Below are positions 1 to 64,000 of a DNA stretch of 64,000 nucleotides, one piece after another. Location: assembly GCA_963828735.1 (NCBI GenBank), contig CAWHFW010000006.1, forward strand, positions 64,001 through 128,000, in the 5' to 3' direction. Under the pieces are notes generated by a model that was given only the letters and a program-made list of their open reading frames with translations, was not told the DNA's origin and searched no databases. The translations under genes and the position numbers were made by a program. Position 1 is the first letter of the stretch. Each line of letters begins with the position of its first letter. This stretch comes from an uncultured Gemmatimonadales bacterium (lineage in GTDB: Bacteria > Gemmatimonadota > Gemmatimonadetes > Gemmatimonadales > GWC2-71-9).

Positions 1-3000
1 CGTGGCCACCAGGTCGTGAAAACGAACCGAGTCGCCGTCGAGTAACGCGCCCCCGCGCACGCTGCCGAATCGCACGCCGAGGCCGGGGAGGGTCATGCTG
101 CCGTTCTTGAGCTCCAGCGCTCCCGCGAGGCGCGGTCTGCCCCAGGTCCCCTCGACCTGCACGTCGGCCTTGAGCGTGCCGCCGACATGCGTGACCGCCG
201 GGGTAATCGCCTCGAGCAGACCGAGCGAGACGCTGTCGGCATGGGCTCGAACCGAGAGGGGACCTTCGATCTGCCGCTTCTCCGCGCCGCGCAACGCGAG
301 ATCCAGCGGCAGGTGGGCTTCCACCTGGAGCAGGTTCTCGCCGGTGCGCCACAGGTCCAGGTTCGCGTCGAGCCGGCGATCGGCGTAGTTGAGGGCCCCT
401 TGCACGAATGGCGACTGGAAGTCGCCGAACCGGCCATCGGCCATGCGCACCTGTCCGCGCAGCGTGGGCGCCGCCGCCGTGCCGCCGAGCTGGAGATCGA
501 CCTCGAGCTCACCGCCGACACCGAGGGTATCGCGCCCCAGCAGGCCGTAGAGGTCGTGCAGATCCAGGGCGAGGAGGTGAACGGTGAGGTCGCCGGACGC
601 CTTGTCCGGGATCCGGCCGGCGGCCTTGAGCACGCTCGAGCCGTCCACGGCGCGGAGGGTCGTGGGCGTAACCGCCGGGGCGGAATCGCTCAGCGTCACC
701 ACGATCGGCTCCTCCAGCCGGTATCGCCGCACCGCGAGGGTGGCCAGCAGCGTGTCCACGCCGAGGAGCTGGGCGCCTTCGCGCGCGTACCATCGGCCCG
801 CCCCGTCGAACCGGGAGGCGGCGCCCAGGGTCGTCCCGCCGCTCCACGCGAGCGAGTCGGTGAACCCGTCGACCGCGCCGCCGAGGGACGTCAGGATCCA
901 TTGCCCCACCCGCAGCGTGTCGGCGGCGGCGCGCGCCGTGATTCTCGGGCGCCGGCCGCCCAGCCAGTTGAAGCTGCCGGTCATCCTCGGCGATCGGACC
1001 CGCAACCACTCGACGCCGTAGGCCTCCGCGGTGCCCACGGCCTGGAGCGAGTCGAGGCTGCCGGCGAGGTCCACGCGCCCCACCGCCCGCCCGCCGAGCG
1101 GCCGCGACTCGGCGGACGTGTCCCGTGCCTGGCCGGTGACCGCGAGCAGCAGAGAATCGAAGCCGATCAGGCTGTCGGCCGCGAGGTCGAAGCGCATGCG
1201 GCCGTCGTGCGGCGCCGCCCAGCCCAGCGTGCCGGATCCGGAGGCGCGCGCGCCCTGCCATTCGGCGTACGCGGTGTCCACGCGGATCACGCTGTCGTGA
1301 ACGGAGGCCCGGCCGTACAGGCTGTCGATGGTCCACTCGCGCACGCGACTCCGTCCGAGCGCGAGCTCGAGGTCCCCCTCGGGCGCCCGCAGCGTGTCGA
1401 TGCTTCCCGTGGCGTGGAGCCGTCCGGCCAGCGCCGTGGTGAGCTTCCCGCCCGACAGCCGGGCAAGGTCGAGGCGGGTGAAGGCGAGCTGCAGGTCCTC
1501 GGCGCCCCAGTGCGGCGGAAGCAGCGTGACGTATCCCCGCGCGGTCACGTCGCCGAGATCGCCCCGGAGATCCGCGTCGACCGAGAGCCGGCTGAGCTTG
1601 CCCTCGCCCCGGAAGGGCCCGCGCAGGTCGCCCGTGGCCTTGAGCGTTGGGAACGCGCGGCGAATGCCCTCGAACGAGAGCGGCTCGAAGGTGACGTCCG
1701 TCGAGAGCGACAGCGAGTCGAACCGGGTATCGAGATAGAGGGTCCCCGTCGCCGTGCTGGACGGGCGGTCGCCGTCGCGCTGGGTCGCGGTGCCGCGAAA
1801 GGTCACGTTGTGCAGCGGACCGTCCAGCGTGCCGGCGGCGGCGAGGCGGCCCTCGAGGATCACCGCGGGCGCCAGCCGGCGGACCGAATGGAGGTCCACG
1901 TCGGAGCGCCGCACCACGAAGTTGGTGAACGTGAGGCCGCTGTCGCGCGTCGACCCGGCGATCCCTTCACCCGCGATCCTGGACACCGGCTGCCCCGGCA
2001 CCTTCGCGTCGGCGAAGATCCAGTCGATCGTGATGTCCATCGCATCGAGAAAGCCCGCGCCCGCGATGGTCCCGCTCAGGGTGCCGAAGAATGGCAACGA
2101 ATCGACGTACGCCCGCGCCGCGTCGAGATTCAGATTCTTGAGGGTGACGCGCATGTCGCGGAATCCGAGGCCGCGCTTCCGGTCGGTGATGGCGACGAGG
2201 TCGCCGTCGATCCGCTGGTCGCCGTTCTGGAGATGCAGCTCGCGGATGTCGTAGGCGGTCCGCGCGCCGGTTTCCGACTTGGCGGCGAGCACGCCGCTCC
2301 CGGTCATCGCCGGGAAGTCGGGCGAGACCCAGTGCAGATCGTCCAGGTTCACCTGGGGCGAGGTGACCTGGAAATCGAACAGCGTGGTGTCGTGCGGCCA
2401 GGTGACGGCGCCGCCGCCCGAGAAGCGCGTGTCCGGCAGCGCGCCGCGCGACAGGCCGAAGATCAGGCTGTCGGCGTGCAGCCGCACCCGGCCCACCGCG
2501 TCGGTCAGGGTCACGGCCGGATCGCTCACCCGGGTCGCCAGCGAGTCGATGTCGGCGGTGAACGGCTTGCGGTCGGGCGTGGTGATTCGAAGCCGGGCGA
2601 AGCGCGCATTGAGGTCCGACAGCAGGATCACCCGCCGAAGGCCGTCGTAACCCTCCTCGATGACGCGCCCCGGCTTGGCGCGCTCCGCCGCCAGGGCCGA
2701 GTCGCGCTGGACGTCGGTCCGGAGCGACCGATCGGGATTCCACGGCAACGCGATGCGCAGCGTGCCCCCGGTCACCCGCACCTTGTAGAAATCGATCAGG
2801 GGAGACGCGCCGCCGCCCGGCCCCTTCTTGAGGCCGAGCACTTCCTCGAAGTTCATCCGGCCGTTGCGCAGCTTGATGAGCTGGAGCGTCGGGTGATCGA
2901 GCGTCACGCTGCTCAGCAGGATCTGCTTCGCGAGGAGGTTGGGCAGTCGGTAGGTCACCCGCACGCGCGGAAGATCGGCGAGCAGCGCGCCCGTGGTGTC

Positions 3001-3222
3001 GCGCACGACCAGGTCCTGGAGCGTCAGGTCGTAGAGGAACGAGCCCGAGATCGCCCCCACCTTCACCTGCCCGATCACCACGCGGTCGAGCGCGTTGGAG
3101 ACGGTCCGCGCGAGCAGTCTTCGTCCCGGCGGCGTGAGCGTCATCGACGACACCACGCCCAGCACCATCGCGAGGGTGCCGAGGAGGAAGACGAAGAAGA
3201 AGCGCGCGAGTCGCCGGCGCAT
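1..3222 (-). CDS. tamB: Translocation/assembly module TamB-like protein (partial, runs off window start)
   Basis: Not in the ORF track, consistent with having no stop inside the window. ATG at 3222 overlaps the TGA of the BamA/TamA gene (ATGA). Reads MRRRLARFFFVFLLGTLAMVLGVVSSMTLTPPGRRLLARTVSNALDRVVIGQVKVGAISGSFLYDLTLQDLVVRD: N-terminal anchor then beta-rich AsmA/TamB-like sequence. Confidence 0.8.
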   Translation of the reverse strand, partial: MRRRLARFFFVFLLGTLAMVLGVVSSMTLTPPGRRLLARTVSNALDRVVIGQVKVGAISGSFLYDLTLQDLVVRDTTGALLADLPRVRVTYRLPNLLAKQILLSSVTLDHPTLQLIKLRNGRMNFEEVLGLKKGPGGGASPLIDFYKVRVTGGTLRIALPWNPDRSLRTDVQRDSALAAERAKPGRVIEEGYDGLRRVILLSDLNARFARLRITTPDRKPFTADIDSLATRVSDPAVTLTDAVGRVRLHADSLIFGLSRGALPDTRFSGGGAVTWPHDTTLFDFQVTSPQVNLDDLHWVSPDFPAMTGSGVLAAKSETGARTAYDIRELHLQNGDQRIDGDLVAITDRKRGLGFRDMRVTLKNLNLDAARAYVDSLPFFGTLSGTIAGAGFLDAMDITIDWIFADAKVPGQPVSRIAGEGIAGSTRDSGLTFTNFVVRRSDVDLHSVRRLAPAVILEGRLAAAGTLDGPLHNVTFRGTATQRDGDRPSSTATGTLYLDTRFDSLSLSTDVTFEPLSFEGIRRAFPTLKATGDLRGPFRGEGKLSRLSVDADLRGDLGDVTARGYVTLLPPHWGAEDLQLAFTRLDLARLSGGKLTTALAGRLHATGSIDTLRAPEGDLELALGRSRVREWTIDSLYGRASVHDSVIRVDTAYAEWQGARASGSGTLGWAAPHDGRMRFDLAADSLIGFDSLLLAVTGQARDTSAESRPLGGRAVGRVDLAGSLDSLQAVGTAEAYGVEWLRVRSPRMTGSFNWLGGRRPRITARAAADTLRVGQWILTSLGGAVDGFTDSLAWSGGTTLGAASRFDGAGRWYAREGAQLLGVDTLLATLAVRRYRLEEPIVVTLSDSAPAVTPTTLRAVDGSSVLKAAGRIPDKASGDLTVHLLALDLHDLYGLLGRDTLGVGGELEVDLQLGGTAAAPTLRGQVRMADGRFGDFQSPFVQGALNYADRRLDANLDLWRTGENLLQVEAHLPLDLALRGAEKRQIEGPLSVRAHADSVSLGLLEAITPAVTHVGGTLKADVQVEGTWGRPRLAGALELKNGSMTLPGLGVRFGSVRGGALLDGDSVRFHDLVAT

Positions 3223-5333
3223 CAGAACGGCTGGCCGACGGCGAAGTGGAGGGTGAACCTGCTGCTGCGGTCCTTGACGTACGAATCCTGGATGGGCGTG
3301 AGATTGCCCAGGGTGTCCACTTGAAAGAGCGTGCCCGACTGCAGGCGATAGGGGTTGTACGCCACGTCCAGTCGCGCGGGACCGAGCGGGGTGGTGAGCC
3401 GAATGCCGGCGCCGGGCGTCACGCGGATCGCGGCGGCGTTCCCGCTGCCGCGATCCCAGACGCCGCCCGCGTCGACGAACGCCGCCAGCCGGAGGCGGGA
3501 GCTGAACACGGGCGAAGGCACGCGGAGCTCCATGTTGCCGACCACGAGGGTGTTGCCGCCGGTGGCATTGACCGTGACGCGATTGGGGTCGATCTCCCGC
3601 CCGGCGGCCGCGGCGCTGTCCACCTCCCCTTGCGAGACCACGTAGACGACCGCGCCGAGCTCGTTCCGCTCGAAGCCGCGGACATCGTTCGGGCCGCCGG
3701 CGTAGAATCGCTGATCCGGCGGAATGAAGTTGCCGCTCTGGGTGGCGACGTCCACCGTCGGCGCGAAGATCGCCCCGCCGCGCACCCGCCAGCTGAAGAC
3801 CACGTCCCGCGCGATCGGCCGATACCAGGAATAGTCCGCGGACACCCGGAAGAACTGCTGGAACGAGCTCGAGCCGAGCAGCTGGGAGCTCCAGGTCACC
3901 TCGGCTGACGTGATCGAGCCGCGCGACGGATCGAGCGGGCTGTTGATCCGCGGGACGGTGGCCGTGGCGCCGAGCGTCGCCAGCACCGCGTTCTGGCTCA
4001 GCAACGAGACCAGGTCGGGAGTGCAGGCGTTGAAGGAGGCGCAGAAGCTCTCGGGCGTGGCCTCGGTGTGCCCGTAGGACAGCGTGTACCCCAGCGAGAT
4101 CGGGATGCGTTGCTTCGGCGTCTCGCGCCGCAGCGTGAGCGACGTGCCCGTCTCCTCGCGGAGATAGACCTTGAATTCCGAGCGACGCTCGGTGAACAAG
4201 GACACCGAGATGGTGTTGTTGGGCGAGAGAAACGCGGGCCGCCGGACGGACGCGCTCAGGGTAAAGTTCACCTTGGCCGAGCCGACCGAGTCCTCCCGGG
4301 AGTTGCCACAGATGCTGCGATCGAGCCCCCAGTCGAAGGGCGTTCCCACGCCGACCTTGGAGATCCGGCCGGTGAGGTCGAGGATGCGGCCACCGCTCCC
4401 CAGGAAATTGCGCGTGGTCCAGCCGGCGGAGCCCCGGAAGCAGTCATCCGTGGCGTAGCCTAGGCCGCCGCGCACGCGACGGCGCCTGGCTTCGCTCACC
4501 TGCACCGCGAGCGGCACCGAGTCGGCCGCCGGGTCGAACCCCGCGCTGTCGATGTTGACGGTGGCGTAGCGGAACAGGTCGGAGGAGTAGAGGTTGCGCT
4601 GGCTCTGGTACAGCTCGTCCTGCGAGTACGTGCGCCCCGGCCGCGAGATGAGCAGGTTGCGAACGACCAGCGGCTCGATCCGGTTGACACCGATCACGTT
4701 GACCGTGCCGATGGCCATGCCCTTCCCCGGCACGACGTCGTAGGTGAGGGTCGCCGTCTCGGCGTCCCTATTGGTCTCGAAGCTGGTGAACACCCGCGCC
4801 GCCGGCCGGCCGCGGTCCTTGAGCCGGCGGGTGATGGTGTCGGCCGTGGCCTGCATGATGAAGCGGTTGAACGGGTCGCCCGCCTGGATCGGGAGGTCCA
4901 CGAGCGTCTCCCGCCGGAGCTTCTCCGGGAGCGTGTCGAGGCCGGTGACGGTCAGGCTCGTCACCCGGATCGGCTCGCCCTCGCGGATCTTCAGCGTGAT
5001 GTAGACGTTGGTGGGCTCCCGCCTAACGACGGTGTCCATCTCGGCGTGCGGGTACCCGCTCCGGCGGTAGAGCACCTGCAGGCGAACCACGTCGCGCTTG
5101 AACTCCTGCTCGTCGAAATAGCGCTTCTCGCCAAGCCCGAGCCAGCGAAAGGGGATGACGCGCGCGAACCAGCTCGAGTTGGTCGTGGCGATGGCGCTCG
5201 CCAGGACTTCGCTGCTGAGCGCGCTGTTGCCGTCGAAGCGAAGCTGACGGACGACCCGAGGGGTCTCCTGCGCACCGAGGGGGACGGCGGCCGCGAGGAG
5301 CAATGCAAGTGCGACCGCGGCCACGCCCCTCAC
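3222..5333 (-). CDS. BamA/TamA family outer membrane protein (POTRA + Omp85 barrel)
   Basis: POTRA-like segments, FYAGGPNDVRGF motif, TPLGPARLDVAY, C-terminal FAVGQPF; signal peptide after probable GTG start at 5333. Confidence 0.9.
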   Translation of the reverse strand: MRGVAAVALALLLAAAVPLGAQETPRVVRQLRFDGNSALSSEVLASAIATTNSSWFARVIPFRWLGLGEKRYFDEQEFKRDVVRLQVLYRRSGYPHAEMDTVVRREPTNVYITLKIREGEPIRVTSLTVTGLDTLPEKLRRETLVDLPIQAGDPFNRFIMQATADTITRRLKDRGRPAARVFTSFETNRDAETATLTYDVVPGKGMAIGTVNVIGVNRIEPLVVRNLLISRPGRTYSQDELYQSQRNLYSSDLFRYATVNIDSAGFDPAADSVPLAVQVSEARRRRVRGGLGYATDDCFRGSAGWTTRNFLGSGGRILDLTGRISKVGVGTPFDWGLDRSICGNSREDSVGSAKVNFTLSASVRRPAFLSPNNTISVSLFTERRSEFKVYLREETGTSLTLRRETPKQRIPISLGYTLSYGHTEATPESFCASFNACTPDLVSLLSQNAVLATLGATATVPRINSPLDPSRGSITSAEVTWSSQLLGSSSFQQFFRVSADYSWYRPIARDVVFSWRVRGGAIFAPTVDVATQSGNFIPPDQRFYAGGPNDVRGFERNELGAVVYVVSQGEVDSAAAAGREIDPNRVTVNATGGNTLVVGNMELRVPSPVFSSRLRLAAFVDAGGVWDRGSGNAAAIRVTPGAGIRLTTPLGPARLDVAYNPYRLQSGTLFQVDTLGNLTPIQDSYVKDRSSRFTLHFAVGQPF

Positions 5334-5495
5334 TGAGGCTCCTTGGCCGGGCGACGAGGGACGCGTGGAAGCGGCGCGATTGACGACATGCTCTAAGCCC
5401 GGTAGTTTGACCACCTTACGCCTTCATGTCAACGTGCGAAGGGGCTTGGTCCCCTTCGGACATGCCGATAGTCCTCCGGGGCTCCGCCCCTCGCG

Positions 5496-7079
5496 GTGCG
5501 GCTCCCCCGTCTGCATACGGGCCCTGTCATTCACCTCATCCGCCGACCGCTGCTCTCGGGCCTGCTCGTCCTGGCCACCGCCTGCGCGGTGGGGGACTCT
5601 GGCCACCCGAACGGGCTCGTCTATTACCTGAGCGCCGACCCCGCCTCGCTCGACCCCGCCGTGTCGAGCGACGTGCAGAGCGGCGAGATGGTGGCGCTGC
5701 TGTTCGACAACCTGGTCCAGTTCGACCCGGACGCGCGGCTCCAGCCGGGACTTGCCACGCGGTGGGAGTCCGACGCGTCGGGCATCCGGTACACCTTTCA
5801 CCTTCGCTCCGGCGCGACCTTCCACGACGGCCGCGCGATCGACGCCCGCTCCGTACGGGCCTCGCTCGTGCGCGCGCTCGCGCCCGGCTCGAGGGCCGCC
5901 CGCCAGTGGCCGCTCTTTCCCATCGAGGGCGCGCGCGACTACGCCGCCGGGAAGGCGAAAAACGTGAGGGGCATCGCCGTGCCGGACGACAGCACCATCG
6001 TGTTCACGCTGAGCGAGCCGCTCAACATCTTTCCCAAGTTCCTGGCGATGCCCGTGGCGGCCATCGTGCCCGCGCCGACGCCGGCCGGGTTCGATCAGGC
6101 GCCGGTGGGCAGCGGCCCCTGGCGGTTCGTCTCGTGGTCGCACGATGACGCGATGGTCTTCGCGCGGAATCCCACGTACTGGGCCGGGCCGCCCAAGGAG
6201 GACACGCTCACGGTGCGCATCATTCCGGAGGCGCTCACGGAGGCCGCCGAATACGAGACCGGCAACCTCGACGTGGTCGAGATTCCGTTCAGCGAGACCC
6301 GGCGCTGGGAGATGGCCCATCCGGACGAGCTCCAGCGCCGCCCGACGATCCGCGACTTCTACATCGCGATCAACACGACCCGGGGACCGCTCAAGGATGT
6401 GCGCGTGCGGCGCGCGCTCAACCTGGCCACCGACGTCGGCACGCTGCTCCGCACGGTCATGGCCGACCGCGGCGTGCGTGCGGCCGGCGCGATCCCGCCA
6501 GGCATCCTCGGCTTCGATTCGACGCGAGCGCCGTATCCGTGGGACACGGCGGGCGCGCGACGGCTCCTCGCCGAGGCGGGCTACGCCAAGGGGTTCAGGC
6601 TCCAGCTCTGGCGGAGCAAGCGCTCGGAGCTCGCGCGCATCGCGCAGTCGGTGCAGCAGGATCTGGCCCTCGTCGGCATTCAGGTGGAGATCGTGGAGCG
6701 CGACGCGCCGAGCGTGCGCGCGACGGTCCGCAACGGCGGCGCCGACCTCTACCTCGGCGACTGGTATGCCGACTATCCCGACCCCGAGAACTTCTCGTTC
6801 CCGCTGTTCCACTCGAGCAACAAGGGCACGGGGGGCAACTACGCCTTCCTGAGCGACACGGCGCTCGATGCGATGATCATCCGCTCCCGGACCACGTCCG
6901 ATACCCTGGAGAAGGCGCGGCTGGCGCGGGAGATCGACGCGCGCGTCTTCGACCTCGCGCCGTGGATCTTCCTCTGGTTTCCCATCGACGTCTGGGCCAT
7001 GCAGCGCGACGTGAAGGGCTGGCGCATCCCGGCCGTCTTCACCGGCCAGCGGTGGATGCAGGCGGAGCGGATCAAGTGA
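5496..7079 (+). CDS. Peptide ABC transporter substrate-binding lipoprotein (family 5)
   Basis: LATAC lipobox, LDPA, LFDNLV, PGLATRWE, YTFHLRSGATFHDG, PVGSGPW, VRRALNLA. Start uncertain. Confidence 0.92.
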   Translation: MRLPRLHTGPVIHLIRRPLLSGLLVLATACAVGDSGHPNGLVYYLSADPASLDPAVSSDVQSGEMVALLFDNLVQFDPDARLQPGLATRWESDASGIRYTFHLRSGATFHDGRAIDARSVRASLVRALAPGSRAARQWPLFPIEGARDYAAGKAKNVRGIAVPDDSTIVFTLSEPLNIFPKFLAMPVAAIVPAPTPAGFDQAPVGSGPWRFVSWSHDDAMVFARNPTYWAGPPKEDTLTVRIIPEALTEAAEYETGNLDVVEIPFSETRRWEMAHPDELQRRPTIRDFYIAINTTRGPLKDVRVRRALNLATDVGTLLRTVMADRGVRAAGAIPPGILGFDSTRAPYPWDTAGARRLLAEAGYAKGFRLQLWRSKRSELARIAQSVQQDLALVGIQVEIVERDAPSVRATVRNGGADLYLGDWYADYPDPENFSFPLFHSSNKGTGGNYAFLSDTALDAMIIRSRTTSDTLEKARLAREIDARVFDLAPWIFLWFPIDVWAMQRDVKGWRIPAVFTGQRWMQAERIK

Positions 7080-7996
7080 CGCGCTTCCTGCTCTCCCGGC
7101 TCGCGCTGCTGGTCCCGACCCTGCTCGGCGTGCTGGCCGTGACGTTCCTTCTTCTCTACGTCGCACCGGGCGATCCGGTGCAGGCCATGGTGGGAGAGCG
7201 GGCCGACCCCGAGACGATCGCGCGGCTCCGGGCGGAGCTTCATCTCGACGACCCGCTGCCGCTCCAGTTCGTGCGCTACGTCGGCGGTGTCGCTCGCGGG
7301 GATCTCGGCACCAGCTACATCACCCGCCGGCCGATTCTCGGAGACCTGCTCCAGCGCTTCCCCGCGACCCTGCAGCTCGCCGGCGCGGCCATGCTGTTCG
7401 CCGCCGTAACGGGCATCGCCATCGGCGTCTACAGCGCGTGGCGTCCGGGGAGCTGGGCCGACCGCCTCAGTGCGCTGGGCGCGTACCTGGGCGTCTCGTT
7501 TCCGGTCTACTGGGTCGGACTGCTGCTGATCATGGTGTTCGCGGTGACGCTCCGCTGGCTGCCGCCGTCCGGGGCGCGCGGCCCCGTCTATCTCATCCTG
7601 CCCGCGCTCACGCTCGGGATGCGCTCGGTGGCCTTTCTCTCGCGCATGACCCGCGCGGCAATGCAGGAGGTCCTCCGGAGCGACTTCGTCCGCACGGCCC
7701 GGGCCAAGGGACTGGGCGAGGGACGCGTGGTCCTGCGCCACGCGTTCCGGAATGCGCTCCTGCCCGTCCTGACGGTGCTGGGGCTCGACTTCGGCAGCTA
7801 CCTCACGGGATCCATCCTGACCGAGACGATCTTCTCCTGGCCGGGCGTGGGGCGGTATGTCCTCACAGCCATCGACAAGCGTGACCTCCCCGCGGTACAG
7901 GGGAGCATTCTCTTCCTGAGTCTGGTGTTCGTGCTGGTGAACCTGCTGACGGACGTGCTCTATGCGCGGGTGGACCCCCGGGTGTCCTATGACTGA
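7076..7996 (+). CDS. Peptide ABC transporter permease (DppB/OppB family)
   Basis: GTG start overlapping upstream TGA; PGDPV, GDLGTS, FVRTARAKGL, HAFRNALLPV, ETIFSWPGVG. Confidence 0.93.
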   Translation: MTRFLLSRLALLVPTLLGVLAVTFLLLYVAPGDPVQAMVGERADPETIARLRAELHLDDPLPLQFVRYVGGVARGDLGTSYITRRPILGDLLQRFPATLQLAGAAMLFAAVTGIAIGVYSAWRPGSWADRLSALGAYLGVSFPVYWVGLLLIMVFAVTLRWLPPSGARGPVYLILPALTLGMRSVAFLSRMTRAAMQEVLRSDFVRTARAKGLGEGRVVLRHAFRNALLPVLTVLGLDFGSYLTGSILTETIFSWPGVGRYVLTAIDKRDLPAVQGSILFLSLVFVLVNLLTDVLYARVDPRVSYD

Positions 7997-9576
7997 AGGG
8001 ACCGCGATGACGGTGCGCAGCGAGAGGAGGGCCGGTGTGGGAGTCACCCACGGCGGAGCGACGGCCCCAGGGCGGCGCCTCTCCGTCCTGAAGGCGGGCG
8101 TGGCCGTCGCTCTCCTGCAGCTCTTCCCCATCCTCACCGCGCTCTCCGCCCAGTCCCTCACTCACCGGCTCGACCGCCGCCTCGACGCGCCACCGATGGA
8201 CCGGAGCCTCTGGGGCGTGGCGGTCGTGGACGAGAAGGGGTCCGTGCGGTACGGACGGAACCAGCGTCAGCTGTTCATCCCCGCAAGCAACACCAAGATC
8301 GTGGTGGCGGCGGTGGCCTCGGCGTTGCTGCCGCCGGACTGGACCGTGAAGACGAGCCTCTACGCGGACGGGCCGGTGGCCAACGGTGTGGTGCAGGGCG
8401 ACCTGGTGCTCTACGGCCGGGGCGATCCCACCTTCGGCAAGCGCTGCTTCTCGACCGACACGATGCGTGAAGGCGCATGCGAGACCGACTCGTTCACGCG
8501 CCTTCGCCAGCTGGTCGAAGGACTGCGCGCGCGCGGCATCCACGAGGTCCACGGCGACCTCGTCGGCGACGGCAGCTACTTCGAGCCGACCACCGTACAC
8601 CCGGGCTGGGAGGCGTTCGATCTCAACTGGTGGTACGCCGCGCCCGTCTCGGCGCTGGGCTTCAACGACAACAGCGTCGACTTCGACTGGGGGCCCGGCA
8701 CGGCTCCCGGCGCGCCGGCGCTGATCACGATGTCGCCGGACGTGGGTGACTTGACCTTCGAGAACCGCACGGTGACGGTGGCCCGCGGGCGGCGAGTCGG
8801 ACATCGGCGACCGCTTCTACCGCGAGCCCGGCACGCTGCACGTCTGGGCGGAAGGCACGGTGGCGCTCGATCAGCCGACGCGGACCGAATCGTTCGCGAT
8901 GCCGGACCCCAACCTCTATACCGCTCGGGCGTTGCGGCAGGTTCTGGCCGAGGCGGGCATCGCCATCACCGGCACCACCCGCTCGACTACCGACTCGATG
9001 CAATATCGGCAAGCCCGGAGCGCACCAGCGCTCGCCGAGATCAGCTCGCGTCCATTCCGCGAATGGGTGTTCCCGATCCTCAACCGGAGTCAGAACTGGT
9101 TCGCCGAGATGGTGCTCAAGCAGCTCGGACGCCAGTTGGGCCGCGCGGGCTCGTGGGACGAGGGATTGGCGGTGGAGCGTCGCTTCCTGATCGATTCGGT
9201 CCGGGTGGACTCGACCGAGTTCAGGCTGCAGGACGGCTCGGGCCTCTCGAGCGGGAACCTGGTGAGTCCGCTCGCCTTTACGAAGATCCTGCGCTTCATA
9301 CGGTCGCACCCGCGCGCGCCCACCTTTCTCGCCGGGCTGCCGCAGTCGGGCGGCGTGGGCTCGCTTCGAAGCCGCTTCGTCGGGACGCCACTCGAGGGGC
9401 GGGTACGCGCGAAGGACGGAAGCATCGGCGGAGTGAACTCCCTTTCAGGGTTCATCGAGCGGGCCGACGGCCGCGTGTGGACATTCTCGGTGCAGGCGAA
9501 CCACCACACGCAGTCCGGGCGTACCGCGATCATGGCGATCGACAGCATCGTGGTGGAGATGGGTCGGGGGAAGTAG
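7989..9576 (+). CDS. dacB: D-Ala-D-Ala carboxypeptidase/endopeptidase (peptidase S13), frameshifted near 8785
   Basis: PASNTK (SxxK), GRGDPT, SQNWFAE (SxN), DGSGLS; the two halves lie in ORFs 7962.. and 8860..9576 and join after one indel. Confidence 0.88.
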
Positions 9577-9746
9577 CGCGATTCCGGCGGCGGTCGTCTA
9601 CCGCACGGAAGGGATGGCGCGCTCGCCTCGTAGGGCCTTGCGCGTCGGTCGGCCGGGTCCTTACATGGGTCGAGTCAGGACAGCGTCAGCACCCGCCGAC
9701 TCGTGCGGCGCGCTCGACCCTCACGCCTCCGATGGAGGACCAACCC

Positions 9747-10235
9747 ATGCTCCTGCTTCTCGTGCGTCACGCACACGCCGGCGACCGCGATCCCGACCGT
9801 TGGCCCGACGACCGCGAACGCCCGCTGACCGACAAGGGCCGGAAGACCCAGCGCCGCGTGAGCCGGAGTCTGGGCCAGCTCGAGCTCGCGCCCACCGCCG
9901 TGCTCACGAGCCCGTGGACCCGCGCGGCGCAAACGGCCGAGATCATCGTCAGCGAGCTCGGCCTGCCTCAGCCGCCGGTGCCCGCCGAAGCGCTGGCCAC
10001 CACACCGGACCTCTCCCGCCTGGCCGACGACATCGGCGAACCCGGCAACAACGCGATCGTGGCGCTGGTCGGGCATTCGCCGTGGATCGAGGAGCTGGCG
10101 GCTCTCCTGTTGACCGGTGAGACGGCGGGCCTCCGGATCGACTATCCGAAGAGCGGCGTGATGGCGATCGACCTGGAGCGGCCGGCCGCGGCCGCGGGCG
10201 AGCTCCGGTTCTTTCTGAGGCCGAAGATGGCCTGA
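9747..10235 (+). CDS. sixA: Phosphohistidine phosphatase SixA
   Basis: GGAGG RBS; LLLVRHAHA, RPLTDKG, TSPWTRAAQTA, LVGHSP. Confidence 0.9.
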   Translation: MLLLLVRHAHAGDRDPDRWPDDRERPLTDKGRKTQRRVSRSLGQLELAPTAVLTSPWTRAAQTAEIIVSELGLPQPPVPAEALATTPDLSRLADDIGEPGNNAIVALVGHSPWIEELAALLLTGETAGLRIDYPKSGVMAIDLERPAAAAGELRFFLRPKMA

Positions 10236-10278
10236 GGGAGGGCGGGCGGCCCGGGAGGATCGTGAGAACGAGGCCGCC

Positions 10279-11307
10279 TCAATCCTCCGTCTGCCCGAAG
10301 ATCGCCAGGTTCGACGAATGCCCCGGGTTCACCTTCGCCTTGGGGTTGATGTAGTGCACCGCGTTGTTCACCGCGATGCACGCCTCCGCGGCGCCGGTGG
10401 CGATGAGCTTGAGCTTGCCGGGATAGGCGGTGATGTCGCCGGCCGCGTAGATCCCCGGCACGTTCGTCTCCATGAGCTGGTTGACCTTGATGTCGGCCTT
10501 CTCGGTGTCGAGTCCCCACTCCTTGATGGCGCCGAGATCCGAGTGGAAGCCGAGGAGGGGGATGACGGCATCGAGCTCGAGCGTCTCCTCCTCCTTGGTC
10601 TTGCTGTTGACGATCGTCACCCGCTCGACCCGCCCGTTCCCCTCGATCCGCTTCACCTCCCAGAACGTCCGCAGGTCGCACCGGCCCTGGCGACACAGCT
10701 CGTGCACCTGATTGATCGTCGCGGCGTGCGCGCGGAAGCCGTCGCGCCGGTGGATCAGCATGATGGACTTGGCGACCCCCTGCAGGTTGACCGCCCAGTC
10801 GAAGGCCGAGTCCCCGCCTCCGACGAGGAGCACCCGCGCGCCCTCGAACTGCTTCGGGTCGAGGACCTTGAAGTAGAGCCCCTTCTCCTCGAAGGCGTCC
10901 TCGCCCGCGATGCCGAGGCGGCGGGCCTCGAAGGCCCCGATCCCGGCCGCGATCACGATGGTGCGCGACGGGTAGTCCCCGCCGTCGGTCTCGAGCACCA
11001 GATGACCGCCGTGATCGTCCTCGACCCGCCGCAGGCCGGTCACGATCTCGCCCAGGTGGGTGGTGGCGCCGAACTGAAGCCCCTGCGCGGCCATGTCCCG
11101 CACCAGGTCCTTGGCGAGAACCTTGGGAAACCCGGCGACGTCGAAGATGTATTTCTCCGGGTAGAGCGCCATCAGCTGGCCGCCCAGAGCGGGGAGCGCG
11201 TCGACGATCCGCGCCGACGCGCCCCGCATGCCCGCGTAGAACGCCGCGAACAGGCCGGTGGGCCCCCCGCCGATGATCGAGATGTCCTTCAGGTCCTGCT
11301 CTGCCAC
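10279..11307 (-). CDS. Ferredoxin--NADP+ reductase (TrxB-like, YumC type)
   Basis: GGGPTGLFAAFYAGMRG, LYPEKYIFDVAGFP, GGGDSAFDW, GKLKLIATG, C-terminal PGHSS; no CxxC. Confidence 0.92.
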   Translation of the reverse strand: MAEQDLKDISIIGGGPTGLFAAFYAGMRGASARIVDALPALGGQLMALYPEKYIFDVAGFPKVLAKDLVRDMAAQGLQFGATTHLGEIVTGLRRVEDDHGGHLVLETDGGDYPSRTIVIAAGIGAFEARRLGIAGEDAFEEKGLYFKVLDPKQFEGARVLLVGGGDSAFDWAVNLQGVAKSIMLIHRRDGFRAHAATINQVHELCRQGRCDLRTFWEVKRIEGNGRVERVTIVNSKTKEEETLELDAVIPLLGFHSDLGAIKEWGLDTEKADIKVNQLMETNVPGIYAAGDITAYPGKLKLIATGAAEACIAVNNAVHYINPKAKVNPGHSSNLAIFGQTED

Positions 11308-11411
11308 GTGCGCTCCTGCGGTGGACGACGGGGGTTCCGGGACAAGCGGTGGAATGTATAAAAATAGTCGGCGGTGTCATGTGCCCGGGCCCCTCCGGTA
11401 GTGTCGGGTTT

Positions 11412-11440
11412 TTGACTGTAACAGCTTCCGGTCGTAGCTT
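11412..11440 (+). promoter_or_regulatory. Putative sigma70 promoter of the small Cys-rich gene
   Basis: TTGACT-17 nt-TAGCTT, 35 nt upstream of the ATG at 11476. Confidence 0.55.
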
Positions 11441-11475
11441 GGAGGGTGGCGGGCATTCCCGCCAAGGAGGACCCT

Positions 11476-11559
11476 ATGGCAGAGGCAAGCTGCGGCTGCA
11501 CCAAAGGCTGTTGCGATACAGGGTGTTGCTGCGGGACCAGCGCCTGCAAGTGCGGGTGA
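11476..11559 (+). CDS. 27-aa Cys-rich metallothionein-like peptide
   Basis: AAGGAGG RBS (11464-11470), then MAEASCGCTKGCCDTGCCCGTSACKCG*; 9 Cys; followed by an intrinsic terminator. Confidence 0.8.
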   Translation: MAEASCGCTKGCCDTGCCCGTSACKCG

Positions 11560-11579
11560 GCGAGTCCGGTGACTGAGTG

Positions 11580-11610
11580 AAGGGCCGGGGAATGCTCCCC
11601 GGCCTTTTTT
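11580..11610 (+). terminator. Rho-independent terminator
   Basis: GGCCGGGGA-ATGC-TCCCCGGCC followed by TTTTTT. Confidence 0.85.
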
Positions 11611-11675
11611 CTGGGCTCGCCCGCCTTGCAGCCGCGGGAGAACACCGTGATGGCCGCTCTGGAGGTGGACGGACC

Positions 11676-12227
11676 ATGTCGATGAAGATCTACACCCGGA
11701 CCGGCGACGAGGGCGAGACCGGCCTGTTCGGGGGCGGGCGGGTGCCCAAGGACCACCCCCGCGTCTCCGCCTACGGGGACGTGGACGAGCTCAACTCGAG
11801 CATCGGGGTCGCCCGCGCGATCGCGCCGCTCGAGTTCTTCGATCCGCTGCTCGAGTCGGTGCAACGGGACCTGTTCGCGATCGGCGGTCACCTCGCCACG
11901 CCCGACCCCGGGAAGGTGGCAAAGGCGCTCGAGAAGGCAGAGCTGTCGGAGGCACGGGTCGCCGAGTTCGAGCGCGTCATGGACGCGGCCGACGAGGACC
12001 TGCCTGCCCTCCGCGCGTTCGTGCTGCCCGGGGGGACGCCCAAGGCGGCCGCGCTGCACCTCGCCCGCACCGTGTGCCGCCGCGCGGAGCGGAGCGTGGT
12101 CCACCTCGCGCACGAATCCGAGGTGCCGCAACTCTTCGTGGTCTACCTCAATCGCCTGTCGGATCTGCTCTTCACGCTGGCCCGCCTGGCCAACCATCGC
12201 GATGGCGCGGGCGACGTCACATGGTGA
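11676..12227 (+). CDS. pduO: ATP:cob(I)alamin adenosyltransferase (PduO type)
   Basis: KIYTRTGDEGET, YGDVDELNS, ARTVCRRAER, YLNRLSDLLF. Confidence 0.95.
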   Translation: MSMKIYTRTGDEGETGLFGGGRVPKDHPRVSAYGDVDELNSSIGVARAIAPLEFFDPLLESVQRDLFAIGGHLATPDPGKVAKALEKAELSEARVAEFERVMDAADEDLPALRAFVLPGGTPKAAALHLARTVCRRAERSVVHLAHESEVPQLFVVYLNRLSDLLFTLARLANHRDGAGDVTW

Positions 12228-12234
12228 GCGCCGG

Positions 12235-13327
12235 GTGAACGCGCCGCCGGTCGTCGTCACTCACGCCCTGGGCAGCTATCCGGTGTACGTCGAGCCTGGC
12301 GTGGTCGCCCGGCTCGAGGGGATCCTCGCCGAGCACCTGGACGCGCCGCGGATCGCGATGATCGCGGACAGCGCGGTGTACGGGCTGCTCCAGGCCGGTC
12401 ATCTCGGACGCTCGCCGTGGACCGGGGATGCGCCTTCTGTTTCCCCCCGGGGAAACCTCGAAGACGCGCGACCATTGGGCGCGACTCACCGACACGCTGC
12501 TCGCGCAAGGCTATGGCCGCGACAGCGGGATCATCACGCTGGGCGGCGGAGTGGCCGGCGACCTCGGCGGGTTCGTCGCGGCCACCTACATGCGCGGCGT
12601 GCCGTGCGTGCAGGTGCCGACCTCGCTGCTGGCGATGCTCGACGCGTCCGTGGGCGGCAAGACCGGCGTCGACACGCCGCAGGGCAAGAATCTGATCGGC
12701 GCATTCCATCCGCCGGTCGCGGTGCTGGCGGACCCGCGCGTGCTGGCGACGCTTCCCGAGCGTGACTATCGCGGTGGCATGGCCGAGGCGGTGAAGCACG
12801 GCCTGATCGCCGACGAGGAGTATTTCGCCTGGATGGAGCGGGAGGCGGACGCGCTCCTCGCGCGGGACGAGGCCGCACTCACGCGGCTCGTACGAAGAAG
12901 CGTCGAGATCAAGGCCGCGGTGGTGAGCGGGGACGAGCGCGAGGCGGGCCGCCGGGCGATCCTCAATGCCGGACATACGGTCGCGCACGCACTCGAGCGC
13001 GCGACGGACTTCGGGATCCCGCACGGCGAAGCCGTGGCGCTCGGCCTGGTGGCGGAATGCGCCCTGGCCGAGGCGGTGGGCGCGGCGGTGGGAGGCGTCG
13101 GCGGGCGAGTCTCGGCGCTGCTCGTCCGGCTCGGCCTGCCGATTCGGCTGGCCGAGCCGGTGGACGCCGACCGGATCATCGAGGGAATGGCGAGCGACAA
13201 GAAGAACCGTTCGGCCCGCGTGAGGTTCGCGCTGGCGAGCCGCCTAGGCGGCATGGATGCACAGGGGAGGTGGACGCGGGAGGCGCCGGAGCCTGCCGTC
13301 CGGCGCGCGCTCGACGCCATCGTCTAG
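12235..13327 (+). CDS. aroB: 3-dehydroquinate synthase, frameshifted near 12430
   Basis: LGGGVAGDLGGFVAATYMRG, PTSLLAMLDASVGGKTG, KNLIGAFH, LNAGHTVAHALE, HGEAVALG; the N-terminus (SYPVYV) is in the adjacent frame. Confidence 0.92.
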
Positions 13328-13332
13328 GACCG

Positions 13333-14559
13333 TCAGGCCGGACCCACGACAGCCACCGGAGTCGGCCGGTCCGTGCCCTGCGTCCCGTCGCCGAGCTGCC
13401 CCGAGCCGTTGTCTCCCCAGCAGAATGCGTGATGGTCCGTCGTCACCCCGCAGCTGTGCTGGCCGACGACCGGGACGCTGACGACGCTGAATGTATGCCC
13501 GCCCGCGACCGCGGTCGGTGTCGCCGTGTTGGACCCGCCAGTGCCGAGCTCGCCGTCTGCGTTCTGGCCCCAGCAGAGCGCCGCACCCGATACAGCGAGC
13601 GCGCAAGTGTGGAAGTCGGCGGCCTTGACCGACTGGAAGCGCCGGTTGGTGGCGAGGGCTACCGGTGTGAGGCCGAACCTCTGCACGGTGCTTGTACCCC
13701 AGCAATACAGGCGGTCGTCGGTGTTGAGACCGCAGGTATACGCGAAATCCGGACTTCCTCCGCCTATAGGCGAGATGAACCCCGATCCGGGCACGACCAG
13801 CTGCCAGCTCAACCCGCCCGCCACCAGGGTAGGCGTGGCGTGGTCGGTCCGCGTCCCGTCGCCCAGCTGTCCCAGAGCGTTGTCTCCCCAGCAGTAGGCG
13901 TGGTTGTCCGTGGTGGCGCCGCACGTGTGGGTGTTGCCCGGCAGCACCCGGCGGAAGTTCAGGCCGCCTGAGACCTTCACCGGCTTCCTGCTGAAGGAGA
14001 TGGAAGAGGAGGTGCCCAGCACCCCGTGGTCGTTGCTGCCCCAGCAATACGCGGCGCCTCCAGCGGCGATCCCGCAGGCGTATTGCCCGCCCGGGATCAC
14101 TTGGCGCCAGTGGTGCCCGCCAAACACCAGCGTGGGAACGAGCCGCCGCGCCGCGGTGGTGTTGTCGCCCACCGCACCGTTTGTGTTATCGCCCCAGCAG
14201 TACGCCAGGCTGTCGGTCGTGAGGCCGCAGGTGGTGCCCCCGCCCGCACGTACCTCGATGAACTTGAGGCCGCCCGCGACCTTCACCGGCCGGAGCCGGT
14301 TGGTGCGGCTGCCGTCGCCGAGCTGACCTACGGCATCGTTTCCCCAGCAGTAACCGACGTTGGCGGTCGTGACGCCGCAGGTGTACCCGGACCCGGCGGC
14401 GACCTGGCGGAAGGACAGGGGCTGTCCGCTGACGGCCAGCTGGGGCGCGGCTCCAGCTTCGGTGGGCCCCTGCGCGTCCTCCCGACAGCCGACCACGAGT
14501 ACGAGGGTGATCCCGAGCAGCGCTCGGACGTGCGGGGCCGGCGGGGGGAGGTTGGCCAT
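13333..14559 (-). CDS. RCC1-repeat lipoprotein
   Basis: LVVGC lipobox; about 7 repeats of HTCG..AYCWGxNxxGQLGDG..PxxVxGG. Confidence 0.88.
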   Translation of the reverse strand: MANLPPPAPHVRALLGITLVLVVGCREDAQGPTEAGAAPQLAVSGQPLSFRQVAAGSGYTCGVTTANVGYCWGNDAVGQLGDGSRTNRLRPVKVAGGLKFIEVRAGGGTTCGLTTDSLAYCWGDNTNGAVGDNTTAARRLVPTLVFGGHHWRQVIPGGQYACGIAAGGAAYCWGSNDHGVLGTSSSISFSRKPVKVSGGLNFRRVLPGNTHTCGATTDNHAYCWGDNALGQLGDGTRTDHATPTLVAGGLSWQLVVPGSGFISPIGGGSPDFAYTCGLNTDDRLYCWGTSTVQRFGLTPVALATNRRFQSVKAADFHTCALAVSGAALCWGQNADGELGTGGSNTATPTAVAGGHTFSVVSVPVVGQHSCGVTTDHHAFCWGDNGSGQLGDGTQGTDRPTPVAVVGPA

Positions 14560-14771
14560 GGCGTGACCTCGGGGTCTGGGGGACTTTGGTGGCTGCAAGG
14601 CTACGAAGAGGGCTTCAAGCGGATCTCAAGCGTCCCGCGCGACTGGGGGCGGACGAGGCCGATCGAGCTTGGAGTGGCGACTGCCGGACTGCTCGGGCAG
14701 CCGCGTGCGGCCCGGCTGGCGCCCGCGTGTCGCACCCTCATAGCATCGTCCTTCCGCCATGACTGCTTACT

Positions 14772-14796
14772 TAAGCCGTTGATATTAAATATCTTA
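14772..14796. promoter_or_regulatory. IHF-like palindromic site (TAAG-N17-CTTA)
   Basis: TAAGCCGTTGATATTAAATATCTTA contains YAA-N4-TTGATW, the reverse complement of the IHF consensus WATCAA-N4-TTR. Confidence 0.55.
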
Positions 14797-14901
14797 CGGC
14801 AAAGCTGTTCCACTTTCCACCATCGGCGACCGGTTGCTCGGTGGACAAAGGTGGGAACCATCTGTCCGGAAACGATTTGTGATGTGGATTCAACATTTTG
14901 C

Positions 14902-14930
14902 TTGACCGCCAAACCAGCCATTCCTATATT
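14902..14930 (+). promoter_or_regulatory. Putative sigma70 promoter of the sigma factor gene
   Basis: TTGACC-17 nt-TATATT. Confidence 0.6.
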
Positions 14931-15007
14931 CGATCCCTCCTCCTCGGCCGACCCGGCCGCCACAGCGCCGACATTCGCAACTCGTCATTCTACCCCTGGG
15001 GTTGTTT

Positions 15008-15898
15008 ATGGCCCATGTCCGTGCGAAAGCTCGTATGCTGGTCCGTTCCGCTCCGTCTGGCGCTTTCGATCAATACCTCCTCGACATCCAGAAACTCCCC
15101 ATGATCTCGGATCCCGAGGAAGAAAAGCGCCTGGCCAGGCGGGCCCTGGCCGGCGACGAGACGGCGGCGGAACGCCTGGTCACGGCCAACCTCAGGTTCG
15201 TCATCTCCTACGTGAAGAAGTACCAGGGGCACGGGCTCGATCTCTCCGAGCTCGTCGCCATCGGCAATGAAGGGCTCCTCAAGGCGGTCAAGAAGTTCGA
15301 TCCCGATCACGGCGTGAAGTTCATCTCCTACGCCGTCTGGTGGGTGCGGCAAGCGGTGCTGAAGGCGCTCGCGGAGCAGACGCGCAGCGTCCGCATCCCG
15401 CTCAACCAGAACTCCGCCCTGGTGCGGATGGCGCGGGCCCAGAGCTTCCTTGCCCAGGAGCTTGGCCGGGAGCCCACCGACCAGGAAATCGCCACCGCCC
15501 TCAACGACACCGTCGACAACATCCGCAGCGCCCGACGCATGACCTCGACCGAGGTCTCGCTCGACGCGCCGGTGGAGCGGCAGGACCGGAGCGCCAGCAC
15601 GTTCGGCGAGCGCGTGGCGGGCACCGGCCAGGGCGAGATCGAGGAGATGACCGACTGCCGCCTGCAGCGCGAGTTCATCGACCGCATCTTCGAGCGTCAT
15701 CTGACGCCGCGGGAGCGGAAGATCCTCTCGCTGTACTACGGCCTCGAGGAAGGCTCCGAGGCGCTCACCCTCGAGAAGATCGGGGAGCTCCTGGGCGTCA
15801 CCCGCGAGCGCATCCGGCAGATCCGCGAACGCGCGTTCGAGAAATTGCGCGACTCGCCGGACGTCCGGGCCCTCCGCGGGTTCTGGGGCGCGGCGTAG
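15008..15898 (+). CDS. RNA polymerase sigma factor, RpoD/SigA family (no region 1.1)
   Basis: ANLRFVISYVKKY, KFISYAVWWVRQA, VRIPLN, TLEKIGELLGVTRERIRQI. Confidence 0.95.
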   Translation: MAHVRAKARMLVRSAPSGAFDQYLLDIQKLPMISDPEEEKRLARRALAGDETAAERLVTANLRFVISYVKKYQGHGLDLSELVAIGNEGLLKAVKKFDPDHGVKFISYAVWWVRQAVLKALAEQTRSVRIPLNQNSALVRMARAQSFLAQELGREPTDQEIATALNDTVDNIRSARRMTSTEVSLDAPVERQDRSASTFGERVAGTGQGEIEEMTDCRLQREFIDRIFERHLTPRERKILSLYYGLEEGSEALTLEKIGELLGVTRERIRQIRERAFEKLRDSPDVRALRGFWGAA

Positions 15899-15926
15899 GG
15901 GCGCCCGAGGGCGATCGGGCGGTTCT

Positions 15927-15958
15927 GCGGGCGGCGACGGGCTTCCGTCGCCGCCCGC
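15927..15958 (+). terminator. GC-rich hairpin, probable terminator
   Basis: GCGGGCGGCGACGG-GCTT-CCGTCGCCGCCCGC downstream of the sigma gene. Confidence 0.6.
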
Positions 15959-16059
15959 CGTGTTTCCGGCCGGATCAGGGCGCCGCCTCGGCGTGTCACC
16001 GGCGCCTCGTCGTTGCCGCCGAGCCCGCCGCGCAAGCGATTCCTGCTAGATTGCTGAGC

Positions 16060-16725
16060 ATGCTCTCCCGCCTGCCCGTTTTTCCTCTGACGGTCGTACT
16101 GTTCCCGGGCACGCCGCTTCCCCTGCACATCTTCGAGCCGCGCTATCGCCGCATGCTCGCCGACTGCCTCGCCGGCGACCGGCGCTTCGGGATCACGCCG
16201 ACGGGCGCCGAGCGCGAGGCGCCCGACCCTGGCATGGTCGGATGCACCGCTGAAGTCCGGGTGAATCAGGAGCTCCCCGACGGCCAGTCGAACATCGTCG
16301 TACTCGGCGGCGAGCGCTTCGTCGTGGGGGCCGTGGTGGATGATCCGGCGCCGTATCACGTCGCGACCGTTCGGACCTTCGGCGATGAGCCCGAGACGAC
16401 CCCGCCGCCGGACCGGACCGAGCTTCTGCGCCAGGCTTTCACGCGGTACGCGACCCTGGTGCGCGAGCTGAGCGATATCGAGCCGCAGGAGCCCGATCTC
16501 CCCGACGAGCCGCTGCCGCTCTCGTTTCACGTCTCCGCCGGCATCGACGTCGGGGCACCGGTCAAGCAGCGGCTCCTGGTCGAGCGCTCCACCGCGCGGC
16601 GCGTCGAGGCGCTGCTCTTGGTGCTCGCGGCCATCACGGATACGGTCGAGCGCGCGCTCGATGTCCACCAGCGGGCGCATTCCAACGGGCGCGGCCACCG
16701 GGCGCCGCCGCTACCCGCGTCGTGA
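16060..16725 (+). CDS. Lon peptidase substrate-binding (LON N) domain protein
   Basis: LPVFPLTVVLFPGTPLPLHIFEPRYRRMLADC. Confidence 0.9.
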   Translation: MLSRLPVFPLTVVLFPGTPLPLHIFEPRYRRMLADCLAGDRRFGITPTGAEREAPDPGMVGCTAEVRVNQELPDGQSNIVVLGGERFVVGAVVDDPAPYHVATVRTFGDEPETTPPPDRTELLRQAFTRYATLVRELSDIEPQEPDLPDEPLPLSFHVSAGIDVGAPVKQRLLVERSTARRVEALLLVLAAITDTVERALDVHQRAHSNGRGHRAPPLPAS

Positions 16726-18143
16726 TGAGCCCGCATCTCGTGGACGCCCTCAGTCGGATCGTCGGGCCGCGCTGGGTTCGGCACCGGCGCGCCGAGCTCA
16801 AGACCTACGCCATGGATGGCCTCCCGACGCGCGAATCGTTCCCGGGCGTCGTGGTCATGCCGGCGAACGCGGACGAGGTGCGCGAGACGATACGCCTCCT
16901 CCACCTCGCCGACGTGCCGTTCGTGGCGCGCGGCGCCGGCACGGGCCTCTCCGGGGGGGCCGTGGCCGATCCCGACGCGGTGCTCATCGCCCTCACCCGG
17001 ATGAACCGCATCCTCCACGTGAACCGCGCCCGCCGCCGCGCCGTCGTGCAGCCGGGCGTCGTCAACGCGCGGCTTTCCGAGGCCGTGGCGCCGCTCGGCC
17101 TCTACTATGTGCCCGACCCGTCGAGCCAGACGGCCTGCACGGTCGGCGGCAACGTCGCCGAGAACGCCGGCGGACCGCACTGTCTCAAGTACGGGGTCAC
17201 GACCAACCACATCGTCGAGCTCCAGGTGGTCCTGCCCGACGGCTCGACGGTCGCCCTCGGATCCCCCCATGGCGAGCCCTGGGGACCGGACCTGGTCGGG
17301 CTGTTCGTCGGGAGCGAAGGCATGTTCGGCATCGTCACGGCGATCACGGTGCGGCTCGAGCCGATGCCGCCCAGCGTGCGGACCCTGCTCGCCGACTTCC
17401 CGACCGTGCGCGCGGCGAGCGAGGCCGTCTCCTCGGTCATCGCGACGGGGATCGTGCCGGCGGCCATGGAGATGATGGACCGCGCCTGCGTCGCCGCCGT
17501 CGAGGCCTCGATCTACGCGGCGGGCTATCCGACCGACGCCGCTGCCGTGCTCCTCGTGGAGCTCGACGGCCAGGCGGACGCGGTCGACGCCGAGGCGGAG
17601 ATCGTGCAGGGGATCCTGCGGGAGCGGGGCGCGCGCTCGGTGCGGAGCGCGTCCTCCGCCGCCGATCGGGCGAAGCTGTGGCAAGGGCGCAAGAAGGCGT
17701 TCGGCGCCATGGGGCGGATCGCGCCCGACCTCGCGGTCCAGGACGCCGTGGTCCCGCGCTCGGCCCTCCCCGACATCATGGACCGCATCGCCGACATCCG
17801 CGACCGCCACCGGCTCAGCATCAGCAACGTCTTCCACGCCGGCGACGGCAACCTGCATCCGAACATCTCCTTCGACCGTCGGGACCCCGACGTGACGCAC
17901 CGGGTCCACGTGGCCTGTCAGGAGATCATGGCCGCGTGCGTCGAGGCCGGCGGCAGCATCACCGGCGAGCATGGAGTCGGCTCCGACAAGCTCGACTACA
18001 TGCCCTGGATCTTCGATCCGGAAACGCTCGGCGCGATGCGCGCTGTGCGGCGCGTTTTCGATCCCGCCGAGCGAGCGAATCCGGGTAAGGTTGTTCCCCT
18101 GCACGCCTGCCGCGAATGGCGCGCCGCGCCGGGGGCCAGATGA
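16722..18143 (+). CDS. glcD: Glycolate oxidase subunit GlcD-like FAD-linked oxidase
   Basis: RGAGTGLSGG, PDPSSQTACTVGGNVAENAGGPHCLKYGVT, HAGDGNLHP, GEHGVG. Confidence 0.92.
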   Translation: MMSPHLVDALSRIVGPRWVRHRRAELKTYAMDGLPTRESFPGVVVMPANADEVRETIRLLHLADVPFVARGAGTGLSGGAVADPDAVLIALTRMNRILHVNRARRRAVVQPGVVNARLSEAVAPLGLYYVPDPSSQTACTVGGNVAENAGGPHCLKYGVTTNHIVELQVVLPDGSTVALGSPHGEPWGPDLVGLFVGSEGMFGIVTAITVRLEPMPPSVRTLLADFPTVRAASEAVSSVIATGIVPAAMEMMDRACVAAVEASIYAAGYPTDAAAVLLVELDGQADAVDAEAEIVQGILRERGARSVRSASSAADRAKLWQGRKKAFGAMGRIAPDLAVQDAVVPRSALPDIMDRIADIRDRHRLSISNVFHAGDGNLHPNISFDRRDPDVTHRVHVACQEIMAACVEAGGSITGEHGVGSDKLDYMPWIFDPETLGAMRAVRRVFDPAERANPGKVVPLHACREWRAAPGAR

Positions 18144-19354
18144 GCGACGTCGTCCACGGCCGGCTCCGCGCGCTCCTCGGCTCGAGCGGCGTCGAGCGCG
18201 ATCAGGGCGGCATGCCACGCGCCATCCCCGACACCGCCGACGCACTCTCGCTCGTCTGCCGGCTCGCCCACGATGAGGGGTGGAAAATCCGCGTGGAGGG
18301 TCAGGGCACCTGGCTTCCGACTGACGCCCCGGCCGACCTCGCCGTGAGCACGCGCGCGCTCGATCAAGTGGTCTCGGTGAGTCCGGCCGACCTCGTGGCC
18401 ACCGTCCAGTCCGGCACGCCGCTCGAGGCGCTGCGCCGCCGCCTCGCGGACGAAGGCATGTGGCTCGCGCTCGATCCGCCGGGCCGGCCCGAGCGGAGCC
18501 TCGGCTCGGTCATCGCCACGGCCACCGCCGGCCCGCTGCGCCATGGCTTCGGTCCGGTGCGCGATCACGTGCTCGGCTGCACGGTCGCCACGGGCGACGG
18601 TCGCCTGGTCAAGGCCGGTGGGCGGGTGGTGAAGAACGTCGCCGGATACGACCTCACCAAGCTCCAGGTCGGCGGGTTCGGTGGGTTCGGCATCGTCGCC
18701 GAGGCACACCTCCGGCTCCGAGCTCTGCCCCGGGCGGACGTCACCCTCGTCGCGCGCGGCACCCGGGACACGCTCACCTCCGCCGCGCGGGACGTCATGG
18801 CCGCGGAGCTGGTGCCGGCCGCGCTCGAGCTGCTCTCGCCCGCGCTCGCGGCCGAGGCGGACTGGGTGCTTGCGGCGCGGTTTGTCGGCACCGACGCGGC
18901 CGTCCAGGGCGATGTCCGCCGGCTCGCGCCCATCGCCGAGCTGGCATGGCAGCCGCTGCCGACCGACCGCACGGCCGCGTTCTGGGGGCTCGTGGCGCGC
19001 GGCAGCCAGGGCGGCCCGATCACTCTCCGTCTCGGCGTCCTGGGCGACGGCGTCGACGACACCCTCGACCTCCTCGCGCACGATCTGGATGAAAAACTGC
19101 TCTCCGCTGGCGCGGGCTCGGGCATGATCCGCTGGACGGGCGATGCGCCGCTGGAGCGGCTTCGCGCGGTGCGCCGCACCGCCGCGGCCCGTGAGATCCC
19201 GATGACGCTCGAGCGGGCCCCGTGGGCCATGCGCAAGGCGCTGGGGCATTTCGGGGCGTATCGCGAGGGCGTCGGCCAACTGGTGGGCCGACTGCGGGAC
19301 ACGTTCGATCCAGGCCAGTGCCTGCAGGTCGCGCTCGAGGCGGCAGGGGAGTGA
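18140..19354 (+). CDS. glcE: Glycolate oxidase FAD subunit GlcE-like
   Basis: GGRVVKNVAGYDLTKL; lies between glcD and glcF. Confidence 0.88.
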   Translation: MSDVVHGRLRALLGSSGVERDQGGMPRAIPDTADALSLVCRLAHDEGWKIRVEGQGTWLPTDAPADLAVSTRALDQVVSVSPADLVATVQSGTPLEALRRRLADEGMWLALDPPGRPERSLGSVIATATAGPLRHGFGPVRDHVLGCTVATGDGRLVKAGGRVVKNVAGYDLTKLQVGGFGGFGIVAEAHLRLRALPRADVTLVARGTRDTLTSAARDVMAAELVPAALELLSPALAAEADWVLAARFVGTDAAVQGDVRRLAPIAELAWQPLPTDRTAAFWGLVARGSQGGPITLRLGVLGDGVDDTLDLLAHDLDEKLLSAGAGSGMIRWTGDAPLERLRAVRRTAAAREIPMTLERAPWAMRKALGHFGAYREGVGQLVGRLRDTFDPGQCLQVALEAAGE

Positions 19355-19421
19355 GACCGGGCGGGCGGCGTTCGGATGTCTCCGACAGATCCATCGCGGG
19401 GGCCCGGATGAGGGACGACAG

Positions 19422-20738
19422 ATGACCGCCGCCCCAGACTACTCCAGCCTCGATCCCTGCGTCCACTGCGGCTTCTGCCTCCCCGCCTGCCCCACCTACC
19501 TCGCCACAGGCGATGAGTCCGACAGCCCTCGCGGGCGCATCGTCCTCATGCGGGCGCTGGAACGGGGCGAGATCGCCGCGGGCGACGAGGGCTTGATCGA
19601 GCACCTCGACGCCTGCCTGGGCTGCCTCGGGTGCGAGCCCGTCTGCCCCTCGGGCGTGGGGTACGGACAGGGGATTCAGGCCGCCCGTGAGCAGCTCTTT
19701 GCGAGCCGCGGGCTCACGCGCCTCGCCGCCGTGGTGCTGGGCATCTTCCGGCAGGAGCGGCTGTGGCGCCCGCTATTCACGCTGAGTCGCGCCCTCCGGC
19801 GTACCGGGCTCCCCAGGCGGCTCGCAGGCGCCGGGAGGATCGGATTCGGCATGGGCATGCTCGCCGCGACCGAAGGGAGCGACCGCCCCAAGGCTCGCCC
19901 CCGGCGGGCATCGACGGCTTCACCGTCCGCGACCACAGTCGCGCTGTTCCGCGGCTGCGTCATGGATACGCTGTTCCGTCACGTCCATGATGCGACCCGC
20001 CGGACACTCGAGGCGAACGGGTATCGGGTCGTGGTGCCTGAGGGACAGGCCTGTTGCGGCGCCCTCCACGAGCATGCCGGGCACCGCGCGGCCGCCGAGG
20101 AGCTGGCGCGACTCAACGTGGCGGCCCTGGCGGACGCGGCGGACTACGTCGTGGTGAACAGCGCCGGCTGCGGCGCGCTGCTCAAGGGCTACGGGCACCT
20201 GCTCGATTCGGACGCGGCGCGCTCGCTCGCGGCCAAGGTTCGCGACGTGTCCGAGCTCCTCGCCGAGCGCGGGCCGAGACGTGGCGGCGATCTCCCGCTG
20301 GACGTGGCGTACGATGCGCCGTGTCACCTGCAGCATGCGCAACGGGTGCACGCCGCGCCGCTCGCCGTGCTCCATGCGATTCCCGCCCTTCGTCTCAGGC
20401 TGCTGCCCACCTCGGACAAGTGTTGCGGCAGCGCGGGTATTTACTCGATGCTGCGGCCCGACATGGCCCGCGCCGTCCTCGACCTCAAGATCGAGAGCTT
20501 CGCCTCGGCGTCGCCGATGCCCGAGGTCGTCGCCACGGGGAATCCAGGATGTCTCATGCAGATCGGTGCGGGGGTGCGGGCCGCAGGACTGCCCATCAGG
20601 GTCGCGCACCCGGTGGAGCTCCTGGACGAGAGCTACCGCGTCGGAGGGATCTACCAGCCGCCCATCAATGCGGGGAGTGCGCCGAGCGCGCGAGCAGACG
20701 CGCCCGCAGCTCCGGCAGGCGCAGCCACCGGCCCTTGA
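19422..20738 (+). CDS. glcF: Glycolate oxidase Fe-S subunit GlcF-like
   Basis: CVHCGFCLPACP, CLGCLGCEPVCP, CCG motifs, PCHLQHAQ, NPGCLMQI. Confidence 0.92.
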   Translation: MTAAPDYSSLDPCVHCGFCLPACPTYLATGDESDSPRGRIVLMRALERGEIAAGDEGLIEHLDACLGCLGCEPVCPSGVGYGQGIQAAREQLFASRGLTRLAAVVLGIFRQERLWRPLFTLSRALRRTGLPRRLAGAGRIGFGMGMLAATEGSDRPKARPRRASTASPSATTVALFRGCVMDTLFRHVHDATRRTLEANGYRVVVPEGQACCGALHEHAGHRAAAEELARLNVAALADAADYVVVNSAGCGALLKGYGHLLDSDAARSLAAKVRDVSELLAERGPRRGGDLPLDVAYDAPCHLQHAQRVHAAPLAVLHAIPALRLRLLPTSDKCCGSAGIYSMLRPDMARAVLDLKIESFASASPMPEVVATGNPGCLMQIGAGVRAAGLPIRVAHPVELLDESYRVGGIYQPPINAGSAPSARADAPAAPAGAATGP

Positions 20739-22614
20739 GCTTGGCGGCGGCGCCGGCCACCGGCACCGACGGCTGACCGCCCCAATCCGGCGACGACTCG
20801 AACGAGTTGGGCCGATTGCTCACGTCGATCGGATTGCTCCCGTCGCTGTTCATCACGTAGATCTCGTTGTCGGAATCGTCGGTCCGCACGAACACCATCC
20901 GGCGGCCGTCGGGCGACCAGTCCGGTCCGAAATCGAAGCCCGGATGGTCCGTCAGGTTCATCCGCCCGCTCCCGTCGGGGTTCATCACCGCCACCTCACT
21001 CTCGAGGGGCTCATCCTCGGGGCCCGTGTTGAACGCGATCCGGCTTCCGTCCGGCGCCCATACCGGGCCGTCCTCCTGCGCGGTGCCCGGCGTCAGGTCG
21101 AGCAAGTTCGAGCCGTCCGCATTGATCACCCTGATCTGGTTCGGATTCACGGACGTGAACGCGATCCGGCTTCCGTCGGGAGACCAGGCGGGCTGGATGG
21201 CGGTCAGCGAGTCCGCGGTCAGGCGGCGATCGCCGCTCCCGTCCGCGCCGACGATGCGGATGTGCACGTTGTCCACGTCGTGCACGTAGGCGATCTGGGT
21301 CCCGTCCGGCGACCAGCTCGGGCTCTCTCCATCGGTGGCCAGCCGCCTCTTGCCGCTTCCGTCCGCCTGCATGACCCACAGATCGGAGAACAGCTGACCC
21401 CTCTGGATCCGCCCCCGGGAGAACGCGATGCGGCTCCCGTCCGGCGACCAGCGGTAGTCCACCACCTGCGCGTCATCCGACAGCTGCGTGCGGTCGCTGC
21501 CATCGCCGTTCATCACGTAGAGCGCTTCCGACGCGAATGAGGGAGCCACCCGGACGAACAGTATCCGTCGCCCGTCGGGCGACCAGATCGGGTCGCGCTC
21601 GAACACGCCGTCCGGCGTGAGATCGGTGAGCCCCGTTCCATCGGGGCTCACCACGAACACGGCCAGGAGACCGATGGCGTTGCCGCTGAAGGCGATCACC
21701 TGCGAATCGCCGACGCAGTTGACCGTGAACTCCGCGGTGACCTCGCCGCCGAGCGGGACCTGGATGTCCAGCGGGTTCGGGGACTGGACCGTGCAATTCG
21801 CCGCCACCCCGCCCAGCGTGACCCGGTGCGGCCCGAACGGCACCTGGTCGAGATCCGCCATGCCGTTCGCGACCCGCGTCGCCGGGGACGCGCCGTCCAG
21901 CGAGACCGTGTACCCCTCCGGACCCGTGGGCGTGCCCAACGTGGTGACGCGCACATGGATCGAGCCCGTCGGCGAGACGCAGGTGATCACGAAGCTCACC
22001 GTGCTGTCCGCGCCTGCGGTGACGACCACGGGGCGAGGATTGTCGCCGCCGACCGAGCAGTTGGGCGCGACGCCACTCAGTGTGATCTGGTGCGGCCCGG
22101 GCGGGACGCCCGGCAGCGTGCGGCTGTCGTTGACCCCGACAGCACCCATGCCGGTGTCATCGAGCTCTACCTGGTAGCCGTCGGAATCGGGGCTGTCACC
22201 CGAAGTCGCGGTCGTTACCACCACCTGCCCTTGCGTCGGGCCGCAGATCACGGCGAACGCGACGATCGCCGTGGTGCCCTCGGCGATCGTCGCGGAGGTC
22301 GTCGGGCCGCCGGTCGTGGTACAGTTGCCGGCCAGGCCGGCCAGCGTGATCGTGTGCTGGCCCGGGGCGAGTGGATCGATGATGAGGGTGTCGGTGATGC
22401 CGATGGACTCGCCGGGCGCCATGTCCACGACGACGCTGTAGCCGTCGGGATCCAGCTCGGTGCCGGTGGTGGTGGTGCGGACCTCGAGCGCGGGCATCAC
22501 GAGGCCGGCGCCGTCGCCGGCGCCGCAGGCGGCGGTCGCGAGGGCGAGGACAAACGGCGCGTGACCCCACGTGGACCGGGGGCGCGAGGCGGACACCGCT
22601 GTACTCCAAGACAT
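20665..22614 (-). CDS. Lipoprotein with Ig-like repeats and TolB/PD40 beta-propeller
   Basis: ATAAC lipobox; three repeats (DGYxVxxD..GxHxITLxGVAxNC); multiple WSPDGxRIAF repeats. Confidence 0.85.
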   Translation of the reverse strand: MSWSTAVSASRPRSTWGHAPFVLALATAACGAGDGAGLVMPALEVRTTTTGTELDPDGYSVVVDMAPGESIGITDTLIIDPLAPGQHTITLAGLAGNCTTTGGPTTSATIAEGTTAIVAFAVICGPTQGQVVVTTATSGDSPDSDGYQVELDDTGMGAVGVNDSRTLPGVPPGPHQITLSGVAPNCSVGGDNPRPVVVTAGADSTVSFVITCVSPTGSIHVRVTTLGTPTGPEGYTVSLDGASPATRVANGMADLDQVPFGPHRVTLGGVAANCTVQSPNPLDIQVPLGGEVTAEFTVNCVGDSQVIAFSGNAIGLLAVFVVSPDGTGLTDLTPDGVFERDPIWSPDGRRILFVRVAPSFASEALYVMNGDGSDRTQLSDDAQVVDYRWSPDGSRIAFSRGRIQRGQLFSDLWVMQADGSGKRRLATDGESPSWSPDGTQIAYVHDVDNVHIRIVGADGSGDRRLTADSLTAIQPAWSPDGSRIAFTSVNPNQIRVINADGSNLLDLTPGTAQEDGPVWAPDGSRIAFNTGPEDEPLESEVAVMNPDGSGRMNLTDHPGFDFGPDWSPDGRRMVFVRTDDSDNEIYVMNSDGSNPIDVSNRPNSFESSPDWGGQPSVPVAGAAAKLKGRWLRLPELRARLLARSAHSPH

Positions 22615-22797
22615 TACAGCCTCCGGCCCCGGCGCTTCGCGGGCCGACGGCTACCGCGCGGGCGCGGGGCCGGACGACCGTTGGGAGACTTGCATTGACG
22701 ACCCTCCGCGGACCAACCGGGGAGGACCGGTGGGAGCACGGCGGACTGCTGTCGTGTGCCCCCTAGAAAGGTGGCTTGCCGCTGGGAGAAACGCCAC

Positions 22798-23724
22798 TCA
22801 CTTCCGAGGCCGAATCAGCCACGAAAAATCGGGCATCTCGACGATGAGCCCGTGGTCGCGTGTGTTGCGCGAGATACCCGCAACCAGCTGGTCGTTGTAC
22901 CGATCCAGCCAGAAGTCGAACGGGTCCTCCGGCTTGGCGTCCTCGATCAAGAGATCGGTGTCGTCCATCGTCAGCTTGCCGAACCGGAGCACACCGCCGC
23001 GGAAGAACATGTAGTTCCGCGCCTTCGGCAGGGGCGGGGTGAGCGGCTCCACCGCGTGGCTGCCCTCCGGCCGGAAGACCTGCACGATCTCGCTGTCGTT
23101 GACCTCCACCCGGCCCACCCGGCCCTCGACGGCGGGCGGCGGGAGGAGCCCGGTCGGCGAGAGCAGGAAGTCGTCACCCACGATCCGGACCCCGCGTGCC
23201 TGGCGGGTGTCCACGAGCTTCTGCAGGTTGAGCCCGAAGAGCTTCATCAGGCCACCAACGTGGATCCCGACCGCCTTGACCGTGGTGGGATGGAGTCGCA
23301 GGTCTCCCTCGGGCGTGAGGGAGAGGTCGCCGACGAGGTCGAACGAGATGCCGCGCATGGTCCCGTGCTGGCGAATCTGGCCGTGATCGATCGTCACGAC
23401 CAGCTTCCGGAGCGGCGAGCCCGGATAGGCGAAGGTGTAGCGGTTGAGGAGCTCGCCGAGCGCGGCGGGGGTGATCGCGATCCGCGCGCTGTCGAGCTTC
23501 AGCACGAAGGATCGCTTGTCGTCGAGATACGCCGGATGCTCGGCCGCGGCACGGAGGAGGCGGCCCCGCGCGAAGCGGATGTCGAGCACGATCGTGCTGT
23601 CCACGTGGAAGGCGACATTCCGCATCTGCACCTGCACGGCGTGGTCGCTGGCCTGCGCGTGGATCGCTGCCACAGGGGCGAGCGCCCGCAAGGCCATCAG
23701 TACTCCAGCGTACGTCCAGCGCAC
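22798..23724 (-). CDS. Hypothetical secreted protein
   Basis: Coding-like ORF; GAAGGAG upstream of GTG 23724; signal-peptide-like N-terminus (AIHAQ). Confidence 0.65.
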   Translation of the reverse strand: MRWTYAGVLMALRALAPVAAIHAQASDHAVQVQMRNVAFHVDSTIVLDIRFARGRLLRAAAEHPAYLDDKRSFVLKLDSARIAITPAALGELLNRYTFAYPGSPLRKLVVTIDHGQIRQHGTMRGISFDLVGDLSLTPEGDLRLHPTTVKAVGIHVGGLMKLFGLNLQKLVDTRQARGVRIVGDDFLLSPTGLLPPPAVEGRVGRVEVNDSEIVQVFRPEGSHAVEPLTPPLPKARNYMFFRGGVLRFGKLTMDDTDLLIEDAKPEDPFDFWLDRYNDQLVAGISRNTRDHGLIVEMPDFSWLIRPRK

Positions 23725-23803
23725 CGCCGCTCCTTCGACGTGATGCCGCAATCTAACGCCGGACATCTTACCCTCCCTCGCCTTCCCCGTTATTCCTTCC
23801 GAT

Positions 23804-24466
23804 ATGACGGCCGCCATCCTGTTCGACTTCAACGGCGTCATCGTCGACGACGAGCCGCAGCATTGTGACGCTCTGATCGCGACGCTGGCGGACTACGGTT
23901 TCACCCTCGAGCGGGACGCGTACTATCGCGACTACCTCGGCTTCGACGATCGCGAGTGCTTCCGCTTCACCTTCGGCCACATGGGACGGCCCGCGGACGA
24001 GCCCGCCCTGGCGGAGGCGATCGAGCGCAAGAACGCCCACTACGAGCGCGCCATCCGCGCGGGCATGCGGCTCGTGCCCGGCGCCGCGGATTTCATCGAG
24101 ACCGCGGCGCTCGACGGCTTTCAGCTGGCCATCGTGAGCGGCGCGCTCCGCCGCGAGATCGACCTCGTGCTCGGCCTCGCGGGCCTCCGCCCGCACTTCG
24201 CCGAGATCGTCGCGGCGGAGGACGTCAGCGCCTGCAAGCCGGACCCCCAGGGATACAACCGGGCGCGCGCCGCGCTCGCGCTCGCCTCCAACCGCTGCGT
24301 CGTGGTCGAGGATTCGCTCCCCGGACTCGCCGCCGCCCGCGCCGCTGGCCTCCGCTGTGCCATGCTCTCCACTTCGCACGGTGAGACGGACTGCGACGGC
24401 GCCGATCTCATCTGGCAGGATTTCACCGGCCATGCTCCGGCAGAATTGCCCTGGGCCCATGCCTGA
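23804..24466 (+). CDS. HAD family phosphatase
   Basis: ILFDFNGVIVD, KPDP, VVEDS. Confidence 0.9.
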   Translation: MTAAILFDFNGVIVDDEPQHCDALIATLADYGFTLERDAYYRDYLGFDDRECFRFTFGHMGRPADEPALAEAIERKNAHYERAIRAGMRLVPGAADFIETAALDGFQLAIVSGALRREIDLVLGLAGLRPHFAEIVAAEDVSACKPDPQGYNRARAALALASNRCVVVEDSLPGLAAARAAGLRCAMLSTSHGETDCDGADLIWQDFTGHAPAELPWAHA

Positions 24467-25445
24467 CCTCGACCTGCGGCTGGACCGCGCCCGCCTCGAC
24501 CGCGTACGCCACGGGGCGACCCTGGTGACCGATCGCCCGGCCGTCGTCCGCATCACGGGGCCGGGCGCCTTGGCGTGCCTGCAGGGCCTGCTGACGAACG
24601 ACCTCGATCGCCCGGGCGACCGGACCCTGGTCTATGGCGCCCTGCTCACGCCCAAGGGGATGATCGTGGTGGATGCGTGGGTGCTGCGCCAAGGCGACAG
24701 CTTCACCCTGATCATGCCGCGCTCGGGCCACGCGGCGGCGATCGAGCTCTTCACCCGACAGCTTCCGCCGCGCCTCGCGCGCACGACGGATCTGACGGGA
24801 GAGGCCGCGGTGGCCTGGCTGCTCGGCGCACACGGCTTCCAGGTGCTCGCGAAGTCGGGCGTCGGCATGCCCGAATCGGCGGGACGGGTAGCGTCGGTCG
24901 GCGGCGAGCTGAGCCCGGTGTCGGTGGCGCTGGCGCCGGAGTCGGCACCGTTCGTCGCCCTCGCGGTGGGCCTCTCGCCGGCGCTCGAGCCCGTCGTCGC
25001 GCGGCTCACGGCGGCCGGCGCGCTCACTGGTGGCGACTGCGACCTGCACGCCGCCCGACTCCTCTCGGGCTGGCCGGCCCTCGGCGTCGAGATCGACGAG
25101 CGGACCCTTCCACAGGAAGTGCGGTATGACGAGATCGGCGGCGTCTCGTATACGAAGGGGTGCTATACCGGGCAGGAAACGGTCGCGCGCCTCCACTTCC
25201 GGGGACACACCAACCGGGAGCTTCGGGGCCTGCACTGGACCGACACCGAGCCGCTGGACGGCCGGGCCATCGTCTACGGGGAGAAGGAGGTAGGCAGCGT
25301 CCGCTCGACGCTCACGCTCGAGGACCGCGTCCTCGGGCTCGGCGTGGTGCGGCGGGAGGTCGAGCCGGGCGAGACGGTGACCGCCGGCGGCCGGCGCGCC
25401 ACCGTCGTGACGCTGCCCTTCGGCGCGGACGAGGTGGACGGGTGA
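24459..25445 (+). CDS. ygfZ: YgfZ/GcvT family folate-binding protein
   Basis: LQGLLTND, LTPKG, KGCYTGQETVAR signature. Confidence 0.88.
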   Translation: MPDLDLRLDRARLDRVRHGATLVTDRPAVVRITGPGALACLQGLLTNDLDRPGDRTLVYGALLTPKGMIVVDAWVLRQGDSFTLIMPRSGHAAAIELFTRQLPPRLARTTDLTGEAAVAWLLGAHGFQVLAKSGVGMPESAGRVASVGGELSPVSVALAPESAPFVALAVGLSPALEPVVARLTAAGALTGGDCDLHAARLLSGWPALGVEIDERTLPQEVRYDEIGGVSYTKGCYTGQETVARLHFRGHTNRELRGLHWTDTEPLDGRAIVYGEKEVGSVRSTLTLEDRVLGLGVVRREVEPGETVTAGGRRATVVTLPFGADEVDG

Positions 25446-25456
25446 CCAAACGACAG

Positions 25457-25483
25457 CGGGCCCCGGGACATGCCCGGGGCCCG
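25457..25483. terminator. Hairpin between convergent genes
   Basis: CGGGCCCCGGG-ACATG-CCCGGGGCCCG. Confidence 0.6.
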
Positions 25484-25505
25484 GCGCGACAGTGGGACCA
25501 GACGC

Positions 25506-25703
25506 TTACTTCTTCGCGGTATCCCGGGCCATCGTGGAGTCGGACGACATCGGCATGCTCGTGCTGTCGTGCGACATCCCGGCCATGCCGGTGTCGCTCG
25601 TGGCGGGAGCCATTGCGGCGGTATCGGCGGCAGGCGCGGCTTCCTTCTTCGGCCCGCAGCCAACCAGCACCAGCATGGCAGCCATCATCATGGTCTTCTT
25701 CAT
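25506..25703 (-). CDS. Small Met/Ser/Asp-rich lipoprotein (65 aa)
   Basis: GGAG RBS; MKKTMMMAAMLVLVGC lipobox; low-complexity tail; upstream TTGACA-16-TACGTT (25804-25777). Confidence 0.75.
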   Translation of the reverse strand: MKKTMMMAAMLVLVGCGPKKEAAPAADTAAMAPATSDTGMAGMSHDSTSMPMSSDSTMARDTAKK

Positions 25704-25934
25704 TGTTGCTCCAGATATGCTAGGGTTTGGCACTGCGCCTGCCACGAGCATCACTGTCGCCCACGGTACGGCGTCGAACGTAAGCCGGGGCCACATTTTG
25801 TCAAGCCATCGACGCCCGCTCATTCGCCGGATGGAACATGCAACCTCCTGCAGCAACACGGCTTGCAGGTTGATCTCTCGAGCCGGCCGAGACGTGCCGG
25901 ACTCACGGCCCAGACTTACGAGTGCTCATCTCTC

Positions 25935-27407
25935 ATGAACCATACGACCCTGCCACGCACTTTCGGCGAGCTCAAGAACAGCCCCTGGGCCGACGCGCCC
26001 TTCCGGGGCCGGACCGTCCGCGACGAGATCCGGACCAATCTGCTGGCCCGCCTGGCGGCCGGCGACCCGCTCTTTCCCGGCATCGTCGGCTACGAGGACA
26101 CCATCCTGCCGCAGATCGTGAACGCCCTGCTGGCGCGCCATCATTTCATTCTGCTCGGTCTTCGCGGCCAGGCCAAGAGCCGGATCCTTCGGGAGCTGAG
26201 CGGGCTGCTCGACGAGCGGATCCCGATCGTGGCCGGGAGCGAGGTCAGCGACGACCCGTTCGCGCCGATCTCCAAGTTCGCGCGCGAGCGCCTTGAGGAG
26301 TGCGGCGACGCGACGGCGATCGCGTGGCTCCGCCGGGACCAGCGCTACATCGAGAAGCTCGCGACGCCGGACGTCACCATCGCCGACATCATCGGTGACG
26401 TGGACCCGATCAAGGCGGCGCGCGGCGGCCATCTGTTGAGCGACGAGCTCACCATGCACTTCGGCCTCCTGCCCCGCGCCAACCGCGGCATCTTCACGAT
26501 CAACGAGCTGCCGGATCTGAGCGGGAAGGTGCAGGTCGGCCTGTTCAACATCATGCAGGAGGGCGACGTCCAGATCAAAGGCTATCCCGTACGCCTGCCG
26601 CTCGACGTGCTGCTCGCCTTCACGGCCAACCCCGAGGACTACACGGCCCGCGGGAAGATCATCACGCCGCTCAAGGACCGGATCGGGTCGGAAGTGATCA
26701 CCCATTACCCGCGCACGGTGCAGCTCGGCATGGAGATCACCGCCCAGGAGGCATGGGTCGAGCGAGGCGGGAAGACGCTCGATATCCCGGATTTCGTGCT
26801 CGAGGTGATCGAGCGGGTGGCGTTCGAGGCGCGCGAGGACAAGCGGGTGGACAAGCGCTCGGGGGTGAGCCAGCGGCTGCCGATCAGCGTGCTCGAGAAC
26901 GCGGTCTCCAACGCCGAGCGGCGGGCCACGCTGCTCGGCGAAGAGCGGATCGTGCCGAGGGTGAGCGACATCTACGCGGCCGTCCCCTCGATCACCGGCA
27001 AGCTCGAGCTGGAATACGAGGGCGAGCTGCAGGGCGGCGATACGATCGCGCGCGAGCTCATCCGGCGGGCGGCCGGCAAGGTGGTGGAGGACCGGATGGG
27101 CGGCGCCGACCTGGGAAAGATCGTCGCCTGGTTCGACCAGGGCGGCGCCCTCAAGGTGCCGGGCGACGAAAGGGCGGAGCTCTGCTTCAAGGGATTCAGC
27201 GTGGTGCCCGGGCTCATCGACACTATCGCCGAGTTCGGGCTCTCGCCCCGCGCGGACCATCCGCGTGCCGTGGCGGCCTGCGAGCTGGTCCTGGAAGGTC
27301 TGGCCGCCCAGAAGCGCATCAGCCGCAGCGAAGAGCTGGGATACACCCGCATGAAGCCCGAGCGACGGGAGCCGGGGTACGGGAAAGGCGGGATTTCGTT
27401 CGGGTAG
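25935..27407 (+). CDS. Magnesium-chelatase-like/MoxR-type AAA+ ATPase
   Basis: GLRGQAKS, KLATPD, INELPDL, TANPEDYTARGKIITPLKDRIGS, SGVSQR. Confidence 0.88.
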   Translation: MNHTTLPRTFGELKNSPWADAPFRGRTVRDEIRTNLLARLAAGDPLFPGIVGYEDTILPQIVNALLARHHFILLGLRGQAKSRILRELSGLLDERIPIVAGSEVSDDPFAPISKFARERLEECGDATAIAWLRRDQRYIEKLATPDVTIADIIGDVDPIKAARGGHLLSDELTMHFGLLPRANRGIFTINELPDLSGKVQVGLFNIMQEGDVQIKGYPVRLPLDVLLAFTANPEDYTARGKIITPLKDRIGSEVITHYPRTVQLGMEITAQEAWVERGGKTLDIPDFVLEVIERVAFEAREDKRVDKRSGVSQRLPISVLENAVSNAERRATLLGEERIVPRVSDIYAAVPSITGKLELEYEGELQGGDTIARELIRRAAGKVVEDRMGGADLGKIVAWFDQGGALKVPGDERAELCFKGFSVVPGLIDTIAEFGLSPRADHPRAVAACELVLEGLAAQKRISRSEELGYTRMKPERREPGYGKGGISFG

Positions 27408-27440
27408 GCCGGGCAGGCGGGGTGGTCGGGCAATCGCCCG

Positions 27441-28067
27441 TCACCACCCCATCGCGCGTGCCCGCGCCACGATGACGTCCGTCGCCCCGTCGAATCCGAG
27501 CACGCCGGTGTTGAGCACGATGTGAAAGTTCACCGGGTCGGCCCAGTCGCGGCGGTAGTACTCGCGGTTGTACCGGGCGCGCATCTTGTCGGTCTGGTCG
27601 AGCACGGTGGCGGCCTTTTCGGCGTTGCAACCCAGCCGGGCGGCGGCCACCTGGATACGGAAGACACGGGGCGCGACGAGCTTCACGTGGAGCGCGTCCA
27701 CTTCCCGCGAGAGGACCGCCGGCGCCGAGCGACCCACCAGTACGACCCGCCCCTGCGCCGCGATCTCGGCCACCACGGTCTCCGTGATCTTCACCAGGTC
27801 GGCCTCGGGCATCTCCACCACGGCGCCGGCCGTCTCGGCCGGTGAGAAAACCTCGGGTGAGGCGGCGGCCAGGGTGCGGGCCAGCCGTTCAACGAAGGTC
27901 GAGACGCGCTCCTCCCGCTCCGCCACGCGCTCGGGCGGCAGGCCCGCCCGGGCGGCTACCTGCTCCACGAGCTCGTTGTCCACCACGCGCCAGCCGAGCG
28001 CCGCCGCCACCCGCTTCGCGACCTCCGAGCCCCCGGCGCCGAACTGGCGCGAGATGGTGATGAGCAT
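27441..28067 (-). CDS. Cytidylate kinase-like family protein
   Basis: ITISRQFGAGG, VVLVGR, DKMRARYNREYY. Confidence 0.88.
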   Translation of the reverse strand: MLITISRQFGAGGSEVAKRVAAALGWRVVDNELVEQVAARAGLPPERVAEREERVSTFVERLARTLAAASPEVFSPAETAGAVVEMPEADLVKITETVVAEIAAQGRVVLVGRSAPAVLSREVDALHVKLVAPRVFRIQVAAARLGCNAEKAATVLDQTDKMRARYNREYYRRDWADPVNFHIVLNTGVLGFDGATDVIVARARAMGW

Positions 28068-28101
28068 CGGGCTAAGATGGGGGGCGATCGGGAAGTGGGA
28101 A

Positions 28102-28160
28102 AGGTCGGGGAGCGGGTGGTCGGGGAGCGGGTGGTCGGGCGAGCGGGCGAGCGGGCGAGC
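28102..28160. repeat. Short G-rich intergenic tandem repeats
   Basis: GGTCGGGGAGCGGGT x2 followed by GGGCGAGC x3. Confidence 0.6.
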
Positions 28161-28179
28161 GACGATGCGTCAGGCCCAG

Positions 28180-29478
28180 TCAGGCCCGTTCCCGCCCCTC
28201 GCCCGCGTCGCCCGCAAGGTCGCCCACCGCCCGCCGGATTGCCCGCTCCTGGGTCGGCTCGATGGTCCCCCCTACCCCACGGGTCTCCCACATCCGCCAC
28301 GCCACGACGGAGGCCACGACGAGGCACACGAGTCCTCCGCTGGCGATCGCGGTGCGCACCCCGAAGTGTTCGGCGATCCAGCCCGCCTGAAGCGATCCCA
28401 GCGGCGCCAGCCCGAGGACAACGAACGAGTACAACCCCATCACCCGGCCGCGCAGGCGATCGGGCGCCTGGAGCTGAAGGGTCGTATTGGCGGCGATACC
28501 GTTGAGCGCCATCAGGCAGCCCGCGACGGTGAACAGCACGACTGCCCACCAGAAGTTCGGCGCGAGCGCCGCACCGGCGAGCACGAGGCCGAACAGCATC
28601 GAGGAGCCGAGGACCAACCTCCCCCGCCGAGTCCGCCCACCGAGGCCGGCCATGAAGAACGCGGCAGCCGCCGCGCCCACGCCGATCGCGGAGACCATGG
28701 CGCCGTACCCGCCGGCGTCGAGCCCGAGCGCGTCCCGCGCGAAGACCGGCATCATGGTCATGAAGGAAAAGCCGAACACCGCGAACGTCGCGATGATCGT
28801 GACCACCGCGCGGGGCCACCGGGTGCCGAACACGTACCGGAACCCCTCGCGCATCGCCTCGAACGCGGGCTCGTGGGCGGCCAGCGGTCGCGGCTCGATG
28901 CGCATGAGGAGCAGGCTCGTGATCACGGCGAGGTAGCTCGCCGCGTTGGCGAAGAAGCAGGCCGCGAGCCCCACGGTGGCGATGAGCACCCCCGCGATGG
29001 CCGGCCCCACGACTCGGGCGACGTTGAAAGCGCTCGAGCCGAGCGCGATGGCGTTCATCAGATCCTCGCGGTCGACGATCTCCGCGATCAACGCCTGGCG
29101 CGTCGGGACCTCGAACGCCGAGAGGAAGCCGAAGAAGACGGCGAGCCCCATCACCCAGTGTACCGTCACTCGATCGAGCGCGATCAGGATGCCCAGGGTC
29201 AGGGCTTCCAGCAGCATGAGCGACTGGAAGATCAGTACCAGGCGGTGCTTGTTCACCCGGTCGGCGACCACGCCGCCATAGAGCGAGAACAGCAGGATCG
29301 GCAGCGTGCCGAGCGTCGTGACGAGGCCAACCTGGAACGGGGAGTTCGTCAGGTGCAGCACCAGCCAGCCCAACGCGACCGTCTGGATCCACGTGCCGCA
29401 GAGCGACACGAACTGCCCGACGATGAACAGCCGGAAGTTCCGGTGGCGAAATGCGGCGAAGAGCGCTGGAGCGGGCAC
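28180..29478 (-). CDS. MFS transporter
   Basis: FRHRNFRLFIVGQFVSLCGTWIQ, GGVVADR, FNVARVVGPAIAG, LRGRVMG; many hydrophobic segments. Confidence 0.92.
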   Translation of the reverse strand: MPAPALFAAFRHRNFRLFIVGQFVSLCGTWIQTVALGWLVLHLTNSPFQVGLVTTLGTLPILLFSLYGGVVADRVNKHRLVLIFQSLMLLEALTLGILIALDRVTVHWVMGLAVFFGFLSAFEVPTRQALIAEIVDREDLMNAIALGSSAFNVARVVGPAIAGVLIATVGLAACFFANAASYLAVITSLLLMRIEPRPLAAHEPAFEAMREGFRYVFGTRWPRAVVTIIATFAVFGFSFMTMMPVFARDALGLDAGGYGAMVSAIGVGAAAAAFFMAGLGGRTRRGRLVLGSSMLFGLVLAGAALAPNFWWAVVLFTVAGCLMALNGIAANTTLQLQAPDRLRGRVMGLYSFVVLGLAPLGSLQAGWIAEHFGVRTAIASGGLVCLVVASVVAWRMWETRGVGGTIEPTQERAIRRAVGDLAGDAGEGRERA

Positions 29479-29571
29479 GGGGGGAAGGTAATCTGGCCTC
29501 GTCGGCCGGTCGCCCGCCCTCATCCCTTTCCCGGCTCCCCTGGGCGCGTTATCCATTCGACAGGAGACCTC

Positions 29572-30861
29572 ATGCGCTTCACCACCTACAGCAAGTACCA
29601 CCCCGAGCTGGCCGACGCGGTCAACCTCCAGGGATTGCTCGACCAGCTGACGGACTTTCTCCTCCAGAGCGGGTTCGCCGGCGGCTCGCCCTCGTTCTGG
29701 CACGACGAGATGCCGGACGGCGAGCGCTCCATGGACGCCCTGCGGCAGGCCATCCTGCAGGCGCTGATCGACTCGGGGCAGCTCACGCCCGACATGCTCA
29801 AGACGCTTCGTGGCGAGTCGACCGGCGACGCGGCGCACGACAAGGCGCTCGAGGGCCAGCTCGGCGAGCTGCTGGACAAGATCGTCCAGCGCCTGATCGA
29901 CGAGGGCTACCTGAACGTCACCCAGGCGCCGCAGGTGCCCCAGGGCTACCAGTCCATGTTCGGCCCCGGCGGCCAGGCCCGCTCGGCGGCGCAGCAGGTG
30001 CAATTCAACCTGACCGAGAAGGGCATCGATTTCCTCGGCTACAAGACGCTCAAGAATTTGCTCGGGAGCGTCGGCAAGTCGAGCTTCGGCGCGCACGACA
30101 CGCCCTATCTGGCGACGGGCGTCGAGGCCGAGGGCGTGAGCAAGCCATACGAGTTCGGCGACGTGCTCAACCTGGACGTCCCGGCCACGCTCACCAACGC
30201 GATCGCGCGCGAAGGGCTGGGCGTCCCGCTCAACATCGAGTACGCCGACCTGATGGTGAGCCAGAGCGAGTACCGCTCGAGCTCGGCGACGGTCCTCATG
30301 CTCGACTGCTCGCACTCGATGATCCTCTATGGCGAGGACCGCTTCACGCCGGCCAAGAAGGTCGCGCTCGCGCTCACGCACCTCATCCGCACTCAGTTTC
30401 CCGGAGACAGCCTTCGAGTCGTGCTGTTCCACGACTCCGCGGAAGAGATCCCGCTGAGCGCCCTGGCGACCGCGCAGGTCGGACCGTACCACACGAACAC
30501 GGCCGAAGGGCTCAAGCTGGCGCGCCGGCTGCTGCTCGCGCAGAAGAAGGACATGCGGCAGATCATCATGATCACCGACGGCAAGCCGTCGGCCCTCACG
30601 ATGGCGGATGGGCGGATCTACGTGAACTCGATGGGGCTCGATCCGCAGATCCTGCAGGCGACGTACCGCGAGGTGGCCAACTGCCGCCGCAGCGGCATCA
30701 TGATCAACACGTTCATGCTGGCGCGCGACCGGAGCCTGGTCGAGTTCGTGAAGCACGTGGCGTCGATCTGCAAGGGCAAGGCGTACTTCACGAACACGAT
30801 GACGCTGGGGCAGTTCATCCTGATGGACTTCATGAAGCGAAAGACGCGACGGGTCAGCTGA
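29572..30861 (+). CDS. VWA domain protein
   Basis: AGGAG RBS; MIDAS DCSHSM, TNT, ITDG. Confidence 0.9.
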
Positions 30862-30894
30862 TCGGACGTCTGAGTCGCATAACAGGTCACAAAT

Positions 30895-30931
30895 GAGAGG
30901 CCGCTCCATCGGTGATATGGAGCGGCCTCTC
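30895..30931 (+). terminator. Hairpin, probable terminator
   Basis: GAGAGGCCGCTCCAT-7 nt-ATGGAGCGGCCTCTC. Confidence 0.7.
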
Positions 30932-31117
30932 TCTTGCTACATCGAGGCGTTAGCTTGCTACGACTTATAGCTCTCGGTCAGTTCATCGACCTAAAGGACT
31001 GGACTGTCCGGTGCCAATCATCTCAAAGGAGGGCATCGAGGGACTAGGCGGCGAGACCTGCAGCGAGCAGGTCTGCACGACGGGATAGGGCGGTCACTTG
31101 CCCGCCCCCGTGCCAGC

Positions 31118-31969
31118 CTACCACGAACAGCCCATCCCCGTCGGACCCATCGGCATCCCCATAGCTTGCGCCTGCAGACCCATGAGCCGGTGCATGCGGT
31201 CAGCGTGGGCCTGCATCCTCGACCTCAGGCTGTCGTCCTGGAGTTTGGGCATCTCGGCCATGTCTCGCGTCACAGAGTCGCGGAGTGCCTTCCACTCGGG
31301 ACTCGGGGCGACGCCACGGGCGTGCATGTTGGCCGTCATCGCGCTCATCATCTGGGACGACATCTGGCTGTGCATTGCCCACATCCGTTGGCGTTGCTGA
31401 GCGGACCACGATCCGGCAGAGTCCACCGCCCAGCATCCGCCTGGCATGGTTGCCCATCCGCCACCGGGCATCATGCCCATGCCCAGCACCATCATGCGGC
31501 GCATGCGCTCGATGTGCGCTTGCGAAAGGGCCGCGAGGTCCTTTCCTGAGAGGCCCGGCATCGTCGAGAGGTCATTCTGGATCGAGTCATGCAACGAGGT
31601 CCAGGGCGAACCTGGTGCCATCCAGGCGCCGTTAGTGATCCTCCCTGGACCCATCATCCCGTGGCCCATCATGCCGGTTGGTCCCATCATCTGCAGCATG
31701 CGCCCAGCCATCTGCTGATGGACCGCCATCATCTGCTGCATCTGTGCCGGTGACCACCGCGCCATCGAGTCCAGGTGCATCCACATCATGGGCATGAAGC
31801 TGATGGCTTGGCTATCGACCGGCGGTCTCTGTGTGAGCGTGGCGCTGTCTTGACCCGCTGCAGTGGTTGGGGCTTGAGAAATTTCCTGAGGGGGGCTGCT
31901 GCCTCGCCGACACCCAGCGAACGGGGGCAGAAGCGCGAGGCACAGTATCATCGTCGCATGCGCTTTCAT
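31118..31969 (-). CDS. Met/His-rich lipoprotein with two internal repeats, putative metal binding
   Basis: FAGC lipobox; very Met-rich; duplicated helical unit; GGAG RBS. Confidence 0.75.
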   Translation of the reverse strand: MKAHATMILCLALLPPFAGCRRGSSPPQEISQAPTTAAGQDSATLTQRPPVDSQAISFMPMMWMHLDSMARWSPAQMQQMMAVHQQMAGRMLQMMGPTGMMGHGMMGPGRITNGAWMAPGSPWTSLHDSIQNDLSTMPGLSGKDLAALSQAHIERMRRMMVLGMGMMPGGGWATMPGGCWAVDSAGSWSAQQRQRMWAMHSQMSSQMMSAMTANMHARGVAPSPEWKALRDSVTRDMAEMPKLQDDSLRSRMQAHADRMHRLMGLQAQAMGMPMGPTGMGCSW

Positions 31970-32076
31970 CGTGATCTCCAGGCCGTTGGCACCGCGATGT
32001 TCGCGGTCGGTCCGTTGGTGGTTTCGGTGGTCAGGACGGCGCTGGAACCGGCGCTGCGGCCCAGCGGCACACTGGA

Positions 32077-32424
32077 CTAGGGAACGGGAGGTCTTGGGTC
32101 CGGCGCAGTCGCAAGGATTTGGGGCAGTTCAATGCTCCGCCGGGGCAAGACAGTGGTCGGTAGCGGGGACCACGTGAACACGGTCCGGCCGAGCGGCAAC
32201 ACCAGGCCGCTATGGCACCCACAGCGATCCACAGCGCGGGCTGGATGCCGCGTGAGGGTCTGTGTGGTGACAACGGCGGGGACGGTCCGAGGGGCAGTCG
32301 ACAGCTGTCTTGGAGACCGGCCGGTGTGAAGCACGGCGGCGTCTACGGCGTCAGCGTTCAGACACCACGTCACGAGGAACAGGGTCAACCACCGAAGTGG
32401 CGCAGCAGCAGCCCAAGAGCGCAT
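32077..32424 (-). CDS. CutF/CruR (DUF2946)-like leader peptide
   Basis: N-terminal hydrophobic segment, CGCH motif, Pro-rich C-terminus APDPRPPVP; 107 nt upstream of the Met-rich gene. Confidence 0.55.
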   Translation of the reverse strand: MRSWAAAAPLRWLTLFLVTWCLNADAVDAAVLHTGRSPRQLSTAPRTVPAVVTTQTLTRHPARAVDRCGCHSGLVLPLGRTVFTWSPLPTTVLPRRSIELPQILATAPDPRPPVP

Positions 32425-32600
32425 GTTCCAAATGTATGGGTGCGGGCCACCAAGGCGTCATGAGCAAGTCGTGAAGGTTTATTCATGACTGCCCCTTGAG
32501 TGAGTCAAGCAGGTCGTCTCTAAGTTCGTTTGGACTTGTAAGCTGGTGTAGCTGTCCAGCGCACGGTTCTCGGGGCCGGCCTGACTCTGGACATCTGCTC

Positions 32601-32628
32601 TTGACTGATCAACCGTTCTTGATATATT
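32601..32628 (+). promoter_or_regulatory. arsR promoter with ArsR operator
   Basis: TTGACT-16-TATATT; ATCAA-N6-TTGAT at 32608-32623. Confidence 0.75.
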
Positions 32629-32635
32629 AGAACTC

Positions 32636-32959
32636 ATGGCCACCCGCACCCACACCGACCTCCCGCGCGCTGCTGAGTTGTTCCACGCCCTGTCTGACCA
32701 AACACGGCTGTCGATCCTCCAGCGCCTGCGCCTGGGTGAACGGTGCGTCTGCGACCTCACGGACGCGCTCGACGCCGCCCAGTCGCGGCTGTCGTTTCAC
32801 CTGAAGGTGCTGAAGGAGGCCGGTCTGGTGACCGACCGTCGGGAAGGTCGCTGGATGTACTACACTCTCAACACCGATGCCCTGGCTGAAGTGACCGAGC
32901 TGGTCGAGGCCATGGCCTCCGCTCCGACTGCAGCGGAGCGCCGGACCGGCTGCTGTTGA
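32636..32959 (+). CDS. arsR: ArsR/SmtB family repressor
   Basis: FHALSDQTRL, ERCVCDL, QSRLSFHLKVLKEAGLV, C-terminal CC. Confidence 0.93.
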   Translation: MATRTHTDLPRAAELFHALSDQTRLSILQRLRLGERCVCDLTDALDAAQSRLSFHLKVLKEAGLVTDRREGRWMYYTLNTDALAEVTELVEAMASAPTAAERRTGCC

Positions 32960-32971
32960 GTAACCCTTTTT

Positions 32972-32998
32972 TTGACAAACACATCAACCTTTTTTGAT
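32972..32998 (+). promoter_or_regulatory. Second ArsR operator upstream of arsM
   Basis: ATCAA-CCTTTT-TTGAT (32983-32998), preceded by TTGACA. Confidence 0.7.
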
Positions 32999-33007
32999 GA
33001 GGGCCAA

Positions 33008-33895
33008 ATGAGTACCAAGGACATCAAGAGCACGGTGCGAGAGCGCTACGGCCAGGCAGCGCTGCGAGTGGCCACCGGGTCGAAGACGAGTTGCTGCGGC
33101 GGCGGGTCGTGTAGTACCTCGACGCAGGACCCGATTACCTCCAATCTCTATACGGATGCCGAGACGGCCACGTTGCCTGCCGAGGCAGTGTTGGCTTCGC
33201 TGGGCTGCGGTAACCCGACTGCCTTGGCCGAGCTGCACGAGGGCGAAGTGGTGCTCGACCTGGGTTCTGGCGGTGGTATCGACGTGCTGCTGTCGGCCCG
33301 CCGCGTCGGGCCGACCGGCAAGGCGTACGGCCTCGACATGACCGACGAGATGCTGGCCCTCGCCCGCGAGAATCAGCGGAAGGCAGGCGTCGAAAACGTC
33401 GAGTTCCTCAAGGGCGATATCGAGGCCATCCCGCTGCCCGATGCCTCGGTGGACGTAATCATCTCCAACTGCGTCATCAACCTCTCCGGCGACAAGCGGA
33501 AGGTGATCGCCGAGGCATTCCGTGTGCTCAAGCCGGGCGGCCGGTTCGCGGTGTCGGACGTCGTGATCCGGGGCGAGGTTCCGGCCCAGGTCCGCTCGAG
33601 TATGGAGCTGTGGGTCGGGTGCGTGGCCGGAGCGTTGACCGAGCAGGACTTCCATTCGCTGCTGTGGGAATCCGGGTTCGAGACGATCGATATCGAGCCC
33701 ACCCGCGTCTACGAGTTCGAGGACGCCAAGGCATTCCTTGTCGGTGCTGGCTTGGACACGGAGGTGCTCGCCCACGAGGTCGGAGGCCGAGTCATGGGCG
33801 CGTTCGTCCGCGCGACCAAGCCGGTGGCCGACCCCGCGCTGGCGGAAGGCGCTCTGCCCTCACGGTCGTGCTGCGGCCCCGAGTGCTGCGCATAA
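33008..33895 (+). CDS. arsM: Arsenite S-adenosylmethyltransferase
   Basis: [34 protein letters not shown]; Cys-rich termini. Confidence 0.95.
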
Positions 33896-33920
33896 CATCG
33901 GTCGAGACCCCGGAGGCATC

Positions 33921-34403
33921 ATGACGGACACGCATGCGGAAGCCATCTCGACCCCGGATCACCGGTGCGTGACGCTGAGACGGGCCGGAGCGGCCGACTA
34001 CGAGGCGGTCGCGGTGCTGCTCCGCACCCTCAAGCTGCCCACCGACGGTGTTGCCGACTGGGTCGACCAGTTCTGGCTCGGGGAGCATGCGGGCGCGGTC
34101 GTTGGGGTGGCCGGGATGGAGCGCTACGGGGGCGCCGGGTTGCTCCGCTCGGTGGCCGTGGCTCCCGACTGGCAGGGTAGCGGCATCGGCCGGGCGCTAG
34201 TGGATCGGGTGCTCGAAGACGGTCGCGCCGCCGGTGTGCAGGACGTCTATCTGCTCACGACCACGGCCGAGCACTACTTCCCACGCCTCGGGTTCGCGTG
34301 CGTGGACCGCGAGTCCGTCCCGCCGTCCGTGCGGGCGTCAGCGGAGTTCACGGGAGCCTGTCCGGCGTCTGCGGTGGTCATGCGGAAGGCCGGAACCAAC
34401 TAG
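33921..34403 (+). CDS. arsN2: Arsenic resistance N-acetyltransferase ArsN2-like GNAT
   Basis: LLRSVAV, YLLTTTAEHYFPRLGF, EFTGACPASAVVM; within the ars operon. Confidence 0.85.
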   Translation: MTDTHAEAISTPDHRCVTLRRAGAADYEAVAVLLRTLKLPTDGVADWVDQFWLGEHAGAVVGVAGMERYGGAGLLRSVAVAPDWQGSGIGRALVDRVLEDGRAAGVQDVYLLTTTAEHYFPRLGFACVDRESVPPSVRASAEFTGACPASAVVMRKAGTN

Positions 34404-34426
34404 CGATATCAGGTCAGGAGGCCAAC

Positions 34427-34952
34427 GTGCAGGCGAACGACAAGGCGTACCGGGTCCTGTTCCTGTGCACCGGCAACTCGGCACGGAGCCAAATGGCCGA
34501 GGCGTGTCCTGAACCGGAAGGGGCAAGGCCGGTTTCGGGCGGAGAGCGCGGGCTCGACCCCAGCGGCTCGGGTGAACCCGCATGCGATTCAGACGCTGGC
34601 CGAGAGCGGCATCGAGTGGGTGGGCCACCCACCGCGTGGATTGACCGGCCTGGATCGCGAGCGGTGGGACTTCGTCATCACCGTCTGCGACCGGGCCAGG
34701 GAAGCGTGTCCCGTGTTCCCGGGGCAACCGATCCTGGCGCATTGGGGCATGCCCGACCCCGCAGCCGTCGAAGGGGAGGAGGCCGCGCGGCGGGCGGCAT
34801 TCGTCGATGCCCTGACGCTGATCAGCCGCCGCGTCGACCTGCTGCTCGCGCTACCGGTCGAGAAGCTGGACAGGCTCATCGTCGAGGCCCAGGTCCAGGC
34901 CATCGGTGAGGTGGGGACGGCGACTACCGTCGATGGGGATTCCCGGACGTGA
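34427..34952 (+). CDS. arsC: Arsenate reductase (LMW-PTP family), frameshifted near 34505
   Basis: VLFLCTGNSARSQMAEA, then after an indel SAG..VNP, VITVCD, CPVFPG, HWGMPDP. Confidence 0.88.
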
Positions 34953-35723
34953 GGTACGCGCTCATATCCGACATTCACGCCAATTTGCCCGCGCTCAAGG
35001 CGGTCCACGCGGACACTCTGCGGCGGAACATCGGGACGGTGTACCATCTCGGTGACCTCGTGGGCTACGCGCCGTGGCCCGACGAGACGGTGGCCATGAT
35101 TGCCGCGCTGGGAATCCCTGGGGTGGCGGGCAACTACGACTCGACCGTCGCCACGGACTACAAGCATTGCGGCTGCCGCTACGAAGACCCGCACCAGGAG
35201 GAGCTGTCGCACCTCAGCTACGACTGGACCCGTCGGCACGTGTCGGCCAAGACCAAGGCGTACCTGGGCGGTCTCCCCTTCCGCATCGACCTGCTCCCCA
35301 ACGGCGGCCACTTGGCGGGACCACGGGTCGTGCTGGTTCATGGCACGCCGACGCTCAACACGGTCTACTGGACCGAGGAGCGGCCCGATGAGTTCTGCCT
35401 CAAGATGGCGAACCATGCCGGAATGAAACCGGGAGATGTGATCGCCTTCGGCCACACCCACAAGCCCTGGCATCGGGAGGTGGGCGGCGATGCACTTCGT
35501 GAATACCGGGAGTGTGGGGCGGCCCAAGGACGGCGACTGGCGCGCCGGGTACGTCGTTCTGGATGTCGGTCAGGGACCACCGGCCATCGAGTTCGTCCGG
35601 GTTGAGTACGACCTGGACGAGGCCATGAGGGCCATGCGAGCTAGCGAGCTTCCCGACGAGTTCGCGGAGTACCTACGCACCGGGGGCCAGCCGACGGCCA
35701 CCGTTTCACCCGAGTCGACGTGA
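34949..35723 (+). CDS. Metallophosphoesterase (YfcE-like), frameshifted near 35488
   Basis: SDIHAN, LGDLVGY, GNYD, VHG, FGHTH, then NTGSVGRPKDGD in the next frame. Confidence 0.88.
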
Positions 35724-36457
35724 TGCATCCGACAGCCACGCGGCGACTGGCGGCGGAGGCAATCGGTACGTTCTTCCTGGTGCTCATCGGACCGGGCGCG
35801 GTCATGGTGGATGCCTACAGCGGCGGGGCCATTGGCCACGTCGGCGTGGCTCTCGCCTTCGCATTCGTGGTGACCGCCATGGTCTACGCTATAGGCCACC
35901 TCTCGGGTGCGCACATCAACCCTGCGGTCACGCTTGGCTTCTGGTCTGTCCGACGGTTCCCGGCGGGTGAGGTGATCCCGTATGTCATGGCCCAGTGCGC
36001 CGGGGCGGTCGCGGCCTCGACCGTCCTTCGGGGCGCGCTGGGCTCAGTGGGGTCCATGGGTGCCACCCTGCCCCAGGTTCCGACCAGCGCGGCCTTCCTG
36101 ATCGAATGGCTGCTGTCGTTCGGCCTGATGTTCGTGATCATGGCGGTGGCGACCGACGAGCGGGTGGCCGACGGCTTCGCTCCGCTGGCCGTTGGCGTCA
36201 CGGTGGGGTTCTGCGCGATGATGGGCGGTCCGCTGACCGGCGCCAGCATGAACCCAGCGCGTTCGTTCGGCCCGGCCCTAGTGGGCGGGCTCTGGACCAC
36301 GCATTGGTTGTACTGGTTGGCTCCGATCACCGGAATGGTGGGGGCCGCCCGATTGTATGACCTACTGCGCGCCACGGCACCCCCAAGCATGACGCGTCAG
36401 GCAACAATCGGCGGCATCCAAGGCCCCATCGCCGAGGTGAAGCAGCCGACTGAGTAA
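35720..36457 (+). CDS. MIP family channel (aquaporin/aquaglyceroporin)
   Basis: SGAHINPAVT and GASMNPARS motifs. Confidence 0.93.
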   Translation: MMHPTATRRLAAEAIGTFFLVLIGPGAVMVDAYSGGAIGHVGVALAFAFVVTAMVYAIGHLSGAHINPAVTLGFWSVRRFPAGEVIPYVMAQCAGAVAASTVLRGALGSVGSMGATLPQVPTSAAFLIEWLLSFGLMFVIMAVATDERVADGFAPLAVGVTVGFCAMMGGPLTGASMNPARSFGPALVGGLWTTHWLYWLAPITGMVGAARLYDLLRATAPPSMTRQATIGGIQGPIAEVKQPTE

Positions 36458-36636
36458 AGGCCTCCCGAGCCATCGCCCTATGGGCCCACGCCGCCGGGGT
36501 TATCTTCCCTCAGCGGCACCCCCGCCCTCCCTTGATCATGTCATTGCGCCGCAACGGCTTCCACACCGCGGGAGACCTCGATGAATCGTGGGACATCATT
36601 CCCCTTCGCCTGATGCGGCGCCCCACCTAGTCCCTG

Positions 36637-37044
36637 GTGCGCGCCACTTCTTTCCTCGCGCTCTTCGCGGGCCTCGGCGCCGCAGGCCTTCCGGCCTGCG
36701 GGCATCCCTCCGCCGGCGCCGCAGCGAGCCCGCTGGAAGGACGCGTGATCCGGGCGAGCCAGGCGCCGATCGTCGGTCTGACCGACGTCTTCACCGAGGA
36801 CACGTTGCTCGGCAAGCCCGTGCGGGTGCTGGGGTGGTGTGCGGGGGCTCCCGGGATCCTGGTGGGCCGTCGGCTTGGAGCATGGTTCCTGGCGACACCC
36901 GACACGATGGTCGAGGTTCGCGGCCTGGTGCCACCCGAGTGCAAGGCCGCGGAGGTGCAGCAGACGCTGCTGCTCCTGTTCGCCCAGGTGGTTGTGGCCA
37001 CGCCGGACAGCACCGAGCGGCTGTTGCTCAGGCTGCCGGACTGA
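36637..37044 (+). CDS. Hypothetical lipoprotein
   Basis: LPAC lipobox-like N-terminus; no recognised domain. Confidence 0.5.
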   Translation: MRATSFLALFAGLGAAGLPACGHPSAGAAASPLEGRVIRASQAPIVGLTDVFTEDTLLGKPVRVLGWCAGAPGILVGRRLGAWFLATPDTMVEVRGLVPPECKAAEVQQTLLLLFAQVVVATPDSTERLLLRLPD

Positions 37045-37093
37045 GCTGACGAAGGGCGATTGCCGATGAGTATGGTTGTCTGAGGCCCGCACC

Positions 37094-37825
37094 ATGAGCC
37101 ATCCTTCCGTCCAGATGAGCGGCCCGTATCACTCCCACCCCTCGCTCGCCCGAGCCATCAGCACCTGCGAGCGCTGCCCGCGGCTCCGCGCCCACTGCCG
37201 CGAGATCGCGCGCGTGAAGAAGCGGGAGTTCGCGAACGAGGAGTACTGGGCGCGGCCGGTGCCCGGCCTCGGCGATCCGAAGGCGCGCCTCCTCATCATC
37301 GGCCTCGCGCCGGCCGCGCACGGGGCCAACCGCACCGGCCAGCTCTTCACCGGCGACTCGAGCGGCAGCTGGCTCTATGAGGCCCTGCACCGCTTCGGCT
37401 GGGCGAACCAGCCCAACTCGCTCCGCCGCGACGACGGGCTGGTGCTCACCGACTGCTGGATCACCGCCGCGGCGCATTGCGCCCCGCCCGACAACAAGCC
37501 GACGCGCGAGGAGCTCGACCGCTGTCGCCCATACCTCGAGGCGGAGCTCCACCTTCTGAAAGACGTCCGGGTCGTGCTCGCCCTCGGGCGCATCGGCTGG
37601 GAGACGTGGCTGCGCGCGGCCGGCTGGTGGGATCGATTGCCCGTGAGGGACCGGCCGCCGTTCGGGCACGACCGTGAGGCCACGCTACCGGACGGCACGG
37701 TGCTGGTCACGTCCTTCCACCCCAGCCGCCAGAACACGAATACGGGAAAGTTGACCCGGCAGATGTGGTACGCGGTGTTCGAGCGGATCAGGCGGAGAGC
37801 GGGAGCAGCAGGCAGCGATCACTGA
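37094..37825 (+). CDS. Uracil-DNA glycosylase family 5 (UdgB-like)
   Basis: CERCPRL, GLAPAAHGANRTG, FTGD, CAPPDNKP, HPSRQNT. Confidence 0.92.
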   Translation: MSHPSVQMSGPYHSHPSLARAISTCERCPRLRAHCREIARVKKREFANEEYWARPVPGLGDPKARLLIIGLAPAAHGANRTGQLFTGDSSGSWLYEALHRFGWANQPNSLRRDDGLVLTDCWITAAAHCAPPDNKPTREELDRCRPYLEAELHLLKDVRVVLALGRIGWETWLRAAGWWDRLPVRDRPPFGHDREATLPDGTVLVTSFHPSRQNTNTGKLTRQMWYAVFERIRRRAGAAGSDH

Positions 37826-37844
37826 CTCGGCGGTGACTTCACGC

Positions 37845-37878
37845 GCGCGGGGGCGAGCCGCCGAGCTCGCCCCCGCGC
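37845..37878. terminator. Hairpin between convergent genes
   Basis: GCGCGGGGGCGAGC-6 nt-GCTCGCCCCCGCGC. Confidence 0.6.
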
Positions 37879-37898
37879 CGAGGTTCCCTTCCCGATCT

Positions 37899-39368
37899 TC
37901 ACCCCGTCGTCGTCCGACCTCCCACGACCCGCTTGACCGTGCGCCCCGCGGGAATCGTCGCGGTCGGCGATTCGATCTCGTTGATGACCGCGAGCTCCGC
38001 GATCGGGATGCTCGACGGATACTGCTGGTTGAACTGCTCCAGCGTCATCTGTCGCTGCAGCTTCACCAGCTCGACCTTGGCCGGCTGCACGTTGAGCGCC
38101 GCCTGGTTCCGGAGCGCGCTGAAGCTGCCGATCGACTGCCGGAAGGCCTGGTCGTACTGGGTGAGCTTGCCGGCCGGCGTGTAGGCCAGAATGCCGTACG
38201 TGTTGCCGTTGTACGAGAGGAACGTCACGAGCCCCTGCACCGAGCCCTGTTCGGTCTGTGCCTGGAAATAGCCCGAGGCCGCGGGCAGGCCGTTCACGCT
38301 CGCGGTCGAGGTGTTCCCCGCCTGCACGCCCTGCTGCGACAGGAACTGTTGGGCCGCCTGCTGTGGCGAGGTCTTCCCGGCCAGGCTGAGCTGCATGATC
38401 GCATCCTGCTCCGGGCTGCCCGCGATGACGGCGTTCGCGCCGTTCTGCGTCTTCCAGCCCTGCGGGAAGGTGATCTGGAATCGCAGATCGGGGTGGTAGA
38501 ATGCGGCCCCCTCGAAGAAGCCCTGCCGCGGGTCCTCGCCGTAGGTCATGTTCTGCACGTGCTGCAGGTACTGGTCGCGATTCACGACCGCCTTGCTCAG
38601 GTCGTGATGCAGCGTGTCGAGCCGCTGCTGGGTGTTCTGGATGCGGGTGCCCGGGTCGGGGTGGGTCGAGAGCCACTCGGGCAGCTTGCCGCCACCGGCC
38701 AGCTCGCTCGTCCGCTCGAGCGTCTGGAACACGTTGGCCATCTCGCGCACGTCGTAGTTCTGGTTGAGCGCGTAGCGGAAGCCCGCCTGGTCGGCCTGGT
38801 TCTCGGCGTCGCGGCTGTACTTGAGGAAGAGCACCTGGAGCCCCTGGCTCGCGAGCCCCGCGACCCGCGCGATGTCGCTCGAGACGATGCTGCCCACGCC
38901 GAGGCCGACCTGGGCAATCTCCGCCTTGCTGATCTGCTGGACCGTATGCCGGTTGGTGACGTGCCCGATCTCGTGGCCGACCACGGTGGCCAGCTCCGCC
39001 TCGTCGTTGATCGAGGTCATGAGCCCGCGGGTCACGTAGATGAATCCCCCGGGCAACGCGAACGCGTTGACGGAGGCGTCGTTCACGACGTGGAATTCCC
39101 ACGGCAGGTTGGGGCGCTCGGAGGCCTTCGCCATCCGGAGCCCGATCTGGGAGACGTACTGCTGCACGGCGGGGTCGTTGTAGAAGCCGATCGACTGCGC
39201 CACGTCCTGCGCCGACTGCTTGCCCATCTCGATCTCCTGCGACTCCGAGACCAGGGCGAGCTCGTTCTTTCCGGTCACCGGATTGCGCGCGCAGCCGCTC
39301 GGCGCGAGCACGAGCGCGCCGGCGAGCAGGAGCCTGGACAGCGGAACGACAACCAGACGACGCGACAT
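37899..39368 (-). CDS. M48 family metalloprotease lipoprotein
   Basis: CARNPVTGK, NAFALPGG, HEIGH, YSRDAE, STHP. Confidence 0.92.
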   Translation of the reverse strand: MSRRLVVVPLSRLLLAGALVLAPSGCARNPVTGKNELALVSESQEIEMGKQSAQDVAQSIGFYNDPAVQQYVSQIGLRMAKASERPNLPWEFHVVNDASVNAFALPGGFIYVTRGLMTSINDEAELATVVGHEIGHVTNRHTVQQISKAEIAQVGLGVGSIVSSDIARVAGLASQGLQVLFLKYSRDAENQADQAGFRYALNQNYDVREMANVFQTLERTSELAGGGKLPEWLSTHPDPGTRIQNTQQRLDTLHHDLSKAVVNRDQYLQHVQNMTYGEDPRQGFFEGAAFYHPDLRFQITFPQGWKTQNGANAVIAGSPEQDAIMQLSLAGKTSPQQAAQQFLSQQGVQAGNTSTASVNGLPAASGYFQAQTEQGSVQGLVTFLSYNGNTYGILAYTPAGKLTQYDQAFRQSIGSFSALRNQAALNVQPAKVELVKLQRQMTLEQFNQQYPSSIPIAELAVINEIESPTATIPAGRTVKRVVGGRTTTG

Positions 39369-39550
39369 GTGGACTCCTCTGTGCACGGTCAATCCGCCGA
39401 GGACCTCACCTCACGACCAATTTACGGCCAAATGGCTGCGAGGCTGTGACGTGCGTCGCGGGGTCATGATGACACGAGTGAGCGAGCGGGCGGCACCCGT
39501 GTAAGGTATTGGTCGGTATGAGTTTGTGAGAATCCAGGCAGAGCCAGCCG

Positions 39551-40543
39551 TCAGTCGAGCAATCTCGGCGTGGTGGGCGACTTGTCGATCATGGAGATGG
39601 CCGCGCGGTTTCGGCGCGCGAGCCGGTACCGGAAGTGCTCGACGGTTCGCACCAGCCCGTCTGCCAGCTGGATTTGCGGCTCCCAGCCAAGCCAATCCCG
39701 CGCGCGGCTGATGTCCGGCTGGCGCTGCGTGGGATCATCCTGGGGGAGCGGCCGATAGACGACGCCCGCCTCGTTGCCCACGACTGCCACCACCTGTTCG
39801 GCGAGCTCCTTGATGGTGAACTCGACCGGATTGCCGAGATTGACGGGGTCGTGACGTCCCTTGGCGTTCATCAGGCGGATGAGACCCTCGACCAGGTCGT
39901 CCACGTAACAGAACGAGCGGGTCTGCTCGCCGGTGCCGTAGAGCGTGAGCTCCTCGCCGCGCAGCGCCTGGATGATGAAGTTGGACACCACGCGTCCGTC
40001 GTTCTCAGCCATCCGCGGGCCGTAGGTGTTGAAGATGCGGGCGATGCGAATGTCCACGCCGTCTTCGCGGTGATAGTCGGACATCAGCGTCTCGGCGACG
40101 CGCTTGCCTTCGTCATAACAGGCGCGTGGGCCGATCGGGTTGACGTTGCCCCAATAGCTTTCGGGCTGGGGGTGCACCGTCGGGTCTCCGTACACCTCCG
40201 ACGTTGATGCCTGGAGAATGCGAGCTCCGACGCGCTTGGCGAGCACCAGCATGTTGAGGGTGCCCATGACGTTCGACTTGACCGTCTTCACCGGGTTGTA
40301 CTGGTAATGCACCGGCGAGGCCGGGCAGGCGAGGTTGTAGATCTGGTCGACGTCGACGAACAGCGGCTCGCAGACGTCGTGGTGAAGCAGCTCGAAGCCC
40401 TGGTGATCCAGCAGGTGCTCGAGATTGGCGCGGCGGCCCGTGAAGAAGTTGTCCAGGCAGATGACGTGGTGCCCGTCGGCGAGCAGCCGATCGCTGAGAT
40501 GGGAGCCGATGAAGCCGGCGCCGCCGGTGACCAGAATCCGCAT
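39551..40543 (-). CDS. UDP-glucuronic acid decarboxylase (UDP-xylose synthase) family
   Basis: [54 protein letters not shown]. Confidence 0.93.
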
Positions 40544-40623
40544 TCGAACGCCTCAGAATTTACGCTTCGGTGCTAGCTCCCGTTCCGAATCGGAGCCTGC
40601 GTGGACCGCGACCATTCCCGAGC

Positions 40624-40639
40624 AGCGAAGGACATGCCA
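40624..40639 (-). promoter_or_regulatory. Putative sigma54 promoter
   Basis: TGGCATGTCCTTCGCT (GG-N10-GC), about 80 nt upstream of the decarboxylase ATG. Confidence 0.5.
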
Positions 40640-40821
40640 AACTTGGCAGCCCCAGGTTGGACGAGGTCCCAGCCCAATAAGTAGCGCCAGGGCAACGGCC
40701 TACAGCACCACACCGCACCCCGTACGCCCTAGTGATCCTTCGCATTATACCGGATTACAGCGACATCCGCTTCCTGCTGCCGGGAGGGCGGGACCGCCTA
40801 TTGGGGGCTCGAACTCTGGGG

Positions 40822-41523
40822 CTACGGTTTCCCAGGCCTCTTGCGTGAGGCTGGAGGGGCTTCTGGCGCCACGGACGGGGCCGTGCTGTCCGCTTCGTCG
40901 TCCACCGAGTCGACGGCCGGCTCGGGGGTCCTGGCGGCGCCTGGGTGTTCGACGACCGTGAACGTGCCGGCGCCGCGGCTGTCCACGCCCAGTCCGGCTC
41001 GCATGGCGCCGGTCCGATCCGCGAAGACGAGCGTGGCGGACCCTTCGGGGTTGAGGCCGAGAGCGCTACGGGTCATGCCGTTCCGATCACCGAAGGTCAG
41101 GTTCATCGTTTCGTCCGGCAGGAGGGCCAACACGCCGCGAGACTTGCCGGCGCTATCACTGAACGTGAGGCCGGATGCTCCACCCTTGAGGACCGTCAGC
41201 GTCACGCCGCCGCGAGTCCCGGGCGCCTGGAGCGACAGACGGAGCGACCCGTCGTCGAGCGCACCCCACGCACCGCGCACTGTGCCGGACTTGTCGCGGA
41301 TCAGGAATTGACGGGACTCGATGACATCGGCCACGGTTCCGGGGAAGCCATGCCGCGCCGACACGACCACCAGGGCGGCCGCGAGGCCCAGCAACACGGC
41401 CAATCCGACCACCGTGCTCGTCCACAGCCGACGCATGCGCCGCGTCTCTCGCTCCAGGTCCTGGATGCGCGACGCCATGTGGCGGAGAAGCTGGTCGCCG
41501 CCCTGAGGCTGGTGCTCGGTCAT
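40822..41523 (-). CDS. Hypothetical membrane-anchored protein with ~23-aa beta repeats
   Basis: Coiled-coil-like stretch, one TM helix, then repeats like RxxLGLxxxGSxxLxFxDxxG. Confidence 0.75.
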
Positions 41524-41527
41524 CGCT

Positions 41528-42868
41528 TCAGTGATCCTGCTCGTTGGTGAGGAAATAGGACTGGCACGCACGGTCCACCAGGTCGGGGGAGAGGCGCGGC
41601 GGAATGTTCTGATACTTCGCGATGTCCGCCACGTGCGACAGGATGTCGCGCGGATGGCACGCGCGCGCCGGAATCTTCCGGCCAGCATACCAGTCCCGGT
41701 AGACCTGGGAAAGCGCTTCCGGCGTGAACCGGATCCCCTCCGCCTCACAGCAGCGCTGGAAGATGAGGGCGTATTCGTCCGTGGTGGGATCCGTCACCGG
41801 AATCTTGTAGTGGATCCGGCGCAGAAACGCCTCCTCGACCAGCTCCGCCGGGTCCAGGTTGGTCGCGAAGATCAACAGGCAGTCGAACGGAATCGGGAAC
41901 TTGCCGCCGGTGTGCAGCGTGAGGAAGTCCATCCGCTTCTCGAGCGGCACGATCCACCGGTTCAGGAGATCGCGCGGCGGAACGCGCTGGCGACCGAAGT
42001 CGTCCACGATCAGCACACCGCCGTTCGCCTTCACCTGGAAGGGGGCCTGGTAGAGCTTCGTGAAGGGCTCGTACTGAAGGTCGAGCTGGTCGAGGGTCAG
42101 CTCCCCACCGGTCACGACGATCGGCCGTCGCACGTGCGCGTAACGCCGGTCGAAGCTCTCCGAGCGGAGCCAGATGCCTTCGGTGCCTGCGGGGGCCGAT
42201 TCCTCCTCGACCACCTCGTGGTGCACGGGGTCGAACACGACCACGAGCTGGCCGTCGATCTCCACGGCGTGAGGCACGAATATGGTTCCCCCCAGCATCT
42301 CGGAGATCGCCTCCGCGATGGCCGTCTTGCCGTTCCCAGGGTGTCCGTAGAGGAAGATGGACTTGGATGAGTTCACGGCGGGGCCCAGCACGTCGAACAG
42401 CCCTTCGTCGAGCACGAGGTGGCTCAGCCCGGCGCGCAGCACCTCCTGGGTGACGTGGGCGTGGCGGATGGACTGGATTTCCATCCGCTCACGGTATTGC
42501 CAGAGGGGCACGGGCGCGGGCCCGACATACTGGCTGGCTTCAAAGGCGTCCCTGGCGCGGGCACGGCCTTCCCCGGCCAGATCGAAGACGTAATTCCCCC
42601 TGTTGGGCCCTTGCGTTCCCCGAACCTCGATGAAGCGGCGCTGCTGCAGCGTCAGCAGCTCGTCGTCGATGATAGCGAACGGCAGCGCGACGAACTGGGC
42701 CAGCTGCTGACCCGTCCGGGTGCCCTGGACATACAGGGTCTTGAGCAGGAGGTCGCGCACGAAGTCGCCCGTGAGGCCCGTGTCGGACAGCTTGTCGGGG
42801 CTGGGCGGCGTGTCGCCGCGGTAATCGGGCTGTGGCTCGCTCGAGGACGCTGCGGGCATTGCGCTCAT
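41528..42868 (-). CDS. AAA family ATPase (Tad-locus associated)
   Basis: GHPGNGKT Walker A, IVDDFGRQ Walker B, FATNL, AFLRRI. Confidence 0.88.
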   Translation of the reverse strand: MSAMPAASSSEPQPDYRGDTPPSPDKLSDTGLTGDFVRDLLLKTLYVQGTRTGQQLAQFVALPFAIIDDELLTLQQRRFIEVRGTQGPNRGNYVFDLAGEGRARARDAFEASQYVGPAPVPLWQYRERMEIQSIRHAHVTQEVLRAGLSHLVLDEGLFDVLGPAVNSSKSIFLYGHPGNGKTAIAEAISEMLGGTIFVPHAVEIDGQLVVVFDPVHHEVVEEESAPAGTEGIWLRSESFDRRYAHVRRPIVVTGGELTLDQLDLQYEPFTKLYQAPFQVKANGGVLIVDDFGRQRVPPRDLLNRWIVPLEKRMDFLTLHTGGKFPIPFDCLLIFATNLDPAELVEEAFLRRIHYKIPVTDPTTDEYALIFQRCCEAEGIRFTPEALSQVYRDWYAGRKIPARACHPRDILSHVADIAKYQNIPPRLSPDLVDRACQSYFLTNEQDH

Positions 42869-43269
42869 GACACTGCCTCCAGATGGGAGCCACGCCTCCG
42901 GTCGGGCCCTGCGCCCGTCTCCTGCCATTCGAGTCGGTCACCGATGGCGGTCCCCGTGGCGGCCAGGGTGCCGACGGGCACCTCGAGCGCGTAGCGGGCC
43001 CCGGGGCTCGCGGCCATGCGCCAGCCGGGTGCGAGCCGCGGGTGAAGCGACACGACCCGCCGCTCGTGGTTCAGCAGCGCCACGTCGATCGCGTAGCGCA
43101 TCCCCAGCATGTGAACCGATCCACAGGGCACGAGCAGCAGCCCTTCGCCCGCTTCCGGCTCCGGGCGGCCCAGCAGCCCGCGAAGCCGGGAGAGCCACTT
43201 GTCCGCGAGCGCGATCCGGGAGCCCAGCACAGCGCCCCGCTCGGCGTTCACGACCTTCAGCAGGGTCAT
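42865..43269 (-). CDS. DUF192 domain protein
   Basis: RLRGLLGR, EGLLL.PCGSVHMLGMRYAIDV, ALEVPVG. Confidence 0.85.
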   Translation of the reverse strand: MTLLKVVNAERGAVLGSRIALADKWLSRLRGLLGRPEPEAGEGLLLVPCGSVHMLGMRYAIDVALLNHERRVVSLHPRLAPGWRMAASPGARYALEVPVGTLAATGTAIGDRLEWQETGAGPDRRRGSHLEAVS

Positions 43270-44189
43270 CAGAGGTGCGTGAACATCCGGTAGATGGCGA
43301 TCACCGACGGGCCCAGCACCACCACGAACATGGCCGGGAAGACGAACAGCACGAGCGGGAAGACGAGCTTGATGGTCGTCTTGGCGGCGGCCTCCTCGGC
43401 GCGCTGCCGGCGCTTGGTGCGCATCGTGTCCGCGTGCACCCGGAGCGCGTCGGCCACCGACGTGCCGAACCGGTCGGTCTGGATCAGCATGCTGACCAGG
43501 GACTTCATGTCGGGGAGGCCCGTGCGGTCGGCGAGGTTCTTGAGCGCCTCGTCCCTGGGGGTGCCGGCCCGCATCTCGAGGTTCACCAGCGCAAGCTGCT
43601 CGCTCATCACCAGGCTCACATGGTCGATCTCGTCCGCCACGCGCACGAGCGCCTGATTGAGACCCAGGCCGGCCTCGACGCAGACCACGAGCATGTCGAG
43701 CATGTCGGGCATGGCCTTCTGCAGGTCCTTCTGGCGTGCCTTGAGCCGCCTCCGGACATAGAACACCGGCCCGACCCATCCGAGCCCACCGAGCCACACG
43801 ACCGACATCAGTACCTGCGTCGTGCTCAGCCCCAGCAGTGGCAGGAAGAAGAGCGCGCCGGCGACGAACCCCATGGCGAGGACCACGCGCGTGGCCCAGT
43901 AGATCGCCACCGCGCCCGGATCCACATACCCGGCCTGGAGGAGGAATTGGCGGAGCTCGCCCGAATCCTTGCGTCCCGTCTCGACGCGCTCGCCTAACGC
44001 CTGCAGCACCGATTTCATCCGGTCGAGCCGTTGCTGCCGGCGACGGCGCGCGACCGTATCCTGGGTGCCCCCGATGGACGCGAGCTCGTCGAGCTGCGCC
44101 AGCGCACCCCGGTTCGGGTTCGTCTGGAGCAGCAGCATGGTCAGCGAGACGACCGCCACCGCGGTCAGGAAGGCGATGAGCAGCAGCAT
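43269..44189 (-). CDS. tadC: Tad pilus assembly protein TadC
   Basis: PDMLDMLVVCVEAGLGL, QTDRFGTSV, RRQRAEEAAAK. Confidence 0.93.
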   Translation of the reverse strand: MLLLIAFLTAVAVVSLTMLLLQTNPNRGALAQLDELASIGGTQDTVARRRRQQRLDRMKSVLQALGERVETGRKDSGELRQFLLQAGYVDPGAVAIYWATRVVLAMGFVAGALFFLPLLGLSTTQVLMSVVWLGGLGWVGPVFYVRRRLKARQKDLQKAMPDMLDMLVVCVEAGLGLNQALVRVADEIDHVSLVMSEQLALVNLEMRAGTPRDEALKNLADRTGLPDMKSLVSMLIQTDRFGTSVADALRVHADTMRTKRRQRAEEAAAKTTIKLVFPLVLFVFPAMFVVVLGPSVIAIYRMFTHL

Positions 44190-44197
44190 GGAGGCGC

Positions 44198-45172
44198 TCA
44201 GATCTCGATGTTGACGATCTTCCGGATCCAGAAAAAGCCAGCAAGCTGCATCACGAGGGCGATGCCGACCAGCATCTTGCCGATCGGGTCCGTGAACAGC
44301 ACTGACATGTATTCCGGGTTGATCGTATAGAGCAGGGCGAAGAGCATGAATGGAAGCAGCGCCAGGAGGTAGCCGGTCATGCGGCCCTGGGCGGTGTAGA
44401 CCTTGATCTGCCGGCGGATGGTGAACCGCGCGCGGATGACGTTCGACAGGTTGTCCAGGATCTCCGCCAGGTTGCCGCCGACCTCACGCTGGATCAGGAT
44501 GGCGGTCACCAGGATACGGACATCCACGAGGTTGATCCGGTCCGCCATGCCCAGCAGCGAATCCTGGAGCGGCAAGCCGAAACGCTGCTCCTCGAACACG
44601 CGCCGGAACTCACTCGCCACGGGCTCGCTGCCGTCATCCGCTGCCATCTTGAGGCCCGCCGAAAGCGGATGCCCGGCGCGAATCGCCCGGCCGACGAGGT
44701 CCATGGACTCGGGGAGCAGCTCCTCGAACTGATACAATCGGCGGTTGCGGCGCCAGCGGACGTACAGCGTCGGGATGGACGCGGCGATGACCGCGAGTGG
44801 GAAGGCGATGAGGAACGACCGCGTGGCGGTGAGGACGGCGAGGCCCACCGCCACCGCGAGGCCGACGGACAGGAGGAACAGCGTCGGCAGACTCCACGAC
44901 ACCTTCGCCTGCTGAAGCAGCAGCTCCATGTCCTGGAGGGCCGGCATGCGGGAAGCGATCGGGCGCAGCCAGGGGGACTCGAGGATCGCGGAGCGGAAGA
45001 TCTGGCCGCGCTGGCCGGCGTGCTCGAAGCCTTCGTTGGCCATTGAGCGAAGCTCGCCCACCATCCGACGCTTGCGCTGCTGCTCCCCCAGCCATTCGAG
45101 GATGAGCACCACCGACACCGTGCCCAGCGCGACCGCCACGAAGGCGACGATCGCCGGAAGCAGCAGGTTCAT
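44198..45172 (-). CDS. tadB: Tad pilus assembly protein TadB
   Basis: RAIRAGH, IQREVGGNLAEIL, TAQGR. Confidence 0.93.
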   Translation of the reverse strand: MNLLLPAIVAFVAVALGTVSVVLILEWLGEQQRKRRMVGELRSMANEGFEHAGQRGQIFRSAILESPWLRPIASRMPALQDMELLLQQAKVSWSLPTLFLLSVGLAVAVGLAVLTATRSFLIAFPLAVIAASIPTLYVRWRRNRRLYQFEELLPESMDLVGRAIRAGHPLSAGLKMAADDGSEPVASEFRRVFEEQRFGLPLQDSLLGMADRINLVDVRILVTAILIQREVGGNLAEILDNLSNVIRARFTIRRQIKVYTAQGRMTGYLLALLPFMLFALLYTINPEYMSVLFTDPIGKMLVGIALVMQLAGFFWIRKIVNIEI

Positions 45173-45180
45173 CGGGATGC

Positions 45181-46611
45181 CTACCACCGCGACGCCCCGC
45201 CTCGGCCCGTGTCGGCGGGCGCGTGATTCGTGAACAGCAGGGACGACAGGTCCACGCCGTAGGACTTGAGCCGTTCAGAGAAGCGGGGCCGGATACCCGT
45301 CGCGCGGAAGTGGCCCTGGACCTTTTCGTCGGCTCCGATGCCTTCGCGCTCGTAGACGAAGATGTCCTGCATGGTGATGATGTCGCCTTCCATGCCGACG
45401 ATCTCGGACACCTGCATCACCTTTCGCCCGCCGTCGGAGAGGCGGCTCACCTGGAGCACCACGTTGATCGCGCTCGCGATCTGCTGCCGCATGGCGCGCT
45501 CGGGCAGCTCCAGGTTGGCCATCGAGATCATGGTCTCGAGCCGGCTCAGCGCATCCCGCGGCGTGTTGGCATGGAGCGTCGTGAGCGAGCCGTCGTGGCC
45601 GGTGTTCATGGCCTGGAGCATGTCGATGGCTTCGGCGCCGCGACACTCACCCATGATGATCCGGTCGGGCCGCATTCGCAGGGCGTTGATGAGGAGGAGG
45701 CGCTGCGCCACCTCGCCCGACCCCTCGATGTTGGCCGGCCGGGTCTCGAGGCGTACCACGTGCGGCTGCTTGAGCTGAAGTTCGGCCGAATCCTCGATGG
45801 TGACGATGCGCTCGCCCGCCGGGATGAACGAGCTGAGGATGTTGAGCAAGGTCGTCTTGCCGGCGCCGGTGCCTCCCGAGATCAGCACGTTGAGCCGGGC
45901 GCGCACGATGGCGCGGAGCAACTCGAGCATGGGCTCGGTGAGGCTCTCGGTCCGGAGCAGATCCTCTCCCGAGAGGGCGTCGCGCTTGAACTTACGGATC
46001 GAGAGATGGGGCCCGTCGAGCGCCAGCGGCTTGATGATCGCGTTGACGCGGGACCCGTCGGGCAGGCGCGCGTCCACCATGGGCGAGGAGTCGTCGATGC
46101 GCCGGCCGACGGCCGAGACGATCCGGTCGATCACCTGCAACAGGTGACGGTCGTCCTGGAACATCACGTCGGTGCGCTCGAGCCGCCCGTGGCGCTCGAT
46201 GTACACCTGCTTGTAGGTGTTGACCAGGATATCGGAGATCTCGGGATCCTGGATCAGGGGCTCCAGGGGCCCGAGGCCGAAGATCTCGTCCAGCACCTGC
46301 CCCACCACCAGGTCCCGCTCGTCGAAGTTGAGCGGCACCGATTCCTGGGTGATGAGGTCATGCACGACCTTCCGGATGGCCTCGGCGACCTGGGCTCGAT
46401 CCAGCCGGTCCAGATTCGACAGATTGAGTCGCTCGAGCAGACGGCGATGGATGCGCCCCTTGATCTGCTGGAGCGCGTGCGCGTTGGCGGTGTCGGTGAG
46501 GCCGGCACCTCCTGTCACGCTCTTGACCGCCGGCTCGACGCGCTCCCAGGGCAGCGTCCCGCGACGACCGTTGCCATCCCCTGCGGGAGGTGTGGGCTTC
46601 GGACTGGCCAT
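45181..46611 (-). CDS. tadA: Tad/Flp secretion ATPase CpaF/TadA
   Basis: [41 protein letters not shown]. Confidence 0.96.
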
Positions 46612-46614
46612 GGA

Positions 46615-47871
46615 CTACTCTCCTTCCGACTTCTTGCCGTTTCGCTTCAGGACACCACGCACCGAGTCGGACAGCCGTCCCAACGCGCCCCGCGATCCCT
46701 TCCCTGCCGACGACACGCCCGTGACCACCGCCGCGAGCCCCCTCACGTCCTTGGTGTAGCTGGACCTGCCGCCATTCAGCACGATCGGCTTGCCCGAGTT
46801 GACGGAGCCCATCACGGCGTCGTAGTCGTTGCTCACCTTCCAGAACACCTTGAGGCCGAGGCTCCGTTCGACGTCAGCGGGCGAGATCGAGTCGCCGGGA
46901 TCGTACCGGTTGAGCACCAGCCGCACCTGGTCCGGCCCGCCCGTGAGCACGCGCTTGAGCAACGGAAACCCGCGCTGGATGTTCCGCAGCGATGGGAGAT
47001 CCACCGTGCTCACGATGTAGACCTGGTCGGCCGCCTCGAACACCGCCAGGATGGGCGGGGCGAACGAGCGCGGCGTGTCCACGATGATGTAGTCGTAGTG
47101 CTGGCGCAGGAACGCCAGGATGCGCCGGATCTGCTCCGCCGTCACCGCTTCCGCTTTCTCGGGCTGGAACGGGGCAGAGAGCAGGTGCACGCCGGATTCG
47201 TGCCGCTCGATGTACGAGGCCAGGAGGCCGGCGTCCATCCGGCGGAAGTTCTCGACGAAGTCCACGAAGTTGAACCGTGGCTGCACGCCCAGAACGAGCG
47301 CGCTCTCCCCCATTTCGAGATCGAGGTCCACCAGCAGCGTCCGCTTTTGCGTCGTGCGGTGGACCACGATGGCCAGGTTCGTGGCGAGGGTGGTCGACCC
47401 TCCCCCGCCCTTTGGACTGAAGAACGCCAGGATCTTGCCGGCCTGCCTCTGCTGGTCCGAGGATGGCTTTCGAAGCTTTTGGGCGGCGCGAGCTGCAGCC
47501 CCCCGGAGGTCGTCCGGGTCCACGGGCTTCGGCAGATACTCGGTGACGCCGGCGCGCATGGCTGCCAGGAGCTGGTCGCTGGTCAGCACGGGACCCACGG
47601 CGATGAAGACCAGGGACGGATTCTGATCGATGAGGAACAGGGCGAATCGGAGCGCCAGGTCCGGAGCGTCCTCCATGTCGAGAAGAATCACCTCGGGCGC
47701 CTGTGCCCGGATGGCCTGCAGCTGCTGTTCGCCCATGGCGTCGTACGACACGCTGAGCTCCAGCTCGACGGCGATGGGGCGGTCCGGTCCGCTCAGAACC
47801 TGGCGGACCATCTCCCGAAACTGGGAGTCGGTGGTGACGAGCGCGGCGCGCGGAACCCCTGGGCTGCTCAC
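46615..47871 (-). CDS. cpaE: CpaE/TadZ (receiver-like + MinD/ParA-like ATPase)
   Basis: AMRAGVTEYL, KGGGGSTTLATNLA, YDYIIVD. Confidence 0.88.
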   Translation of the reverse strand: MSSPGVPRAALVTTDSQFREMVRQVLSGPDRPIAVELELSVSYDAMGEQQLQAIRAQAPEVILLDMEDAPDLALRFALFLIDQNPSLVFIAVGPVLTSDQLLAAMRAGVTEYLPKPVDPDDLRGAAARAAQKLRKPSSDQQRQAGKILAFFSPKGGGGSTTLATNLAIVVHRTTQKRTLLVDLDLEMGESALVLGVQPRFNFVDFVENFRRMDAGLLASYIERHESGVHLLSAPFQPEKAEAVTAEQIRRILAFLRQHYDYIIVDTPRSFAPPILAVFEAADQVYIVSTVDLPSLRNIQRGFPLLKRVLTGGPDQVRLVLNRYDPGDSISPADVERSLGLKVFWKVSNDYDAVMGSVNSGKPIVLNGGRSSYTKDVRGLAAVVTGVSSAGKGSRGALGRLSDSVRGVLKRNGKKSEGE

Positions 47872-47888
47872 GATGCTGTCGGCGTCCC

Positions 47889-49133
47889 TTACTTGATGAG
47901 AACGAGCTTCTTGACGAGCGGTCCCGAGCTAGGACCAGTACCCCCACCACCTTCGACGTAGCCTAGGAATCGCCCGGTGACCTCACCCTTGCACTGTCCG
48001 GGACTTCCGGTGCACGGCCTCTTATCCAGGAACACCTTGGCGAAGTTCAGGAAGTGAATCCCGTTGTTTTGGGGATTCAGAATCTCCCCCGGGTCATACA
48101 GCCCGATCGCGACCACGCGGGGGCTGATTTCTTCCCAGTTCGCGGGACATGTGACGTTCCCGCAGACGGGAGAATTGGTCGAGTTGTCCCATGTCCAGTC
48201 CGCCGACGGAGCAGTGTTGATGCGGTCGGCCCAGGCCTGGCCGAGATTCGGCTTTGACCCATTTGCGGCACGCTGCTCGACTTCGTTCAACTGATGCTCG
48301 CTGCATTCGGGATTCCGAATGCGAGCGGCCAGCGCCGAATCGCTCGCGGCATTCCCGTCCTTGCCCCACGCGAGATAGTTCGACGAAACCGAGGTGCTTC
48401 CAGGGTCCAAGGTCATCAGTACCATCTGGTGACCGTAATCACTGCTCGCATAGCCCGTGGCCTGGGCGGAGTTCGGCGGGTAGTAATAGTCCCCCTGGGA
48501 AGGATTATAGACCCACTGCTCCCAGGGCTCAGACACCTTGTTCCCCTGTTTGTTGTAGTCCCACTGCCCGTTGTTGTTCGCGTCGTTGTAGTCGAACTTC
48601 CCATTGGCGTTCGCGTCTTCCGTGGCGTCCGGCAGGGTGTTGTGCCACTTGTCGGCGATCGCCACCGGCATAAGACAGGTCGTGATCCCGGACTCTACGG
48701 CATGCGCCGTCGCGGTCGCGGTGATACCCATGGTCGCCGAACCGAATCTCCGCGCGAACCACAGGCCAATGTCGGCACGAGCGAAGTCGGCCTTCACCTT
48801 TTCATTGGCCAGGTCGACGGTGACGCACACCTCAGCGGCCCCGCAAGCTCCCGTGGTATCGACCAGAACTGAATGGACCGAATGTTTACTCGCGAACTCC
48901 TTTGCCCGATCCACCGCGACGGTAGTCTTGTTTATCGTGGGATCGTTGATCAAGAACGCGCTCGCGCCGGCGAGGGCCGCGGCGTCCATCGCACGCTGGG
49001 CCTCGGCCTTGGTCGTCTTGATCATGCCGTAGTCGATGGCGATGGCAGCCATTGCCAGCGTCAGAAACAGCGTGACCGCCATAAGCGCGAGTGTCACCCC
49101 ACGCTCACTCCGTAATACGCTTGCGTGCCTCAT
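47889..49133 (-). CDS. tadG: TadG-like Tad-domain minor pilin/adhesin
   Basis: ERG processing motif plus TM, AIDYG..AQRAMDAAALAGA; Cys-rich variable C-terminus ending LVLIK. Confidence 0.85.
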   Translation of the reverse strand: MRHASVLRSERGVTLALMAVTLFLTLAMAAIAIDYGMIKTTKAEAQRAMDAAALAGASAFLINDPTINKTTVAVDRAKEFASKHSVHSVLVDTTGACGAAEVCVTVDLANEKVKADFARADIGLWFARRFGSATMGITATATAHAVESGITTCLMPVAIADKWHNTLPDATEDANANGKFDYNDANNNGQWDYNKQGNKVSEPWEQWVYNPSQGDYYYPPNSAQATGYASSDYGHQMVLMTLDPGSTSVSSNYLAWGKDGNAASDSALAARIRNPECSEHQLNEVEQRAANGSKPNLGQAWADRINTAPSADWTWDNSTNSPVCGNVTCPANWEEISPRVVAIGLYDPGEILNPQNNGIHFLNFAKVFLDKRPCTGSPGQCKGEVTGRFLGYVEGGGGTGPSSGPLVKKLVLIK

Positions 49134-49183
49134 CGCCGCTCCTTGCCGTCCAGGGGTGACGGCTCTGTCGACCTAGACACCGA

Positions 49184-49445
49184 CTACTTGATCAGGACCA
49201 ATCGCTTGACCAGCGTTCCGGGTGGGCTGCCGGTCGGGTTGCTACCGGTCACGAAACCAAGAAACCGACCGGTCACTGGCTCCTTGCAGCCGGCGTGCCC
49301 CGAGCACGCGCGCTTGTCGATGAACACCTTCGCCAAATTATTGAGCTGTATCGTATTGCAGCTCGGGCATCCACCGTATGACGATGGGTTGTACAGCCCA
49401 CAAATTGACACGCTCGCGCTCGTTCAGCCAGTCGGACCCGGTCAA
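49184..49445 (-). pseudogene. Remnant C-terminus of a second TadG paralogue
   Basis: GLYNP..NTIQLNNLAKVFIDKRACSGHAGCKEPVTGRFLGFVTG..GTLVKRLVLIK aligns with the TadG C-terminus; no N-terminal Tad domain. Confidence 0.8.
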
Positions 49446-49448
49446 GGG

Positions 49449-50795
49449 TCACTTCGCCGGCGAGGTGCTGTCTCCTTCCACGGGCTTCATCTTCATCGAT
49501 CCGCTCCAGCGCCAGTTCGTCGGCTCGCCGGTCGGCAGCGGCGGCGGGGCATCGCTGGGCAGAATGAGCTTGGGCGTCACCAGGACCAGCAGCTCGGTGC
49601 GGTTCTGGCGCGCGTCCTTCGAACGGAAGAACTGGCCCAGGATCGGAATGTCACCGAGGATCGGGATCTTGGTCATGTTGTCGGAAAGCGTATTGTTCAT
49701 CAGGCCCGCGATGGCCAGGTACTGGCCGTCCTTCATCTCCACCTCGGTCTCGGCCCGGCGGGTCAGCAAGCTCGGAATCGTGAAGCCGCCGAAGACGAGC
49801 GGGTTCGAGAAGTCGAGCGCCGAAACCTCGGGCGCGACCTTGAGCCGGATGCTGCCGTTCCGGGTGATGACCGGCGTGAACCTCAGCCGGATGCCGAACT
49901 CCTTGAAGACGATGGACACGGCGTTGTTGCCGCCGCCACCCTGCACTGACGGGTAGGGAAACTCACCGCCCGCGAGGAAGCTCGCCTCTTTGTTGGGTAG
50001 CGTGATGAGGTTCGGCTCGGCCAGGCTCCGCAGGTCGCCCTTCGACTGCAGGAACAGGATGAGCGCCTCGATGCTGGCGTTGGCGTTGAACAGGCCCACG
50101 TTCAGGAGGCCGTCGGCGAAGGCCCCGTTGATCGGGTTCGTGTTGCTCGACCCGGTCCAGTCCCCGTTGCTGTTCAGGTCCTGGGGATTGAGGGTCTGGA
50201 TCTGGGAGCGGAACTGCTTGAGCGCTGTCTTGTTGACCTCGGCGAACCGCACGCGGAGCTGGACCTGGACCGCCTCGGGCGTGGTCAGGTTGTCCACGAT
50301 GGTGGCGCCGGTGCCCTTGGCGATCTCGACGGCCTGGTTGGCCATGCTCGCGTCCCGCACCTGCCCGGAGAGGGTCACGACGTTGCCGCTCGCGGTCACG
50401 TCCACGTGCTCGCCTTCGAGCACCGACGTCAGGTAGCGCTGAAGCCCCGCGGCGTCCGCGGTGACCTCGATCGAGTAGAGCTTGATCGCGCCCTGGTTGT
50501 CCCACAGAAAGAGGCTGGTCGTGCCCAGCGTCTTGCCGTTGATCAGCACCTCGGTCGGAGAGACCACGACCGCCTCGGCGACCGCGGGGTCGCCGATCGA
50601 GAAGCGCTGGATGTTGGTGGTGTTGACGAGGAGCGCCGACGCTCCCTTCGACACCGACACCACCTGCTCGGGCGCACGCACCACGCGCTGTGCCTCGGCG
50701 GTGCTGGCCGCCATCAGGCCGCACAGGAGGACGCCGACCGCGACGAGCGAGCGAAACGAGACGAAGACGACCGGACCGCGACGATAGATGCTCAC
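49449..50795 (-). CDS. cpaC: Tad secretin CpaC/RcpA
   Basis: BON-like segment, LAEPNL, FLAGGEFP, KEFGIRLRFTP, KIPILGDIPILGQFFRS, ELLVLVTP. Confidence 0.93.
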   Translation of the reverse strand: MSIYRRGPVVFVSFRSLVAVGVLLCGLMAASTAEAQRVVRAPEQVVSVSKGASALLVNTTNIQRFSIGDPAVAEAVVVSPTEVLINGKTLGTTSLFLWDNQGAIKLYSIEVTADAAGLQRYLTSVLEGEHVDVTASGNVVTLSGQVRDASMANQAVEIAKGTGATIVDNLTTPEAVQVQLRVRFAEVNKTALKQFRSQIQTLNPQDLNSNGDWTGSSNTNPINGAFADGLLNVGLFNANASIEALILFLQSKGDLRSLAEPNLITLPNKEASFLAGGEFPYPSVQGGGGNNAVSIVFKEFGIRLRFTPVITRNGSIRLKVAPEVSALDFSNPLVFGGFTIPSLLTRRAETEVEMKDGQYLAIAGLMNNTLSDNMTKIPILGDIPILGQFFRSKDARQNRTELLVLVTPKLILPSDAPPPLPTGEPTNWRWSGSMKMKPVEGDSTSPAK

Positions 50796-50816
50796 AGATC
50801 TCCCGGAGATGAGAGG

Positions 50817-51662
50817 TTACTTCTGGAAGGTCGTCAGGGTCCGCTCGCCGCCCCGGTACCCTTCGATTACGGTGTTGTTGATCCGAGGCAGCGCCGCCGG
50901 TGCCACCCGGTTGGGCGACGCGACGCGCGGCGTGCGCGCCGGAGCCGCGCCGGGCGCGAGCTGGTCCGCCTTCGCGCCGGCCGTCGCTACGGAGAGCGTG
51001 TCGAGCCCGTTCCTGAGCGCGAGCTGAATCCGGCCTTCCTTGCCGGCGAGAACCAGGAGCTCCGCGTCGTCCAGCGTCACCAGCAGCGTGATGACGGTGA
51101 CGGTCTGCGGCTTCCCCTCCTTGTCCCGCTGCACCTGCTGTCCGGCGGCCAGCACCTGGACGTTCTGGAGGATGGTCCGGGTGAGGGACTGCGGGCGGTT
51201 CTCGCCCTTGTCCAGCGTGAGCAGGACGTCCACGTGCGTGCCGGGGAGCACGAAGCCCGCGACACCGATCACCTCGTCCACCCGGACGCTCATCGCGCGC
51301 ATGCCGTCCCTGATGATGATGGACAGGCCGCCACCCTGGTCGACCGTCGAGACTTTGGCGGCGAGGAGCGGCTCGTTCTCAGCGACGGGCGTAATGACGC
51401 CGCGGCCAATCGCGTCCTTGAGCGAGCCGATGTACCCGCTCGGCAGGGCGTCGCCCGGCCAGCCGACGACCTTCACGTCCTGGTCGGTGATGACCGCGCC
51501 GATCGGCAGGCTTCGCGCGGCGAGGACGATCGAGACCTTCCGAGGCTCGGACGCCATGAGCGGGGTGGCCTGCTCCCGCAAGTACCGGAGCGCGAGGTAT
51601 GCCGCCAGACCGCCGGACGTCAGGGCGAGCAGGAGCATGAGCCAGGGCCGCAGTTTTCGCAT
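50817..51662 (-). CDS. cpaB: Flp pilus assembly protein CpaB/RcpC
   Basis: SAF-like domain, GMRAMSVRVDEVIGVAGFVLPG, ILQNVQVLA, LALRN. Confidence 0.93.
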   Translation of the reverse strand: MRKLRPWLMLLLALTSGGLAAYLALRYLREQATPLMASEPRKVSIVLAARSLPIGAVITDQDVKVVGWPGDALPSGYIGSLKDAIGRGVITPVAENEPLLAAKVSTVDQGGGLSIIIRDGMRAMSVRVDEVIGVAGFVLPGTHVDVLLTLDKGENRPQSLTRTILQNVQVLAAGQQVQRDKEGKPQTVTVITLLVTLDDAELLVLAGKEGRIQLALRNGLDTLSVATAGAKADQLAPGAAPARTPRVASPNRVAPAALPRINNTVIEGYRGGERTLTTFQK

Positions 51663-51667
51663 AGGTG

Positions 51668-52123
51668 TCAGCACTCGTTCCGCATGGTGGATTTCGAGGA
51701 AAGCGTGATCGTGCTGTTACCACCAACCCAGCTCATCAGGGCGCCGACCCAGCCCATTCGATACTGCGTCGCGATCCGCACGCTCATCTCGGCGCCGCTG
51801 GCGCCTGCCACCCCCCCGGGACACTTGAAGAACGCGGACGGGGTGATCGTTACCGTGGTCGGATTCGGGCTGGTCGTGTCAATATTCGCGAGCGCGAGCC
51901 GTGTGTTGATCAGGCCCGTCACCTGCGGCATCGTCCGGGAGTCAACAATGACGGTAAGCCGAGCGCCCTCTCGTGCGGCATCCGTAACCGCCTGCTTGAT
52001 GTTCCACGCCCGGCCGAACTCGATGATCCCGGCGATCAGCAGGAAGAGCACCGGCAGGATCAGCGCGAACTCGGCGAGGGCCTGGCCTTTCCGCCCTCGG
52101 CAGTGGCGCATCGTGAGGCTCAT
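51668..52123 (-). CDS. tadE: TadE-like pseudopilin
   Basis: KGQALAEFALILP, AAREGAR; AAGGAG RBS. Confidence 0.92.
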   Translation of the reverse strand: MSLTMRHCRGRKGQALAEFALILPVLFLLIAGIIEFGRAWNIKQAVTDAAREGARLTVIVDSRTMPQVTGLINTRLALANIDTTSPNPTTVTITPSAFFKCPGGVAGASGAEMSVRIATQYRMGWVGALMSWVGGNSTITLSSKSTMRNEC

Positions 52124-52644
52124 AGCTTTACTCCTTGTCCGAACCACCAGAGCAACGTCCCTGCCGCGATCGGTACCGCGTAGGGGATGGTCTGAGCCCC
52201 CGGGGCCTCGAGCGTTCGCACGCCCCCCTCGCGGGCTACCAGGCGCTTCGACCGGAACAGATCCATTGTGTTGAAGAAGAGCAGAGGAAGAAGGCCGCGG
52301 CGCGCCATGGCGACGATGGCCATCCCTGCGCCGAGCAGCACAATATACGCCAGAGCCCCGGGCAGGGGACCGATTCCGAGGAAGGCTCCGACGACACCCA
52401 GTAGCTTCGCGTCCCCCCCGCCCACCGCACCCAGGACATAGAAGAGCACCGCCACCCCCAACGCCACGGCGAATCCCGTAAGTCCATGCAGGACTGCATC
52501 AAAACCAAGCGGGGCCCGCAGCACGAAGGCCGCTGCGAGTCCCGCCACGGTCAGCTGATTCGGCACCCGGCGAGCGCGTATGTCCCACCACGCCGCCGCA
52601 CACAGCACACCCACCAGCACGACGTCCGCGAGTGCCTGGATCAT
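52120..52644 (-). CDS. cpaA: Prepilin peptidase CpaA/TadV (A24)
   Basis: WDIRARRVPN, GGGDAKL, IPYAVPIAAG. Confidence 0.92.
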   Translation of the reverse strand: MIQALADVVLVGVLCAAAWWDIRARRVPNQLTVAGLAAAFVLRAPLGFDAVLHGLTGFAVALGVAVLFYVLGAVGGGDAKLLGVVGAFLGIGPLPGALAYIVLLGAGMAIVAMARRGLLPLLFFNTMDLFRSKRLVAREGGVRTLEAPGAQTIPYAVPIAAGTLLWWFGQGVKL

Positions 52645-52693
52645 CCCTTAGCCCCGAAGCGTCGCGCCAGCGAAGTGGTAAGCCGGTCCGGGC

Positions 52694-52870
52694 TTAGGTG
52701 TCGGCCGTCGCCAGCTCGTTGTTCGCCTTGCCGAAGATATTCTTGATGTGGCCACCCATGCCCTTGATGATGACCACCACGCCCACCACGATGAGCCCGA
52801 GCAGCAGGGCGTACTCCGCGAGCCCCTGCCCCGACTCGTCGTTCCAGAAGTTCCGCGCGAGCTTCTTCAT
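52694..52870 (-). CDS. flp: Flp family type IVb pilin (58 aa)
   Basis: Below the ORF-track cutoff; GGAGG RBS; MKKLARNFWNDESGQGLAEYALLLGLIVVGVVVIIKGMGGHIKNIFGKANNELATADT. Confidence 0.95.
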   Translation of the reverse strand: MKKLARNFWNDESGQGLAEYALLLGLIVVGVVVIIKGMGGHIKNIFGKANNELATADT

Positions 52871-53025
52871 ACGGTGCTTCCTCCACGTACATGTTGGTGG
52901 TGCGTGAAAAGGAAAGCGGACGGCGGTGCCGCTCTCCCGACGGTGGCGGACAGTGGATGAGTCCGCCGAAAGGCCTCAGGAACCAAAGTCCTTCGAGATC
53001 GTTAAGGTATTGCCCGCCGCTTCGG

Positions 53026-53040
53026 GCAAGACGCATGCCC
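53026..53040 (-). promoter_or_regulatory. Putative sigma54 promoter of the flp/tad operon
   Basis: GGGCATGCGTCTTGC (GG-N10-GC with TTGC); IHF-like site upstream at 53124-53148. Confidence 0.55.
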
Positions 53041-53424
53041 ACTTCGCAAACCGCCCGGAATACACCTGAGCTTCCGGCCGGGCACGCAAACACTGCCGTG
53101 TCGCTCAGCCAATCAGCGGGGGACAAGTCGTTCCGAACTGAGTACTTAGAGCACACTAACCGATGCGAGTTGACCGCACGAATGTCTAGCTCTGCCGAGA
53201 GCATAAGCAGGGTCGGGCCGGGGCGTTTGTTGCGGAGGCGGCGCACAGACTGCGTTGCACTACTGCAACCGAAATCTTTCACCTGCCCGACCGGACGCCT
53301 GGGTTCTACTCTTGCCTAGTATGGGTGATGTGCAGAACGGTATCGGTCGGTTCAGGTTCGTGCAAGGGACGAAATTAGCCCCGAACAACTGCCGAAATGT
53401 CCAAGGAACCCGGAGGCTGCACCG

Positions 53425-55189
53425 TTGACTTCGTCCTTCGCGCGCGCCGGCCCTGCCCGCCGTCATCTTCGTCCTCCTGTTCGTGCTCGTCCCGCTGGGA
53501 CTTCAGCAGCCGCTCCTGAACGCGGACGGAGATCCTGCGCGACATCTCACGCACGGTCTGTACATGCTCGCGCACGGGTCACTCATCGGCCACGACCCCT
53601 TCTCGTTCACTCGGCCCGGCGCCCCGTTCCTCGGGTTCGAGTACGGCAGTCAGGTCCTCTACGCCCTCGCCTTCCGGGTCGGACGGCTGCCGGCGGTAGC
53701 GATCTTCGCCGGCGGCCTGGTTGCCCTGGCTTATGCGCTCCTCGCCAGGCTCATGGTCCGGCGGGGGGTGGATCCGCTACTGGCCTATATCACGACCGCT
53801 ATCGCCGCGGCGCTTGGGGCCGGGCACTGGGTCGCGCGCCCCCACCTGGTTTCCAACGTGGCCGTCGTCCTCCTGCTGGGGATCCTGGAACGGGATCGGC
53901 CCGTGCCGGTCTGGCTCCTTGCGCCATTTTTTGCACTTTGGGCCAACCTTCACGGCGGATTCGTCTTCGGCTGGATCCTGATCGGTGTGTACCTGGCAGG
54001 GACGGTGGGCGAATGGCTCATCGGCCGGGAGCGCCAGGCCATGGCGGGCCGGGCCCGGTACCTAGTGGTCGCTCTCATCGTCGCCGTCACGGCGACCCTG
54101 CTCAACCCACACGGGCCCGTGCTGCTGCAGCACGTACTCGGGTTCTTCGGCAAGCGATTCATTCACGACAATACCGCCGAGTTCATGTCGCCGGACTTCC
54201 ACGACATCGACGGCCGAATGTTCCTCTGCGGTATCGCGCTGGTCGTGCTGACGCTCGCCGTCGTGCCCAGACGGCCGTCGTTTCCACGCCTGTTCGCGAT
54301 CCTCGTGACGCTGGCGTTCGGGCTCATGGCGGTCCGCAACGTATCCCTCTTCGGTTTGGTCGCGCTCCCGCTCCTCGCGATGCACGTGGATCCGGAATGG
54401 CGCGCCTTGCCCGATCCGCGATCCCTGCGTGCGAACTTTCGAGCCATGGCACTTCAAGGACGGACCTGGCCGTTCGTCCTACCGGTGGTCGTAGTCATGG
54501 CGGTGCTTGCGGTCGCCCACGGGCGGGTCGGCGGGCGGCAATTGATGGCCGAGGATTTCGACCCCGCGACGTTTCCCGTCGCCGCCGTGCGGAAGGCCCG
54601 CGCCGAAGGTCTCCAGGGCCGCATGTTCCACGAGTTCGCCTGGGGCGGCTACCTGGTGTTCGCCTGGCCCGAGCAGCGGATCTTCATCGACGGGGGGACG
54701 GACTTCTTCGGGGAGGATCTCTTCAAGGAGTACAGCCAGGTCAAGCAGCGCCAGCCCGGCTGGCGGGACGTCTTGAAGCGCTGGGACATCTCCCTTGCCT
54801 TGCTGCAGCGGAAGTCGGCCCTCGCGCATGAGCTGGTCCGCGACCCGCGGTGGGCGCCGTGGTACTGCGACTCGCTCGCGGTCCTGCTTCGCCGCGGCCC
54901 CGAGGCCGCGCCGTTCGCGCCCGAGCAGGCCGACTCCGCCGACCACGCGCTCGACGCGTGCGCCCGAACCTCAACGGCGAGTGGCGATGCCGATCAGGGA
55001 AATGCCCCATGGCAGCCGAACCCGCCTGAGGGCGCGAGCCTCCACGGCAAGCACCCCGGTGAGGACGCGGTTCACCGGGAGCGGAACGTCGCGTATGTCC
55101 GACCGGATGCTCGCGCGTCCGAACTGCTTGAGCAACCTGGCCACGACGGCAATCGGGAACAGGATGGTGTTCCAGTAGGACAGCCATGA
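53425..55189 (+). CDS. Polytopic membrane protein, GT-C-like (N-terminal frameshift probable)
   Basis: DGDPARH, DPFS, ARPH, LWANLHGGF, NPHG, WGGYL, FIDG. TTG 53425 has a GGAGG RBS but is one base out of frame with the main ORF 53483..55189. Confidence 0.7.
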
Positions 55190-55699
55190 GACGGTGAGGC
55201 CCGCGCCGTCGAGGAGCCCCCGGATCGTTCGACGCGTGTAGCGACGCTGATGCCGGAGCGCGACATCGTGCGGAGCGAACAACCAGGGATGCGCGGGCAC
55301 GCTGAAGACGAGGCGCCCACCCACGCGCAGGACGCGGCGGATCTCACTCGCCGCCATCACGTCGTCGCTGATGTGCTCCAGCACGTCCGACGCGAGCACC
55401 AGATCGAACTCCCCATCGCCGAACGGAAGCGCCGTTCCCACCGCACGGCAGAACAGCGCGCCGCCGCGCGGCCGGGCCAGCGCGAGCGCCCCCGCATCCG
55501 GCTCGATGCCGACGACGCTGCCGATCGCCCCAGCCATCGCCACGTTCCCGCCGGTGCCGCAGCCGAAATCCAGGATTCGGGGCCGCCGGCCCTCGCAGTC
55601 GTGGCGGCCCAACAGATCCGCGAGCATGAGCCGCCGCCCGCGGAACCACCAGTGATGGAGCTCCTGGGTATGCATGATCCGGTACTCTTCAGCGCGCAT
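54971..55699 (-). CDS. Class I SAM-dependent methyltransferase
   Basis: HWWFRGRR, ILDFGCGTG, DVLEHI, SVPAHPWL..HD..HQRRY. Confidence 0.9.
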   Translation of the reverse strand: MRAEEYRIMHTQELHHWWFRGRRLMLADLLGRHDCEGRRPRILDFGCGTGGNVAMAGAIGSVVGIEPDAGALALARPRGGALFCRAVGTALPFGDGEFDLVLASDVLEHISDDVMAASEIRRVLRVGGRLVFSVPAHPWLFAPHDVALRHQRRYTRRTIRGLLDGAGLTVSWLSYWNTILFPIAVVARLLKQFGRASIRSDIRDVPLPVNRVLTGVLAVEARALRRVRLPWGISLIGIATRR

Positions 55700-57378
55700 G
55701 GCTCTCCGGGAATTCGATCGTCAACACCTGGGCTTCGGACGCATGCCGCTTTCCGATGACACGCCCACCCAGCCGCTCCACCGCCTCACGTAGCGCCTGG
55801 CCGTCGTCCTCCGGAGGGTGGTGGAAGTCCGCGAGCACCATCCACACCCGCGGCGCGCCGACCGCCCGCATCCGCTCGGCCTCCGCGTCCGCCCAGCCCG
55901 AGTCGGGGTAGGCAGGGACGTACGACTGCCACATGCGTCCCTGGGAACCCGAGTGCGCACCAAGCAGCTCGGTCCTCCCCGCGTACGAGCGGCTCAACTC
56001 CGCCGCCTGCTCGGGACGCCGCGGTCCCAGCGACGGCCCGTTCACAAAAGCCAGCCCATCGGGCCCGCCAACCCGGGCGGCCCAGCCGAGCCGCGCGGTG
56101 TCGGGCGCGGACCAGTCCGTCGTGTAGAAGATCCAGGCCGGCGTAGCGCGGTGATACACGTAGACGGGATCGCTACCGGCATCCCGGGTCAGCCGCTCGA
56201 TGAGGGGGCGCACCTCCTCCTTCGAGAAGCCGGTCTCCTCCGGCGGGTCGATGGCAAGATCCAGCGTGAGAATGAGTGACGGCAGCAGAAACGCCGCGAG
56301 CAACCAGCGGGCGCGCAGCACCACGAGCCTTCGCTCCAGCCACTCGCACGCCGAGACGAGCCCGACCGCGACGAGCATGATGACCTGGGGAGCCGAGAAC
56401 AGCAGCAGGCGCGTCGCCAGGGGATAGCGTCCGGCCAGGGAGCCGGCGAAGGCCGCGCCGAGCGGGAACAGCAGCACGGCAGGAACCGCCCACCCCGAGC
56501 GGCGAGCCAGCACGAGGGCGCCGAGCGCCGTCAGCCCCACGTAGAGCGGGCTCAGGTCGAGCAGCCCTCGCCAGCAGTTGAGCGAGCACACCGACTCCTG
56601 GAGCCCCAGTCCAAACCGCGGCCACCAGCCCGCGGTGCCGGGCACGAGAAGCGTGGCAGCCCAGTAGCGGTGCATGTACTCGCCGCCCGCGCTCTGCCGA
56701 TACCAGAGAAGAAAGGTGACGAGCGCGGCCCGAGCCACAGCGTACCGGTGCCGAGGGCCCTCGCGGGCGAGGCGCGCCGGCGGACACTGTCAGCCAGGAG
56801 CGCGGCGGCGATGCCCGTTCCCACGAAGACGGCGGGGATGGACGCGAGGATCGCGGCGATCCCGGCCAGCAGCGAGCCGACGCCATCCCGTCGCGTCATC
56901 CGGCCGTCCGCAGGACCCCCAGGGCCAGTGCCGTGAGGCCGGTACTGAGCAGGGCGTCGAGCGCGTACGGCTTGACCTCGGCCGCGTAGCGGATCAGCGG
57001 AAACGCCGTCGCTGCGAGGGCGATCGCCACCAGCGCCTCGGTCCGGCCGAGCAGGCGCCTGGCGAGGAGCGCGATCGCGAGCAGCAACAACACCCCGCTC
57101 GCGAACGGCAGCAGGCGCAGCGCGTACTCGTTCATGCCGCCCGCCAGTACGGCCAAGCGTTCGGCCCAGAGGAACGGGACCGGCGCGACCTGGGCGTAGT
57201 CGAGCGGCATGGTCAGCTCGCCCAGCGAGCGGGCGCCGACATTGAGCGCGATCATCGCCTCGTCGCCCCACAGCGACGCTCGGTGGAAGTAGCCGACCGT
57301 GCGGACGAGCACCCCGATCGCGAGCACGGCGACGATCATCACGTTCGCGGGCGATCCCCACCACCGGCGCCGGCTCAC
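55689..57378 (-). CDS. GT-C (family 39/PMT-like) membrane glycosyltransferase-like protein, frameshifted
   Basis: [26 protein letters not shown]; many TMs; YTTDW C-terminal domain; indels near 56900 and 56730. Confidence 0.7.
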
Positions 57379-58930
57379 CGCGCCTCCGCCGGTGCGGCAC
57401 CGCCGTCACGGAGCAGCCGAATCCCACCGACGTCGTCCACCGGCGTGTACGCCGAGGCCGCTGGGCGAACCGCTCGTCCTGCCCGTAGTAGGCGAGGAAA
57501 TCGAACCCGCCCGGGTACCGGGTTCGCCGCTCGTTCAACGACGGCGACTCGATCACGAGGAGATCGGGCCGCTGGGACACGAGGTCGTGCACGACCCGGT
57601 CGAACGCCTCCCGCTCTCCGGGGCTCATCTCCGCCGGCGTACGAAAGCCCACGCGCTGGCTCTCTCCGGCATAGCTCCGGTAGTAGACCAGCGGCACCCA
57701 CAGGGTCGAGTAGCCGGGATGCGACGCCAACCCCGTGTCGAGGATCAGCGGAAACCCGTCCCGGATCTGCGAGGACAGCACCATGATCGAGCGCACGCCT
57801 CGCTGTCGCTCGACCGCGTCGCGCAGCGCCACCTGCTGTGCCGGCCGCGGAGCCAGCGGCCCGCGAACCTTGCCCGCGGCCACCCAGACGTACCACGATG
57901 GCGAACGCGACGACGAGCGCGGAAAAGATCCCGGCCGCCACGCGACGCCCCAGGCGCGTCGGTAGGTCGCCCGTCAATGTCGGCCATGCGCTCGCGCTCG
58001 TCGCCGCGGCCAGCAGAAAGGCGAGGGCGTTCACCGGATAGAAGTGGTAGCTCCAGCCCTTGTGCTGCAGCACGACGGCGGCGAGGAAGCCGGCTCCCGC
58101 GGCCGCCGCGAGCGCGCCGATCGCGTCGGTCCGTCGCGCCGGCGTGAGCAACCACCATCCCGCCACCGCTACGTACCAGCCGATGGCCGGGGAATCGTCG
58201 ATCAGGATGTACCGCAGCGAGTGGGCGCCGAACTCGAGGTAGTCGTGCGCGCTGCCCGCCGCGACGGCGAAGTAACGCGGCGTCAGGGCAGCGACCGCCA
58301 CCGCGTACGCGATCCACACGCCGACGACCGCGATGTCTTCGGGCCGCATCAGCCGAGTGCGGCGCTGCGCCCACGCAGTCCGCGCGAGAAGAATGGCGCC
58401 CACACGAGGACGTAGTGCGGCTTGATCGCGAGACCGATGCCGGCCGCGAGGCCAGTCGCCGCGGCGACAGACCGGTGGAGATGGACCTGCTCGGCTCGGA
58501 GGGCAGCGACCGCCACGAACGGAATGGCCAGGATGAGCGCCAGGTGCTCGCGTTGGCCGAAGATGCCGCCGACGAGCGGAAACACAGCAACGGTGAGAGC
58601 GAGCCCCGCGATCCCCCGCGCTCTCGCGGTTACCCGCGGTTGCCGCGCGAGCAAAGCGCGATCGAGGCGGCTATCGATCGCGACCCCTGCCAGCGCCACG
58701 GCACGCGAAACACGGCCGCCGGGGCCCAGCCCGTCGCACGGCTCAATGCCGCCAGCGGGAAGGTTGAGCCAGACTATCAGCGGAGGGTTGATCTCGAGGA
58801 TATCGCCGTACAGTCGCTCGCCGCCGAGCAGCCGGACCGCACAGTGAAGGAGCCAAGCGGCGTCGGAGTTGAGCGGCGTGCGCCACTCGCCCGCGAGCGA
58901 GACCGCGATCATCGCCGCACAGACCGTGTA
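57375..58930 (-). CDS. Polytopic membrane protein, GT-C-like, multiply frameshifted
   Basis: NSDAAWLL, LYGDILEINPPL, FGQREH, AIKPHY, QHKGWSYH spread across frames; start approximate. Confidence 0.6.
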
Positions 58931-59059
58931 CCGGCCACACGCCCGGGCCACTCGCCGTTCACGGGCCGACGCCCCGACCTGCGGACCCGCGAAAGCGAAA
59001 CGCGTAGAGCGTGGTGCTCCCGCCTCGCCGCCGCGACTCGACCACGCCGCCGACACGGC

Positions 59060-60677
59060 CTATGGCCGTGACGGTAGCTCGCTTGATCTCGGTTCCCGGG
59101 GAGTCGGCGCCGAACACCGCCCACGCACGCGTCGATGTCGCCCGCCGGAGCCGGCCGGCCTCGATCTCGGCCCAGCCCGGGTCGGCCGTCGCCTGCCAGT
59201 CGGGAAGGTCGCGCGGGTCGAGCGCGAGCCACGCGCGCCCTTGCACACCGCTCGCGAGGCCGTAGAGCTCCTCACGGTTGCCGGTCCCGGTACACCAGAT
59301 CCTCGCCGTCTCCTCGACTCCGCGGGCCGTGCGGCGGCGCGTTCACGAACGCGGGGCCGCCGGGACCGGCGACGCGCGCGACCCAGGCGAGCCGCTCGCG
59401 GTCGGGCTGCCGCCAGTCGGTGGTGTAGTACGCGTATTCGGCGGCGACGCGATGGAAAGACGTACACCGGCTCCCCCGGCGACCGCTCGCGGTCGAGCCG
59501 GGTCACGACCTGCGGCAGGCCCTGACGATCCTCGGGCGCTCGAACCACCCAGGCGAGCGCGACGAGAACCGAAGGGGCGAGGATGGCGCCGACCGCTACA
59601 CCCGCTCGCACCGAAGGCGCGACGCGCCTCAGCGAGTCTGCACCGCGGCAACCACTCCGACGGCGGCGAGCACGATGAGCAGCGGCGTGACGAACAGCGT
59701 CAGGCGCATGGCGACGGGGTACGCTCCCGTGCCGCCGAGGCCAGGAGCAGCGTGACGAACGGGCCGGCGAGCACCAGCGTAGCCGCCAGCCATAGCCTTC
59801 GACCGACGATCCATGCTCCCGCGACGCATGCGAGGAGTACGAGCCACGCCGGCCCCGATCTCCACGGTCCAGTACCCCACCGGCCACGTCGCCTCACGCA
59901 GACCCGCCGCCCAGCGCACCGACCATCGCGGGCCGGGCGCCAGCATGGCCGACGACCAGTACTGCCGCATGTACGGCAGAGACTCGGCGGCCCGGTAGGT
60001 CCCAGGTAGGCAGCGAATGGACGCCGCGCACCAGAGCCCGACGGTGGTCACATACCGGCCGCGAGTCTTCTTGCCCTCGAGCCACGCCGGCGACGCGAGG
60101 GCGACGGCGATCGGCGCGAGAACCATGGGCGCCGTGACGGAGACGAACGGAGCAGCCGCGCCCACGACCGCGAGCGCCGCCCAGGCGCGACGGTCGCTCG
60201 GGATTCCGAAGCACTCCCACGGCCATGGTGACGAGCAGACACGGTGACCAGTGCCGTCCACCGCGTAGGGCTTTCCCTCCGCCGAGTACTGGATGAGGAA
60301 CGGCGAGGTGGCCGCGAGGCCAAGTGCGGCCATTGTCTCGAGCGGGGGAAGGAGTATCGAGACCAGCCGGCGGAGCATGACCAGCATCAGGCAGCCCGCG
60401 ACGAGGGGCACGATGCGCAGCGCGAGTCGTGGACTCCTGCGAGATCGACGACGAGTCGCTGTGCCCACAGAAAAGGCACCGGTGCGACCTGCGCGTAGTC
60501 GAGCGGCTTCGTGAGCCCGGCGAGGTCCCGCGTGGCCACGTTCAGCGCGAGCATGAGCTCGTCGCCGGCGGAGCCGCCCCGTCGAAGGCAGAACGCGATA
60601 CGTAGCGCGATGCCCGTCGCGACGAGCGCGAGGGCCGCCCGGCGGTGTAGGGTGGACGTCCGGAGAGAGGCGATCAA
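59060..60677 (-). CDS. GT-C-like membrane protein, paralogue of 55689-57378, frameshifted
   Basis: [47 protein letters not shown]; ends approximate. Confidence 0.65.
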
Positions 60678-61459
60678 CCCTGCGGCGGAATCGGACGGCG
60701 CTCGCCGGCGAGCGGCGGGAGGCGCCTCGGCCTCGCCGGCGCGCCGCGCCGCACGCCGCGGACGGCGGAGGTTGAACCGCAGGATGTGGACAGATGGCCG
60801 CGACGCCGTCCCGCCAGCCGATCTTCTTGCCCTCGGCGTAGGTGCGGCCCGAGTAGGAGATCGAGACCTCCCAGACGCGGGCGCGCGCCTGTGCCAGGCG
60901 CGCGGTCAGCTCCGGCTCGAAGCCGAAGCGGTCGCTGGTGAGGACGAGTGACTTCATGAGCGGCCCGCGCACGGCCTTGTAGCAGGTCTCCATGTCGGTG
61001 AGGTTCAGGTCGGTGAGCATGTTCGACAGCAGCGTCAGGAAGCGGTTGCCCACCGAGTGCCAGAAGTAGAGGACCCGGTGGTCGCCGCCGAGGAAACGCG
61101 ACCCGAAGACCGCGTCGGCGCGCCCGTCCGTGATCGGAGCCAGCAGGCGCGGCAGCTCCGCGGGATCGTATTCGAGATCGGCGTCCTGGATCACGATCAC
61201 GTCCCCGGTCGCGGCCTCGATGCCGGCGCGGATGGCCGCGCCCTTCCCCCGATTCACCGGCTGATCCACCACCAGGTCCACGGCGCCCTCGGCCTCGAGC
61301 CGGCGGAGGATCGCCGCCGAGTTGTCGGTCGAGGCATCGTTCACCGCGATGATCTCCGTGCGCAGCGGCACGGCCCGGACACGCGCGACGATCTGGGCGA
61401 CGCGTCGCCTCCTCGTTGTAGACCGGAATGACGACCGAGAGAAGCGGATCTCCCGTCAC
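60674..61459 (-). CDS. Glycosyltransferase family 2 (DPM synthase-like), frameshifted
   Basis: [49 protein letters not shown]. Confidence 0.88.
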
Positions 61460-62267
61460 CGGGTCGCCTCGGACGCGGCCGCCGGACAGTCGGCCGGATC
61501 GTTCGCCTCGTCGTAGGGCGTCACCCGCGGGCGGTCGTATTCGCCGCGGAGACAGTTGGCCCGGATGGCCAGCAGGTCGGCGGCCATGCGCAGCGAGTCC
61601 CGCACGATGCGCACCTTCGAGCCGGGCTGGTGCACCCAGTTCACCGGGATCTCCGCGATCCGGTAGCCCCGCCGCTGGGCCATCAGCAGCACCTCGACGT
61701 CGAAGCTGAACCCGGACATGCGCATCCGGGAGAACAGATCGTGGGCCACCGCTCCGCGGAACAGCTTGAAGCCGCACTGCGTGTCGCTGGATGCCGCGGA
61801 CGGTGAACGAGCGCACCAGGAAGTGAAAGGTTCGGCCCATCACGTGGCGATACCAGCGGCGCTCGACGCTGCACGCCCGCTCCCGGCGTCACCACGCGTG
61901 ATCCCACGGCGACATCCGCTCCGGTCTCCAGCGCGCGCTCGAGCCGCTCGAGCTCGGCGATGGGCGTCGCGCCGTCGGCGTCGGCGAGCAGGACGCGGCG
62001 CCTCGCGCAGTTCACGACACCGGTGCGCACCGCGTAGCCCTTGCCGTGGTTCTGGGCCAACCGGATGAGCCGGACCTCGGGATATCGCCGGGACAGTCGC
62101 GCCACGACCCCGCTGGTCCCGTCGCGGCTGCCGTCGTCCACGACGACGATCTCCGCGGCCGTCTTCCGGTCCCGGAAATACGTCGCCATCTCGACGACGG
62201 CGCGCTCGATGCGCGACTCCTCGTCGAGGGCCGGAACGACGACCGAATATGCCAGGCGCGTTGTCAT
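61456..62267 (-). CDS. Polyprenyl-phosphate glycosyltransferase (Alg5/DPG synthase-like GT2), frameshifted
   Basis: VVDDGSRD, NHGKGYAVR, DADGAT, DTQCGFKLF, FSFDVEVL, WVHQPGSKV. Confidence 0.88.
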
Positions 62268-62403
62268 AGGGAGGATCGCCCAGTGGGCAACTACCGTGCC
62301 TTCCGACCCCTGGGCCGGACGGCCTGACGGGCCGGAAATCGCCGAGCGGCCACGCTATTGTGTGGCTCCGAAGCTACAGCCATGCCCTCGCAATCGCCAT
62401 GCG

Positions 62404-63003
62404 TCAGCCGGCGGTTTCGGCAGTCGAGCGCTTCCGCCAGGCCGCCGCCTGCACCGCGATCCGCCAGCCGTCGAAGCCGCGGAGCGGGATGAGGTTGAGC
62501 AGCATGAAGGCGTTCACGAGAAACACGGTGAGCGAGAGCATGAACACCGGCAGCGAAGGCCGGTGGGTGGAGTGCCAGTAGACGCGGACCGCCTGCGCGG
62601 CCACCAGGTTGCCGAACGTGCCGGCCGCCGAGATGAGCGGCGCGCGCCAGGAGCTGCCCCGATGCCACTCGAACCTGGCACCGCCCATCGCGGCGTCCTC
62701 GTATCCGAGGCGGACGGCGTCCGAGTCGATCAGTCGGACTTCGCCGTGGAGCGGGAAGAGAGCGAGACGAAGGTGCACCCCATTGATGACGCCATGCCAG
62801 ATCGTGGGACCGCGGCCGAGCGCGATGCCCCAGATGCGGATGCCGAGGAGCCGCGCCGACAGCGCGTGCCCGAGCTCGTGCACGATCAGGGCGACCCAGG
62901 TCGCGACGTAGACCAGGCCCAGCACACGCAGGCCATACGGCAGCGACCAGTAGATCGTTCCCGCCGCCGCACCGGCGGACGGGAGCGAGGCTGCGAGGAT
63001 CAC
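62404..63003 (-). CDS. Site-2 protease (M50) family protein
   Basis: HELGH, AAG..GN, NLIP..GFDG. Confidence 0.85.
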   Translation of the reverse strand: MILAASLPSAGAAAGTIYWSLPYGLRVLGLVYVATWVALIVHELGHALSARLLGIRIWGIALGRGPTIWHGVINGVHLRLALFPLHGEVRLIDSDAVRLGYEDAAMGGARFEWHRGSSWRAPLISAAGTFGNLVAAQAVRVYWHSTHRPSLPVFMLSLTVFLVNAFMLLNLIPLRGFDGWRIAVQAAAWRKRSTAETAG

Positions 63004-63263
63004 GCGTAGTCCCTCGAAGGAAGCTCTTTGCCGGCCGCGTTCGACTCTGCCGCAGGCTGCTCCGCCGGCGGCGGCGTCTTCGCCACGCGGAGGGCCTGGA
63101 GGAACCGCACCACCGAGAGCGTCGTGAGGACGGCGGCGGCCAGGAGAAGCGCGACGCTCGCGGTTCCGGTGACGAAGGTGGACAGCACGACGGCCAACAA
63201 TCCCATCGAGGAGAAGCGCAACGAAGGCGCGAAAGGCCACGGCTGCGGCTTGCGGTCCGTCAT
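63000..63263 (-). CDS. Small hypothetical membrane protein
   Basis: GGAG RBS; two TM segments; GTGA overlap with the M50 gene. Confidence 0.6.
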   Translation of the reverse strand: MTDRKPQPWPFAPSLRFSSMGLLAVVLSTFVTGTASVALLLAAAVLTTLSVVRFLQALRVAKTPPPAEQPAAESNAAGKELPSRDYA

Positions 63264-63334
63264 GGGCGATCTCCAGATGGGATGAAGGTAACCGATTCTT
63301 CGCCGCACTCGAGCGCTGCGGAGGGTCGGTCCGC

Positions 63335-64000
63335 TCATGGAAATGTACAACGAACGACGAGGACTTCGCCTGAAGCATATGAGGGCTCCAGGCGTCCGCC
63401 TCGGTCACGAAGCGCCTGGTAGAGTCTGGTGCGATAAGGCGGGGTATGCGAGATGACGAGCCAGACAGTCTGCCCAGCGGCCTGGATTCGCGCTGCCTCA
63501 CGCGCAGCCCACTCCTCCGCCGGGCCGAAATCAGGAGTATCCCAACCTTGTCGAACACGGATCCCCGAGGCCCGTCCCCAGATCTCGTGGCGACTTCCGA
63601 CCCATGATTCCAGGGCCGTCGAATCGTCGTCGCTCTGCCGAAGCTCTGTGAGGGTCGCGTTTTCGAATGCCGCCCCGCCCGAGCTGCCGGCGTGCGCCGC
63701 ACGTTGGAGCGTCGCGGTGTCCGGGTGCAACCAGTCGGTCGTGTAGTACACCCAGGCAGGGAGCGCTCCGGGAAGGATGTAGATTCTCGCCTCCGGCCCG
63801 GCGGTTCTCCGCACCATCTGCACTGCAGGACGGAGGTGCTCCCAGGCGAGCGGGTCGGCCACATCCCGTGCGTCGCGCTCGAGCGGGATCCAGAGCAAGG
63901 CGAGGCCGGCTGCTGCCCATGTCCACGTGCGAAGGTGAGGCGAGAGCGCACCAACGATCTGCTCCAGTCCCGCACCGGCGCCCCAGAGGAGAGATGGCAC
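63335..64000 (-). CDS. C-terminal part of a third YTTDW-family membrane protein (partial)
   Basis: PAWVYYTTDWLHPDT..GGAAFEN..WAAREAARI matches the other two paralogues. Confidence 0.7.
   Translation of the reverse strand: MPSLLWGAGAGLEQIVGALSPHLRTWTWAAAGLALLWIPLERDARDVADPLAWEHLRPAVQMVRRTAGPEARIYILPGALPAWVYYTTDWLHPDTATLQRAAHAGSSGGAAFENATLTELRQSDDDSTALESWVGSRHEIWGRASGIRVRQGWDTPDFGPAEEWAAREAARIQAAGQTVWLVISHTPPYRTRLYQALRDRGGRLEPSYASGEVLVVRCTFP

Follow-up and report, generated by a model that had tools for sequence, protein, structure and literature searches.

A micro-gene in an uncultured Gemmatimonadales bacterium encodes a 27-residue peptide with nine cysteines, whose sequence is best read as that of a minimal, His-free, single-cluster metallothionein-like chelator, an interpretation that we consider probable. 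The fuller proposal, for which we judge the chances to be even, is that of a separately evolved bacterial metallothionein family of about half the known size, with a nine-thiolate cluster packed into 21 residues, moving within a soil genus as a transposase-free promoter-gene-terminator cassette of ~220 bp that replaces housekeeping genes or lands between them. Judged by its coding-type conservation under purifying selection the gene is real, and the family is undescribed in the databases and papers searched. The window referred to below is the whole stretch of DNA that was analyzed, 64,000 nt in length, and positions are those of the window.

A Nine-Cysteine Micro-Gene With Its Own Promoter and Terminator

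The cassette lies on the forward strand, as do all of its elements, at approximately 11394..11612, boundaries that enclose the stretch common to homologous loci with unrelated flanks. The DNA alignment of seven loci placed the onset of conservation at ~11394 and its end after the terminator, and the similarity to the closest relative (G019) ended at 11392 and restarted at 11627. The -35 hexamer TTGACT (11412..11417) is separated by a 17-nt spacer from the -10 hexamer TAGCTT (11435..11440). A GC-rich 7-bp hairpin (11447..11464) appears in the MFE and centroid structures where the transcript is predicted to begin, and abuts the Shine-Dalgarno sequence AAGGAGG (11464..11470), which stands 5 nt ahead of the ATG. 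The coding sequence of 84 nt (11476..11559, with the ATG at 11476 and the TGA ending at 11559) specifies MAEASCGCTKGCCDTGCCCGTSACKCG, 27 amino acids with nine Cys and a mass of 2.55 kDa (2554 Da, or 2423 Da without the Met), and is followed by an intrinsic terminator (11583..11610) with a 9-bp stem and a 4-nt loop (11583-11604) and a T6 tract (11605-11610). The preliminary description of this DNA had placed promoter, ribosome-binding site, ORF and terminator at these same positions and had counted 27 residues, nine Cys, no His and no aromatics, all of which was confirmed.

An alternative in-frame GTG at 11446 would open a 37-codon ORF. The ATG at 11476 was chosen as the start, since the GGAGG is conserved and the GTG sits within the 5' hairpin; GGAGG was found at -18..-4 of the start in all 46 distinct homologous coding sequences, a count that is partly built in, because the start-picking script favored starts with GGAG or GAGG upstream. 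AlphaFold2, run on the 37-codon frame as a single sequence with no metals, returned a pLDDT of 61 and a pTM of 0.28 and was not used.

The -10 box of the window carries only three of the six consensus letters, and a consensus scanner called neither the window promoter nor the window terminator; both calls therefore rest on conservation among the homologues. TAnnnT was present 36-56 nt upstream in 46/46 of these, compared with 26% of shuffles, and its fifth letter was T in 40/46, though the search did not demand it. When the homologues were anchored on the -10 box, the -35 box at 17-nt spacing showed T at -23 in 35/46 and G at -21 in 33/46; other family members have different -35 hexamers, spaced by 17-18 nt. 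A hairpin of varying sequence was predicted at the same 5' place in most of the 46 homologues and may serve as an mRNA stabilizer. On the 3' side of the stop codon, a hairpin of -12 kcal/mol or lower was found in 42/46 and a T-rich tail in 35/46. Promoter, Shine-Dalgarno sequence and terminator travel with the gene in the homologues, in agreement with the original view of a stand-alone transcription unit.

Homologous Loci and Coding-Type Conservation

A degenerate pattern retrieved 16 loci among 185,579 species genomes and 36 in metagenomes, which with the window amounted to 53 loci, 46 distinct coding sequences and 43 peptides. The peptides have 25-28 residues (2.4-2.6 kDa), lack His, Trp and Tyr, and have a single Phe between them, counted over the whole set; the register CxC-x3-CC-x3-CCC-x4-CxC, with its nine Cys, was unchanged in 46/46. 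All three types of stop codon occur, with at most one residue between the last Cys and the stop.

Across the 21-codon core, pS was 0.66 and pN 0.08, and the mean pairwise difference at codon positions 1, 2 and 3 was 0.08, 0.08 and 0.44. Since the search pattern left only eight of the 21 core codons free (the other 13 were fixed), those eight were measured separately and gave a pS of 0.58 against a pN of 0.22. Thr16, Cys19 and Cys21 were invariant in 45/45 cores, though the pattern left them free. A looser pattern matched 79 stretches, of which 62 were poly-Cys frames without the family anatomy and 17 were family members (G486 being the seventeenth genome member of this set); the first Cys-Gly, the Asp-Thr and Thr16 were kept in 17/17 of these members, though unfixed there. 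The core comparison was gap-free and scripted, and a six-frame identity test, biased by the search pattern, was left uncounted. Because related sequences are not independent, these selection figures are descriptions and not statistical tests. They bear out the claim, made from the window alone, that this is a real short gene: Cys are conserved, with synonymous change far above non-synonymous change, in 46 distinct coding sequences.

The frequency of such ORFs by chance was assessed in a census of the ORFs of the own genome that start with ATG and encode 15-80 aa. Among these 40,308 short ORFs, five had at least six Cys and at least 20% Cys, and the window ORF alone combined nine Cys with a Shine-Dalgarno sequence. 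The gene is single copy in its own genome.

The same conservation bears on the possibility that the peptide stores thiol or sulfur and buffers redox state, either as a cheap reserve of Cys or by taking up oxidants and sulfane sulfur, with metal binding incidental. The one-third Cys content, the lack of an apparent metal operator and the mostly non-metal neighbors described below would all suit it, and the strong-looking promoter, the Shine-Dalgarno sequence and the 5' hairpin would suit an abundant product. A store has no need of a fixed register, yet the spacing is unchanged in 46/46 and the free Asp-Thr, Gly and Thr are kept, which points to a defined fold, and we regard this explanation as unlikely.

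The peptides also have a variable N-terminus ahead of an invariant Cys-rich core, an arrangement reminiscent of RiPP precursors, in this case of a thioether or oxazolone chalkophore whose maturing enzyme would be encoded elsewhere. Cys-rich RiPP chelators have been discussed for soil bacteria (in PMC8692599), and 14 radical-SAM matches were found in the own genome. However, just 2-5 variable residues separate the Met from the first Cys, a stretch too short for a leader, and the own genome (97.5% complete) contains no MNIO and no SPASM domain. Radical SAM, MNIO, lanthionine and YcaO families were likewise absent from the 155 neighbor proteins scanned, many of the metagenome contigs being short; among these proteins the initial observation that no RiPP enzyme is adjacent was upheld. 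A RiPP precursor is therefore a very improbable identity for the peptide.

Distribution of the Family

Within the genus, a frame-free BLASTN search hit 26 of the 103 genomes. Apart from the own genome, 14 of them hold the ORF intact with its register unchanged, and one more has a degraded copy; the remaining matches were short and mostly to the terminator. A short pattern occurred at 28 places in 27/103 genomes, comprising 17 intact members, one degraded copy, nine out-of-frame chance matches and one ArsM loop. The gene is intact in 17/103 genomes of this Gemmatimonadales genus, including G095, which also forms one row of the seven-locus alignment and whose peptide is identical to one in the set. 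About five in six of the genus genomes have no match, many of these 103 genomes being incomplete.

All 17 genome members are recorded as Gemmatimonadales or Gemmatimonadota. In a sample of the phylum (401 genomes, 147 genera), the core was found in six genomes, all of this genus, and gave no match in the 146 other sampled genera. The exact core pattern was absent from the viral contigs, and the plasmids gave no match. These range searches were based on patterns and BLASTN, which distant relatives with other spacers could escape; the matches listed for Cys-only DNA patterns were dominated by triplet repeats and uninformative on such relatives. By the distribution of its sequences, the family is restricted to one genus of uncultured soil bacteria and is mobile.

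The degraded copy (G106; L040 1478-1533) retains the C-terminal half and the terminator and has lost the N-terminal Cys; it lies ~800 nt from an IS200-type transposase. This copy, the patchy and mobile occurrence and the repeats that flank four loci would fit a micro-element that is selfish or close to neutral, or else a small RNA with an incidental ORF. Against both stand the single copy in the own genome, the difference at third codon positions of 0.44 against 0.08 and 0.08, the frame-neutral BLASTN search, which led to 14 other genomes with this frame intact, and the lack of an Rfam match at gathering score. Either form is highly unlikely in our estimation.

Placement of the Cassette in Different Neighborhoods

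In the window, the cassette is preceded by a divergent gene for a thioredoxin-reductase-like flavoprotein (10279..11307, reverse strand; Pyr_redox_2, with TIGR01292 below cut-off), named FNR in the preliminary description, and followed by a gene for a PduO-type cobalamin adenosyltransferase (11676..12227, forward strand; TIGR00636 over cut-off, PF01923). A remnant (11627..11685, forward strand) on the downstream side preserves the final 18 codons of a gene for ~380 aa, QPRENTVMAALEVDGPCR with its stop codon, which corresponds to the gene end QPREN-x-V-x-AAAEVDGPCR in L002 and L005. The FNR-pduO interval measures 374 nt in the window, compared with 1273-1339 nt in G019, G029, G018 and G031, and in the two of these that were translated, G019 and G031, it is filled by the ~380-aa ORF (L002 1613-2776, reverse strand, and L005 330-1559, forward strand). 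The start of this gene is lipoprotein-like by eye, and no Pfam match was obtained for it in L002 (G019). As just those final codons survive in the window, the cassette has replaced this gene of ~1.1 kb, which is also missing from several cassette-free relatives.

Two genes of the window appear to have broken frames. The aroB gene (12217-13327) seemingly starts in another frame near 12430, with a profile match from position 54 only, and a D-Ala-D-Ala carboxypeptidase-like gene (7962-9576; identified by eye) is split over frames. Both breaks are probably assembly indels.

None of the 16 other FNR-pduO intervals measured, that of G003 among them, holds the cassette. The check originally suggested for the gene, a search of this interval in related genomes, would have failed because the cassette moves. 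Loci were labeled by neighboring Pfam families, which was possible for 36/46 (10 had no labeled neighbor), and these 36 fell into 27 different neighborhoods. The clade of seven cassettes to which the window belongs (support 98/98) occupies six different places. In 13 of the 35 loci where the following gene could be called, it is encoded on the opposite strand.

L054, L064 and L060 are bounded on both sides by direct repeats, of 16, 25 and 20 nt respectively, and L062 by an inward-pointing inverted repeat; these are possible insertion footprints. No common end or transposase for the cassette emerged. A pattern for an insertion-sequence end matched the own genome alone, but was too strict even for the copy of G121; no transposase was found in the 11 ORFs scanned around that copy and around a hairpin of the own genome. 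This intergenic hairpin, between two kinase genes (G000:C5:1066768; L381 ~3768), has ~15 nt in common with the 5' boundary of the cassette. In L321, an apparent aminotransferase gene tail (by eye) stands right after the terminator and is perhaps a second gene replacement.

Metal-related genes occur in few of the 27 neighborhoods, namely a CopA-like ATPase fragment (L062), PCuAC (L330), PpoB2 (L055) and a chromate transporter (L333). The CopA-like P-type ATPase gene of L062 (1-1062) is in pieces, ~3 kb upstream of the cassette.

The neighborhoods also bear on whether the peptide is a structured miniprotein that carries a cofactor or binds a partner, holding an Fe-S cluster, for instance, or passing Cu or Zn to one client. 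The strong conservation of non-Cys residues would agree with such a role, as would the flavin reductase next to the gene in the window and the one clade whose loci follow a gene for a SufR-like HTH protein (L053, scoring below cut-off; the same family in L320 and L342). By contrast, no partner gene travels along through the 27 neighborhoods among 36 loci, and nine Cys in 21 residues exceed the need of one Fe-S cluster. We consider a carrier improbable.

Transcripts and Promoter Motifs

Assembled soil RNA libraries were inspected over a 901-nt stretch. A contig of 154 nt from one of the four libraries, the only one of its run on this stretch, is identical to 11503-11656 and runs 46 nt beyond the terminator. 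This contig fits expression, but assembled contigs show neither strand nor ends, the library may contain DNA, and the sequence passes the terminator. The contigs of the RNA runs X1, X4 and X6 do not cover the ORF, and absence in contigs proves nothing; in two RNA runs the contigs skip 281 and 306 nt across the window site, as cassette-free relatives would.

The contig that crosses the terminator, and the position of this terminator behind tandem Cys codons, recall a Cys-sensing leader peptide, in which ribosome stalling at Cys codons would govern read-through into the next gene. Polycysteine short ORFs are described as attenuators in mycobacteria (10.1101/834739), where they have consecutive Cys codons as here. 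However, those ORFs are presented in that report as leaderless and located ahead of cysteine-related operons, whereas the present gene comes with a Shine-Dalgarno sequence and a terminator of its own, and what lies downstream of it varies. Downstream genes run in the opposite direction in the 13/35 loci mentioned above, and the co-directional ones are mutually unrelated and include no cysteine or sulfate gene. In addition, 41 of the 42 transcripts folded without a ribosome were predicted to form the terminator stem, 5-89 nt after the stop, at P>0.8, which would leave no antiterminator to compete with it, and it is the identity of the amino acids that is conserved, beyond the count of Cys codons. 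Attenuation is accordingly a most unlikely function.

An arsenic-resistance cluster is present in the window 21 kb downstream of the gene (32636-36457), with an ArsR ending in Cys-Cys, an ArsM-like methyltransferase and a GNAT protein; by eye it continues with a piece resembling ArsC, followed by a metallophosphoesterase and an aquaporin. The own genome has another arsM at G000:C2:311787, and arsM was matched in 91/103 genus genomes, a tally that includes G003, G065, G095 and G096. None of the main conclusions rests on these four genomes or on G486. The palindrome ATCAA-N6-TTGAT was exact in 25/25 arsM loci (L506-L530, upstream of arsM) and in the window stands ahead of arsR as well as arsM; it is likely the ArsR operator of the genus. 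An origin of the micro-gene from the N-terminal loop of ArsM was rejected: the ArsM of G124 has a motif look-alike, yet among the 20 loops compared, which were those listed from the 25 loci, the sequence is variable, and the likeness was taken as a coincidence.

This putative ArsR operator was found, within one mismatch, in none of the 46 cassette promoters. Palindromes in these promoters were near shuffle level (best arm 4.65 compared with 4.41). A CsoR-type motif was also absent from 46/46 promoters, a weak result since the motif failed as well upstream of the csoR of the genome itself. A 16-nt upstream motif was discarded as an operator, being present at few loci only and in both orientations. 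A CsoR/RcnR-family repressor gene lies behind what by eye is a P-type ATPase gene for heavy metals elsewhere in the own genome (L505; G000:C5:1499756).

Database and Literature Searches

The window peptide matched no family in NCBIfam and Pfam, 18 homologues matched none in Pfam, six family peptides matched none in PHROGs, and no PDB sequence was found at E≤10; these blanks, like that for the plasmids, are weak, because HMMER filters and BLAST masking are harsh on short low-complexity queries. Rfam gave 11 matches, none reaching the gathering score. In the Atlas, the best score for the 37-codon frame was 0.80, to unnamed and uninformative clusters, and a Metallothio_5 cluster appeared at only 0.76, a chance-level score. 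The ten exact sequences looked up were absent from 15 billion called proteins.

No paper was found with the motif CCDTGCCCG, a search with subscription journals, small-protein catalogues and bioRxiv supplements outside its scope. The matches listed for metallothioneins and Gemmatimonads included no such gene, as judged by titles and the starts of abstracts, and the family motifs were absent from four supplementary files of PMC11705764. The initial suggestion that the gene belongs to no described family thus held in NCBIfam, Pfam, PHROGs, the PDB and the literature searched.

Comparison With Known Metallothioneins and Proposed Metal Binding

The peptide has the low mass, the high content of Cys in CxC and CC clusters and the few or no aromatics that are among the features by which metallothioneins are operationally defined. 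It is not a member of the SmtA/BmtA, MymT or fungal seven-Cys families. SmtA, BmtA and PmtA (PF02069) are likewise small, gene-encoded, Cys-rich and bacterial; as described in PMC12193353, PMC13578184 and PMC10612145, they have ~56-70 aa, ~16% Cys, His, aromatics and a zinc-finger fold and are repressor-controlled, whereas the present peptide has 27 aa and 33% Cys, is His-free, gives no HMM match and has no shared operator. An SmtA-type gene (PF02069) was detected in 0/103 genus genomes, the Synechococcus control being positive. Mycobacterial MymT is also a short Cys-rich gene product with CxC motifs; its description in PMC6337107 gives 4.9 kDa, binding of 4-6 Cu(I) and membership of the RicR regulon, in contrast to 2.55 kDa, no match and no operator found here.

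Nearest in size are the fungal family-8 Cu-thioneins of Neurospora crassa and Agaricus, of ~26 residues, which according to PMC4755600 share Cys-only ligands, Gly/Ser/Thr/Ala spacers and a CxC near the N-terminus and near the end. Their pattern is given there as X2-CXC-X5-CXC-X3-CXC-X2-C-X3, with seven Cys, whereas the bacterial peptides have nine in CxC-x3-CC-x3-CCC-x4-CxC; no homology is claimed from the likeness, and in a comparison by eye the peptides fall outside the family-8 pattern. The same source reports that a 26-residue fungal peptide with seven Cys works as a metallothionein.

Nine Cys also characterize animal beta-type domains (mollusc beta1-3, PMC7826182; cephalochordate and vertebrate beta, PMC8476144). 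The likeness to the vertebrate beta domain proposed at the outset agreed in number; in spacing it disagreed with the mollusc beta1-3 and cephalochordate patterns compared. Mollusc beta1, as given in PMC7826182, spreads its nine Cys in CxC pairs over 27 residues, compared with 21 residues and CC and CCC clusters here, and in these accounts the animal domains are parts of two- or multi-domain proteins, whereas the micro-gene peptide stands alone. CCC and CC clusters are shared with the Tetrahymena Cd-thioneins, reported in PMC4862169 as typical of these and nearly absent from the Tetrahymena Cu-thioneins, but the Cd-thioneins described are eukaryotic, modular and ~100-190 aa long.

Under the metallothionein-like reading, the monocistronic cassette would be translated into a cytoplasmic peptide of 2.4-2.6 kDa, the location following from the 3-5 residues before the first Cys, in which no signal peptide fits. 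The odd number of Cys and the lack of a signal peptide would also argue against a disulfide-bonded secreted peptide. The nine thiolates would wrap soft metal ions into one cluster, like a metallothionein domain, and the peptide-metal cluster would buffer or detoxify such ions. Nine-Cys domains are reported to bind three divalent ions (PMC7826182; PMC10612145). For the metal itself, three Zn(II)/Cd(II) ions are our first choice at slightly under even chances, Cu(I)/Ag(I) is a tentative second possibility, and others such as As(III) or Hg(II) are rather doubtful.

The described bacterial metallothionein genes are metal-induced, as stated in PMC12193353. Expression of the present gene would be roughly constitutive, since no shared operator emerged. 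The lack of a conserved metal operator, the mostly non-metal neighbors and the lack of a profile or structure match to any metallothionein all count against the metallothionein reading, as do the RNA contig that passes the terminator and the missing matches in about five of six genus genomes.

Implications

The cassette would spread and relocate within one genus as a ~220-bp unit, and the many locations of this unit raise the separate question of how such cassettes move. If the peptide binds metals, it would offer a synthesizable 27-residue test of cluster building with CC and CCC, for which the 43 natural variants mark the free positions. Characterized bacterial metallothioneins are few; a 2024 UniProt set includes, according to PMC11705764, six prokaryotic metallothioneins from three species, the prokaryotic ones preferring His. 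The family described here is His-free, has 33% Cys and is invisible to gene callers. Should it bind metals, the scarcity of bacterial metallothioneins would be partly an annotation artefact.
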